Below are positions 1 to 64,000 of a stretch of DNA of 64,000 bases, in pieces. A program made the translations under genes and the position numbers. This stretch comes from Octopus vulgaris (Eukaryota): NCBI GenBank assembly GCA_951406725.2, contig OX597832.1, forward strand, positions 6,696,001 through 6,760,000. Direction: 5' to 3'. Position 1 is the stretch's first letter. Every line of letters starts with the position of its first letter. Under the pieces are notes generated by a model that worked only from the letters and a program-made list of their open reading frames with translations, did not search any database and was not told where the DNA came from.

Positions 1-240
1 GAAAACTGGTGCTATAGAATTTGTAGATGTGGAAGAGGTGGAGGAAAATAAAACAACAGAGGTTTTAAAAGGCATCACTTTTCCAAGAGTTCCAGCACTG
101 CTTTGAACAGTAGAAAATGTCTGGACAATGCATTGCTTCAAATGGAGAATACTTTGAAGGTGATAAAAGTGTAAACATGTAAAACCAATTGAATAAAATA
201 ATACTGCAAAATTCTGGTTTCTTTTGGGTACACCCTCATA
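1..240 (+). mobile_element. Mariner transposon 3' remnant (degraded)
   Basis: Degraded frame resembling the mariner C-terminus (..DVEEV..KTTEVLKGIT..EFQHCFEQ...CIASNGEYFEGDK), ending in a TIR-like ...ttttgggtacaccctcata. Confidence 0.65.
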
Positions 241-1499
241 CACACTACATTACATACATTCATGACATATACATTATATGCATCCAACACCACTGTGACC
301 AACATAGATGCTGCATACATTCAATGCACCACAATCATTAGACAATGCAATAAATACATTCCATTAGTTGAGAGGGGATTGTATCTGATAGAAGAAAAAG
401 TGATGAAATAATTGGACCATTGCTACTGGATTAACAAGGTTAAAAATTGGAAACAAATGAATGCACAAAGAGAAATATATAAAAGAAAAGAGTAGTTGAA
501 TTTTCCATTATTAATTAATATTTAATATCTTTTAATATCTCTACTGCTTAGTATCCATAGATATTGTAACATTATTTATATAAACCTGTGTGTTAGCTGT
601 AGACACTACAAACACACATTTGCATGCAATAGTTAGTAGTTTATACAACTATCACTTACATTGTACTGTGTCTCTGGTTCAAGTCCTCAGTTTCAGATAG
701 GTACTATGAGTATGTTATTGAAGACTGCATCTTAAGTTTTACTTGTTCTACATTCCAAAACACTTGCAAATGAGAAATATCAGCCATAAAGAAAGGTATG
801 AGCTGTGAGTTTAATGAAATGACCCACGTGGGTATTGAAATGGTTTGCTATTGCTCTTTAACATAGGTACATTAACTTGCTATACTGAATTAAAATATCC
901 TCCTTGGTTATTCAAGTAGATTGATATTATTATTAGTACAATAGATGAGTGCCAAAGAGGTGAGTCCTCAACCAGTTGTGGATGTTGGAATTCATCTCAC
1001 TTGGTTACTGTGCTCATGGGAGCACCCATTTACTTTCAAACAGAACTGCAATTTTTGTGCCTACTTTGGAAAATTCAAGTCAAGTTTATTCTTCTTCTAG
1101 AAATGTTACATTACTTATACAATGCATCTTAGCCATTTAACTGACTAAGGTCACCCTACTATGATGCAACTGCTTTTTACTTGTTCATGCTAACTTTTCA
1201 TGTGTTTATTGATACCTCAATAGGAAAATTGAACAATTTTATCAATAAGATGTTGAAATTCTGATGATTTTTTATTGATAATTGAGGAGAGAGGGTGCAT
1301 TTCCAGTGTGTCTGTTTTCCTACTTTTCATATGTGCTTTTGTGCCACGTTTTATTATGTACATGTATACATACACATGCAGTCTTCTAACAATAAAACTA
1401 GCTAGATAATAAAGTTAAATATTTTATTTATTTCTGCAGATGTTATTTTCCTATTAGCTAGGTCTGGATGAAGGGGGTCAATGCATAAGGTCATCACAG

Positions 1500-1930
1500 G
1501 TTCTCCATGATAAAACTTATGCTGTTAATGTTCCAGTGAAACTATTGCAGGTTGATGGCTGTGAAAGAGACTTGCATGATGAGAGAATTACATGTGTGGT
1601 TGAGGTTTTGTGGTGGAAAAGCTGGGTAGGATGGATGTAACATGGGTGACAAGAGGTGAAAAGCCTAGTGAATCAAAAGTGCTTGGCTCAAGCTCGGCCA
1701 GCTCCAAGAAGCAGAAACCATTCTGTTGATTCATAGGGTGGCTTTTCTCTGGATTTCATCTGAGTTATCACTTGTGTGCAGCAGAAAACTCATCCCAGAT
1801 GCATGAATAGTTCTCCATTGTGGGTCTCACCTGAGCCTTGTAAATGACTTGTAGTTGTTGAGAGCTGAAGTATTTGTGGCTGCAAAGAGAAGGGGGTCAG
1901 TCTTTGAGATGTAGTCTAAGTCATGTTAAC
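1500..1930 (-). mobile_element. Degraded CR1/Jockey-group LINE 3' fragment
   Basis: Minus strand reads YKAQVRPTMENYSCIWD, a post-RT motif of this LINE group. Boundaries approximate. Confidence 0.5.
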
Positions 1931-2469
1931 TATGTATAGTAGACAGATAATCAGTTGGTTGATCTTTCCAAATCACTGATATCCAACAAAAGCATTTGCT
2001 TCAGAGTTGAGTATAATTTTCATCTTTTGGGGGAAATGTTGTGGAGTAGTTCCCTGTCGTTTTGCTTAGGTTCAGTGATACAAGTTAACAAAACACTAGT
2101 CAATTGTTGGTATTTTCTTTCCTTGTAAGCAAGGATGTAGTACTGCAGCTGTAATAGAATACAAATTGTCAACTATTCAGACAGCAGGTGAGCTGTGATC
2201 ATATATTACATGTGTAAATGTATATTACTATAGTTTTCATTGTATTTAAGTTAATTATAGTTCTGCATAACACGTGATCTACGAGTGAGAATTATATAAT
2301 GTTTAAAAGATATGTTACTTAGTGTAAATCAAAAGTAGTATTCACTAGAGTCTGTGTTTGACTAATTAAAATAAGCTTAGTTTTAGTCACTAACCCTGCC
2401 AAATACTTGGCTTCCTATTAACAGCAAGAATATATAAGCATTACTAAACAATATGTATATGAGTTTATA

Positions 2470-2472
2470 TAT

Positions 2473-2528
<56 letters not shown>
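2470..2528. repeat. (TA)n microsatellite (representative; similar tracts near 11195, 11830, 21555, 24006, 25490, 26243, 33236, 51020)
   Basis: Directly visible. Confidence 0.95.
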
Positions 2529-2530
<2 letters not shown>

Positions 2531-2715
2531 ATCACTGTTGATATTATCAGTTCTGAGAATGAATTAAGTTGCTTTGTATTTCCCTTATTTACATTGCTCT
2601 CCTGTCTGACAGTTTTGCTTCATACTTGTATATTTTTGCTTTTAACACATATTTTTCCTTACATTGGTCAATGCTGTTTGCTGATTTAGATTTTGGAATT
2701 TGGTTTTGTGTATAA

Positions 2716-2985
<270 letters not shown>

Positions 2986-3599
2986 TAACCAATGCAACTT
3001 GTTTAAACTTATAGCAAACAAATGTCTAAAATAAATTAATCTTTTGGTCAAGTTTGTTGACTGGCATTGCTGCAAATGATAGGTAGCTGGCTTAATACTC
3101 TGCATTACTTACATTGTTGTCACATTTCTTTAAATTCAACTCATGTGTTATTAAAAATTCCAGTGTCAATGTAATATATAACTGATGGACTAGTGTCGAT
3201 TCTTCCTTTACAAAAATTAATCTTGTTTATATAACACAAACATCATTGATAAACTAATTAAGAAATCGTTGTCAGCATCATCTTTTTGGTTGTCAAATAG
3301 AGTATTATCTAGGAAAAGGAATTGTATAGTTTGCAAAACTATAAACAGTTTTAATGACATCTCTTTGGCGCACTTTCTCCATGGTCACTCATCCTGCTAC
3401 AGCTAGCAGCTAAATCTTCAAATAATATCCTATTGTCTTAAAAGTGAGTATGGTAATCTTAAATGTGTTAGAAAGAGACAGGATGGTCATTGCTTAAATA
3501 CCAGTTGTACAATGTAGTGTTTCCACATGTGCTACTTTGCTATCACCAGAAGCAGTAAACATACAGAAATAGGCTTAACAATGGAGAAAATGCAACATT

Positions 3600-4524
3600 A
3601 CTAAAGCATTCAGCTGTGTCTAGCATACAAATCACCTTGCAAAACTGACTGCCTAATGACTCCTATCACCTTGGTCAGTGGTTTTGTTTGATCATAGCAT
3701 GTGGTGATGTAGCTGTCTCTGACCCTTGTACTACCAATTTTGGTGTAGCCCAAGATTAGGTTTTGCCCTCACATTCTATCTACTTGAATACCAACAATCT
3801 ATTTGCGCTCACCACCAACAATGTCCACTCCAAAGCAATTAATATCTACTCTCTGTTCTTCCATAACCTTCTACATCTAAATGTCATTCATGTGCAATCC
3901 AGACAACTCATGCCAGACCTGCACTAACAGAGCCCTTGAAAACATTCTTTAATGCAAATCGTGTCTCCTTCAATACTACAAAAATATTGTCATTACACAA
4001 ATCAAGAAATATTACCCAACCCTAACTATAAACAGCATAAACTAGGAACCTCAAATTTACAACAAATACTTGACCTCACCATCACTAAGGATTTTGCCTG
4101 GTGAATACACACCCTCAACACAGCCAAAACTACAGCACAACGATGAGTCTTCATCTTTCAGAGCTAAAAAACACTTTTTGACCTAACAAAGCTCAGGCAA
4201 GACCTATCAAAACATACAACACTTACATCTTGGACAGTACTGCTGTTACACACAGAGACATCTAGAGCTAAATTCAAAGAAATTTCACTTGACTAATTGG
4301 TGTGAAGTTACTTGCAAACACACCAACCTGTGACCACAGACTGGCTATTTCCCTTTTTTGTTTTTCTACCACTACTACAGCAGTAGTCTCTCATCTGAGC
4401 TGGCTGGTTTTGTACCACCTCTACTTAAGTACTCCTGTTTCATTGTTTTCTCCTTTCATTACCCATATTGTGACCATTCCCTCTTCTGCACTAAGTTTTA
4501 TGGCTGGTTCCTTTTGTTCCAAAG
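3600..4524 (+). mobile_element. Degraded CR1/Jockey-group LINE, interrupted by the hAT element and resuming at about 7095-7180
   Basis: Relic motifs (KAQARP, DHR.AISLF.FYHYY...SELAGFVPP). After the hAT it continues NSLP..VF....FKKNIN. Confidence 0.55.
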
Positions 4525-7086
4525 CAGGGGTTCCCAACCTTTTTTCGCTATGGACCACCAAAATAAGTAATTTTTTCCTGTAGACCACCTCAAATTTTAA
4601 ATTTATTATTAAAGAACTGCTACTCATGAATATTAGTATCACTTTGCAATGAAAATTCCTTTTCCGTTCTTGTAAGGGACTTTACAGAGAACAAACAACT
4701 GAGAAGACCAATTACAAAACCTATTTGCAAATGCACATGGTTCTCAAGAAAGCTTTATTTGATAGAATCGAATAGAAAAGGTTACTGAATTGTGGAAAAC
4801 ACCTCCTTTTATTTAGAAAAAAAGCTGTACAGTTAAAATATAACAATGTGAAGGGTAAATTCAAAAAATGCAAAGCGTAAAGTTGAGATCAGTACAAAAG
4901 GTCATGTAAATGTTTGAGGGAATATAACAAATTGAATTAACTTAAAAATGTCAGCGACAAGTCATCAGAAAAAACGTCAAGAGACCTTCAGTGAGACCCT
5001 TGGGCTTGCTTTTTATCCACAAGCTGAGAAATCCTTGGCTCTTTTTGGCTCAATCAAATTCTCAAATCAGCATTGTTATCAAGGTTCAAATACCTCCGCT
5101 GCTTCATAAACAAGTGAAGGACAAGGGAAAATCCCTTTTCAGCCAAGTAGGATGTTGGAAGATTTATAATAAAAGGCTCGACTTATTCAAACAACTTTAA
5201 ATATTCGTGAGAATGATTCAACCAAGCCTCAACCCAGTGGTTTACAGATGATTTGTGCAGATTATCATCTACCGTCACCTCACATAACTCCATCTGAACA
5301 CATTCTGGTTGAACAAGTATATTGTTCATAGACATTGTGTGAAGAGAGTCCACAAAAATTACGATATTTAAAGTCAAAAGATCTTCAAAACGAATATTGA
5401 AGTTTGCGTGAAGGAAAGATAGATGCCTGATTATATATTTGTGCAAGTTGTTATCTACCACAACAGTTTTTAAGTTCACAAACTGCAGAGGGTTATGATC
5501 TTCAATTTGAAGTTTCCAAAGAACGAATTTATTCACAAGTGCCCTTATCAAGTGTCTGGCTCATACAATGTTGATGTTTTGCTTTTGTAAAGAAATATTG
5601 TAATCACTAAGTTTTTGAAAGATTTCATGTAAGTAAAAAATTGCTGTCATAGTTGAATCAGTCTGTTGAAAAAACTCTATGACTTTATCGAAAAGTGCCA
5701 CAAAACATCTGAGACAACTTCCCATTGATAGCCAGCATATATCTGTCAAATACAACAGACGGTTAAACATTTCATCTTTACAAGCTTCTTGAAAATGCCT
5801 GTCTTGATGAGCAGATCTTTTGATTTTTTTTACTGTGGAAGCAGTTAAGTCTAGGGTTTCAGAAAATATATTATTTCTGGTTCTTTTTGCTATTAGGTTT
5901 TCTCAGTGGAGAACGCAATGAATTGTGAAGACGGGATTAATTTCTATCCATCTGGCAACAAAACCCTGGGATTTGCCAATCATAGACAGTGCTCCATCAG
6001 TGCATATTGATATGAGGTTGAGGGGATCAATGCCATTTTTAGTAAGATAATCCATGACTGCATTGTAGACCGTCTCTCCTGTGTTTTTCAGGACGGTTTT
6101 CACAAACTGTGGTACCTTTCACATAGCGAGCAAAGGCAAGGGCAATACATTTGTTGTCAAAAGCATTGTCATCCACCGTCAATGAGAATCTGCAGTGATG
6201 CAAGTCTTCTACAACTATGGATTCGACATCTTCGGCCATTTCACAAATGCGGGAAGATACAGTGCTGTTTGAAAGTGGAATACTTGCTAAAACTGACTAA
6301 AACTGACTAAAACCATACTAACGGTTGTTAGTATGGACAAGGAAATTTTTGAATGATGAAGATGAGACATTTTTTTTTGTGATGGTATTCTTTGAAGTAC
6401 TCCTTTGGCTTGCCAAATAAACCAGGATGGATTTTTTGTAGATGATACAACAATTTTGAGGGTTTCATTGAGTCGTTAGTTAATACTTTTGAGCAGATAA
6501 TACATTGTGGTAGAAAAGGATCTTCTACACTGGATACAAAACCATATTTGATATAATCTTCATGATATTGTCTACGGAGTCTTTTTTCCGAGTTGATGGA
6601 CAGAGAATTAAGAGAACATTTTTCCATATCACTGACAGCAAAATTTCTACAGATTACAATTAAACTAACACTTGTGTAAAAATGTATGTACCTGGAGAGA
6701 TAATACTATATGTTGGGTAAGCTGTAGGAACTGCAGTTTCATTAGTAATCCTCAATTCAAGTCAGGTAGAAAACAGGATTGCGTTGATTGGCCAAGAACA
6801 CACAATTTTTTGTGTTTTTAATGTGCGCAAATGTGGATCCAATTGTACTCATCTGTACCTGTCTGGTATGTGTCTATGTATGATAGGATAGCTAATCGTC
6901 CAATAGGCAATGAGTGCACTTGTATGTGCTCATGCATATGTGATGAGGCATATTTTGTTTGTGCAACATGTACGTGTACGGAAAAATTTTAATTCATCTG
7001 GTGGACCACAGAAAATTTTCCATGGACCATCTGAATTTTCCTGTGGACCACCTAGTGGTCCACGTGGATCAGGTTGGGAACCCCTG
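4525..7086 (-). mobile_element. Full-length hAT (Charlie/Buster-type) DNA transposon, inactive
   Basis: Perfect 16-bp TIRs CAGGGGTTCCCAACCT (4525-4540, 7071-7086). 8-bp TSD ttccaaag/ttctaagg (6/8). Subterminal tggaccac motifs at both ends. Confidence 0.93.
4990..6627 (-). pseudogene. hAT transposase pseudogene (BED finger, DDE core, dimerisation region)
   Basis: Fragments RQYHEDYIKYGF..PQCIICSKVLTNDSMKPSKL..H, SICTDGALSMIG, IHCVLH, PTSYLAEKGFS. Broken by several frameshifts and stops. Confidence 0.9.
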
Positions 7087-7818
7087 TTCTAAGGTGTTAA
7101 CCCTAATTCTCTCCCTCAATATGTTTTCCTGCAGCCATCAATTGACAATTTCAAAAAGAATATTAATCATGTTGATTTCACCAGTCTGAAAGGGCCTGCA
7201 AAAGCCATAGGCACAACTCCATCCTTAAGATCAATCCAGCAATAAAAAAAAAATGTGCAGAATGGTCTTGATCTCAGCAAAGTTATAACTTAACTAAAGA
7301 AAAAAGTGGATCTGTGGGTTATACCTAGTTATTCAGACAGCTACTTGCATGCCTTAAAACCACTTTATCAGATCTGACCTTGGTTAAGCAACTACATCAG
7401 CAATTGTAGTACTAATAATATTTCACTGTTGGCTACCATTTTCTGTATTAAGAAATTTTTACCTATCATTTGTCATATAAAAGTATACACAGTTTGATAA
7501 GAACAATGTAAATGCTTATTTTTTTATGGAAGAGTGATAGCAATTTGATATCCAATCATCATTATATATTACATTTATTATAAATCATGACTGGAGAAGT
7601 TGTACCAATGCTACTTAATTATTGCATCTGAAGTAACATCGCTTCAAGTTTTTGTCTTCTGTGGAAAATAAATGTTAATGACTTGATACAAAAAATTTGT
7701 ACAGATTACAATTAAACAGATTTTTTCCTTTTTTTTCTTTTTAAGTGAAATGAATATTGTCTTGCTGTTTAAATCTTAGTTTTTATTTAGGTTAAACAAA
7801 TTATTGTTAATTTTGTAG

Positions 7819-8019
<201 letters not shown>

Positions 8020-9844
8020 TGAAAATTATTTCATAAACCAAATGGTCACTTGGATTTGTTTGTTTCTTTGTTTAACATCTATTTTTTTCATGCTTGTATG
8101 TGTTGGATAGGAACTTATTTGAAGCAGATTTTTACAACCAGATGTTCCTTTTGACGCCAGTCCTTATCTATTTTTCAAGTAAAGTGATACTTTTATTCTA
8201 CTGGCTATGAGTTTTCAAAACTCATAGCAGATGGTTGTAATATCAACAAGAAATGTAGACATCATATCACCATTTCACTTAGGCGTTGACAAACAAGGGC
8301 ATGGAGTGTTAACATGCACACATACACATACATATACATGTATACGGATATTCATTATAATTTTCTTTTTCAACAAAATATTATGATACAAACATATCTG
8401 TGAGGTTAAAAACTTTGCTTCACATCAACATGAAGGTATGGCTGATAAATCAGTGCTTCAGAGAAAAGTGGCTTGTAGTACTTATTCCATTGTGAGTTGC
8501 TTTCTTTTTATACTGATGTCAGAACAAGCCATTCAGTAAATAGGTATAAATCAATAAAATCAGTACCAGATAAAGTATTGGGGTTGATATAGTCATCTAA
8601 AACTCCAGATGGTGCCTCAGTATAGCTGCAGTCGAAAGACACAGCAGTCAAAGAATTTTATAATAAAATGTCTTTTTTTATGTTTATGCTTAATGACTCA
8701 TTGGATTAATTATCTGATGGGAAACAAAACTGTTAACACTATCCTATCCCACCAATCATTCATTCCCTGAGTATACTCTCATTTTAGCAAACATTTGTTT
8801 TGCAAAGTGGATGCTTGATAAGTAAATACATGACAGTCAGTATTCAGCTAAATAGAATATAAATATACTTGACAGCAGCTAAAAATTATCTCCCCTTCTA
8901 ATTAAAAGCAAATACTAAATCAAAACTTGAAATATACAGTACTTGGCCACAGGTAATCTCTTAGGTTCCCTTATATGGTACATGAAGATTTTGGAAATAA
9001 TATTTATTTAAAATTTAAGGAGAATGGTGTTCTGTGAATACAAATGCATAATTGAAATTCAAAATCCTCTCCAAAAAACTTCTTGAGTTATATAGTTATT
9101 TAAAAATTCAATAGTTTTATTGAAAATTTTCTATAGCTCACATAATTTTTGATCTAAGCAAAGTGGCCTAAAACTGTGTTCTGAATAGTACCCCACCCCA
9201 CCCTTAATAAATTTCCTAGTGTAGAGGAAATGCATTTATATTGTAGATACTACCTCACATAGGCCCGAATTGCTCTCAGAACAGTAAGGTTGCTGGTGAT
9301 GGAAAAGACATCTGCCTGTAAAAACCATACCTAAAAGGAGAAAGAATGAATGGGTTTTTGTGAACTCCACAAGTCACAATGCATGTAGCACATCTAGGAA
9401 AACAGCCACTCTGAATAAAAATATCAACAAAAGGAAAAAGGTCTTCTCTAGTCTTACTACCGATATCCTCTCTCGTGTTCATAGCACAGTTGGATTCACT
9501 GATTCCTTATTATAAAATGGTTGGTGATAGAAATACCATCCATCCATTAAAAGGATGGCTAGTTTCTTCTGAATGCCATATGATAACAGTTAGTGATGAA
9601 GAGTAAGATGCTCTAAGACCTTATCTGCATGGGGCAGGGGCATAAAATAAGTTTTGTTATCTCTGAAATACCTTAGTGATAAGTTTTGTACAATGCATAT
9701 GAAACTGTCAAGACCCACTTTGTCTTTCATCCTTCACAAGTCATAAAATAGGTATTAGTGACACATAATTGTATGGCTTTCAGTTGGTTAGAATCCTTTT
9801 TGTAATGTAATCAAAAACCATTTGTAACAAACTGAACTATTTTA

Positions 9845-9998
9845 TTGTGTCTGGGGAGAGTCATTCTTTTTTAGTGCCTTATTCATTTAACACACTCACT
9901 GGTCTGATTTCCATTCGTTTACTTATTTTACTAAAATTTTCATTACATCTTTGCAGCCTTTTCAGTAGTTGTTGACCCTGTCCATTATCAGGACTGCA
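9845..9998 (+). repeat. Unclassified interspersed repeat (other copies 48909-49015 +, 52130-52290 -, 57470-57670 +)
   Basis: Shared core ttgtgtctggggagagtcatt...ttaacacac...ctaaaattttc. Confidence 0.8.
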
Positions 9999-10931
9999 TT
10001 TTTTTAGTGCATGTGTGTGCATGCATATACACGTGTGTATGCATATATATATGTATGCATGTGTGCACATTTGTATGTATATATGTACGCTGTATATGTT
10101 TGTGTGACTATGTATGTGCATCTGTTATGTATGGATGTGTCTCCATTTGTGTCCTTGTGTGAAGTGTGCCTGTGCAAAATGTAAAATAAATTATTAATCA
10201 CCTCTGTGTGTATGTGTGTGTGCGTGCAGTGTGTACACAGAGATATACATATGTATGTATATGCTTACATTATTCATATTTTACAAATGATCATGATATC
10301 TGTTACTATAAAAATCTCCAGGACCTTCTTAAGGATGTTGGTTAAAACAAGATGCTTCTCTTTGCAACTTTGTTACCAAGTAGGTGGCTGGTAAAAATTT
10401 AATCTTATTTAAAAAAAGAAAGAGAACACACATTCACAGAGTACCAGACCAATTATTCAGCAAACCTGGGACCAACAGTATCCCGTTTTCTATAGACAGT
10501 CTAAATATATATATTTAGAATATAAAATAGACTATGAAAAGTAAAAAATTGTATTTAACAGATTAATTTAGTACACTCCCAAAGCAAGTTCTGTTTGGTA
10601 CTTATTAACCCATTTAAAATACTTTACATACTGTAACATGTATACAGCATAATTTTTATAAGATGAAAATTAAAGAACATAATTTTATTTAACAGATAAA
10701 AATTACTGAAAATTAGTTCACAACATCGAGTTACGTCCCTTGTTTCATGTCCGTTCCCAATTTTGTTGACGTTAACTCTGAACCTGGGAGCCATCCTTAA
10801 GCTCGTTATCCTCGTGATTTGAGAGGCTTCTCTTCTCTCCCCCTCTCTCATATTTCTCCGTCCGTGTAACTTAATGTTTAAAGAAATTATTTTGCCTATG
10901 TGATAAACCCTAATCACGTTTTTTCTTGTAG

Positions 10932-11143
10932 GTATGACCAATGCTGAAGTCCTGCATCAAGTAGAACATGGTTACCGCATGCCATGTCCACCTTGCTGTC
11001 CTAAAGCCCTCTACGATATTATGTTGGAATGTTGGCGTAAAGAGGAAATGGAACGTCCGACATTTGAGACCTTGCAATGGAAGCTTGAAGAATTCTTTAC
11101 CATGGAGGGTACTGATTATAAAGAAGCCGCAGTGGTGCGATAA
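10932..11143 (+). CDS. Src42A: Src42A-like kinase terminal coding exon with C-terminal regulatory tyrosine
   Basis: cttgtag|GT ATG. Encodes [69 protein letters not shown], stop TAA. Confidence 0.96.
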
Positions 11144-11219
11144 AAATAAACAATACTGGCGAACCTGTCTGAATTTATAAAACTGTTTAACATATATATA
11201 TTATATATATATTATATGT

Positions 11220-11277
<58 letters not shown>

Positions 11278-11829
11278 CATACATATATATGAAAAGAAAC
11301 ATAATTGCTAAGGACTTTTTTTTTAATGTGTCATCTAAAAATCGATCCCCTAATCCCCTCATGAACAGTATTTTTTTGGTGGCTGAAGTGAATGTAATTA
11401 AACAGCTGACTCCATGCATTGCTATGACCTAGAACAGAGTATGGCGAGACATTCTGCCTCTCCTTTATCTTTCACCGAAGATGAAGAATGTTATTGAGAC
11501 ATCACTACGAAGAGATGCGGTGGGTAGAGCAGCTGCGAGTTGCGTCCCTTGTCTTAGGTCTACCCTGTTAGTTCGTTGTCTGCCAGCTTTGTTGTACCAC
11601 ATCACTGTCGAACTGATTGTTTCTCAGAGATGAAGGATATTATACGTGAGCTAGTTATTCCCATTGTCCTCTCTGTTTTATGTTTCCTTCCATTTAATTA
11701 AAAGAAAAAAAAAAGAAAAAGGAATAACCAAATACTATTGTATCTGACACATTTGAATGCATCTTGTATTTTTCTCTCTGAATAACTGTGTGCATGCATG
11801 TATGCATGTTGGTGCCAATACCTGTTCGG

Positions 11830-11879
<50 letters not shown>

Positions 11880-14017
11880 CAGACGGATACTTGCACTTTT
11901 CAAAGAATGCTTGAATAAGTGTAATTAAATAATAAAAATAAAAGGAAATGTTTTAAAGTTGTACCCCCACCAATCCTAAATAACAAACCCTGACCAGTTT
12001 CTCATTTTCTGAGTTATATCTCTTTCAACATGAAACATTGTTGTTTTCGTATGTCTCTATAAATTCTTATTGTTTTCATTTTATTTTACAATTTTTTTTT
12101 TCCAATCATTTTTAATTTATCATTTTTATCAGAAGCTGATTTATTGCTGGTAAAATGAGGAAAAAAGTCTTTATTAGAAAACAATGTAGGCCTCCCAATC
12201 AACACAATCTCCATTTCTGTTTTCTGTCATTTGAGATCTATTATCAATTTTAATATATTTACCAAGTGTTTGTTTTAACTGTTCCTTGGCTGCATACCAA
12301 TTCTTCATAGCTTGATTCACATATAAATGGGGGTGGAATAAATGTAAACATGCATCCATCTTATATACCCTAACTACAATACACATTCATACATGACTGT
12401 GTACTACATATTGCTCCAGGGATGTTTGATATACATATTTCTAATGAAGTTAAATGGCTGGTGCCCATGGAGCTTGATTGATGATGATATCTTCTCATTG
12501 GATTAAATTTGCTATGAAAGGTGAGTCTGTGTTGATAAAGATAAAAGTGCAGTTGTTTTGTTTAAAGCATTGGAAAAACAGATTTGAGGCATCTAAAAGA
12601 CCAAAAATTACTTCTGCATTGTTCTCACATGCACTTGCTTTCTCTCTCCCTCTCTCACATACACACATTTTCCCTCTCTTTTTCTATCACTCTCTCTCTC
12701 TCCTATTGTGTCTTTAGTTGTTTGCTTACATCAGAAAATAGCAGTGAATTAAGAGCAGTATGCTTTTGATGTTTCAAATAAGTATATTGTGTATGCAGCA
12801 CTCATTTCGAAGCTGGTTGTTAATTGATTGGGTGACGGTTGTCACATGTGACCTTAGCTCTAGTTATTAATTTTTAATTTTATTTTTAATGTCTATGTAT
12901 CTAGTTGTGTTTTGCTCTAAAATTAATTTTATTGGTCTTCATCGACTATAAATTGTTTTAAATGAGAACTATTTGACATGGGTTGAGAAATCATTAAATA
13001 AGTTCCTATACTTCTAACCCTTCTAAAAATTGAATGGTGAATAATTGCAAAAGAGTCAAAATGATTTCAAATCTTATGTTCTTCAAAATTTTTATAGTAA
13101 CATTTGATTTGATATTTTATGACTGATTTTATTAATTGCTAAATTGCAGTTGTTATGAATTGTATGAAAGAGACTTTACTGATGGCAGAAATAATATGAA
13201 TATGAGGAATGTAATGTCAGGTACATCATGTTACATATATATTTCTGGGCAGCAACTTGTGCATGTTTCACCAATATATATTCATAATATTGACAAACAG
13301 TTATGTGAACAAACAACCCTGCTTGTAAGATAGTTATATATAAGTTATAAGGCAAATTACTTCTGGTAACACCATGCACACACAAAGTTATTGTAAAAAG
13401 TTTAAAAAAAAAAAAAGCAAAGGTGGCTTTATAAATACTGTTTATCTCATAATTTAAAAAAAAAAAACGCTTTTAAATGATTAAAACATATTCCTGGTGA
13501 TCCAGTTTTGCATCTCAAATCAGAAATTACATTGAAAGAGTAATAAGAAAATAAACAATGAAAAGCTATTGTATATTTGATTTTTATCAGCGGTGTGCGA
13601 GTGTGTTTGCATACATATTGCATCCATATTCAATTTAATGACATTCTTTTCTCTTTTTTTAAATTTTATATATGTATATATATATATGTGTATGTATACA
13701 TATATATATATATATAGATATATATATATATATATATTCTGCTGCCAATCAAATTGCAGTTTCTGCAGTAAAGATAAAATATATAAAAGAAAATGTATCA
13801 TTATTTTTTTGAGATTGCTGCACTGAGAACTTTATCAAAGGTCAACACTGAAATATTTCAATAGGGTATATAGAAAAGGAAATTGCTGTTATATTCCACA
13901 ATATTTGTATACATTCATTTCAGTTCATATAGATAAACATTTTTAATGTTTCTTTTATATGTTTATTATATATTTTTTTTATTTGAGAGCCTTACCATCC
14001 TTACAGACTCAATATTG

Positions 14018-14023
14018 AATAAA
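14018..14023 (+). terminator. Candidate distal polyadenylation signal of the kinase gene
   Basis: AATAAA followed by a U/GU-rich tract near the end of a TE-free stretch. Other AATAAA occur at 11145, 11931 and 13550, so the site used is uncertain. Confidence 0.35.
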
Positions 14024-14950
14024 GATCACGTGTATCATACCATCTAATTTTTGTATTGTCATATTAATTCCACTTGTTGTATGAATGTGTTCTTTGCTTA
14101 TTTTTGAAAAAGTCTTGAAGTTTGACTTAGCCATCTTGCAGTTTTAATTATTCCCACCTATTCATTTCTTTAAATATAATTAACATGGAAATGTTCATAA
14201 ATGCAAACAGTGATGAGCATTGTTTATAAAGTATCTTAATCACGATAAAGCAGTTTTCTCACCATAAATGCTCATAATCATCATAATTTCTCCATAATAG
14301 CTCACAATTATTACATTCTCTCCATAGCTGTTCATCATCATATTCCCTACATAACAGCACATCAAGGTGTGTGTCTTGATATCAGTATAATATTTGTGTA
14401 TTTTAAATGTTAGATCAGTATCCATAGGGATGTTTTCTGTAAGTTTGTTTCAATTGGTTTCTTTCTTAACATTAACCATTTTAGTTTCAGAAGAGAAAAA
14501 AAAAACGATTGGTTAATTTTCTAAGTAGAAATAATAATTAGCTGTTCTGATATTATTATTTATATCTTTTCTCCAATGCAGAACAATTTTAAGTCAATTT
14601 TAATTTGGAGCTGACCTTACAGTGAAACAGAAGAAAAAATAATTAATATTTTATAAACAAATATTTTCACTTAATATTGAATATTCCTACTGCAATATTT
14701 ACAATGTAGAATTTGTATAGAGAGAAAGGATACTTGTTTATCTTTTTATTAATTTCTCATTGTTTTGTTAAGCATTCTCAAACACATCTGCTGATAAAAG
14801 ACCCTATAGCATGTAAACAGCTAATGGAAGAAACTGACACTTATCTGTACGGTTGTCTTGTTTTTAATGTGGAGCATATTGTCATAAGATTTGATCCTCA
14901 TTATCAAGTTGGTAGAGATTATATTTTGGGAAAGTTAGTGATTACATTAA

Positions 14951-15159
14951 CCCTTTAGTGTTCGCATTACTCTGCCAAAATTAATGCTTCTTCATCCACA
15001 TTGTTTTGAACTAATCATGTATTATCTTGTAGCTATGAGATTTTGATGAGGTAGCTATTAATTTTTAAAACAATATTGTAGGGTTGGTGTGAGAGACCAG
15101 ACCTGGCCTGTTTGAACATAAAACAGGCAGAATACTTTTGGCCAGATATGGCTAAAGTG
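14951..15159 (-). mobile_element. TTAA-flanked (piggyBac-like) MITE
   Basis: ttaa|CCCTTTAG...CTAAAGTG|ttaa; reverse copy of 22309-22530. Confidence 0.85.
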
Positions 15160-17064
15160 TTAATGAAGTCAACTATATAGATGCTTCCTGGATTACTCAT
15201 AAGTCATTTGGAAATTATTACAAATGGTTAAAACAGTAGAGGGCCAGACTATATACTTTATATTAAAATTTATTCAGAACTTTACTACCCTTAGTTTAAA
15301 TCCCACTAAGATTGACATTGCCTTTCAGGCTGCTAGAGTTTGATTAAATCATCATTATCAGTATTTTACATTCACTTTTCCATGCTGAGTGGGGTAATTT
15401 TTCTGAGGCGGATTTTTACAGCTAAATGTTTTTTCTTTTCATTCAACTCTAATGACGTGCAGTGAACCCTTTCTAAAACTGGGATGTAAACAGTAACTAG
15501 GGTTTGATTCAATGTGTGATAATATATTGCTGTCATCTATTCCTCTCCTTCACAAAATTTGTCCTTGTGTCCTAGTCTTAAAACATGTATTAACTGCTGC
15601 AATATTAAACATTTGCATTTCACTTTTCCTCCTTTTTTTTTTGCATATATTTTTTCTTTGTTTACCTGATCACAGCATTTTTGCTTTTATTATCATCGTC
15701 ATCATCATTTTATGTCTACTATTCTACTTTGGCTTAAATTGGACAGGTTTCACAACATCTTTCCACTTGTCACACAGTCTTTCATCATGTGTAATACATA
15801 TATATATATATGTGTGTGTGTATATATACAAGTGTGTGTATGTACAGTAAAAAAAAAACTATTTGTGTGTGAGACAGAGAGAAAGAGAATGACTGAAGTA
15901 GGAAATGAATGCATGAGAGTGATTTCTTGTTATTTGCCTGTTTCTTATTTGGGACTTAATTTGAAAACCCTACACACATCCATACTCAATAAGCATACAC
16001 CTGCATCAGATATAGAGAGATAACAGGAATGCAAGTTGAAAGCCCTATTCATATGCTTATATACATTACATTATGATTTTGTATATCTATTTATATATTT
16101 ATGTGAAATCTTTGAGAGTTACATTGCTTATTTACTGCTGATTTAAACATTTTTTTTTTCTATTAGATAGTGCTTTGGTTTTGAAATCCATTCAACAAAC
16201 TTTTATTTTTCCAGTTCAAAGAAACTGTTCCACAATTTCACATAAAATAATAGTAATTCTTGTATTCAAGATAAACTGATCTTGCTTTGGGTTGTGACAT
16301 TTTGTAACACTTTGCATACAAATCTTTTTGATACTACGACTATATTTGCTAACAGCTACATTTACCTGTCTTGTAATCTCTTCAATCCATTGTTAGTTGA
16401 ACAAATTACAGTTCTACAACTGAAGAAAACCGAATATAACTGATAATTCAACATATAAACCTTAGCTATCTTGCTTATGTTTAGCACAGCTTTCTGTCAT
16501 CATTCTCTTATCAAATTAGTTAATTTCTACTTTCATCCTCTTTCAGAGTCATAAATAAATATTGCTCTTTACAAAAACAGTCATTCCTTGGAAGTTTTAA
16601 ACTGATCTATCAAGGTAGCTTAAAATTAGTTGTTTCTCTTACAATGTTACAATCAATAAACTGGTTCTCTGTCTTACAACAAAATAGAGATATCTTGCTC
16701 ACTTTAGCTATCTGAAGAAATTTTCTAAGATACCACTAACTGAAGGGATCCTCTATGCAATATCTAGTAAATGGTTTGGTTTAATAATTGTAGCGGTCTC
16801 ATGCACTGCAACTATGTAAAGGTATCCTGCAAACAGTTAACTGAAGGGAATTTAAATTCCCTTTAGAACACCCTTTAGGAGAGCCAGTTCAACTCATTAT
16901 TAGAAGAGAGGGTCTACTTTGTTCAAACTTAATATTACAAGTTTTATAATTTTTAAAAATGTGCTAAGCACCATAAATTAATGTGAGAATCATTAACTCT
17001 AGTTCAATAATTGATAAATCATCTTCTACTCACCATGAATGTCACAGGATCTTATAAATCTAAA

Positions 17065-17275
17065 GTTGTTGTTTAGCCTCAGGCCAACAATAATTTAGCA
17101 GACCTATGACCAAAGACATTCCTGTCATGACCATCACATCTTTTTTTTTTCTATGTGCAGGGAACACAGGACCACATTACGTAATGTGTCCATTTTTTTT
17201 TTAACATGATAGTGTGAGATTTCGCTGCTATTTCTAGCAGATCAAGTGACCTATAAAGTCTCCTTCATTGGCTCG
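17065..17275 (+). repeat. Unclassified ~210-bp interspersed repeat (copies ~3365-3510 -, 42250-42432 +, 53270-53450 -, 54370-54910 - split by a SINE)
   Basis: Shared segments gacctatgaccaaag, gaccatc and gctatttctagcag. Confidence 0.6.
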
Positions 17276-17914
17276 ATAAATCTGATGTATTTCATTATGA
17301 TGAAAAATTATTGCCTTCAATTATGTTGAAGCCCTGGTACTAAACATTGCTTCATTAACAATTGCTACTGAGTTAGCTTCTGATGTTTACAATAAATAAC
17401 GTTAATGTAAATGCCTGAAATAATCCAGTCTTCGTTTGTGCATTTCCAAAAGTTATGGATTTACCTTTGCTCATTTGTCAACACAAAATATTTATGTTTT
17501 TAATACTTATTCTCCATAATTTTACTTGTTGATGTGTTATACATTTCTTATGGGTTAACAAATATATACGGAAATAATAAAGATGATCCAGAAGATTTGG
17601 AGTAAAAGACAAAACTTATTAGGCCATTTAGTTCGCATTTCTTTAAGTAGTAAAGGATGTGTGTGTCTCAGTATAAGTATATGTGTGTGTTTGTGTATTT
17701 ACTATGTTGATAGACATATATCTGTGAGGATGTCCTATTTTTATGATTTATGTCTATTTGTGTATTGAACAAAATGTATGAATAACAAGATGATTATTAT
17801 CAAGACAAATATCCCCATAAAGATTCAAAAAAGCCAACTGAGAAAGATATAATTCAGAAGTTATTAATCAGAATTATTTCATAATGGCTACTGACAATAA
17901 CATCTTTTATTTTT

Positions 17915-18110
17915 TGGCCATGCTGGAGCACTGCCTTGAAGGGTTTAGTCGAACAAATCGACCCCAGTACTTATTTTTTTAAAGTCTGGTCCTTAATCTG
18001 TCAATCTCTTTTGCTGAACGCTAAGTTATGTAGATGTAAACAAACCAACAGTAGTCAAGTGGTGGTGGGGGACAAACACTGAGACACACACACACACACA
18101 CACACACACA
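17915..18110 (-). mobile_element. SINE family B, 3' half
   Basis: Matches the 3' half of 24372-24766. Confidence 0.75.
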
Positions 18111-18180
18111 TAGTTTATAGATCTAATATAGGTAGGATCACCAAAAAGAAGTACTCCAACCTATGAGAGATAAATATTTT

Positions 18181-19014
18181 AATACACATGCCGAAAGAGC
18201 TACTAATAGTTTTATGCTTTTATGATACTTTAAATAAGTATATTTATAAAATACGCCATGTATCTCCAAGCGATTTTTCAGGTTCTGTTTATGTGTTAGA
18301 TAAATTTTAAAAACTAAGATGATGGACAAGTGAGAAAATAAGAAAAATGCAAAGAAGGTTAATGCAAAAATGGAAGGAGAAGAAAGAAATGTTATGCAAA
18401 CATCTATCTTCTTTTCAGCATATCAACAACATTAAAGCAACTGAGTTGGCTTGGTATATATGGCATCTGAAGACCAACTCTACTCCACATATAATCGAGT
18501 GGAGAATCATGGAGAAATCCAAGCCATATGTTAATGGATCTAAGAAATGCAGAAAGATCTCATACGCTTCTTAGATCCAAGAATTTTACCATGCTACTTA
18601 ATACCAGTTCTGAAATATTTAGCAAGTGCAAGCACAAGGACAGGTTTCTTTTGTCAAACTAGAGGATACCATCAGCTCCAGATTGAGTTGCAGTCTTGCA
18701 GGCTTTGACATATTTTCCTGTTATACCAGCTGCATTAATTGTGTTTCCAGTAATCAGGGAGGACAGGGATCTTGGTTTTTTTGCTTTTGTTTCTTCTTGT
18801 CCATTTTTGTTTTGCGTCAACCTTCCTCATGTTTTTCTTCTCGTTTTTTTTTCTTATTCTCTTACTGTCCATCATCCTAGTTTTTAAAATATATCTAATA
18901 CATGAACAGAGCCAGAAAGATTGCTTGGAGATACATGACATATTTTTATAAATATACTTATTTAAAGTATCATAAAAGCAAGAAAGTATTAATGGCTCTT
19001 TTGTCATGTGTATT
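18181..19014 (+). mobile_element. Penelope-like retroelement relic: GIY-YIG C-terminus between ~165-bp inverted repeats
   Basis: HLSSFQHINNIKATELAWYIWHLK..IEWRIMEKSKPYVNGSKKC and LLNTSSEIFSKCKHKDRFLL* (18395-18663). 18181-18347 is the reverse complement of 18848-19014. Confidence 0.8.
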
Positions 19015-19231
19015 GATTATATAGGTAGATAGGTAGGTAGGTAGATAAATAGATAGATAGATAGATGACAGGCTTCCGCACAGTTTCAGTCTACCAAATT
19101 CGATCAAATGGCATTGGTTGATACTTGCCCAAGTGGAAATAAACCTGGAATCACATTGTTACAAATGAGCTTCTCAACCACACAACCATGCTGTTTAAAA
19201 TTATTTAATGACATTCATTAGATGATATAAG

Positions 19232-19430
19232 GGAAGGCCTGTGGCTAAGTAGTTCAGGGGCTGGGTTCGTGATCATTAGATTTGGGCTCAATTTTCAGAC
19301 CAGGTAGTGCATTGTCTTTGAGTAAGGCAATTCATTTCATGTTGCTCTTGTCTACTCAGTTGAAAATAGTGACAGTGGCTGCTGGGATTGATCCTGCAAT
19401 GGACTGGTATCCTGTTCAGTGGGAAGTCTT
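19232..19430 (+). mobile_element. Degraded tRNA-headed SINE related to family C
   Basis: A-box-like gtggctaagtag, then gtctttgagtaaggcaattcatttcatgttgctc. Confidence 0.55.
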
Positions 19431-19821
19431 TTACTCGGCTTCCAAAGAGTTGACTCAAGACAAACATATTTTAGTAGATAATGTACTTGCAATGGTGACA
19501 TATTTACAACAGTGACATCATCCTTACAACGGCAGCTGACTCAGTCATGTATTAGATTAATATTTATGAACTCTGAGGAAAAAATAACAAATAACAAAAA
19601 AAAAGGTATAATATTTTAATGAGAGTTGGGTTATATTTCATCTTTGTTAAAGTTTCTTTAAATTTCTGTCCTGAAGAAGAAATGGCATGTTAGGGAACCA
19701 AAATGAAAAATAACACTGACTTATCACAGTGGTAAGGGAAGGGGAATTGCTATAGGAATCATCCTAAATGTCTAACTTATCTATTTTATTCACTATACAG
19801 TCTGAGCTCTAATCCTGATGA

Positions 19822-20135
19822 AACTGGTTCCCCAACTGGGTTCCATATAAGATTTTGGGGTCCACACAAACAAAATAATAAATTGAGGACCCACAGTAGT
19901 ATATTAAGGATCCAAGAGAAAAATTTTACTTCAGATGTATTTATTGCAAGAAGCAGCTAGGTTTCTTTCTCTAATGTTTTACATCGCTCAACCTACACAA
20001 GTTAATATGTGAAAAGCAAAATAGGAATTTTAAAAAAGTATCTATAAAACTAATTTTCAGACATTGAATGGCTTTGGGGGTCCACCAGAGTGAAATAGTA
20101 ATCAATCGAGTCCTAGAAATGGTTAAGAATCCCTT
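19822..20135 (+). mobile_element. hAT-type non-autonomous element (related copy ~20700-20943)
   Basis: Ends resemble the hAT TIR (ggttccccaac ... ggttaagaatccc; ggttgagaaccactg at 20929-20943). Repeated ggggtcc subterminal motifs. Confidence 0.55.
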
Positions 20136-20227
20136 TTAAAAGAAACCATTTAAATTCCAGAAGGCAGTTTATCACGCATTCTACTTCCTCCCAAATTCTA
20201 CACATTCTGTAGAAGTCAGCCCAGTAA

Positions 20228-20465
20228 GGTGGCGAGCTGGCGGAAATGTTAGCACTCTGGGCAAAATGCTTATCAATATTTCGTCTGTCTTTACGTTCTG
20301 AGTTCCAATTCCACCGAAGTCGACTTTGCCTTTCATCCTTTCGGGGCCGATAAATCAAGTATCGGTTATGCACTGGGGCCAATGTAATCGACTTAATCCC
20401 TTTGTCTGTCCTTGTTTGTCCCCTCTATGTTTAACCCCTTGTGGGCAATAAAGAAATAAGAAATT
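20228..20465 (+). mobile_element. tRNA-derived SINE family A (Deu/Nin-like central segment)
   Basis: gagctggcgg...gagttccaattcc head and gcctttcatcctttcggggccgataaa core. TSD agcccagt(a/t)a at 20218-20227 and 20466-20475. Confidence 0.88.
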
Positions 20466-21550
20466 AGCCCAGTTATACATTTACGATGATTCCAATAGTG
20501 ATTCTTCTTCCCAAACCATTGTGATAAGTCAGTGCAGGTTTATTGATCTTCTGAAAGTATTAAAAAGGGAAGTCAAATACTTATGGAACTTGAACTCTGA
20601 AAATAAAACTTTGATTATCCTTCTCTTTTCATTTGTTATGTCTTCCAACTTTTTAGTCTCATAAAAAAAAGTCACCCACTTTCAGGAGGATTAATTCATC
20701 AATACCAGGTCCCATATGTTCCTTAAGGGTTCGTATAAGATTTTGTTGTTAAAATTTATCTGCAATAAACTGGTTATACTTCTACGATACACAAAATATT
20801 TCAACAACTTTTTTTATATTCAATTACTAATAATATTATAAAATATTACAGTTTTTTTTTTTTGTTTTTTTTAAACCTGGGGTCCAGTAGAGTTAAATAG
20901 GAGTCAAAGGGGTCCGTAGGCAAAAAATGGTTGAGAACCACTGATCTATACAAATACTACTAACATGTTGGCTATTGTAAATATGCTGCTGTTTCGTGTA
21001 CATCAATTAGCAATCTCATCTAAATATGTTTTAAAATATTTTGTTGCTTGTAGTTGTTCTTGGTAGATATATTTAATAGTTCATGCCATCATCAAGGTGA
21101 TTATTTTGGGAGCTTGCTTGTTACTCTATGGATATATTTATCTTGATGATAACCTAACAAGACTTAAACACTTTTAGCCTATAACAAAAGGAAGAAAACT
21201 GCCATAATGAACTTGAAAAAGTCACCTCTGTAAGTTAGTGACAGCTACCAATAACATTTTTTAATTTCTCATAATCTTTTTCCCTTAAGTAAAAATGAAA
21301 ACTTGTTTATTGATGAGATAAATTACATATTTAAAAAAATATTGTTCTTTCTTTCTTTCAAGCACACATTTCTTCTTCCTAATGTTATTATAGATTTTGT
21401 TTATTATTACTTTGTGTCAAAATCACAGGAGAATTTTCATTCTTCCAACAAAAAATTTCATTTTGTTTGTTGCAATGGAAAAATAAAATTAAATAAATAT
21501 AATTTTCTCTTCTACTGAGGGTGTTAAATCTATCTTTTCTTTTCTTTAAT

Positions 21551-21599
<49 letters not shown>

Positions 21600-22308
21600 T
21601 GTTACCTTAAAATGACTTATTAAAAATGAATCTGGGATGTGTCACATGCCTTGATATTAAGAATACATTTATTTTAAAACTGGACTATTTTTCACTTTTC
21701 TGACTATTTTCTCTTGTCTTTAATTTAACTCTCAAAGTCCTGTTGTTCTTCAAAATAAATTTACTTCTTTAAACTAATTCCTTTTTTTCTTTTCTTTTAT
21801 TTTTCACTTGTCTCAATTCATTAAGTATTGGCTATAATTATTTGCCCCCCCCCCCCCCCCGCCTCTTTGCTTGTGTTCCAATGCCTCTTCTGCTTGCATT
21901 TTTTTCATTTCCTCACTGCTGTCAGTCTGATCTCACTAACTTTATTTGTTAGAGAAAACTTTATTTCATCAGAACTACATTTGGAGTCCACAACCACTTA
22001 TCTTGTTTTTTTTACATATATAGTCAGAAAAGTCAATTACACATAGTCTAAAAATCTTAGTTCCTTCTTCATATCCTGCACATGTCCAGGTAATATCTTG
22101 TTTCCCAACATACCCTCTTAAACATCCCTGTGTAATGTTGATATTCTTGTCATCTACCATTTCTGTTAGCTACCACAAAGGTTTTAAAGAAATTATCCTT
22201 TTCATTCATATGATGCTACTAAAGAACTGTAAGTAATGTGTAATCTTCCTTTGAAAAATTTTCTAAATTACAATTCAAAGGACAAGAATAGATGAACTTA
22301 CCTATTAA

Positions 22309-22530
22309 CCCTTTAGCATTTAAACCGGCCATATCAGGCCAAAAGTATTCTGCCTGTTTTATGTTCAAACCGGCCATATCTGGTCTCTCACACCAACCCT
22401 ACAATATCGTTTTAAAAATGAACAGCTTCCTCATCAAAATCTCATAGCTACAAGATTAATGAATGATTAGTTCAAAATAATTTGGATAAAAAAAAATAAA
22501 TTTTGGCAGAATAATGTGAACACTAAAGGG
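22309..22530 (+). mobile_element. TTAA-flanked (piggyBac-like) MITE
   Basis: ttaa|CCCTTTAG...CTAAAGGG|ttaa, 222 bp. Confidence 0.9.
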
Positions 22531-23296
22531 TTAAATATATAAAACCATATCAGCTGTAAATATTTTGAGCTTTGATGCAGTTTCAATGCAATGCTTTCTG
22601 CTGTTTCTGCTCATATTTTTTTAAAATGTGTTTATTTCTTGGTAAAAATTCAGTTTCATTAGAGGTTAAGGGAAAGCATTAAAATTTATTTTTTCCTAGA
22701 TCTTGCTTACAATAAACTTACGAGTATCTTGGGCAGGCTTTTCTCATTTCATGAGTAGGCATGAAACATGTGCTTTTTACAGAAGAAAGTTGTAAAGTCA
22801 TTTCCAAGATATTTAGAAATAAAAGTGAAATGGCAGATTACAGATTTCATTAATGGAATCTTACTTTTACTTTAATTTAAATTAGCTTTTAATTTACAAA
22901 GAAATATGCAATTATTTGCTATTCTTGAGATGTATAGAGATGCACTAATATTCCTTCACGTGTGTTTTGTTTAGCTAAACACCCAAATTGATTTGTTTCT
23001 TCCATCCATCTAGATGAAAGTTCTGTGTAAATGTACCAACAATTAAAATGTTAAGTGAGAAAAAGCATAATGTAAGTAAATATGTCTATTTGAGTAACTA
23101 AATGATAATTATTGCATGGTAATTATAATTGCTTCAGTAGTATTTTGTAACGAGAGAAAAAAGCCAATAATTGCTTTAACTACTTACCCTAAATATGTTG
23201 ATAGTGTTTGTTTAGATTCCTCTATAAAGAACAATTAATTGCTCTCTTGTGATACATAATATGATAATATACTTAGGATAAATCATCTGAAATTTT

Positions 23297-23473
23297 AGGA
23301 GAGGGTGTAGTTAATTACATTGAACCCAGTACTCAACTGTTACTTATGTTATCGACCCTGAAAGGATGAAAGACAAAGTTGACCTCAGTGGAATTTGAGT
23401 TCAAAACATTAAAGATGGATGTAATTTTGTTAGGTGTTTTGTCCAGTATGCTAACAAGTCATGTCAGCCTGCC
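23297..23473 (-). mobile_element. SINE family A
   Basis: Reverse complement of the 20228 family core. Confidence 0.75.
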
Positions 23474-23569
23474 ACCTAAATAGTAATAATAATAATTTCA
23501 ATGACACATAAATGAAACAATCACCTTGTGTGTACTGGGATCTTGTATTGCAGGTAACAGGTGAGGTCA

Positions 23570-23773
23570 CCAGCGCTGGTGTCATGTAAGAAGCACCCAT
23601 TACACTCTGTAAAGTAGTTGGCATTATGAAGGGCATCCAGCTGTAGAAGCCCTGCCAAAGCAGACACTGGAACTCAGCACAGCCCTCTGGCCCTTCAGTC
23701 CATGTTGAATTGTCCAACCTATATCACTATTGGAAAAATGTTGTTAATTGATGATGATGGATGATGGTGATGA
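23570..23773 (+). mobile_element. RTE-tail repeat (family D), degraded
   Basis: gttggcattatgaagggcatccagctgtagaa ... (GAT)n tail. Confidence 0.7.
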
Positions 23774-24003
23774 TATATACTGATCAAAGTATACATTATC
23801 ATAAATCCATTACAGCCAATTTAATCCAATTAGGTAATTACTGGATTACCTAATATCCTATGCAAAACTGATTGGTAATATCTGCAATAATGGATTTATA
23901 ATACTGTATACTTTGATTAATGTGACCAGTCTACCGACAAATACACAAATGCCTATTTTTTCGGACTTATGATATTGGGAAACTATGTGTATGTATGTGT
24001 GTA

Positions 24004-24042
<39 letters not shown>

Positions 24043-24371
24043 CACACACGTGTGTGTTTGTGTAAAACTAGGGTGTTAAAAACACCTGCATTGCTAGAAA
24101 TAAGAGCTAAAATGCTCTCTAATGCTGTAGTTAACACACATGAATGAAAACATATACACTAATAGGGACCATAACTGTTTGAAAAATGCCAACCAAGAAT
24201 TATTAAGATTGAGGTCAATTTCATTTACACCCAAGTCACATTTAGTGACAATTATAATTCTCCTTTTTGGTGTAACATTGCAACCTGCTGTTTAGATTAA
24301 TTTTGTCCATACACATTAGTGAATCACTAAAACATTCATTAATTTAGATGACAAAAACATATATACTAATA

Positions 24372-24766
24372 GGCATAGGAGTGGCTGTGTGGTAAGTAGC
24401 TTACTTACGAACCACATGGTTCCAGGTTCAGTCCCACTGCGTGGAACCTTGGGCAAGTGTCTTCTACTATAGCCTTGGGCCAACCAAAGCCTTGTCAGTG
24501 GATTTGGCAGACAACTGAAAGAAGCCTGTCGTACATATGTATATATATGTATGTGTGTATGTTTGTGTGTCTGTGTTTGTTCCCCCAACATCGCTTGACA
24601 ACCAATGCTGGTGTGTTTACATCCCCGTCACTTAGCGGTTCGGCAAGAGAGACCAATAGAATAAGTACTAGGCTTACAAAGAATAAGTCCTGGGGTCAAT
24701 TTGCTTGACTAAAAGGTGGTGCTCAAGCATGGCCACAGTCAAATGACTGAAACGAGTAAAAGAGTA
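24372..24766 (+). mobile_element. tRNA-derived SINE family B (CORE-like), full length
   Basis: A box gtggctgtgtgg, B-box-like ggttcagtcc, CORE-like ccttgggcaagtgtctt, internal (TA/TG)n, tail gagtaaaagagta. Confidence 0.88.
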
Positions 24767-25036
24767 ATAGATAAACAGGTCTGGAAAAAAACCAATCACC
24801 AAGCTGACTTAACTGGTGGTGGCAACAGAAACTGCCAAAACAGACATCAGAATTCTCAGTTGGCATTTTTCAGACAATTATTGTCCCTGTTAGTGGATAT
24901 GTTTTCTTTTATGTGTGTTAACTACAGCATTAGAGTATTTTAGCTCTTATTTCGAGCAATGTAGATGTTTTTTAACACCCTAGTCACATTTAGTGACAAT
25001 TATAATTCTCCTTTTTGCTGAAACAGTGCAACCTGT

Positions 25037-25233
25037 TACTCTTTTACTCTTTTACTTGTTTCAGTCATTTGACTGCGGCCATGCTGGAGCACCGCCTTTA
25101 GTCGAGCAAATCGACCCCAGGACTTATTCTTTGTAAGCCCAGTACTTATTCTATCGGTCTCTTTTGCCGAACCGCTAAGTGACAGGGACGTAAACACACC
25201 AGCAATGCTAGGGGGACAAACACAGACACACAA

Positions 25234-25278
<45 letters not shown>

Positions 25279-25434
25279 TACGACAGGCTTCTTTCAGTTT
25301 CCGTCTACCAAATTCACTCACAAGGCATTGGTCGGCCTGGGACTATAGCAGAAGACACTTGCCCAAGATGCCACGCAGTGGGACTGAACCCGGAACCATG
25401 TGGTTGGTTAGCAAGCTACTTACCACACAGCCAC
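25037..25434 (-). mobile_element. SINE family B, near full length, inverted relative to 24372-24766
   Basis: High-identity reverse complement. Confidence 0.88.
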
Positions 25435-25449
25435 ATATATTAATTTTAC

Positions 25450-25478
25450 TTGTATGTATGTATGCATGTTTATGTATA

Positions 25479-25524
<46 letters not shown>

Positions 25525-25644
25525 GATGTGTGTGTATATGTTTAAATGTATCTCTGTGTATATATATGTATATATATATATGTCTGTGTGTATATATGTA
25601 TGTGTGTATGTATGCATATATGTTGGTATGTGTGTGTGTATATT

Positions 25645-25676
<32 letters not shown>

Positions 25677-25758
25677 CATATATGTATGTATGTATGTATG
25701 TATGTATATATGTGTATACACACACACACACATACAAGTGAGAGAGAGAGAGAGAGAG
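25450..25758. repeat. Compound (TA)/(TG)/(CA)/(GA) microsatellite
   Basis: Directly visible; source of several spurious ORFs. Confidence 0.95.
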
Positions 25759-26084
25759 AAATATAAAAGAATTAACAATAATATGGATTTTATATGAATT
25801 AGCAGGGACTCTTCTAAGTGAAAAACTAATCAAAGAATCATTACAACAAAAACAAAAGCACCCAATTCATCAAAGACATCCTGGAAAGGAATATGAATTG
25901 CCAACATAAAGAAAAACAGTTACCACCTTGAAATTTCATAATGAATCAATCATCAGCTTGTACTTTTGAAAAACATTGAAGGAAAAAAACTCAAAGACTT
26001 CTTAATTCTTAAGTTAAGGATGGAATCACATGAAAAGAATCAAATACTACAGAAATACACAACAGCAAAAAGGAAATATTTGAC

Positions 26085-26241
26085 AGGAATGGCTGTGTGG
26101 TAAGTAGCTTGCTTACCAAACACATGGTTCTGGATTCATTCCCGCTGCGTGGCACCTTGGACAAGTGTCTTCTACTATAGCCTCGGGTCAACCAAAGCCT
26201 TGTTAGTGGATTTGGTAGATGGAAACTGAAAGAAGCCTGTC

Positions 26242-26243
<2 letters not shown>
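26085..26243 (+). mobile_element. SINE family B, 5' half
   Basis: Head through gaagcctgtcg, then (TA)n. Confidence 0.85.
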
Positions 26244-26281
<38 letters not shown>

Positions 26282-26443
26282 TCATCATCATCATCATTCA
26301 GCGTCCGTTTTCCATGCTAGCATGGGTTGGACGGTTTAACTGGGGTCTGTGAAGCCGGAAGGCTTCATCAGGCCCAGCCAGATTTGGCAGTGTTTCTACG
26401 GCTGGATGCCCTTCCTAACGCCAACCACTCCGCGAGTGTAGTG

Positions 26444-27055
26444 GGTGTTTTTTACATGCCACCTGCACAGGTGCCAGACAGAGCTGGCGAACGGCCACGA
26501 ACGGATGGTGTTTTTACGTGTCACCTGCACGGGGGCCAGGCAATGCTGGCAACGAACACGAACGGATGGTGCTTTTACGTGCCACCGACACGGGGCCAGA
26601 CAGAGCTGGCAAACGGCCACGAACGGACGGTGCTTTTACGTGTCACCTGCACGGGGGCCAGCCGAGGCTGGCTACGAACACGAACGGATGGTGCTTTTAC
26701 GTGCCACCGACACGGGGCCAGACAGAGCTGGCAAACGGCCACGAACGGACGGTGCTTTTACGTGTCACCGGCACGGGGGCCAGCCGAGGCTGGCAATGGA
26801 CATGAACGGACGGTGCTTTTATGTGCCACCGACACGGGGCCAGACGGAGCTGGCAAACGGCCACGAACGGACGGTGCTTTTACGTGTCACCGGCACGGGG
26901 CCAGGCGAGGCTGGCAACGAACACGAACAGATGGTGCTTTTACATGCCACCGACACGGGGGCCAGACAGAGCTGGCAAACGGCCACGAGCGAATGGTGCT
27001 TTTACGTATCATCGACACGGGTGCCAGACGAGGCTGACAGTGGACACGAACAGAT
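26444..27055. repeat. GC-rich minisatellite, 10 x ~61 bp with alternating A/B units
   Basis: Units start ggtg(c/t)ttttac at ~26444, 26507, 26568, 26629, 26690, 26751, 26812, 26873, 26933, 26995. Confidence 0.95.
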
Positions 27056-27104
27056 GGGTCACTTAACCCCTGCTTTCTGATATATGATTTGATTTTGATT
27101 GTTC

Positions 27105-29081
27105 TCACTGGTCTTGCCGGATCTTCTGACGCACAGCATACTTCCATAGGTCTCGGTCTCTGGTCATTTCCTTGGTGAGACCTAGAGTTCGAAGGTCGTG
27201 CTTCACCACCTCGACCCAGGTTTTCCTGGGTCTACCTCTTCCACAGGTCCCCTCAACTGCCAGGGTGTGGCACTTTTTCACACACCTATCTTCATCCATT
27301 CTCGCCACATGACCATACCAGCGCAATCGTCTCTCTTGCACACAACATCTGATGCCTCTTAGGTCCAACTTTTCTCTCAAGGTACTTACACTCTGTCGAC
27401 TATGAACACTGACATTACACATCCAACGGAGCATACTAGCTTCATTTCTCGCGAGCTTACGCATGTCCTCAGCAGTCACGGCCCATGTTTCACTGCCATG
27501 TAGCATGGCTGTTCGTACACATGCATCATACAGTCTGCCTTTTACTCTGAGCGAGAGGCCTTTAGTCACCAACAGAGGTAAGAGCTCCCTAAACTTTGCC
27601 CAGGCTATTCTTACTCTAGCCGTTACACTTTCAGCACACCCACCCCCACTACTGACTTGGTCACCAAGATAACAGGAGCTATCAACTACTTCTAGTTTTT
27701 CCCCCTGGAAAGTGACGGAAGTTGTTTTCTGCAGATTTTCAGAGGTTAATGCTCCCGAGCATCTGCCACATACAAGAACCATCTTCCTAGTTAGCCTTCC
27801 TATGACATTGCTGCACCTCTTATGTGTCCATAGCTTACACTTGGTGCATCTTATAGAGTTTCTACCTACACCTTTTCTAAAGATCGAGCAGGGCCATCTA
27901 CCTGAAGGCGTTTGTGATTTGTCTACCTTCCTACTTATTACGACTTTGGTTTTAGCTAGGTTGACTCTAAGGCCCTTCGATTCTAAACCATGCTTCCACA
28001 CCTGAAACTTCTTCTCCAGTTCTGATAATGACTCAGCAATTAGAGCAAGGTCATCAGCATAGAGGAGCTCCCAGGGGCATCCTGTCTTGAACTCCTCCGT
28101 TATTGCCTGGAGGACTATGATAAATAGGAGGGGGCTGAGGACTGAACCTTGGTGGACCCCTACCTCTACCCGGAATTCTTCACTGTACTCATTGCCAACC
28201 CTCACCTTACTAGCAGCATCCCTGTACATGGCTTGCACAGCTCTCACTAACCATTCATCTATTCCTAGTTTCCTCATTGACCACCAGATGAGGGATCGGG
28301 GGACCCTGTCGAAGGCTTTCTCCATGTCAACAAAAGCCAGGTACAGGGGCTTATCTTTGGCTAGGTATTTCTCCTGCAGCTGCCTTACCAGGAATATAGC
28401 ATCAGTGGTACTTTTCCCTGGCACGAACCCAAACTGCATCTCATCTAAACTAACTCTCTCTCTAATTAGTTGGCTTATGACCCTCTCTGTAACCTTCATC
28501 ACCTGATCCAACAGCTTGATACCTCTGTAATTATTTGTATCTAGGGCATCACCTTTACCTTTGTAGCAGTTGACTATTATGCTGCTACACCAGTCATTGG
28601 GTATGACTCCTTCATGTATCACCTGATTAACTATACAGGTGACTAGGCTATAGCCGACACTACCAGATATTTTGAGCATCTCTGCAGTGATACCTGATGG
28701 GCCTGGGGCTTTCCCTGTCTTCATGCTTCTAATTGCCTTAGCTACCATGGAACTATCAACCCTGATAGCTGGTCCCTCTGTTGGGTCAACGTTCGGCAGA
28801 CTCTCTTTATCCCATTCATTTTCTTTATTCAGCAACCTTTCATAGTGGCGTCTCCAAGCCTCTCTCTTTGCATCCTCGTTTAGCGCAAGTGAACCATCTT
28901 CCATGCGAACACACTTCTCTCCTACCACATCACAATTCTCTCTCACACACTGTCTTGCAACGCGAAACACCTCCAGTCTTTCGTCCTCACGGCGCAGAAC
29001 ATTGGCAAATTTTTTCTTATCTGCTTCCCCTCTAGCTAGATAGACCTGTCTCCTAGCTTCTCTTTTAGCAGTCTGATACAA
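27105..29081 (-). CDS. RTE LINE reverse transcriptase ORF (658 aa open) with an embedded PHD-like finger
   Basis: GKAPGPSG, NYRGIKLL, QFGFVPGKSTTDAIF, AFVDMEKAFDRV, GVHQGSVLSPLLF, YADD. The upstream part has an in-frame TGA (~29163) and a frameshift. Confidence 0.92.
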   Translation of the reverse strand: MYQTAKREARRQVYLARGEADKKKFANVLRREDERLEVFRVARQCVRENCDVVGEKCVRMEDGSLALNEDAKREAWRRHYERLLNKENEWDKESLPNVDPTEGPAIRVDSSMVAKAIRSMKTGKAPGPSGITAEMLKISGSVGYSLVTCIVNQVIHEGVIPNDWCSSIIVNCYKGKGDALDTNNYRGIKLLDQVMKVTERVISQLIRERVSLDEMQFGFVPGKSTTDAIFLVRQLQEKYLAKDKPLYLAFVDMEKAFDRVPRSLIWWSMRKLGIDEWLVRAVQAMYRDAASKVRVGNEYSEEFRVEVGVHQGSVLSPLLFIIVLQAITEEFKTGCPWELLYADDLALIAESLSELEKKFQVWKHGLESKGLRVNLAKTKVVISRKVDKSQTPSGRWPCSIFRKGVGRNSIRCTKCKLWTHKRCSNVIGRLTRKMVLVCGRCSGALTSENLQKTTSVTFQGEKLEVVDSSCYLGDQVSSGGGCAESVTARVRIAWAKFRELLPLLVTKGLSLRVKGRLYDACVRTAMLHGSETWAVTAEDMRKLARNEASMLRWMCNVSVHSRQSVSTLREKLDLRGIRCCVQERRLRWYGHVARMDEDRCVKKCHTLAVEGTCGRGRPRKTWVEVVKHDLRTLGLTKEMTRDRDLWKYAVRQKIRQDQ

Positions 29082-29591
29082 TTCCCTGCTACCCCCATTC
29101 TTCCAGTGCTTCCAAGTCTGTCTCTTTTCTCTAATAGCCCTGTCTACAACACTGTTCCACCATCACGTTACCTTGGGACGAGAGGGGACTTTGCACCAGC
29201 CACAGATCTGGTCAGTGGCTCTCAGCAGGTTGTCCCTTAGAAACGTCCAGTTGCCCTCTATCCCCTTCTACTTCGTCAAAGGCTTCAAGTAACATGTCTC
29301 TAAATCTCTGTCCATTCGCAGGATCCTTAAGCTTCCAGATCCTTCTTCTCCATGTTGGTCGTCTTCTGGTTGTCCTCCTACTCCTGATCCTAAAGTCACT
29401 AACTACCAGTCTATGTTGTGGGGTACATTCTTCGCCTGGGAAGGTTTTGGCATTTATAAGTAGCCATCTCTCCCTTTGCCTGGCAAGGATGTAGTCAATT
29501 TGGCTGGTATGTTGGCCCGATCGGTAGGTGACTAGGTGGCTGGTAGGTTTCCTATATATATATATGTGTATGTGTGTGTAAAACACACACA

Positions 29592-29760
29592 CACATATAT
29601 ATACGACAGGCTTCTTTCAGTTTCCGTCTACCAAATCCACTCACAAGGCTTTGGTCGGCCCGAGGCTATAGTAGAAGACACTTGCCCAAGGTGCCATGCA
29701 GTGGAACTGAACCCAGAACCATGTGGTTGGTAAACAAGCTACTTACCACACATCCACTCC
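29592..29760 (-). mobile_element. SINE family B, 5' half
   Basis: Reverse complement of the family B head. Confidence 0.85.
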
Positions 29761-29899
29761 TAACAGACATTCTTTTTTTTTGGACCTTTACAATAATAGC
29801 TTCAAATCTTGATTTTATATGTTCTAGACCAATGAAATTTTACAAACACCAGTTGCTGACATCACCTAACTCTAGACCAATGAACTAAGAAGATAGGTA

Positions 29900-30680
29900 A
29901 CACCAACTCATGGTATGACAACCAAAAATACCAGAGTCTCCTGTTTGTCAATGCTATCTTTAGAGGCGAACTAGCATATTTTTTTTAGGAAAACCATAGA
30001 TAAGATGAATCTATGGATCAAAGTAGTACAAAGGCCAGGGACCCCCATAAAATCCTGGATATGTAGAACGTACCCATTTGAAAGAACTCTCCATACAGAT
30101 AAGAACTGTTTTGTGTGTAGGGTAAACCCTCAGATAAATTGTAAAACTAGGATTGTAATCTATAATATAAGGTGTACAGAGGGATGGTGTAGAAACAGGA
30201 TACCAATGTACATTGGAAAGACAGTATGTAGCTTAGGTGAACAGATAAGTGAACACTGGTGAGAACACAAAGAGGAGAAAAGCTTGTCAGTACTCTACAA
30301 ACATAGTGGAATATGAGGGCTTGGTTAATAACATAGTTTGTGTGTCTGTGTTTGTCCCCCCAACATCGCTTGACAACCGATGCTGGTGTGTTTACGTCCC
30401 CGTAATTTAGAAGTTTGGCAAACGAGGCCGATAGAATAAGTACTAGGCTTACAAAGAATAAGTCCCGGGGTCGATTTGCTCGACTAAAAAGGTGTTGCTC
30501 CAGCATGGCCACAGTCAAATGACTGAAACATGTAAAAGAGTATATAGAACAGACATGATACTCAGATTATGGAGGCTAGACACAACAGAAGATGACCAAG
30601 CCACAGCAGAAAACATGACTGGAGTAATAACACTCCCTCATTCCACCACATTACATAACCTGATGACTAAAGACAGAATG
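29900..30680 (+). mobile_element. Penelope-like GIY-YIG relic interrupted by a SINE B 3' half (30337-30541)
   Basis: CFVCRVNPQINCKTRIVIYNIRCTEGWC..MYIGKTVCSLGEQISEH matches the GIY-YIG N-terminal pattern. D..LR.IMEA resumes after the SINE. Confidence 0.7.
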
Positions 30681-31043
30681 AGAGGGAAAAAAATTAAAGA
30701 GACACAAGTACAAACCTTGTAATATACAAACCCATATACGTGCACACAAAACACTCACACAGACTAAAGACAAAATGAGAAAGAAAAAAATAAATAAGAG
30801 TCATAGGTGCAAACCTTGTAATATACAAACCCATATATCTGCACCCAAGACACACACATACACATAGTTACAGACATAAATGCATGTGCAGATAGGGATA
30901 CACACCACAGAAAGCCAAATGGAATGAATAGGACAAGACCAGAGAGAACAGGGGACACAAGGTACAGAATGTTATTGAAGAAGTCATAAAATGAGTGACG
31001 AAAGAAATTTGATAAATAAACTTAATAATAATAATAATAATAT

Positions 31044-31291
31044 TGCCAGACAAGGCTGGCAAACGGCCATGCACCATCCGATCGTGACCGTTTGCCAGCC
31101 TCGTCTGGCACGTAAAAAGCACCCACTACACTCACGGAGTGGTTGGCGTTAGGAAGGGCATCCAGCCGTAGAAACATTGCTAGATCAGACTGGGCCTGGT
31201 GCAGCCTTCTGGCTTCCCAGACCCCAGTTGAACTGTCCAACCCATGCTAGCATGGAAAGCGGACGCTAAACGATGATGATGATGATGATGA
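31044..31291 (+). mobile_element. RTE-tail repeat (family D)
   Basis: Same 3' tail as the 26279 LINE, (GAT)n end. Confidence 0.85.
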
Positions 31292-32010
31292 GATCAAAAT
31301 AAGTAGTGCATGTGTTTAATTTGTTTAATCAGCAAAAGATGACCATCCCCAAGTATATCAACATCTGTTTCAACTCACAATTTCACATCAAGAATTTTTC
31401 AAAACAAATACATAAACGATTATCATTATATATAGTGAATAGTTTTTTTGTTGTTTTTCTGTTTAAGTAATTCAGCAAGTCTTCTATTTGCCTGCCCACC
31501 CTTTTTTTTTTTTTTTTTTTTGTCATAATATATAACTCCTTCCCCTCTACTATTCTAATAGTGATTCTCAATACAGTGTCTACCATTGTCTACAACAACC
31601 CTGAACTGAGACAAGAAGTATCAGATTTCAGTTTTTTTTCATAGTCAAACTTACAATTTTGTGATAATTACTGCTATTGCAGCTTTCCCTCCCTGTTGCC
31701 TATGTAGTACTGGTCAGATACTTGCTTAAAATAGATGACCCAATTTTCAAATGCTAACCTTTTTAATCAAATTCCTTTCTTTTGGCAGTTAGTTTATTGT
31801 GAATCAGAGGAAAATAAAGATGTGAGACTGTTCTCAATTTTTTTTAGTTGATCGACTTTGAATTGATTGATTAATACAATTGAACTATGGGATTAGACTC
31901 CTCCAATATTTATCACATGTGTAAGCCTTTGATAAATGTGTAATAGCCATTATCTGTGTGTATTATATATATATATATATATATATCATATTCCCTTCCA
32001 TATGGGCTAA

Positions 32011-32092
32011 CTCTGATGAGCATAAAGTTATATAATCAGTTTGTTACCTAATACTCCATTGTATTCTTTATGTGAAACTGATTGATAAGACC
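32011..32092 (+). ncRNA. Hammerhead-ribozyme-like motif (type I, degenerate stem III)
   Basis: CTGATGA (32013-19), stem II gcataaag/ctttatgt, GAAA (32074-77), then ctgattgaTA aga. Confidence 0.45.
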
Positions 32093-32139
32093 AGCTGTGA
32101 TGAATATTTAATGCTATACATTTCAGATTTTATATATAT

Positions 32140-33047
32140 ATCATCATCATCGTTTAATGTCCGCTTTCCATGCTGGCATGGGTTGGATGGTTTGACTGCA
32201 GACTGGCAAGCCAAGAGGCTGCACCAGGCTCCAATCTTATTTGACAAGGTTTCTACAGCTGGATGCCCTTCCTAACACTAACCACACTAAGAGTGTAGTG
32301 GGTGCGTTTTACGTGCCACCAGCATGGGATCCAGTCAGGTGGTACTGACATCAACTACACTTGAATGGTGCTTTTTACATGCCACCAGCACAGGAGCCAG
32401 TCAGAGAGCACTGCCAACAACCACACTGGTATCAACTATGCTCGAATGGTGCTTTTTATGTGCCACCGGTATGGGTGCCAATTAGGCGGTACTGGCATCG
32501 GCCACAACAATGATTTCACTTGACTCAGTAAGTCTTCTCAAGCACAGTATATTGCCCAATGATTGAAGAGTACTCTTAAATGGGCCAGTTATGCGACACT
32601 GGCATAGGCCACGGCTACGGTCTCATTCGGCTTGCTGGGTCGGTCTCCCTTGGCTTGCCGGGTCTTCTCAAGCACAGCATATGAGACCCAACGTTCAAAG
32701 GTCGTGCTTCATCACCTCATCCCAAGTCTCCATGGGCTTACCTCTTCCACAAGTCCCCTCCACTGTTAGGGTGTGACACTTTTTCACACAGCTGTCCTCA
32801 TCTGTACACAATACATGACAACACTAGCACAGTCGTCTCTCTTGCACACCACATCTGATGCTTCCAACTTTTCTCTCAGGACACTTACACACGACCATGT
32901 ATACACACAGACATTACACATCCAACAGAGAATACTAGTTTCATTTTTTGCAAGCTTACGCATTTCTCAGCATTCACAGCCCATGTTTCACTGCCATGTA
33001 GCATGACTGTTTGCACACATGAATCATATAGTCTTACCTTTCACTTT
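32140..33047 (-). mobile_element. Older, heavily truncated copy of the same RTE LINE family
   Basis: 32695-33047 aligns to 27190-27550 (RT C-terminus); about 3 minisatellite units; (GAT)n tail. Confidence 0.85.
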
Positions 33048-33231
33048 GAACTAGACTTGAGATGTCTTGCCTTGGTGTTTGTTTTCCTTTTTAACAAATT
33101 TATATCCACTATATTGGAAATCTACAATAGTTCCATAACTCCTGTCTCGGTTATGAGCTTGGAACCCTGGTAATCTGTTACAGCACTTAACCAGCATACC
33201 TATCCATTTACATCACCTGTGAACTAAACCC

Positions 33232-33277
<46 letters not shown>

Positions 33278-33383
33278 CTCACATCTATTTATGCATATCT
33301 CACATCTATTTTCATTCCTCAACTTTACTCTCTATTTCATATCTTATCTAAATGAACTATAGCTTAACCATTTTCTCACATCA

Positions 33384-33464
33384 TCTCCGATGAAGGGATA
33401 TAACTATTGCTTAACCACTTTCTCACACACATATCAAAAAAATATCCCGGAAACAGCTGTAAGA
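33384..33464 (+). ncRNA. Type I minimal hammerhead-ribozyme-like motif (Penelope-type)
   Basis: tct-CCGATGA-a-gggatat...atatccc-g-GAAA-cagctg-TA-aga. Palindromic stem III, GUA cleavage triplet, U4 to C variant. Confidence 0.6.
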
Positions 33465-33727
33465 CCTTCTATTTATAAATGTTCTAAAATCTTCACAGCC
33501 TTGGATTTTTATCTCATTCTGAAAAAATATTTTTTTATATATACACATGCTGATATATGACCTACCTTGGACTCCTTATTCGCATAATCACCAAACCTGG
33601 AGCTTAACTATAGCCTGTCCAAAGCACTTACTCAGCATTATCTGACACCTTTGGGTCTTATTGACACCATTACCTTTCATAACCTCCATATATATAGGCT
33701 ATTTTAAACCTATGAGTGAGATATAAA

Positions 33728-34965
33728 CAGTAGCAATACGGAATCGTAACGTATAATTGCCAGCCAAGTGTGGTGTCCTATAAAGGACTATGCTATTGAC
33801 GTTTATAGACCCAGGAAGACATCTATTCCAGCTGGCTAATGACACAAATTCTGTGTCCAATGAGTATTTGTGAAGGGAGGGCAACAGAATCAGCTAGGCA
33901 AACCATACGGACTCACCACAGACCCATTTGTGCAGAGACAGATTGCTGCTAGCTGAGATCTTTCAATCTGTCTAGTTGCCATCCAGCTAGAGGCCCCATC
34001 ACAGATCATTATCGACAGGCACATCTGCAGTAGGCTCAAAAATGTCAGAACTGGTGATATCAGCAGTAAAGGACCGTAATCTTCTCTGACAAAAGTCAAA
34101 ATTGCATTTCTGTGGCAGATGGCAGAGCTAAGGTTTGGAGATGAAGAGGTGAACACCATGCCAATAGCTGTGTGGTGGCGAGAAACTCATGGGGAAAACA
34201 GAGCATTATGATATGGGGCAGGATAGCACTCAACTGGGAACTTGGACCAGTGGTGTCCCAAAATATCATCCAAGGCCGGGGCAATGGACTAACTGCTGCT
34301 CACTACATCAATCAAGTGTTGAACCTCACATTGCACCATTCTTTGCCCACCTTTGGAATCACGTATTCCAATATGACAACGCCTGTGCCCACACTACCAG
34401 GTTGGCAACAGGCTTCTTCCAACAGCACAACATCCAGACACTGCCATGGCCTGCCCAAAGTCCGGACTTGAACCCCATAGAACACCTGTGGGACGAAATC
34501 CAAAGAAGGCTAAATGATATCCGTTTAACGCCAAAAACTGCGGCACAGCTCACTGCAAGTTTTAACAGAGTGTGGGCTACTATCCCAATGGCCTTCATCA
34601 ATCGCTTAGTGCATTCAATGTACAGAAGATGTCTGGCGGTAATCAACGCTAACAGTGGTCACACGAGATATTGAGTTCATCTCTTTGGATCCAGGACACC
34701 CCGTCACCACACGGCACCATGTAACGTCAAACCTGTTTCAAAAAATGTTTTATCGTTAGGAAAGAACGGTTTCTTAATTAGCACTTTTCAATCAATGTAA
34801 TGGCAGTCAGTTAATAAACCGGTTTCTATTTGGTACGTGCGCGACATTATCTGTTGGTTACAACAAACAAATAGCATGCATATTTCACATGATGTGTCCT
34901 AATAAAAGCAATCAATTTTTGTAAATAAAGACGAACAGAGTTACAATTTCATACGGCTTAGACTG
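33728..34965 (+). mobile_element. Tc1 (DD34E) transposon, degenerate and internally deleted
   Basis: MIWG, FQYDNA-x-WPAQSPDLNPIEHLW with 34 residues between D and E; stop at 34674. Decayed TIRs cagt..agcaatacggaatcgtaac / gttacaatttcatacggcttagactg. Confidence 0.85.
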
Positions 34966-35079
34966 TCGTCACACAAGGTGTGACTGTTGATTACCTAGAT
35001 AGGTGGCAGCACAGGTGTAAAACCACTTACCTTTCTAGCCTTACCTGATCGAGAAAAATTGACCTTATTAAATGTAAAG
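34966..35079 (+). promoter_or_regulatory. Probable promoter / 5' UTR of gene 2
   Basis: Locally CpG-retaining region (~34700-36450) and AAGATGGCG start context. The TSS itself is not visible. Confidence 0.5.
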
Positions 35080-35155
35080 ATGGCGACACACCTGTTGGAT
35101 TTACGATGGTTATTGCTTTTCTTATATATCTTCACTTCTTCAAGATGTAATGCAG
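35080..35155 (+). CDS. Gene 2 exon 1: signal peptide of an uncharacterised secreted/membrane Cys-rich protein
   Basis: MATHLLDLRWLLLFLYIFTSSRCNA, donor CAG|gtaagt; phase 1 fits the exon at 44918. Confidence 0.85.
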
Positions 35156-36599
35156 GTAAGTGTTTTTCTAGTGAACGACAGAAGAAAAGCTGATAACTTG
35201 TAAATGAACTTCTTTCATCTGCTATCAAATGATCTATTTAACGTTGTTTACGGTTAAATCGTTGCTCCCATATAACTGTTTCGTCAACTTGTTGAAATCC
35301 CTTCAATATTTATGGATATATATTTTAGTTTTTCACAGTTCTTCATTGTTTACCTTGTTTCAATTTTATCAAAATATTTTATTTCGTTTGTTTTAGTGTC
35401 TAATGTGTAATATTTAAAACACTGTTTATTACTTGTAAATAAAGAAGACAATTCAAGACACGGTTTCTCTATTCCACACTAAGTGTCATTTGTTTGTGGT
35501 GAAAAAATTGTCCTGTGTACTACTAAACGCAGTAATGAAACTTTTTAGGGCTTTTATATCCTATTATATCAAATAAGGTATGGGACGGTACGTAGTAATT
35601 ATATACGGTATATGCCTACTTTTGAGTGATTAGTTTATTTTTAAAGCTATATGCCTTGTTTTTCCGAGTTTAAGGACACTTTTGTACATCTTGAAGATTG
35701 TTTTCATTTTATTTATTTCAAATGACTTTTCCACCATGGAACTGAGAAATCCTACACCAAACGACGAAAGACAATTAGCGCGGATTTCCATTAACTCCCT
35801 TCCCTTGACACTCATTTCCAGTTCTGATTTTACATTTCTTTCCTTGATTTTAAAAATGTTGATTTATTCAACTAGTCTTCATATCTTCTCAAAATAACCT
35901 TCTTGTATACCAAATATTGTCGTCATATGTTTATATATATTTTCCTAACTGAATATTTTTATAATGAGTCATTTTTAGCCCGCGACATAGTTTCTCTTCT
36001 CGATTGTGGCCATTGCTCTTCTTATCACTTATGCTGTTGTAAAATGTACGAAGGTCATATATTCTCATTCACTGCATCATACGCAAAGTTTTGTGCCTTC
36101 TTGAGATTAAAAAAAAACAACATAATTAATCCACAGGATACCATGATCTAACCTTCATATTATACTTACGATCTACGCCAAGAAATCTTTTAGATTTAAA
36201 AGGAAAATGAATTTTAACCACAATTCGTCGAGATTTCACATCAACTTTTAAAAACAGTAAGGAATTCTTTCGGTAGAATGCCAACTGTAGTTTTAATTTG
36301 TTGACTCGCATTTTATTAGAATTAGTTGTTTGATGAACGACTTTGGGCGGAGGTAAAGAACACACACACCATTCGTTTTTGGGGTAACAAAAACCCTAAC
36401 TATAAACATCGGGTGTGCGTATTCTTTACCTTCGCCTGACTTTGAATTGGGTTGAATGTGGCTGTTGATATTTTTGTGTGTATGTTTTATGATCCCTCAA
36501 AGTAGGCAAGATTTTAGAATATTCTTAATATAGTAATATTATTGTTACGTTATGCTGAACGTGTCAGCATGTTTTTTAATTGTTTTTTTTTTATGTAAT

Positions 36600-36960
36600 A
36601 TGTTCATCAAAAGAAGTCTTTCCAAACTGGTGAGGTTTGAGGTTAATGTTCATTTTAAACATTGGCGGTCGATGTTAGATAAGAACGTAAATAGATGAAC
36701 AGAACACAATATAGACCTAAATACTGTATTCTCTTGACGTTTGCAGAAAGATGGGCTAGTTTAAAATTCCAGAGTTACATACAAGAAGAGAGAGAGGCGG
36801 ATTGGGTAAAATGGTTAAGGTAGAATCTTTGAAGACGGACCAATTGCCTAGGTGGGTTTTAGGTAGATAAGATGTATAGCTAACTAGTTCAGGAGAGAAG
36901 AAACTTGCAATTGGTAGAGATGGTCGTCTGAAGAAACAGCATGGCAAACTTTTGCAATTC
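36600..36960 (+). mobile_element. Degraded RTE-like LINE 3' fragment
   Basis: Relic WIGKMV..LPRWVL..GRLKK pattern. Confidence 0.4.
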
Positions 36961-37149
36961 AATTGAGAAGTTTTCTTTTGGATATTGGTGTGTGCATAGA
37001 AACAGCACTGTCTTGACATGTGAACAATATTCCAGTGAGGTTCATAGATAAACTTTATAGAATTTTATCAACTGATTGGGGGTTGAAGGTTTTTTTTTTC
37101 TTGTGCTCTAAAAAGAGATTCTAGTTTATGTAGTTAAGACATCTTGTAA

Positions 37150-38062
37150 TATGCATCATTTATTGATCAGGATGTAGTCGATCTTTTGGTCTTTTGCATT
37201 TGATGCTACCCAGGTCCAGCTCTTCTGCATCTTCTTGAGTGGGCTGTGCCCAATGTACAGCCTTTTCACCTCTGCCATGGTCTAAATGCTCTCTTGTCTC
37301 ATTCCACTCTCCGAGCCTGAATCTTCCCACATATTGTTCATCTTGTCGTCCTTTGCTCACTTTTGCATTGAGGTCTCTCATCACAGCAGTGTATGTGGAA
37401 TTAGTGACTAGAACTTGTTCCAGCTCATCATAAAAATCTTCCACAACATTGTCATTGGTGATACTGGTGGGAATGTAGGCTTTCACAATCTTCATGGTTG
37501 ACTTTCTGGAGTTGAACATTTAGCACTCTTATTCTGAATCATATCAGCCCATTCCTTGCTGACAATGAACCCGATGCCTCTGACTGCTTGAGGACCTTCT
37601 GCATATCCCAGTCTCACAATACTTCCATCCTTCCATTTTGCATTCAACTCATTTCTCTGACACATTTCACAAAGTCCTAACACATCACACTTGATCTTAA
37701 CCTTCTCTTCCATCGGGTGGTTCAGTTCAGTCATCTGTACTAAAGTTCTACAGTTATAGGTACATATAAGGTTAGTCCTTTTCTGTGGCCGCTTTTGGGC
37801 ACCAGAGACTTTTAGCATCCTCTCACTGTTTGATTGGTGCACAAGGGACTGTGGCCCATTTCCTAATGCTGTTTGAGCCATTAAATGATGCCACCCCACT
37901 GGCAAGGCAGGCAGGCCATTCACCTCTTCAGTTTAACTTCAGCCTCTACAGAATACTCTTTATACCTACTTTAGCAAAAGCAGTCCATCAGCATGGTTGT
38001 TAGTTTGGTGCCTTTGTGGCTAGGTTGGACTGCCAGGGTGTATGTACATATACCCAACCACC
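37150..38062 (-). mobile_element. RTE LINE 5' part (5' UTR and APE endonuclease), inverted
   Basis: CTYNCRTL, DVLGLCE, GIGFIV, AYIPTS..VEDFYDEL, DLNAKV. Confidence 0.85.
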
Positions 38063-38064
38063 AT

Positions 38065-39030
38065 AGCCAATGTGCCACATCAAGTCAATGAAGTATGACA
38101 TGTGGTGAGCACTGAAGTGAATGGAAAGGAGGAAATGGAGATTTGCCAAACCTTCTACACCAATATCTTAAAATCTACTGTGGCAGTCTTCCTCTATTGT
38201 CATACAGAGTACAAGAAGTACCATCTGTTTTGATGAGAGAGGTTGAAAAAGGGCAAAGCACTGGGCAAGGATGGTATAACATCTGAAACGTAGGCTGGCA
38301 TAGAGCAGCTGTGGCAAATCCTTGCTCTATGTTTCAATCACTACATAAGAGAAGGTCATATACCCTCTAAATGGAAAGAATCAAACTCCATCCTGTTGTA
38401 CAAGAAGGGTGATTTTCAGGAACTATCACCCAATATACCTACTGTCTCATATACAATCTGTTTATGAAGATAATTGTATGCTTATTATTGCAATAGTTTG
38501 ATGAACAACAGCCAAGAGAACAGGCAGGATTTAGAAAGAACTTCAACACAATGGATTACACATTCATTCTGATACAGTTGTTGGAGCAAGTGAAAGAACA
38601 CTGGTTGCCTCTGTGTGTCGTATTCATTGACTATAAAAAGATCTTCAGCTTCATGAAGCAAGATGTTGCAGCACAATACATGAATCTCCTTAGAGTGACA
38701 AATTTGGAATGCCCTACAGACATGGCCTTGTTATCATCACCTGTATGTGTCTCAGTTGAGAAGGAAGTCAGACAAGGAGATATCATCTCTGAAACTCATC
38801 GCAGCATGTTTTGAAAGGATCACCAGAGAAATTGGCTGTAGCAGTGACATGTAAATCAATAGTGAGCTGCTCACCCACCTCTGGTTTGCACATGATATTA
38901 CACTCATCACATGGGCAGTTACAGACCATGCTGTTCAAGCTGAATACCTGCAGTTTGGCAGTCAGCCTGAGGATCAATTGTGCAAAAATAAAGTACAAGC
39001 AGCCCAAGGATGAAATGATGTAGTTAATCT
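38065..39030 (+). mobile_element. RTE LINE RT fragment, degraded
   Basis: IPSKWKES..LLYKKGD, DEQQPREQAGFRK, FIDYKK, VRQGD. Confidence 0.8.
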
Positions 39031-39058
39031 TTAAGAAGGTCATATATTCACTGTACTA

Positions 39059-39272
39059 AGGTAGAGAGCTGGCAAAAATGTTAGTATACTGGGTGAAATG
39101 CTTAGCGGTATTTCATGTCTTTATGTTTGGACTTCAAATTCCGCCAAGGTCGACTTTGCCTTTCATCCTTTTGGGTTGATAAATTAAGTACGAGTTGCAT
39201 ACTGGAGTCGATCTAATTGATTGGTTCCCCCCCCCACCCTCAAAATTTCGAGCTTTGTGTCTAGAGTAGAAA
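39059..39272 (+). mobile_element. SINE family A
   Basis: Matches the 20228 copy. Confidence 0.8.
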
Positions 39273-39718
39273 AGCATATATTCACTCTAATGTCCAAAAT
39301 CTGAATCATTCAATCAACTCCATGGATAGCTATTTATTTAGTTTGTTCAATAACCTTATCTACTAAAAAAAATAAAAAATTTTTAAAAAATGAAAAAGTT
39401 GCACAAATACTGGTGCCATAGTTTATCAAATATTACTGAATCATCTCAAAATTTCTAGACCACAAAGAGACATACAATTGAATTTATTGATTCATCTGAT
39501 TTAGAAATATTACATAAATAGTATCAGTAACCTTTCCTTGGCACTGGAAATAAAAAAAATTAAATATATATATTGATATATTCTCATTTAATTTACTAAT
39601 TAGTTTATGATACTTTTGAACATTCAAATTACCCCCACAGCCTATGAGAACTAGCCAACTAACTTCAACAAATGTTGTAGTTACAGGGTATAGATGATAC
39701 ATTTTTTTGACATAGTAT

Positions 39719-40095
39719 ATCATCATCATCATCATCATCATCATCATCGTTTAGCGTCCGTTTTCCATGCTAGCATGGGTTGGACGGTTCTACTGGGGTC
39801 TGTGAAGCCAGAAGGCTTCATCAGGCCCAGTCAAATCTGGCAGTGTTTCTACGGCTGGATGCCCTTCCTAACGCCAACCACTCCGTGAGTGTAGTGGGTG
39901 CTTTTTACGTGCCACCCGCACAGGTGCCAGACAGAGCTGGCGAACGGCCACGAACGGATGGTGCTTTTTATGTGCCACCGGCACGAGTCCAGTCAGGGCG
40001 GCGCTGGCAACGGTCGCGAAACGGAAGGTTCTCTTACATGCCACCGGCACTGGTAACACATCTGCAATTTCCATTGATCGATTACGATTCTGATC
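39719..40095 (-). mobile_element. RTE-tail repeat (family D) with ~2 minisatellite units
   Basis: Near-identical to 26279-26510. Confidence 0.88.
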
Positions 40096-40132
40096 ATATA
40101 TTATATACTAGTGCTTATTCTATTGGACTTTT

Positions 40133-40660
40133 TTGACGAGAATAAGTAAGGCAAGGATTGCTTTTCATCTGTTAAAAAAAATATGGAGCACAAGTGTAAT
40201 TTCAATAAAGAACAAAATAAGAATTTTTAACACTAACGTAAAAGCTGTGTTATTGTATGGGGCTGAGACATGGCGAACAACAGTTAAGTCAAATAAGCAA
40301 ATAGAATCATTCATCAACAGATTCTTGTGTAGTATACGTAAAATTAGATGGCCTAAACACATAAGCAATATGGAGCTATGGCAAAGAACAAATCAAGTTT
40401 CGATTAGGGAGCAAATATTTTTTAAAAAGTGGAAGTGGATTGGTAGCACAATTAGAAAAGACACACCAAATGTAGCGCAAAGTGCTTTACAGTGGAATCT
40501 GGATGTATATAGAAGGAGTGGTAGGCCTTAGAACTCGTGGTGGAGATCAACACAAAAGGAACTAGAGAAAGGGGGACATTCATGGCAGAATATAAGTACA
40601 GAAGCGAAAAATTTTGCGACATGGAATTCAATTGTAAGTGGCCTATACTCCGCGTTGGAG
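40133..40660 (+). mobile_element. RTE LINE 3' fragment
   Basis: RISKARIAF..KIRIFNTNVKAVLLYGAETW..WKWIG..GRP. Confidence 0.85.
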
Positions 40661-40734
40661 GGTTAAAGGCAGAAAAAAAAGAAAAAAAAAAAAATATATA
40701 ATATTATCTACTAACATACTTTGTATTCTACCAG

Positions 40735-41827
40735 TAGGCTACAAAGTACATCAGAAGATAAATGTGATTTCTGGCAGAAAGTCAGGATGCTCAGATTCTG
40801 GGTATATCAGAGCAAAGGATGATACCATGCTGATTGAGAAGATTGACATTTGCAATAAATAGAGTGTATAGGAAATTTATTTCATGATGCAAGAGCAACC
40901 TTGTCTGGTTTGCCTGACCCTTATGAGGGTCCAAAGATCCTGCCATCTGAAGTACAGGCAGTCATCAAAATGATGAAAGGGAAAAAACAAAGCTGTTGGG
41001 CCAGATGGAATTGTCATTGAGATGAACAAAGCATTAGAGGATTATGGAATTAGAAAACTGACAGATATAATATGCAAGATCTATGAAGATGGGAAATTTC
41101 CAGAAGATCTGGGTAAATCTGTCTTTATTGCACTCCTGAAGAAATCAGGAGCAGTGGGAGCAAGAGTATATGGTAATGATAAAGAAGGGAAACTCAAAGT
41201 GCATGCTGAAAGGGAACAACTAAATCATTAAGCAGGTATCATCTTTCAACTACCTTCAAAAAGATTTGAAGATATGTGAAAGAGATCAAAATGCAAATAG
41301 TGCTGGCAAAATCTGCATTCTAAGTATTGTATAACACCTTGAGAAACCATACTCTGAACATCAATACCAGGATCTGCATATTAAATTGCTATGTCTACTC
41401 TGTGTCAACGTATGGAAGTGAGACAAAGTCTATAACATCAGGAATGAGAAAGTACTTGGAGAGTTGTGAAATGTGGTTCTGAAGGAGAGTATTGAGGAGA
41501 ACATGGACAGAAAAGGTGTCTAATGAAAAATTGATGACCCAGGCTGCGGTAAATAGGAAACTGCTTCATGAGATAAGAGATATGCAATGGAGATTTCCTG
41601 GTCGTATGATGAAGAAAGAGAGCCTGGAGAATTTAGCGACGACCAGAAAGATTGAAGGGGAAAGAAGCAGAGGAAGGAGTAGGATGATATGGATGTCAAG
41701 CTTGACAAACTGTTTGGGAGAAAGAGGCATTAAACATCAGGAAGTGGAACTGTTACAGAAAGCAAGGAACAGAGAATTGTGGCAAGGCATGATTGCCTAT
41801 GTCCTATATTCTGGACATGGTAGCTAA
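40735..41827 (+). mobile_element. Another RTE LINE, internally deleted and degraded
   Basis: KAVGPDG, FPEDLGKSVFIAL, YGSET, WTEKVSNE, IEGERSRGR. Confidence 0.8.
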
Positions 41828-42559
41828 AACACAAAAGAAAAATATATTATTATGTATCAATGTAAAATGAAATTAATGTAACAGTATATGCATGTTTTAA
41901 AAGGCTAGCATGATTCCTCTATGATGTTTCACCTCTGACACATTTTAGATCAAGTCAGTTATCAAGCAATTACAACTCATAATCATTTCTTAGTATTATT
42001 GTTATGAAATTACCCATCCTTTCCTTCCTTCCTGATCCACAATCTTTATTCTCCCTTATAATCACCTTCTAGTACCTTGAGAGTGCGCTCTGGCACCTTG
42101 CGGCTACCATCTGTGGTTAGCATTAGGAAGAGCATCGCTCTGTAGAAACAAAGTCAACTGGGGCCTGATGTGGCTCTGCAGCTCATCAAGATCTGTCAAA
42201 CCATCCAACCCATACCGTCATGGAAAATAGATATTAGATGATTTTGATAGTCCCAGGTCAATCCTTAATTCAGCAATCTTATGGTTAAAAGTTTTTCCAG
42301 TTGTGACTGTCTTTTTGTATATCAAAGACTACATTAGCCAGTGTATCCTGACTTTTCTTTTCAAGGTAATAGGGTGAGGATTGAATGAATTTAGTTAGGA
42401 TTTCTAGCAAGGTGATTGACTAGATAGAGGCTTTTATGCAATTAGTTATCAAAATTGATTGTGAACATACAAACTGGCCTTCATCATAGGAATATATAAA
42501 TGGTTCTGGAATAAGCTATCTGATGACTACTAGAGTACTAATTTAAAAGAACAAAATTT

Positions 42560-44550
42560 GTTAAATGTTTCAATTAGACCAGTAAGAAAAATAGAAATCT
42601 GAACTGTTTCTGATAGTTATTCAAAATGTTATTTGAATGTTTCATAGGATATGACAGTTCAGGAAAAAGACATCCCAGGTGTGTCTGGAGGTATAGAACA
42701 TGCATCAATAATCTAGCAGGTAATCCATAGAGCTAGAGCAAAGCAACGGGAACTTAATGTCATTTGGCTTGATCTGGCCCTGTGGATCAGTCTCACGCAA
42801 GATGACCCAGCTGGCTCCTGAGGTATATCATACCTCAAACACAATCAAAGAATTGCTGAAAAAGTACTTCCATGACTTCTGACTGTGATCCTTCAGAAAG
42901 GATTTCCTGGCAGATTGACTCAATTTGGAAGTAGCCATAGCAATATACTGTCATTTCTCAAATACTGTTCATACTTGCTGTAGAATTCATCATGAAAGCA
43001 GCAGTAAGTGGTATAGATGAAGCAGACCTTGGAGATGACTATCAAATGCTCCCTCTAAAAACGGTCCTTTCTACAGAAGATGAAATATGTCAAATACTGA
43101 AGTGGTTAGACAAGCAGGTCACCTGACCTAGGATGAGTTTCAAATCAAAGAATTGCAGAGCCTCTCACTACAGAAAGGCAGAGTAACTGGTATGGTCATG
43201 TTCACTGTAGCCAACTAACCCATTCCAACAGTGGCAGAAGAACCAGTCTATAGCCTTGAAAGGTGGTATGGTGATTCCCTGAATGATACAAAAAAAGGGA
43301 AATGTATCAATGCAAATGGCTGAGGAAAGCTTGCAGGCAATAGATCTATGTGGCCTCACTGACAAATACATCAGATACCTGCAGTGTGTGCTGATCATAC
43401 TGCTCTTCTGGCCTCTGCCCATATACACTATTACCACTAGCATAATGGAAATGATAGAAGCCAAGATTAACAAATATACAAGGAAATGATCTGGTGTAGT
43501 GTTAGTCCCTCTGTCACTAAGCAAAGCTGAAACTACCCCTAAACCTCATTGTGCAGGAGTACAAGACTGAAAAGCAAGGTTCCTATGTATGCTTGAGGAC
43601 TCGGGATACAATGTTAAGGCAAGCTGAAAACTGGAAGTTAAAGAGGCAAAGGAAAGCTTCAAAATTACAGAAATAAGTGGATGTGTGCAACCTTGTAGGC
43701 AACAACTAGGCTTAAAATAATGGTTGTCAAAGCAGAAAGTAAAACAAAGATATACATGATAATGCAGGAAATGGAGAAAAGAATTCTGAAGGCAGCCCAG
43801 CAGGGCCAACAAGGATAATAGACATTGTGGGAGAGTGCATTCCGAAGAAGTCTCAGCCGGATTGACATGGCATGTGGTTCCTTTTAGGATCAGCTTTGCC
43901 CTTAGATCTGTATATGACCTCCTGTCTTTGAATACAAACCTAGTAAAATGGTAGAAATCAGGTGTTCATGCATACCTGTTCTGTTAAAGCAAATAGTGGA
44001 ATATTTGCTGATCTCATTCAAAGCAACAATAGCCCAAGCGAAACACACAGATTTGCACTGTAACAGGAAAGACTATGCTAGCAGAAGCTCCACCAATGTT
44101 CTGCACATCACATGGAAAAAATTTATGGCTTGAAACAGTTGTGCCAACTGGATAATGCTGGTGGAGTCTACAGGATGGAGTGGATAACTGGGTGTGTTCA
44201 GCAGACCTTTCAAAAAAATGAATAAGTCAACAAGAGGTTGTTTGAGATCAGATACTGTACTCCACTTTCCTCATAACAAGTGATTCTCACTGAACTCATA
44301 GAAGCACTTTAACCAACAACTTGAAATAATCTGATTGAGAGCAAACTGGTTTGTGGGCGAATCTGCTTATGATTGTATGAAACAGCTCTCAGTATCTGGG
44401 GAAAATAAAACCAGAGCCCAAAAAGCAATGGCAAAATCAATCATAAAGAATTCTAACTGGATCTGGCCAAGGAGTAACTTACATACAACTAGCATCAAAA
44501 ACAAGGTGATTACAGCATTCAAGGTATCTTTGGAGTACCTGATTACTTAG
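42560..44550 (+). mobile_element. Degraded Hero/R2-group (RLE) non-LTR retrotransposon
   Basis: IPGVSGGIEH, NVIWLDLA, MSFKSK, PTVAEEPV, LLFWPLPIY, KINKYTRK, RSVYDLL. Many stops. Confidence 0.75.
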
Positions 44551-44917
44551 ATGCTGGTGAGAAAATAAACAGTTGCACTAATGTAACAGTTGAGGGGCGT
44601 GGAATTTATTATACTTGATAATAAGAAAGAACAAAAACTTTCTACATATTAAGTTGTTCTAATGATGCACTCCTGTTTATATTTTACATTTCCTGTTGTA
44701 TTTGTAAATATTGTACACTGTTATTTACATCTTTGACACTTATTTAATTAATGCAACTCTTGTTTACCTCCTTTCCTTATTAATAATGTTCATATCATTC
44801 TGTTTTACAGTGGTAGCCAATGCAAAATAATATCTAGATAACCTTAACATGGACTTTATGTAGGAAAACAATTAAAAATTTTGTTTCAAAAAATCTATTT
44901 CTTTTGATGTATTACAG

Positions 44918-45098
44918 CCTGTACTTTCCCAGATTGGTATCATGGAGAATTCTATTCATATGAAGAGGGGAAAAATAAAGTCACTCAAATTAATGCAAAC
45001 AATTGGGGTGATTATACCTGTGAAGACATTCAGACTTTTAGTGAAACCATCAATAAAGCTATAAATGCCAGCAATGCAATCATTTTAGTGAAAGCAAA
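44918..45098 (+). CDS. Gene 2 exon 2
   Basis: tacag|CC ... AA|gtaagt. (A)CTFPDWYHGEFYSYEEGKNKVTQINANNWGDYTCEDIQTFSETINKAINASNAIILVKA(K); phase 1 to 2. Confidence 0.88.
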
Positions 45099-45776
45099 GT
45101 AAGTCATTTTTATTTATAATTTTGAAATCAACTTTTAATGTTTCTTAATTACAATCTAATGATGGCCTTATCACACTTAACTAATCAGAGAGATAGACAC
45201 TTTTATTTCCACCAAAGAAATTTGTTAGTGTTCTGTTTTACTTGTGTCTGTGTGTGTCAGTCAAGGCCATGGTTAACTATGGCTATTGCGATAAATCTTT
45301 CTATAGTTGATAAAAGCTTCCCTTACATCAGATGCTAGTCTATCCTAAGGTTAATCCCAGTTGCAGATGTTACTCATTTTCAGCCAAGTCTTTGGAACAA
45401 TGTGAAATGAAGTGCTTTGTTCAAGAGCTTCACATAGTCTGCTACAGAAAACAAACCCATTATTTTACAATCATGAGGCCAACACCTTGGACATTTTTTT
45501 TTCATTTATTGGGCCTAGAGGAAGGAGTTAGTGCCCATGTCCTTTGCAGACCCTCTGAAATGGTGAGATCAATGGTGTTAATGATTCACTTAACCTGTTG
45601 CAGGTTAGCACCTGCAGGAGAGGCAGAAGCAGGTTTAAAAACGATTTATTTCATATATATATATATAGATAGATAGATAGATAGATAGATAGACAGATAA
45701 ATATGACAGGCTTCTTTCAGTTACTGTCTACTAAATGTGCTCATATGGCTTCGATCAACCTATGACTATAGCCCTG

Positions 45777-46833
45777 GTTAAAAATGCGCAGACATGCGCT
45801 CAGGCTTAGGCACTGCTGGCTTTACCTGAACGGTGAGCAGGTGTGGTCTCCGTTCATCAATCTGTTATTTCCACAGTTCACATCGTTTACCAAACTGGAC
45901 CCATGGATCAAGTGTAGACCGAGGTTGGACGTGTGGCATGTAGAGTGCCATCAAGCACTCACGCTTCTCCCCCAGTTGGGCAATGCCAGTGGCGGGGGTA
46001 CTACCTCGTTCTTCTATAGAGAGTTAGTAGAGTCCAAGTGTGATGATGTCCTGGAAGAAACCCTAGGCTTCGATGATCAACTGGCCAACCTGTTCCAAAG
46101 AACATTCAGGCCGGGGCCTATGGATAATTACCAAAAGTCCCTGACCTGGCAATGTTACAAAGGAGCTTTACCGGTTCGAGATAAGCTCTCTAGACATAGG
46201 TGTGCGCCTTCACCGGTTTGTGCAAGATGCAAGCAGGACAGTGAAACTGTCCTGCATGCGATTGTTCAGTGCCCCAAGGTGACTGGACTCTGGGCTTATG
46301 TTGAACACCTGCTATCACATTTGAGAAGAGTACAACTGTTGAGTGAATCTGTAATCAAGATTGTTCCACTGCCCTCCCTCAATAGGGAGGAGCAAGCTTG
46401 TTTTCTCTTGGTAGTTGCTGTTGCGAAAGAGGTAGTATGGAAGATGAGAGTGAAAGGAATTGTAGCAGGCATGTTCATCTCCAGTCTCGAGCTAATCAAC
46501 TTTTTCGTTTTCCACATGAAACGGAAAATAAGGCTGGAGAAGAAATGCCCGTCGCAAAGTGTGTTTCATAAAAGATGGAAGTCTGCAGCAAGTATGTTGT
46601 GAGTGAAAGAACCTGTCTAAACAAGAACCAAAAAAGGACAAAGCAACGTCTTCAGTGTGAGTATGTGGTTTGTGGGGTCGACCGCACCCTCCGCTTCATT
46701 TTTGGTAAATCCCTCATTCTCATTTAATTGTATATATTTTAAGTGCTTGTTTATTCATACGTTTCGTCTCATTCGTTACCCTGACCCTTGTATCGTCCCC
46801 TCTTTTTCTCAACCTCATGGTTGATAAAGAAAT
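45777..46833 (+). mobile_element. L1/Tx1-clade LINE 3' end with zinc-knuckle region, inserted in a SINE B relic
   Basis: ORF 45784-46602 with WQCYKGALPVRDKL..CARC..ETVLHAIVQC. TSD tgactatagc(c/t)ctg at 45763-45776 and 46834-46847. Confidence 0.85.
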
Positions 46834-47395
46834 TGACTATAGCTCTGCCCAATGTACCAAGACCATGTAAATGGTAAGAATCAAACAGCAATAAATTATA
46901 ACTATTAAAGAAACCTATCTTGCTAAGCCCTGCTCTATAACAGTCCTCTTACTTCTGACGAGCTTAGGTAGAACATGCTGAGGCCTTCATCCTTCAGTGA
47001 ACTGAATATAGGCAATCTAATTCAATCCAATGCAGAATAAGAATAAACATTTTATTCATTTTTTTTTTTTTTATATTTTAAATAAGAAATATCTCATTTT
47101 GTTTTATTTAAAGAGACAGAGAAGAAATATATGTTTTATTTTGTATCAATGTCTTTCAATGCATTTTTTATATTAATGTCTACCTTGCACTTTTTCAGAA
47201 TGAAAAATATTTTTTTTTTTTTTACAATGAACTTTGGCTCAACTTATTCAATATCAACTTTACTGAAATCATTTTAATTGAAGTGTTCAAATTTATATTT
47301 AAATCTTAGCTAGAAATAACATTATAAACATGAAAGATAGTTAAGATTTTAATATGTAAGAAGTTATCCTTTATTAAATTTATAACAGTAAACAT

Positions 47396-47826
47396 AAGGG
47401 TTTCAAATTTTTCCACAAGGGCAGCAATTTTGGAGGAGGGGATGAGTCAATTGCATCAATCCCTGGAAATCTTTTGTGAAGGATCACAGTCCAAAGCCAC
47501 GGAAGTACTTTTTCAGCAATTCTTTGATGGTGATTGAGGTATGATATACCTCAGGAACTAGCTGAGTCATTTTGTGTGGGTCTGATCCATAGGTATTTGC
47601 CAGATGAAGGCCAAATGACATTAAGACCCCGTTACTTTGTTCCAGCTCTATGGATTACCTACCAAATCATTGATGCATGCTCTATACATCCAGACACCCC
47701 TGAGATGTCTTTTTCCAGTTCAACAGGTGCTTATTTCATCAACCCTGAAAGGATTAAAGGTGAAGTCAACCATGGCGGAATTTGAACTCAGAACGTAGCA
47801 ATGGGTGAAATACCACTAAGCATTTT
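47396..47826 (-). mobile_element. SINE family A split by an inverted Hero-like fragment (47462-47720)
   Basis: SINE halves at 47396-47464 and 47721-47826. The insert is the reverse complement of 42656-42910. Confidence 0.75.
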
Positions 47827-47869
47827 GTTATAGCAGTAAATATAATGATAACAATAATAATGAATTTAC

Positions 47870-48132
47870 TTTATACAGTGCTCAGATGCACTGTAACTCA
47901 TCAGAAAAAAAGTAGTCAAAACTGCATGAACATTACATTGAATATACACAGGAAGTGAACAGTGAATAAGTAGAAAAAAAGGGGGTGGGGGAATCAGGGG
48001 TACTGTTGGTGAATTTCAGGAAGCATGGAAGTTTTCAAGGATGTAGTGTCCTGACAACTAACAACTGATGTGGATAGTTTATTCAATGCTTTAGCAATTC
48101 TGAACATGAAAAAATGTTTCCTATAGTCATGT
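47870..48132 (-). mobile_element. CR1/L2-like LINE 3' end
   Basis: Minus strand HDYRKHFF..RIAKALNKL..SVVSC.D pattern. Confidence 0.55.
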
Positions 48133-48459
48133 CACTAGTGTAATGAAGATATACTTTGGTTGATTTAAGAGATGAATGGACAAGAAGTTTGTGTGAAATT
48201 CCTAATATAAAATATTTATCCTTAACAAAGCAATTTGTTGTTACAGCAAATGACAGGAAAGAATATATTTAAAATAAGCGAATCAGTTCAGTAGTCTGTA
48301 GATGCTGTTGTTTCCCAACAAGGACAGTAGCTATGAGTGATGTACATGCTAGTAGTAGATGATCACTGTCATCATCACAATCTCATATATTGTTTGTCCT
48401 CAAAAATGCTTGTTTGCAACTGCTGGAAGTTATTGCAGCCACACTGATATGTCACCAGG

Positions 48460-48857
48460 GAAACCATTTACAAAAGCCAACCATGCCACCTTTTTTTAAT
48501 CCCTCACTAGTAAAACCAGATAGCATGGCCAGTCTCCAAACCTCCGCTGCATACAAGTCCAGGTGTTCCCTTGTCTACCTGACCTTTCCTAGCTTGGCGA
48601 ATGTCGCATACAATCCTTCCATAAAGGCTTCCTTTAGGTGTAGCTCATTCTTCTCTGTGTCCAATTGGTCCATTTCATCATTTTCAAGGTACAGTGCCAA
48701 AGCGTTTCCCTCCAGATACAGAGCCATGAGACCTGCTACATCTTTGATGCTTTGCAGTTGGGCCACAACCTTGATCTTAATGGAGCCAGGTGATCACATC
48801 TCCATTACCACAGGAAGGTCTGATGGCATCACTGCTGATCCTTATTTTTACTGCCAT
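48460..48857 (-). mobile_element. Gypsy-like LTR retrotransposon gag relic
   Basis: DVITWL..KVVAQLQSIKDVAGLMALYLEGNALALY..LKEAF..DLYAAEVWRLA; disrupted. Confidence 0.65.
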
Positions 48858-49163
48858 CTTGTGGAAGGGGACAACAACAAAGAATATATATAATATATAT
48901 ATATATATATTTCGTTTTTGAATTTGGTTTGCAAGATTCTTTATATGAGTTCGTGTGTTGAAGCATATTCTGTTGTGTCTGGGGAGAGTCATTCTCTTTT
49001 GGTGCCTTATAATTTCCCCAATGTTAAATAAGAAATATACATAGTAGATATCATATGCCCATATCCACAGTTTACACAGATAGAGTAGAATAGTTAGTGG
49101 GCTTTAATGTAGACAGATGAATGTATGTGTGGGTGTATGTGTGTGTATATATATATATATATA

Positions 49164-50300
49164 TCTCTTATTATAAAAGGTAGATTTTATCTGCCTCCCT
49201 TTGTCTCTTATAGAAATCTACAATATAGGATTTCTTCAATTACAATTTACCTAGCATTTTTAAGAGTAGAATGCATCGGGTCGTGCCAGGTCCGGTTTTT
49301 AAAATTTCAACCCCAATTAAGCAAAATTTAGAGAAAACTCACATTGTGGTGTGTAAGTGAAGTGCTTTTCTTAGTGTGGGCTACAGCACACACACAAAAA
49401 CGGAGCGATCTGCTTCACTCACGCTATCACCCTAATTTCTCCCACTTTCTCTTTGCAAGTGTACCTTAAACCACTACTAAAAAAAAAAAAACACAGCAAA
49501 CAGAAACAAATAAATACATAACGATTTACTCCTCACACAATTTCTTCAATTAGAGTTTACCTATGATTTTTCAAAGTACTTTCATTCGGTCATGCCATAC
49601 AAAATTTCTTTCAATTTCACCCCCAATTAAGACAAAATTCGAGAAAACTCAATATTTTAACATTTCACTCCGAAAGCATTGATGTACATGTGTGCGTGCG
49701 TGAGTGTGTGTGTGTGTGTTTGATGGGATGTGCGACACAGAAAGTGTGGTGTGTAAGTGAAGTGCTTTTGTTAGTGTGTGTAAAGAGACAGAGAGAGTAC
49801 ACATACCTACGTACACCTAAAGCACGCACACACACACACACAAGCGGAGCGCGAACTTCAAAAGAAATTTGCGCGCTATCTATCTGGTTTGCCATTCCTC
49901 ACACACACACATACACATACATATATGACAGTGACAAACACAAACGTTTCAAACAACTACATACAAACACGTGTGTGTTTGTTATTAGTAAAAAAGGCGC
50001 CAAACACAACTCACTTCTCATTCGAACACATTTGCAAAAACACACCGACGGTCGAATTGCCATAACAATACAGAAAAGGTAAATTGGTTTTTAATTTACT
50101 TTCTGTCGTTAAATTTTGGTAGTATTAATTGGCGAGCGTACTTCTGTTGTCAATTGTTGACAGAAAGAAATTGTAAGCTAATAAGGTGTGTGTGTGTAGG
50201 AAGTGAAGGATAAAAATATTGCAAGAAGTGGACAGATGTACATGTATACATCCATACATACATGTGTGTGTCTATGTATGTGTATTAATGTGTGTGTGTT
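49164..50300 (+). mobile_element. Helitron-like element 5' part with internal duplications
   Basis: A|TCtcttattataaa start in (TA)n. 49230-49340 is duplicated at 49540-49652. No separate 3' end before the next element. Confidence 0.55.
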
Positions 50301-50301
50301 A

Positions 50302-50659
50302 TCTCTATATAAAGCTGAAGTTGTCTGTGTGCGCTACGTTTGGTAACCTTCAACTAACACTATCTCCTCCGAGACCCTGCGGCGCAAGTTGACCAAAATT
50401 GAGAGTATGATAGAAGAAGGGTTGCTCTTCCTTCCGTAGAACATAAAATTCAAATCGGACCATGTTAACACCAAAAATTATTTACATCAAAAAGCTGCTT
50501 TTTTCTATGAAAATCCCTATTTTTTACGATTTTTTCACTGCTGTGTCGCCACTTTTCGGTATATTTCGACCAGAAAAATGTTCACAAAATTTTTACTTTT
50601 CAAAATTACAATTCCAGCGGGTCGAAACAAACCCGAGCAACGCCGGGCGATACTGCTAG
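50302..50659 (+). mobile_element. Non-autonomous Helitron
   Basis: A|TCtctatataaa ... hairpin cccgagcaacgccggg (50632-47) ... CTAG|T. Confidence 0.85.
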
Positions 50660-51019
50660 TATATATATAAACGGCAAAATGTCTGCGTGTGTATCCTTTA
50701 TACAAATCCACAATTTTTCAGTTAGAGGGCTTGCACTTTCTATGGTCATTCAAAACCATCCAAGGGTGGTCGTGCACATCTTTATATTTCCCCAGTCACC
50801 CCGCAAAACCATTAAAAAATCAATAGAAGTGACTTTTTTGTGAATTTTCTATCCAAAACCCAATCAAAATGCCTGAAACATGATACGCCAATTGAATGCC
50901 AGCTAGCTGTATGTGATTGGTTGGAGATTTGGACAGTACTTGTGTGTATGTGCGCACGCACGCAGCTGTATATACATGCACTAGCACTATGACCCGTCAA
51001 CGCTGGGTCATAGTGCTAG
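50660..51019 (+). mobile_element. Second non-autonomous Helitron in tandem
   Basis: tatatatataaacggc start; 3' cccgtcaacgctggg hairpin and CTAG|T. Confidence 0.8.
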
Positions 51020-51045
51020 TATATATATATATATATATATATATA

Positions 51046-51663
51046 GGATCTTTACCTTTTGACCTACAGATTTAAAAAATAATTTTTTGTAACTAAACAC
51101 TTTCAAACTTCGGACACTGGTAGAATGTGTCATATAAAACATCTTTTACTCTTAGCATTTTTGAGAAAAACTTACGTTTACGAAGTTATTTCATGTTAAA
51201 GTTTTTGTATTTCGGTAATTTCAACCAATCAATGACGTGTATTCAGCTGAATAAAATTACTGCCGTTGATCGTGAACAACAACTATCGGTGGTGTATTTT
51301 TCGTTTGTCACTGTTATTTATGACCTCGTTCGTGCCTTTGTACTGGATTTAAGGTTTTAGGGTTAGGGTTTTAGGATTAAGGATGTCATAAATAACAGTG
51401 ACAAATGAAATGTACACTGCTGGAAGTTCTTGTTGACAAACAACAGCAGTAATTTTATTCAGCTGAATACACGTCATTGATTGGTTGAAATTACTGAAAT
51501 ACGACTACTTTAACACGAAATAACTTTGTGAATATAAGTTTTGCTCAAAAATGCTAAGAGTAAAAGATGTTTTATTTGACACATTCTACCAATGTCCAAA
51601 GTTTGAAAGTGTTTAGTTACAAAAAATTATTTTTTAAATCTGTAGGTCAAAAGGTAAACATCC
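51046..51663. mobile_element. Foldback MITE, ~279-bp arms around a 60-bp spacer containing TTAGGG-like repeats
   Basis: 51046-51324 is the reverse complement of 51385-51663; TA flanks. Confidence 0.92.
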
Positions 51664-53091
51664 TATATATATGTAGATGTATGTGTGTGTGTGTATGAAT
51701 ATATATATGTATATGCACATGTATGTAAGCATATGAATATGAAAGTAAACAGATCAGCATACAGATGGATAGTTACAAACAAGCACACATATGCAAATGA
51801 AAACTGAAACACATGACCATATATACACACACACTTTACTTCACACATCCACACATATGGTGATGCACATCCATACATACAAACACGGTACATAGTTGCA
51901 AAACACACACATACTCAGACATGCACACACAAGGAGACAGGTACACACCCACATATATACAAACACACATGCACATGAATATGCAGAATACATACAAATG
52001 TATGCACGTAAATATGCACACACATACATACATACATACATATGCACACATGCATACATACATGCATGCCTATATAGGCACATACATACGCACACACACA
52101 CATTCAGGCACACAAACAAACAAAAAGAAACGCAGTGTGAGTAATGGACAGAGTCAAAACTATTGAAAAGGTTGTAAGATGCAACGAAAATTTTAGGAAA
52201 ATAAAAAAGAAATAAGGGGAAATTTTACCAGTGTGTGTGTTAAATTATAAGGCACCAAAAGAGAATGACTCACCCCAGACACAACAGAATATATATATAT
52301 AGCATGGCAGAGGGATGTTAAACAACAACAATGATGATGATGATATACAAGTGCTGCAATAGCTTGTAGTATGAGGGAACTGTAATGTGAAGAACAAAAT
52401 ACGTTTTGCCTACCTCTCATTGTCAGCTGTCCAGCTGGGTTTAATCCGAGATGCACTCTACCCATCTGACCTACCACTAGAACCTACTGTTAATACCCTT
52501 TCTAACTCGCACATCTACTCATGTTCATCCACTATAACTGCCTGATACAAAAGAGGCCCATGCTGGTCCTACTTCCCTTGTTTCCCTCTTCCTTTTCCGG
52601 TAGGGCCTCTCAGCCATTGGCATTGCTCCCCTTTCCTTCTAGTTCACCTCATCCTCGCAGCAACAGCAGGATTTAATGAGTTAAACATCAGCTGGATCTA
52701 TTGACTCAAGTGGTCAGTTCTTTGCTGAGGTCATCAGTTCTTGACAGCATTCTGCTTCTGTTATGGTTTTTTTTTTCTTAACTATGAATACAGTGATTTG
52801 GGTTTGATTCCTAAAAAGTGAGTTAGTGTTTGGTATGTTGCTAGATATTCCAGCTGCAAGTTACTTCACAAATGTTTCATTATTCTTGATTATTCTGAGA
52901 ATTAAATCACAAAGGCTGAATATATTCTTATTAAGAATATAGTCACAGAAAGGTTTAAAATATTGCACTTTATTGTTTGGACCAGTGTTTCAATAGTTAG
53001 CAAATTCATTCAATACACTTGAAATATTTTGAAATCATTCAATTTTTTTCTTAAGTACTTATAATCACTATCCTATTGTTTTATTTTATAG

Positions 53092-53156
53092 GAATTGTTA
53101 CAGCTGTATATATGTCATGTACAGAACAGTCAATATACTTCAATACAAAGTTACCT
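53092..53156 (+). CDS. Gene 2 exon 3
   Basis: tttatag|G ... T|gtaagt. NCYSCIYVMYRTVNILQYKVT; phase 2 to 1. Confidence 0.88.
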
Positions 53157-53883
53157 GTAAGTTGCTAAAAATCTCTTTTAAACTTTTATGGTACAAAATG
53201 TATTAACATTCTGGCCAGCATCATAATTTGGATAAATTAAGGGGTGATGTAGTGAATGCTATATGCAAAAAGTCTTGATTAAAATTTCCCTCTTGGTTGG
53301 AGAAAGTCCTCCAAACTGCGACTTACTATTTTAAAAAAGTACACATTGGTTAATGTAATCCATTATTCCCGAAAGAAACATGACATGATCATGGCTTAGA
53401 TGCATTTGATCAGAGGCTGACTCAGTCAAGCTGGTGTGGTACTAAACAATTATGAGTAAAAATACATTCAATATTTACATAAATACAAAATGCTATTTAC
53501 AGTGCAGACCATGTTAAAGTCAGCTATTTTGCCTGGACAACATTGCTTTCCAGATCTCATGTTAGAATAGAAATTTATATCTAACAGCCAACTTTGTGAA
53601 AATCCATCTGTTCACTCAAGGGATTCTGTCTTCCCCCAAAAAGAGTGTATGTCAAGTATCCATACTGGATAATATCAACAAGAATTATATAAAGCTTATC
53701 ACAAACTTTCTAAGAGTGGCAGCACCTTACACCACTAGGTCAAGGAACAGGAAAATTCCACATCTTTATCTCCTCTGAAACTCGGATAGAACATTGTCAA
53801 TAGAACCATCCCTTATATCATCAGATCACAAAATTATGGGTTGTACCCAACAGAAAAATTCCAACTATCAAAGCAATCTGCAG

Positions 53884-54015
53884 TCGGCAAAAGAGACCGA
53901 TAGAATAAGTACTGGGCTTACAAAGAATAAGTCCTGGGGTTGATTTGCTCGACTAAAGGCGGTGCTCCAGCATGGCCGCAGTCAAATGACTGAAACGAGT
54001 AAAGAGTAAAGAGTA
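53884..54015 (+). mobile_element. SINE family B, 3' part
   Basis: Near-identical to the 3' end of the 25037 copy. Confidence 0.85.
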
Positions 54016-54492
54016 TATCTGGACAGAATATACAAAATATCAAATTGTCATCATTGGAGGAAAATTTCCAAGCATCTGCACATTCCAAGCAAAATGAAAC
54101 AAAATTGTAAGCTGCAAATCTTAATAGCTTTGCATTCCTTCCTTCACACCACTGTAACTTTCCTCTGGTCTGCTATATATTTAAATCATATGATCTGCTT
54201 TGACCAATCAGAATCAACATTACTATATCACTGAGTAAGAATTTGGTAAATAATCTAGTATTAACTTACACACACACACATGTGCTGTATGTGTAAAGGT
54301 AAACTGATTGTTGAGGAAATTGCTGATAAGCAAGCCCATTAAGTAAAAATACCTTCTGGTATTTAATAAAGAAGCCAAGAAAGGAGCTGCTATATAGTTG
54401 CTTGATCTGCTAGAAATAGTACTAAATCTTCCCCAAGCTGCATTCCTACCATCATTGGACAATGTAATTTGGAGTCCACTATTCCTAAAAGA

Positions 54493-54818
54493 GTGAGGGT
54501 GCGTGGCTTAGTGGTTAGGGCATTCGGCTCATGATCGTAAGGTTGTGAGTTCGATTCCTGGCGACGTGTTGTGTCCTTGAGCAAGACACTTTATTTCACG
54601 TTGCTCCAGTCCACTCAGCTGGCAAAAATGAGTTGTACTTGTATTTCAAAGGGTCAGCCTTGTCACTCTCTGTGTCACACTGATTATCCCCGAGAACTAC
54701 GTTAAGGGTACACGTGTCTGTGGAATGCTCAGCCATTTGCACGTTAATTTCACAAGCAAGCTGTTCCGTTGATCGTATCAGCTGGGACCCTCGTCGTCGT
54801 AACCGGCGGAGTCTTTTA
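54493..54818 (+). mobile_element. tRNA-derived SINE family C
   Basis: A box tggcttagtgg, B box gttcgattcc. 12-bp TSD attcctaaaaga (54481-92, 54819-30). Confidence 0.9.
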
Positions 54819-55551
54819 ATTCCTAAAAGAAAAATGGAATGGTCATAATTTAGATTCATTTGATTGGAGTTCTACTCCACCAAACCAACATGGAGTTGAA
54901 TAACAGCATTCAAATATTCCCACCCAACCCAGTCACATTTTAGGAGCCTATTCCTCCTAATCTACTCAGACTAACAAAAAGGCACATACATTCATAAATA
55001 GTGTCATCATCAACCAATGGTGCTTGGATGCTCACTACAGAAGAGACATGTGGTGAGTTCACCTTAACAGCTTTTGTTGTGTCATGGCCTGCTGATAAAG
55101 GAAGAGAATGGACACAATGGAGAAAAAGTTTTATGCCCACACATCATCTATTCCTGTTAGAATACCAGCATGCTAGAGTACTGAATTAGTGAATCACAAT
55201 TACTCTGTTCTATAGCCCACTTATGCTTGACCAGTGGAGATGGGATGGGGGCACATAATAGCAACTACCAGGTAGTTGTGATTTGGATGTAAGTGAATAC
55301 AACATCTTGTTCTTGGGTTCATTTAACTGAATATAACTGTGTAGTTATGGTTTTGAGTATCAGAATACAACTGTTTGTTTATGATTTAGAATAATAATAT
55401 TGAAGTCTATTTCTGGTTTGGAATAGCTAAGTATTGAAGTTTAGTCTTGGTCAGCAATTGTTTAATACTGATTCAGAATGCTTTGATATGAAAATTTATT
55501 ACTGGTTTGGAGTAATTAACTGCTACAGTTTATCTTGTCTTTCTTTTTCAG

Positions 55552-55641
55552 CTTGCACTCCCTCAGTTATTAAGATTGGAGATAGTGCTTTCTGTGAAAT
55601 AAAAATGCCACAATTAGCATCACAGTTAACGACTATGTACT
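55552..55641 (+). CDS. Gene 2 exon 4
   Basis: tttcag|CT ... T|gtaagt. (S)CTPSVIKIGDSAFCEIKMPQLASQLTTMY; phase 1 to 1. Confidence 0.85.
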
Positions 55642-55809
55642 GTAAGTTTTATTCTTTTTTGTTGATACTTCTAAAAACACACTTTATGAGGATTATTGTT
55701 TAAAGCTGTATTTAAATTTTTAGTTTATCCTATTTCTTTTGAAATATTTTTACTATATGCTTTGGTTGAATCAAAAAACTTGTACGTGAAATTTAAGAAA
55801 ATATCAAAT

Positions 55810-56168
55810 ATCAAATAAGAGAACCATCCGAACGTGGCCATTGCCAGCGCCGCCCCGACTGGCCTCCGTGCCAGTGGCATGTAAAAATCATCATCCGATC
55901 ATGACCATTGCCAGCCTCACCTGGCCTCCGTGCCGGTGGCATGTAAAAAGCACCATCCGATCGTGGCTGTTTGCCAGCCTCGTCTGGCACGTAAAAAGCA
56001 CCCACTACACTCATGGAGGGGTTGGCGTTAGGAAGGGCATCCAGCCATAGAAACATTGCCAGATCAGACTGGGCCTGGTGCAGCCTCCTGGCTTCCCAGA
56101 CCCCAGTTGAACCGTCCAACCCATGCCAGCATGGAAAGCGGATTCTAAACGCTGATGATGATGATGAT
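55810..56168 (+). mobile_element. RTE-tail repeat (family D) with ~3 minisatellite units
   Basis: Same tail, (GAT)n end. Confidence 0.85.
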
Positions 56169-57088
56169 CAACTATCCTAAAAATTTCCAGTTTATTTTGT
56201 GAAATTTTCTGTTATATTTTCATTGTGGTCATAACCATTTTAATGTCCATTTGTCCATGTTGGCATAGATTTGATAGATCTGCTATACAGCTGATTGCCA
56301 CTGTGGCATTCACTATTCACAGATGTGAGCTCAATATTTCTTTTAAAGACTTTATTAGGTATTTTGTGTCACGAGTACCTGACATTCTCAGCACACAAAC
56401 ATCTATCATTCAATGGTGTTACATATTCATGCTAGCACTGTTGTGTCTCCTACATACAGCTACATTTGTGCTCCACATTTCATAATTTATTCCAGTTTGT
56501 CAGAACATATAGATAGAATGAAGTTTTCTAGAGAAGACCTTCTGCCATGCGTAACACCTTGGGAGACTTCCCTATCAATTGATGCATTATAGTCCCATAT
56601 TCTATTCTCTTCCAGTTTTTGAGTAGTGCCTCAGTGAACACAAGATTTTGAGAGGCCATGGTCACTGAGATATTGCTAAGCTACTTACAATGTAAGCAGA
56701 AACTCGTGAGATCTGGTTGTCACTTCCTACTACTACTAACAAAAGTACATCAAAAGATGTCGCACAGTATCCAGTACCATGATGTTGTTGATTGAAAATA
56801 TTGTGTTTACCGGAGGTTTGTACTGTCTGTCAAGTCACAACAAGGACCGCAGACAGACAATCTTTGGATTGTAGTCACTTATTGAGTTTCTGACACACAG
56901 CATATATTTATCTCTTTTTCAAATAAAATCTTGTGATATTATAAATGAATTTGTAGATCATGACATTATGCAGAATAACTAAAATTATTGAAATTTAGAT
57001 ACAATGAAATAAGAAAACTTTTCATTTCTTTGTGAGTGTCTTTTTATCATTTAAAATTTTAAACTTATTTTTAACTTATTTTTGACAG

Positions 57089-57298
57089 TATTAAAACCCA
57101 AAAAGGTTAGTTGCAAAACTACATTTGAAGGAATGTACCATTTCACTTATGAAAAAGAAGAAGGTGCTGGTGGTATTTGCAGTTCACCGAAGAATGTAAT
57201 TAAAGCTTGCCAAGAACCTGGTTCAGCCTATGTTGATAATCAGGTTTTTCTCATGAGCTATGGGAGATGTCAGGACAATATCTACACAGAAGATAAAC
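57089..57298 (+). CDS. Gene 2 exon 5
   Basis: tgacag|TA ... C|gtaaat. (L)LKPKKVSCKTTFEGMYHFTYEKEEGAGGICSSPKNVIKACQEPGSAYVDNQVFLMSYGRCQDNIYTEDK; phase 1 to 1. Confidence 0.9.
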
Positions 57299-58754
57299 GT
57301 AAATATCATTAATGATTTAGTTCAGCCCATATTAAGGAAGTTGAAAAATATAAAGTCAGTAAAATGCTACACTGGATGCTTTAGTGTAATCTTGTTATTT
57401 AGTTATTCAGTATCCTTAAGCCAAGTTTTACTGTATTTTTCATCCCTTCTGGTGAGATAAGAAAGGCATTATTTCGTTTTGGGATTTGGTTTGCAAGATT
57501 CTTTATATGAGTTCGTGTGTTGAATCATATTCTGTTGTGTCTGGGGAGAGTCATTTTCTTTTTGTGCCTTATAATTTAACACACCCACCAATAAAATTTC
57601 CACTTATTTCTTATTTTTATTTTCCTAAAATTTTCGTTGCATCTTGCAATCTTTTCAATAGTCTTGAGTCAAGAAATAAGTGGAAATTTTACCGGTGAGT
57701 GTGTTAAGTTATAAAGCAGAAAAAGAGAATGACTTTCCCCAGGCACAAAAGAAAGACATGAATTCAAGTAATATATTAAAGTCAGATTTAATCAACTTTT
57801 GTGTCTCCTACATGATTTATCTCCTGACCAATCTTCAAAGTAATGCATGTATACTTATGTATTACACAACTGGAAAACACAGGAAATAGATACAGGGTTA
57901 CAAAATTTAGGGCAATAACTCAATAAATTTAGTACATCGTTAATCACTATGTAGTACATTCACGATTAAATATCAATATATAGATATTTAATCTTGATCA
58001 ATTAAGAGCAATTAGCATATAAATATTTAAGATCTTTTTAGAGTATACAGCAAAATTGTCTTTAAATTTTCAAGCTTACATATCAAGAATTCAGTGTGCG
58101 CATATTTTGTTGCTGAGAAAGATGTTCTTATAAAATGTTTATATGCATAAACTATTGAAAATTAGAGAAGACATTGTGCTTATATAAAGAAATTGATAAT
58201 TTATTTTTCAAATTTTATTGTCAGTCTTTCATTGCATTAGGATTTGAAATTTGCATCTTCATCACCATTTTAACATCTACTTTTCTTGGGTCAGGCAAGA
58301 GTATGTTGGAGGAGTTGTTTTGACAATCAGATGCCCTTCCTGTTACCAACCTCCAGTTGTTCAAGTGAGGTAATAATCTCACAGTCTTTGAACAACCAAC
58401 AACCCAGCCATGTTTACAAGGAGAACAGGAAACAAATGACACCAATGGAATGAAAATTTTGCTCACAAAGATCCATACAACACATCAAGGCATGTCAAGA
58501 AGCCTTGGGCATGCTTTTGTGGTGGACTCCAAGCAAATAACACTGTTAGGGAATCTGTTTTTTACAATCAAAGAAAAGAAGCCATACATAGACAAGGAAA
58601 TATGAACACACACACGCACACACACACACACATACATATATATATACAAAAGGCTTCTTTCAATTTCTGTCTACCAAACCCACTCACAAGGCTTTGGTAG
58701 GTCCAGGGCTATGGCAGAAGACACTTTTGCAAGGTGTCACATAGAGGGTACATA

Positions 58755-59064
58755 AAGGCATGTGGTTTAGTGGTTAGGGTATTCGGCTCACAATCATAAG
58801 GTCGTGAGTTCAATTCCAGGTGATGCATTGTGTCCTTGAGCAATACACTTTATTTCACATTGCTCCAGTCCACAGAGCTTTCAAAAATGAGTAGTACCTG
58901 TATTTCAAAGGGCTGGCCTTGTCACACTGAATCTCCCTGAGAACTACATGCAATGTGCATGTGTCTGTGGAATGCTCAGCCACTTGCATGTTAATTTTCT
59001 GGAGCAGACTGTTCTGTTGATCAGATCAATTGGAACCCTTGATGTCGTAGCCGTTAGAGTGCCA
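58755..59064 (+). mobile_element. SINE family C
   Basis: Matches the 54493 copy; TSD gtacata; abuts a minus-strand SINE B relic (58650-58740). Confidence 0.85.
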
Positions 59065-59275
59065 GTACATATGTGTCTTATTAATTTCTTTAATAGACTT
59101 CATGTATTATTTTTACTTGTTAGAGAAAATGCGTATAGTAGTTTACTTTAACAGCAGTATATTATTGGTACTTATATTACCAGTCTGTTAGTGATAGAAG
59201 ACAAAGTCAAATCTGACAACACTTGAACTCAGAATTATTAAGTAACATTTATCCTAACTTCCTATTGCCCTCTTA

Positions 59276-59491
59276 ACAATCCTTTCTATTCTAGGCACAA
59301 GGCCTGAAATTTTGGGGGAGGGGGCAAGTTGATTACATTGACACCAGTGTTCAACTGTTACTTATTTTATTAACCCTGAAAGGATAAAAGGCAAAGACAA
59401 ACTTGGTGGAATTTGAACTCAGATCGTGAAGATGGATGAAAAGCCACTAAGCATTTTGTCTGAGTGCTAATAATTCTGCCAGCTGGCCATC
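59276..59491 (-). mobile_element. SINE family A
   Basis: Reverse complement of family A. Confidence 0.75.
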
Positions 59492-59580
59492 TTATTATTG
59501 CCCTCTTATCAACAATAGATAAACATAATCCCATTTACAATGCTCCTGAAATATTCTATTGTAATTTTTTTACCACTTAA

Positions 59581-59800
59581 CCCTTTCGCATTCAGATCAC
59601 TCTCTCAAATGTAATGCTTATTTATTGATATTGTTTTGAATTAATCTTGCATTATCTTGTAGCTTTGAGATTTTCATGATGTAGTTGCTTACTTATAGAA
59701 GTACATTGTAGGATAGGTATGAGAGGTTGGATCTTACTGGTTTGAACATAAAACAGATAGAATATTTAGGCCATTTATGGCCAGTTTGAATGCTAAAGGA
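59581..59800 (-). mobile_element. TTAA-flanked MITE
   Basis: ttaa|CCCTTT...AAAGGA|ttaa. Confidence 0.82.
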
Positions 59801-60370
59801 TTAAATAACACTTTTCTTAGCAAGAGAAAATTGAATATATCATCATCATCATAATTTAACATCCAGTTTTCCATTCTTGCATGGGTCAGACACAGAATTT
59901 GTTGTCCTTCCTGTCTCCAGTTTTCACCTGTTTCCTAGCAAGGTAATATTTTATCATGCTAGACATGGATTGTATGACAATTATTCTCATTTACAATCAT
60001 CACATGTTGTCAAGACAACAGTACACACAAACACACACACACATATACATATATGACAGGCCTCTTTCAGTTGCAATCTACCAAGTCCACTTGCAAGGCT
60101 TTGGCTGGCATGGGACTATGTTAGAAAACACTTTGCCAAGGTGCGATGCAGTGGGATTGAACTTAAGACTTTATGGTTGGGAAGCAAGCTTCTTAACTAT
60201 ACATCCATGCCTTTGCCTGATGAAAATTTTCTATAGGAGTATACTAAATAAAGTCATTCCAATTGATAATTGTAGCAAAGATGTGGATTTTTCTTCACAG
60301 GCTACCCAAAGAGTGATTCAGCTTCTTCAATATATAGGTTGTCTCAGTAATGGTTTTTCCATATATTTAA

Positions 60371-60584
60371 TCCTTTAGCATTCAAACCAGCCATATCCAG
60401 TCCAAATATTCTAGCTGCTTTATATTCAAACCAGCCAGATCTCAACTCTCACATCTATCCTACAATGTCATTCTAAAAATAAAGCAATCATTGAAATCTC
60501 AGAGCTATGAGATAATGCATGATCAATTCAAAACAATGTGAACAAATAAGCAATACGTTTGACAGTAATCTAGATGCTAATGAG
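60371..60584 (+). mobile_element. TTAA-flanked MITE
   Basis: ttaa|TCCTTTAG...CTAATGAG|ttaa; opposite orientation to the 59581 copy. Confidence 0.78.
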
Positions 60585-61451
60585 TTAAATGAGAGGGAAA
60601 TGAATATATCTCCTAATATAATAATGAGTATAGTGTTTATATATATATATATATATTTGTTCAAAATCAGAGTAGAAGTAGGAGAAAGAGTAGTGTAAAT
60701 GAAGGGAGAAGAAAGAAAATAGTAATTCAGTGAAGGAGAAGTAGTGAGAGTGAGAGAAAGTAATAGCAATGGAGAAAGGAAGAGGTGAAAAAATAAATCA
60801 GCGTTTCAACTCTGTGTGAGTGTATGTAAAGGGAGGTATGTGAATGTTTGTGTGTGTGCATGCATGCGTGCAATGGAAATGGGATGGTGAACGTTCAACA
60901 CTGAAAAGAAAATCAACAGTGTTTTAATGCTGTTTGAGTATGTGTGTGTGTGTGTGTACAAGGGAAGTATGTGAATGTTTGTATCTGTGGTTATTATGTA
61001 CTTTATGTTATACCTTATTTATATATAAAATACTACAATTAGCCCTCATTTTTGATGGCACAGGGGTCAGCTAGTTAAAAACTAAAATTGGCAGAGATGA
61101 GTTGGTAACTAAGAAATGTTGGGTGTAAATAAACTGCTGAGTGTTTTCCAGGCGAGTTAATAAAGGTCTGGTAGGGTAATTAATGAGTCAATTATGCTAT
61201 GAAAGTTACTTACATAACTCTGCTCACCTTAGTTGACATAATCACAAGTTATATTGCAAATTTAGGTTTAAATGATTAACAGCTAATTGTTCTATTGTAG
61301 AACTAATTTCTTCAACAAAAACCATCCTGCTTATTTTAGTATTTAATAAAAAAAAAAATGGTAAAATTAGATAAATTCTCGTGTTTTTTTTTTTTCCAAT
61401 TGCTTAATTTTTTCCCTTATTATACATAATAAAATTATTTATCTATTTCAG

Positions 61452-61558
61452 AGATTCGTTACCAGTGCATGGGAAGTTGGGTTAATGATGAAGGCTACTT
61501 ACTTGCTGGAATTTCTAATGTTGTTGCAAATGAGGAAAGAGAAAGATTCAAATGTCTG
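61452..61558 (+). CDS. Gene 2 exon 6
   Basis: tttcag|AG ... CTG|gtaaaa. (Q)IRYQCMGSWVNDEGYLLAGISNVVANEERERFKCL; phase 1 to 0. Confidence 0.9.
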
Positions 61559-63492
61559 GTAAAAACAAATATCTTTTCTTGAACTGAAGACACCCCCACC
61601 CCCCACAAAAAAAAAAAAGAAACACCACATACTTTTTCATTCTGTTTCAGACTTCATGTTCTTTGAACTATTTATTCAATCATTTCTTCTGATTCAATTT
61701 ACAAATGTCTAGAAAGTCAGAGGTATTGATAATAGCACTGGACTTGAGATATTCAGGAAACAAGGTGAGAAAGAGAGGGCAGGGGAGGGATCATTGATTT
61801 ACCATTATATAACAGTAGGCTTTTGCCTGCAGATTGTTCTCTTTGTAGAAGAGAGGATTTGAACTCAATGCTTCAAGCTAATAAAATACATATCATTTGA
61901 AATGTTGCTGATACCTAAAACACCACAATTCCTCCGTAAGTGACATTGTACAGTAAATAGGATAGAAGAGGAGTATCAGAGTCATGTAAGGACAACACAG
62001 ATCTAATGCCATCCCTAGATACCCTTGTAGCATGGTACAATGAAGAGGAGATATCTATTGCTATCCTTAGTGTCCCTGGCAGTATAATATAGTGAACAAA
62101 AGAGGATGAAAGAGAGATAAGAGGGTGGGTCAAAGAGATGAAGGAAGCAGCATGCGTAAATGTAATTGGAATATATCGGAGAGAGACCCAAATGTAGTTA
62201 TATACATCACTGTAAATTACCAGTTATCTTGTAACTAACTTACTCTGGAATCTGGTAGGGATATGGTTTCATGTTGATGAATTTCAAAGTGATGTAACTA
62301 CCCTATTTGTTTTAGGCAAACTGGCCTAGATTCTAGGTCCCTTGAATTCTGAAACTAAAAAAATATTTAAATGAAATTTTATTGCTGTACTGAAAAAGGT
62401 GCAAGCTCTCTTAGTATCTCGTTGGTAATTTCATGTTGGAAGCTTTGGCAAACCAAAAGCAGACATCTGAAAGTAACTACAGTAGTGTAAAGAAGTATAG
62501 GATTTATCAATCATTGTCTCAGAAAATAGGAACTCAAGTGGTGGAATGATTGGTTATGCTTTCATACCAATGGATAGAGAAATATTCAACTAATTACAAA
62601 CCTTTTGTAAGAATCCCCTTTGAATATTTACGTTGCCCATTGGGCAAAACATTACAGTCTTCCTATATGAACCAGCAACAGAGATGTGACTGCCTTCATT
62701 TGGCCATCAACTCCGATGGAGTTGTAGAGCTGATGCTGTTGTTACATATGGCATATTTTGAGCAGTTTAAACCTGACAAAACCCACCCATCTCTAGGTCT
62801 GAATGCAACCAATTTTCCCCAGAGATGAACTGTGTGAAAGCTGCTTTCCAAATGTCAATCACTTTACAGGGTGGACTGAACGCTTTTTACATGGTACCTA
62901 CTCTGGGAGGGTCACAAAGTAACTCACAAGACAAAGAACTTTTGAGAGGTGGAGTATTGTGCTGGATGATGAGAGGTTTGAGTGTGATAGAGGGACAGAA
63001 ACAGGTGTCTTTCTGTAGTGGAGATACATAGCTACCACAGTCAGAGGGAGGGTGTGAGAATGCAAGAGAGACAGCAAGGGTGACAGAGATGGTGGTGATG
63101 TGCAAGGGTGCTTACTCTCAAGGTACAGGGATGAGAATATGGAATGGGATGATAGAATGTTGCCAGGGGAGCATGAATAGGGAGTTCACATGAATGCAAA
63201 GGGCAAAGAGGAAAATGCAGTGACTGGTGAAACCTGGATATATAGAAGATGGAGGAGACAACAGGATAGCCAGTAATACTGTGGGCAGGGCTGTGAGGAT
63301 AGGATTGGGGCGGGAGAGATAAGCATGGAAAAGAGGAGATATAGTTTGGTTTATTGGGGTAGGGTGTGAAAAATTTTCTTGAGATAGTATTTAAATATCC
63401 ATGTTTTAACCTATGAAAATTTAAAGTTTTTGCATAATTATTTTAATCATTTTATTCCAAGTTTTATTATTATTTTTTAAATATAATTTTAG

Positions 63493-63613
63493 CTCACCAA
63501 TAAAGATCAGAATCCAAGAGAAAATAAAAGAAAATGGGTGAAATCTCGTTTCTCTGAATGTAGAACGTTAAAGAATATTTACAGTGGACATGAACGTTTG
63601 GAATTGGTACCTA
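63493..63613 (+). CDS. Gene 2 exon 7 (gene continues beyond the window)
   Basis: ttttag|CTC ... A|gtaagt. LTNKDQNPRENKRKWVKSRFSECRTLKNIYSGHERLELVP; phase 0 to 1. Confidence 0.88.
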
Positions 63614-64000
63614 GTAAGTTAACTTTAAGAATTTCATTGAGAAACTTTAATAGAAACACTTCTATGTAGTGAGTAGGGAGTTTTAAATTTTTGTGCCCTA
63701 ACGATAATTAATATTGTGGAGAAATGCTTTAAATTTACCAAACTATACCTCAACAAATTGTTCTGTGATGCTCATATTACCATTATTTAACAGTGAGTCA
63801 ACTAAATATGTATATTCAACCAGAGCCAGATCTCAAGTAATCCAGTAATCATGTTGGAAGTAGAATTGTTTTAAATTTTCAAAAAAAAAGGATATTTCAA
63901 AATAACTTGGAGACAGGACAAGAGAACAGCAGATGGGTCGCCAACAAGGCAACACATGCAGGCATGCACAAACTCACATTCATGTATATGTATACAAACA

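Follow-up and report, generated by a model that had tools for sequence, protein, structure and literature searches.

A candidate intronic editing guide facing the terminal exon of octopus Src42A

The Q/R and R/G sites of GluA2/GRIA2 are ADAR recoding sites with an intronic editing-complementary sequence (ECS). Recoding in coleoids reaches tens of thousands of codons, and the RNA structures that guide this process have mostly been inferred from spliced transcripts. In the sections of Gabay 2022 (PMC8897444) used here, ASNS and NEIL1 are further recoding sites with an intronic ECS, and the portion of Moldovan 2022 (PMC8891338) at hand describes introns as largely ignored in work on coleoid editing structures. 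A literature search found nothing on a Src42A editing structure or on a cephalopod intronic guide in titles and abstracts (subscription papers and some supplements lay outside its scope), and a term search of the main text of bioRxiv 10.64898/2025.12.15.694494 was without matches.

Here, we analyse a 64-kb stretch of Octopus vulgaris DNA (the window), in which the last intron of Src42A is predicted to pair with the last exon. If real, the intronic arm of this pairing would act as an intronic ECS, a kind of element already known. The likeness would lie in an intron that pairs with a coding exon in the pre-mRNA, the candidate target forming an A.C mismatch beside a paired AA. At the octopus locus, however, the partner is 5' of a terminal exon and the fold encloses the acceptor. 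The predicted duplex is also far less perfect than the 50-bp one given for ASNS in the available sections, and its target sits at a helix end. A long imperfect rod beside an edited adenosine could recruit ADAR, as editing inducer elements do (PMC3479170, PMC5654063, in the parts consulted); these, however, are separate stem-loops validated by mutagenesis, whereas the octopus rod joins intron to exon and is predicted. Sites 251/252 of squid SRC42 (Alon 2015, PMC4384741, in the available part) lie in the same exon of the orthologous gene and are likewise two adjacent, highly edited adenosines, but in another species, and their assignment to a Lys-to-Gly change is our own inference.

Src42A and the CpG-rich arm of its last intron

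The gene hosting the candidate pairing is octopus Src42A, a Src-family kinase, whose last intron and last exon are involved. Three plus-strand exons are in frame once joined: 2768..2946 and 7819..7975 (from the activation loop to YPG), both with AG/GT borders and an open frame after joining, and the terminal coding exon 10932..11143, whose peptide is identical across the Src42A proteins of Octopus vulgaris, O. sinensis, O. bimaculoides and Argonauta. Read data consisted of assembled contigs only, with four of the 24 listed runs aligned (X12, from one relative, and the three RNA runs X4, X10 and X14). In X4 and X10, RNA contigs connect the 3' end of exon 7819..7975, seen as a loose end, to 10930. 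Peptide matches and RNA joints thus bear out the preliminary description, made from the sequence alone, in calling 10932-11143 the terminal kinase exon; it is the last coding exon of Src42A. Directly 3' of the stop codon lies an AATAAA (11145..11150, plus strand), by its sequence likely a proximal poly(A) signal. Exon contigs from two studies stop at 11162 and 11165, a weak hint, and the main Src42A 3' UTR may be only ~20 nt long. Elsewhere in the protein, members P0122-P0135 of the Src42A cluster carry 2-, 3- or 5-residue insertions (VV, VSA, VSAVV) directly upstream of G-K-G-R, in the first exon of the window, which suggests a tandem splice-site choice common to octopus and squid-type proteins.

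The arm (10726..10880, plus strand) had been singled out as CpG-rich, and the anomaly holds: it has 8 CpGs in 155 nt, an observed/expected ratio (O/E) of 1.08, compared to 0.17 in the rest of the last intron. It is covered by RNA contigs, and it is single-copy in X12, where one contig spans 10710-11009 at an even depth of 3.71. The repeat remnants that flank it reach depths of 110-260 in the same run; depth peaks and loose ends mark a multi-copy remnant adjoining the arm (10640..10702, no strand assigned) and others at 10330-10430 and 10480-10545 (strand not given). The window holds no long or clear second copy of the arm, which was earlier described as not a recognisable transposable element and does not behave as a high-copy repeat. 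No RNA contig covers 10290-10610, a gap on which no argument is built here. Rfam covariance models gave 43 weak matches, none of them overlapping 10700-11145. Nor does the arm behave as an alternative exon: no splice joint leads into or out of it among the loose ends listed for the three RNA runs, and its plus-strand open frames are at most 40 codons long, with no kinase continuation.

Comparative evidence on the arm is confined to close relatives. They differ from it at 10744 and 10791, neither change being compensatory and each costing at most 0.5 kcal/mol of stability. In X12 there are 2 differences in the 155 nt of the arm and 5 in 736 nt overall, which amounts to no extra conservation of the arm at a divergence that is small. 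The arm matches none of 85 non-cephalopod Src42A loci, the metagenome and genome collections searched yielded no cephalopod intron of this locus, and ten short open reading frames with intronic extensions all had non-cephalopod tails.

The surroundings contain some related features. The 17-mer that opens the arm (10727-10743) recurs at 11536-11552 with one mismatch (blastn E 0.04; 24 of 1000 shuffles), inside a second CpG-rich patch (11400-11680, O/E 0.65) about 800 nt downstream. Part of this patch (11520-11600) pairs with the same stretch of exon as well as the arm does (-35.2 versus -35.6 kcal/mol); the patch could be a competing partner of the exon, or this could be chance. In the first 26 kb, the only other patches as CpG-rich are 20150-20450 and 25000-25400, which we take to be young octopus SINE-type repeats. 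The penultimate intron carries a 2.56-kb element (4525-7086) with perfect 16-nt terminal inverted repeats, presumably a decayed hAT-type DNA transposon. At 18195-19000 there is an 800-nt MITE-like element whose 154-nt inverted arms are 88% identical and would form strong dsRNA if transcribed. A GC-rich block (26-35 kb) includes a 685-codon open frame (27105-29162, minus strand), probably a retroelement.

A squid editing site and its candidate octopus counterpart

The squid orthologue of the terminal exon is an ADAR target. In the accessible part of Alon 2015 (PMC4384741, supplementary file 1C/D), squid SRC42 sites 251 and 252 of comp123751_c1_seq2 are adjacent and, in the giant fibre lobe, edited at 82/82% by HiSeq and 92/87% by Sanger sequencing. 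The validation primers given there map to the octopus acceptor (10921-10944) and to 11042-11062, and these positions place the squid sites within the stretch matching 10945-11041. The rows in that part list contig positions only, and not codon change, structure or ECS. The codon is indicated from another side. Two Logan-assembled proteins, P0133 (9 contigs) and P0132 (85 contigs), both cephalopod-type, differ solely by K480G. The residue matches the AAA codon at 11003..11005 (plus strand), and a change from Lys to Gly there requires two neighbouring A-to-G changes. Among 280 homologues, two have glycine at the equivalent position, P0133 and a leafhopper sequence, and in a PDB alignment the lysine corresponds to Glu492 of human c-Src, in the C-lobe of the kinase. 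Taken together, squid sites 251/252 are likely the Lys-to-Gly codon matching 11003-11005, which makes this codon a candidate double A-to-I site in octopus.

This alters the picture in the preliminary description, which had proposed ADAR recoding with the K-E-E-M codons (11039-11050) as an example. Recoding of the exon gains support from the squid sites and from K480G at the end of a predicted helix (helix 3, below), but the K-E-E-M codons do not: they are invariant in all 16 cephalopod-type sequences compared, with 15 of the 18 members of the Src42A cluster listed, and E-E-M lies under the squid validation primer. The squid primer differs from octopus at four of the five variable third positions in 11042-11062, inside the outer helix described below, and with these four synonymous differences the exon strand is not strictly fixed in this part. 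Around the candidate lysine, octopods have C-P-P-C-C-P-K-A and squid-type sequences C-P-P-G-C-P-K-P, with differences at codons 10994-10996 and 11006-11008. The named octopod proteins of the Src42A cluster have lysine in 10 of 10 cases, which carries little weight as they are database gene models.

Octopus RNA contigs covering the exon (depths 120 and 315, in X4 and X10) are free of any difference, A>G included, though minority edits are lost in contigs; X14 leaves the terminal exon uncovered. Majority editing is hence excluded in two octopus RNA samples only, of unspecified tissue. SRC42 was not found in the octopus editing supplements of PMC8382921, PMC9989829, PMC7192619, PMC7703385 and PMC9699675, a search whose scope left aside the large PMC9068888 spreadsheet and bioRxiv supplements. 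The arm itself is present in low-depth RNA contigs of all three RNA runs. Two of these runs also cover the exon, and there the depth over the arm is ~2% of the exon's; one RNA contig crosses the acceptor unspliced. Position 10874 shows a single A>G in one of the two RNA contigs covering it (unspliced, depth 2.7); this change lies outside the supported helices and could reflect an error or a SNP.

The predicted fold measured against chance

The preliminary description had drawn a single imperfect hairpin of ~360 nt, with the 3' splice site in its loop. All 12 of the helix motifs looked up are present at or beside the coordinates it gave, yet the hairpin was overstated, and a single structure of 360 nt is rejected on the predicted folds. 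Its outer helices survive. They pair 10726..10776 with 11031..11088 (both plus strand, the latter including K-E-E-M) through ~42 bp in the minimum free energy fold of 10720-11095, with pair probabilities of 0.94-1.0 in that fold and ~0.55 in the fold of 10700-11145; this outer rod is non-significant after scan correction. Helix 3, in which 10809..10830 (plus strand) pairs with 11004-11028 through 20 bp (-17.8 kcal/mol), is a minority state: for 10809-10829 with 11004-11028 the probability is 0.3-0.45 at 37 C, dropping to 0.08 at 13 C. Its window ranks 1, 17 or 99 of 1219, depending on the exon window chosen. Helix 4 (10866-79 with 10964-75) is absent from the predicted fold, having probability 0 and a cost of 7.6 kcal/mol, and is outcompeted by an exonic hairpin (10966..10987, plus strand, pair probability ~1.0). 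The acceptor AG (10930-10931) is predicted to be paired rather than looped out, in a local hairpin over the acceptor region (10893..10934, plus strand; probability 0.92-0.98). The predicted rod thus totals ~62 bp in two blocks, both 3' of the candidate target.

The end of helix 3 coincides with the lysine codon. In the model, A11005 is paired with U10828 and A11004 with U10829, while A11003, whose 5' neighbour is U, faces C10830 in an A.C mismatch; its edited form is predicted to pair there with probability 0.41, and editing both adenosines is predicted to stabilise the ensemble by 2.8 kcal/mol. According to the available part of Moldovan 2022 (PMC8891338), A-C mismatches and paired AA sites are frequent at coleoid edits. 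Once the intron is removed, the target adenosines are predicted to lie in a small loop of the mRNA, with a pairing probability of 0.02-0.04, and this, with a possibly very short 3' UTR, makes the upstream intron a natural candidate for the partner. On the 5' side of the target adenosines, folding predicts no duplex. The ECS rule in the sections of Gabay 2022 (PMC8897444) used here asks for a duplex of at least 30 nt, at least 70% paired, flanking the edited adenosine on both sides; for A11003/11004 the arm supplies 21 columns, on the 3' side only, short of this rule. The K-E-E-M adenosines pass an approximation of this rule, as do 72 of the 123 exonic adenosines, so that it is non-discriminating here.

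Set against chance, most aspects of the pairing are unexceptional. The region as a whole, whose folding against shuffles was proposed in the preliminary description as a check, is no more stable than shuffles (z +0.94; 84 of 100 equally stable). With scanning included, the best duplex is matched by 34 of 141 block shuffles; the scan grid fell 3 kcal/mol short of the best window, and 14 of the 141 reach even the best-window value. The intron-exon interaction energy is equalled or bettered by 135 of 165 shuffles, z ranges between -1.1 and 0 for complementarity alignments under four scorings (strict Watson-Crick z -0.12), and the best partner of the lysine-codon region is matched by 15-52 of 150 shuffles, depending on the window. 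On the same grid an unrelated intron window scores -31.8 versus -31.9 for the real pairing. Initial z-scores of -3.2 for the outer duplex and -3.9 for helix 3 came from windows chosen post hoc and fall to chance level once scanning is included. A further candidate partner of the exon, 18800-18826 (27 nt, 93% paired), was treated as chance; it is U-rich, lies in an inverted-repeat element and scores 102, where another exon gives 103 and shuffles as much as 104.

Two features of the fold stand out from these controls, the statistics for both having been devised after the fold was known. Its collinear intron-exon pairs add up to a rod mass of 50.9 bp, a value attained in 6 of 153 shuffles, in 1 of 40 orthologous non-cephalopod junctions (genomic, non-redundant and with 250 nt of intron, out of 80 loci) and in 4 of 120 GC-matched windows (120 run of 128 candidates). 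The rod-like geometry is marginally unusual, with p about 0.03-0.04 in three nulls. The other feature concerns CpGs: several in the arm were said to sit opposite exonic CpGs, and in the predicted fold two do, while two more face exonic TpG. The expected number of CpG:CpG pairs is 1.94 in the real fold and 0.70 +/- 0.60 in shuffles, of which 5 of 153 reach the real value. The shuffles preserve local GC and CpG content, and are conservative if that content was itself selected for pairing. Overall, the arm-exon pairing appears only weakly above chance, and with most nulls negative and compensatory change absent in close relatives, the earlier inference of a selected pre-mRNA structure is not borne out.

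Readings of the arm and their consequences

How might the arm work? Under the explanation we consider best, the CpG-rich arm would fold onto the terminal exon ahead of splicing, and the imperfect rod would recruit ADAR to the lysine codon 11003-11005, where a glycine would replace the lysine in nervous tissue, as is likely in the squid orthologue; the outer rod would perhaps serve as an editing inducer. We infer both the octopus editing of this codon and the choice of the arm, rather than another partner, as the duplex strand. The arm as an upstream ECS for this lysine is plausible and unproven, and we hold it tentatively, at somewhat less than even odds. In its favour are the 82-92% editing in the orthologous squid exon (in the accessible part of that study) and the K480G variant, the position of the codon at the close of helix 3 with its A.C mismatch and edit-linked stabilisation, the rod geometry, the retention of CpGs without multi-copy status, and the A>G at 10874. 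It is weakened by five kinds of energy and alignment test at chance level, by a target at the end of a helix that is a minority state and weaker in the cold, by exon contigs without A>G, by flanking codons that differ between octopod and squid-type sequences, by close relatives without compensatory change and by a downstream stretch (11520-11600) that makes an equally good partner.

Chance pairing of a GC-rich patch is nearly as likely as an editing guide. The pairing would then be a by-product of base composition, the GC/CpG-rich patch being kept by drift or for a reason at the DNA level (an unmethylated enhancer-like element); editing of the squid exon would use some other structure, and octopus may lack this editing. 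We find this possible, to a degree just short of the guide. Block shuffles that preserve composition and do as well as the real sequence, or better, on energy and alignment argue for it, together with the near-identical score of an unrelated intron window, the downstream patch and the U-rich tract at 18800 that pair equally well or better, and octopus contigs free of exon editing. On the other hand, just 3-4% of controls match the rod collinearity, and as few the CpG:CpG pairing, and helix 3 stops, with an A.C mismatch, at a codon independently indicated as edited. An arm without function, derived from an old transposon or from an inverted exon copy that has since decayed, would account for the adjoining repeat remnants and for the arm CpGs opposite exonic TpG, but this sits poorly with the strict Watson-Crick alignment, with the single copy in X12 and the want of a clear second one in the window, and with the CpG depletion of neutral sequence in this intron; such an inert remnant is the least probable of the readings considered. 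A real structure serving the splicing or retention of the last intron, which would bring the intron to the exon and hide the acceptor in a hairpin, is improbable too, if slightly less so. It fits the predicted pairing of the acceptor AG, the cover of the arm in all three RNA runs and the contig left unspliced across the acceptor. Yet 3' bias accounts for the intronic cover, and octopus splice sites are very rarely altered by editing in the available part of Zolotarov 2022 (PMC9699675). Among the loose ends listed, the upstream exon is linked to the normal acceptor only, in RNA contigs of two studies, and with no alternative acceptor among these joints and ends and an intronic depth at ~2% of the exon, the splice-site control first suggested for this structure finds no support.

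A wider form of the guide reading, with an upstream guide across coleoids that folds over the acceptor and near-complete neural Lys-to-Gly recoding in the Src42A C-lobe tied to the timing of last-intron splicing, is rather unlikely in our judgement. It would, if true, give a cephalopod recoding site a cis-element that is mapped and open to mutation. Should the pairing be chance, what remains is the likely Lys-to-Gly assignment of a published squid site. The analysis also points to a neural glycine variant of a Src-family kinase, at a position where glycine is rare (2 of 280). If the guide is real, an intron-exon duplex would lie beside a site that is 82-92% edited in squid, and the part played by intronic guides and splicing kinetics in coleoid recoding would become testable.
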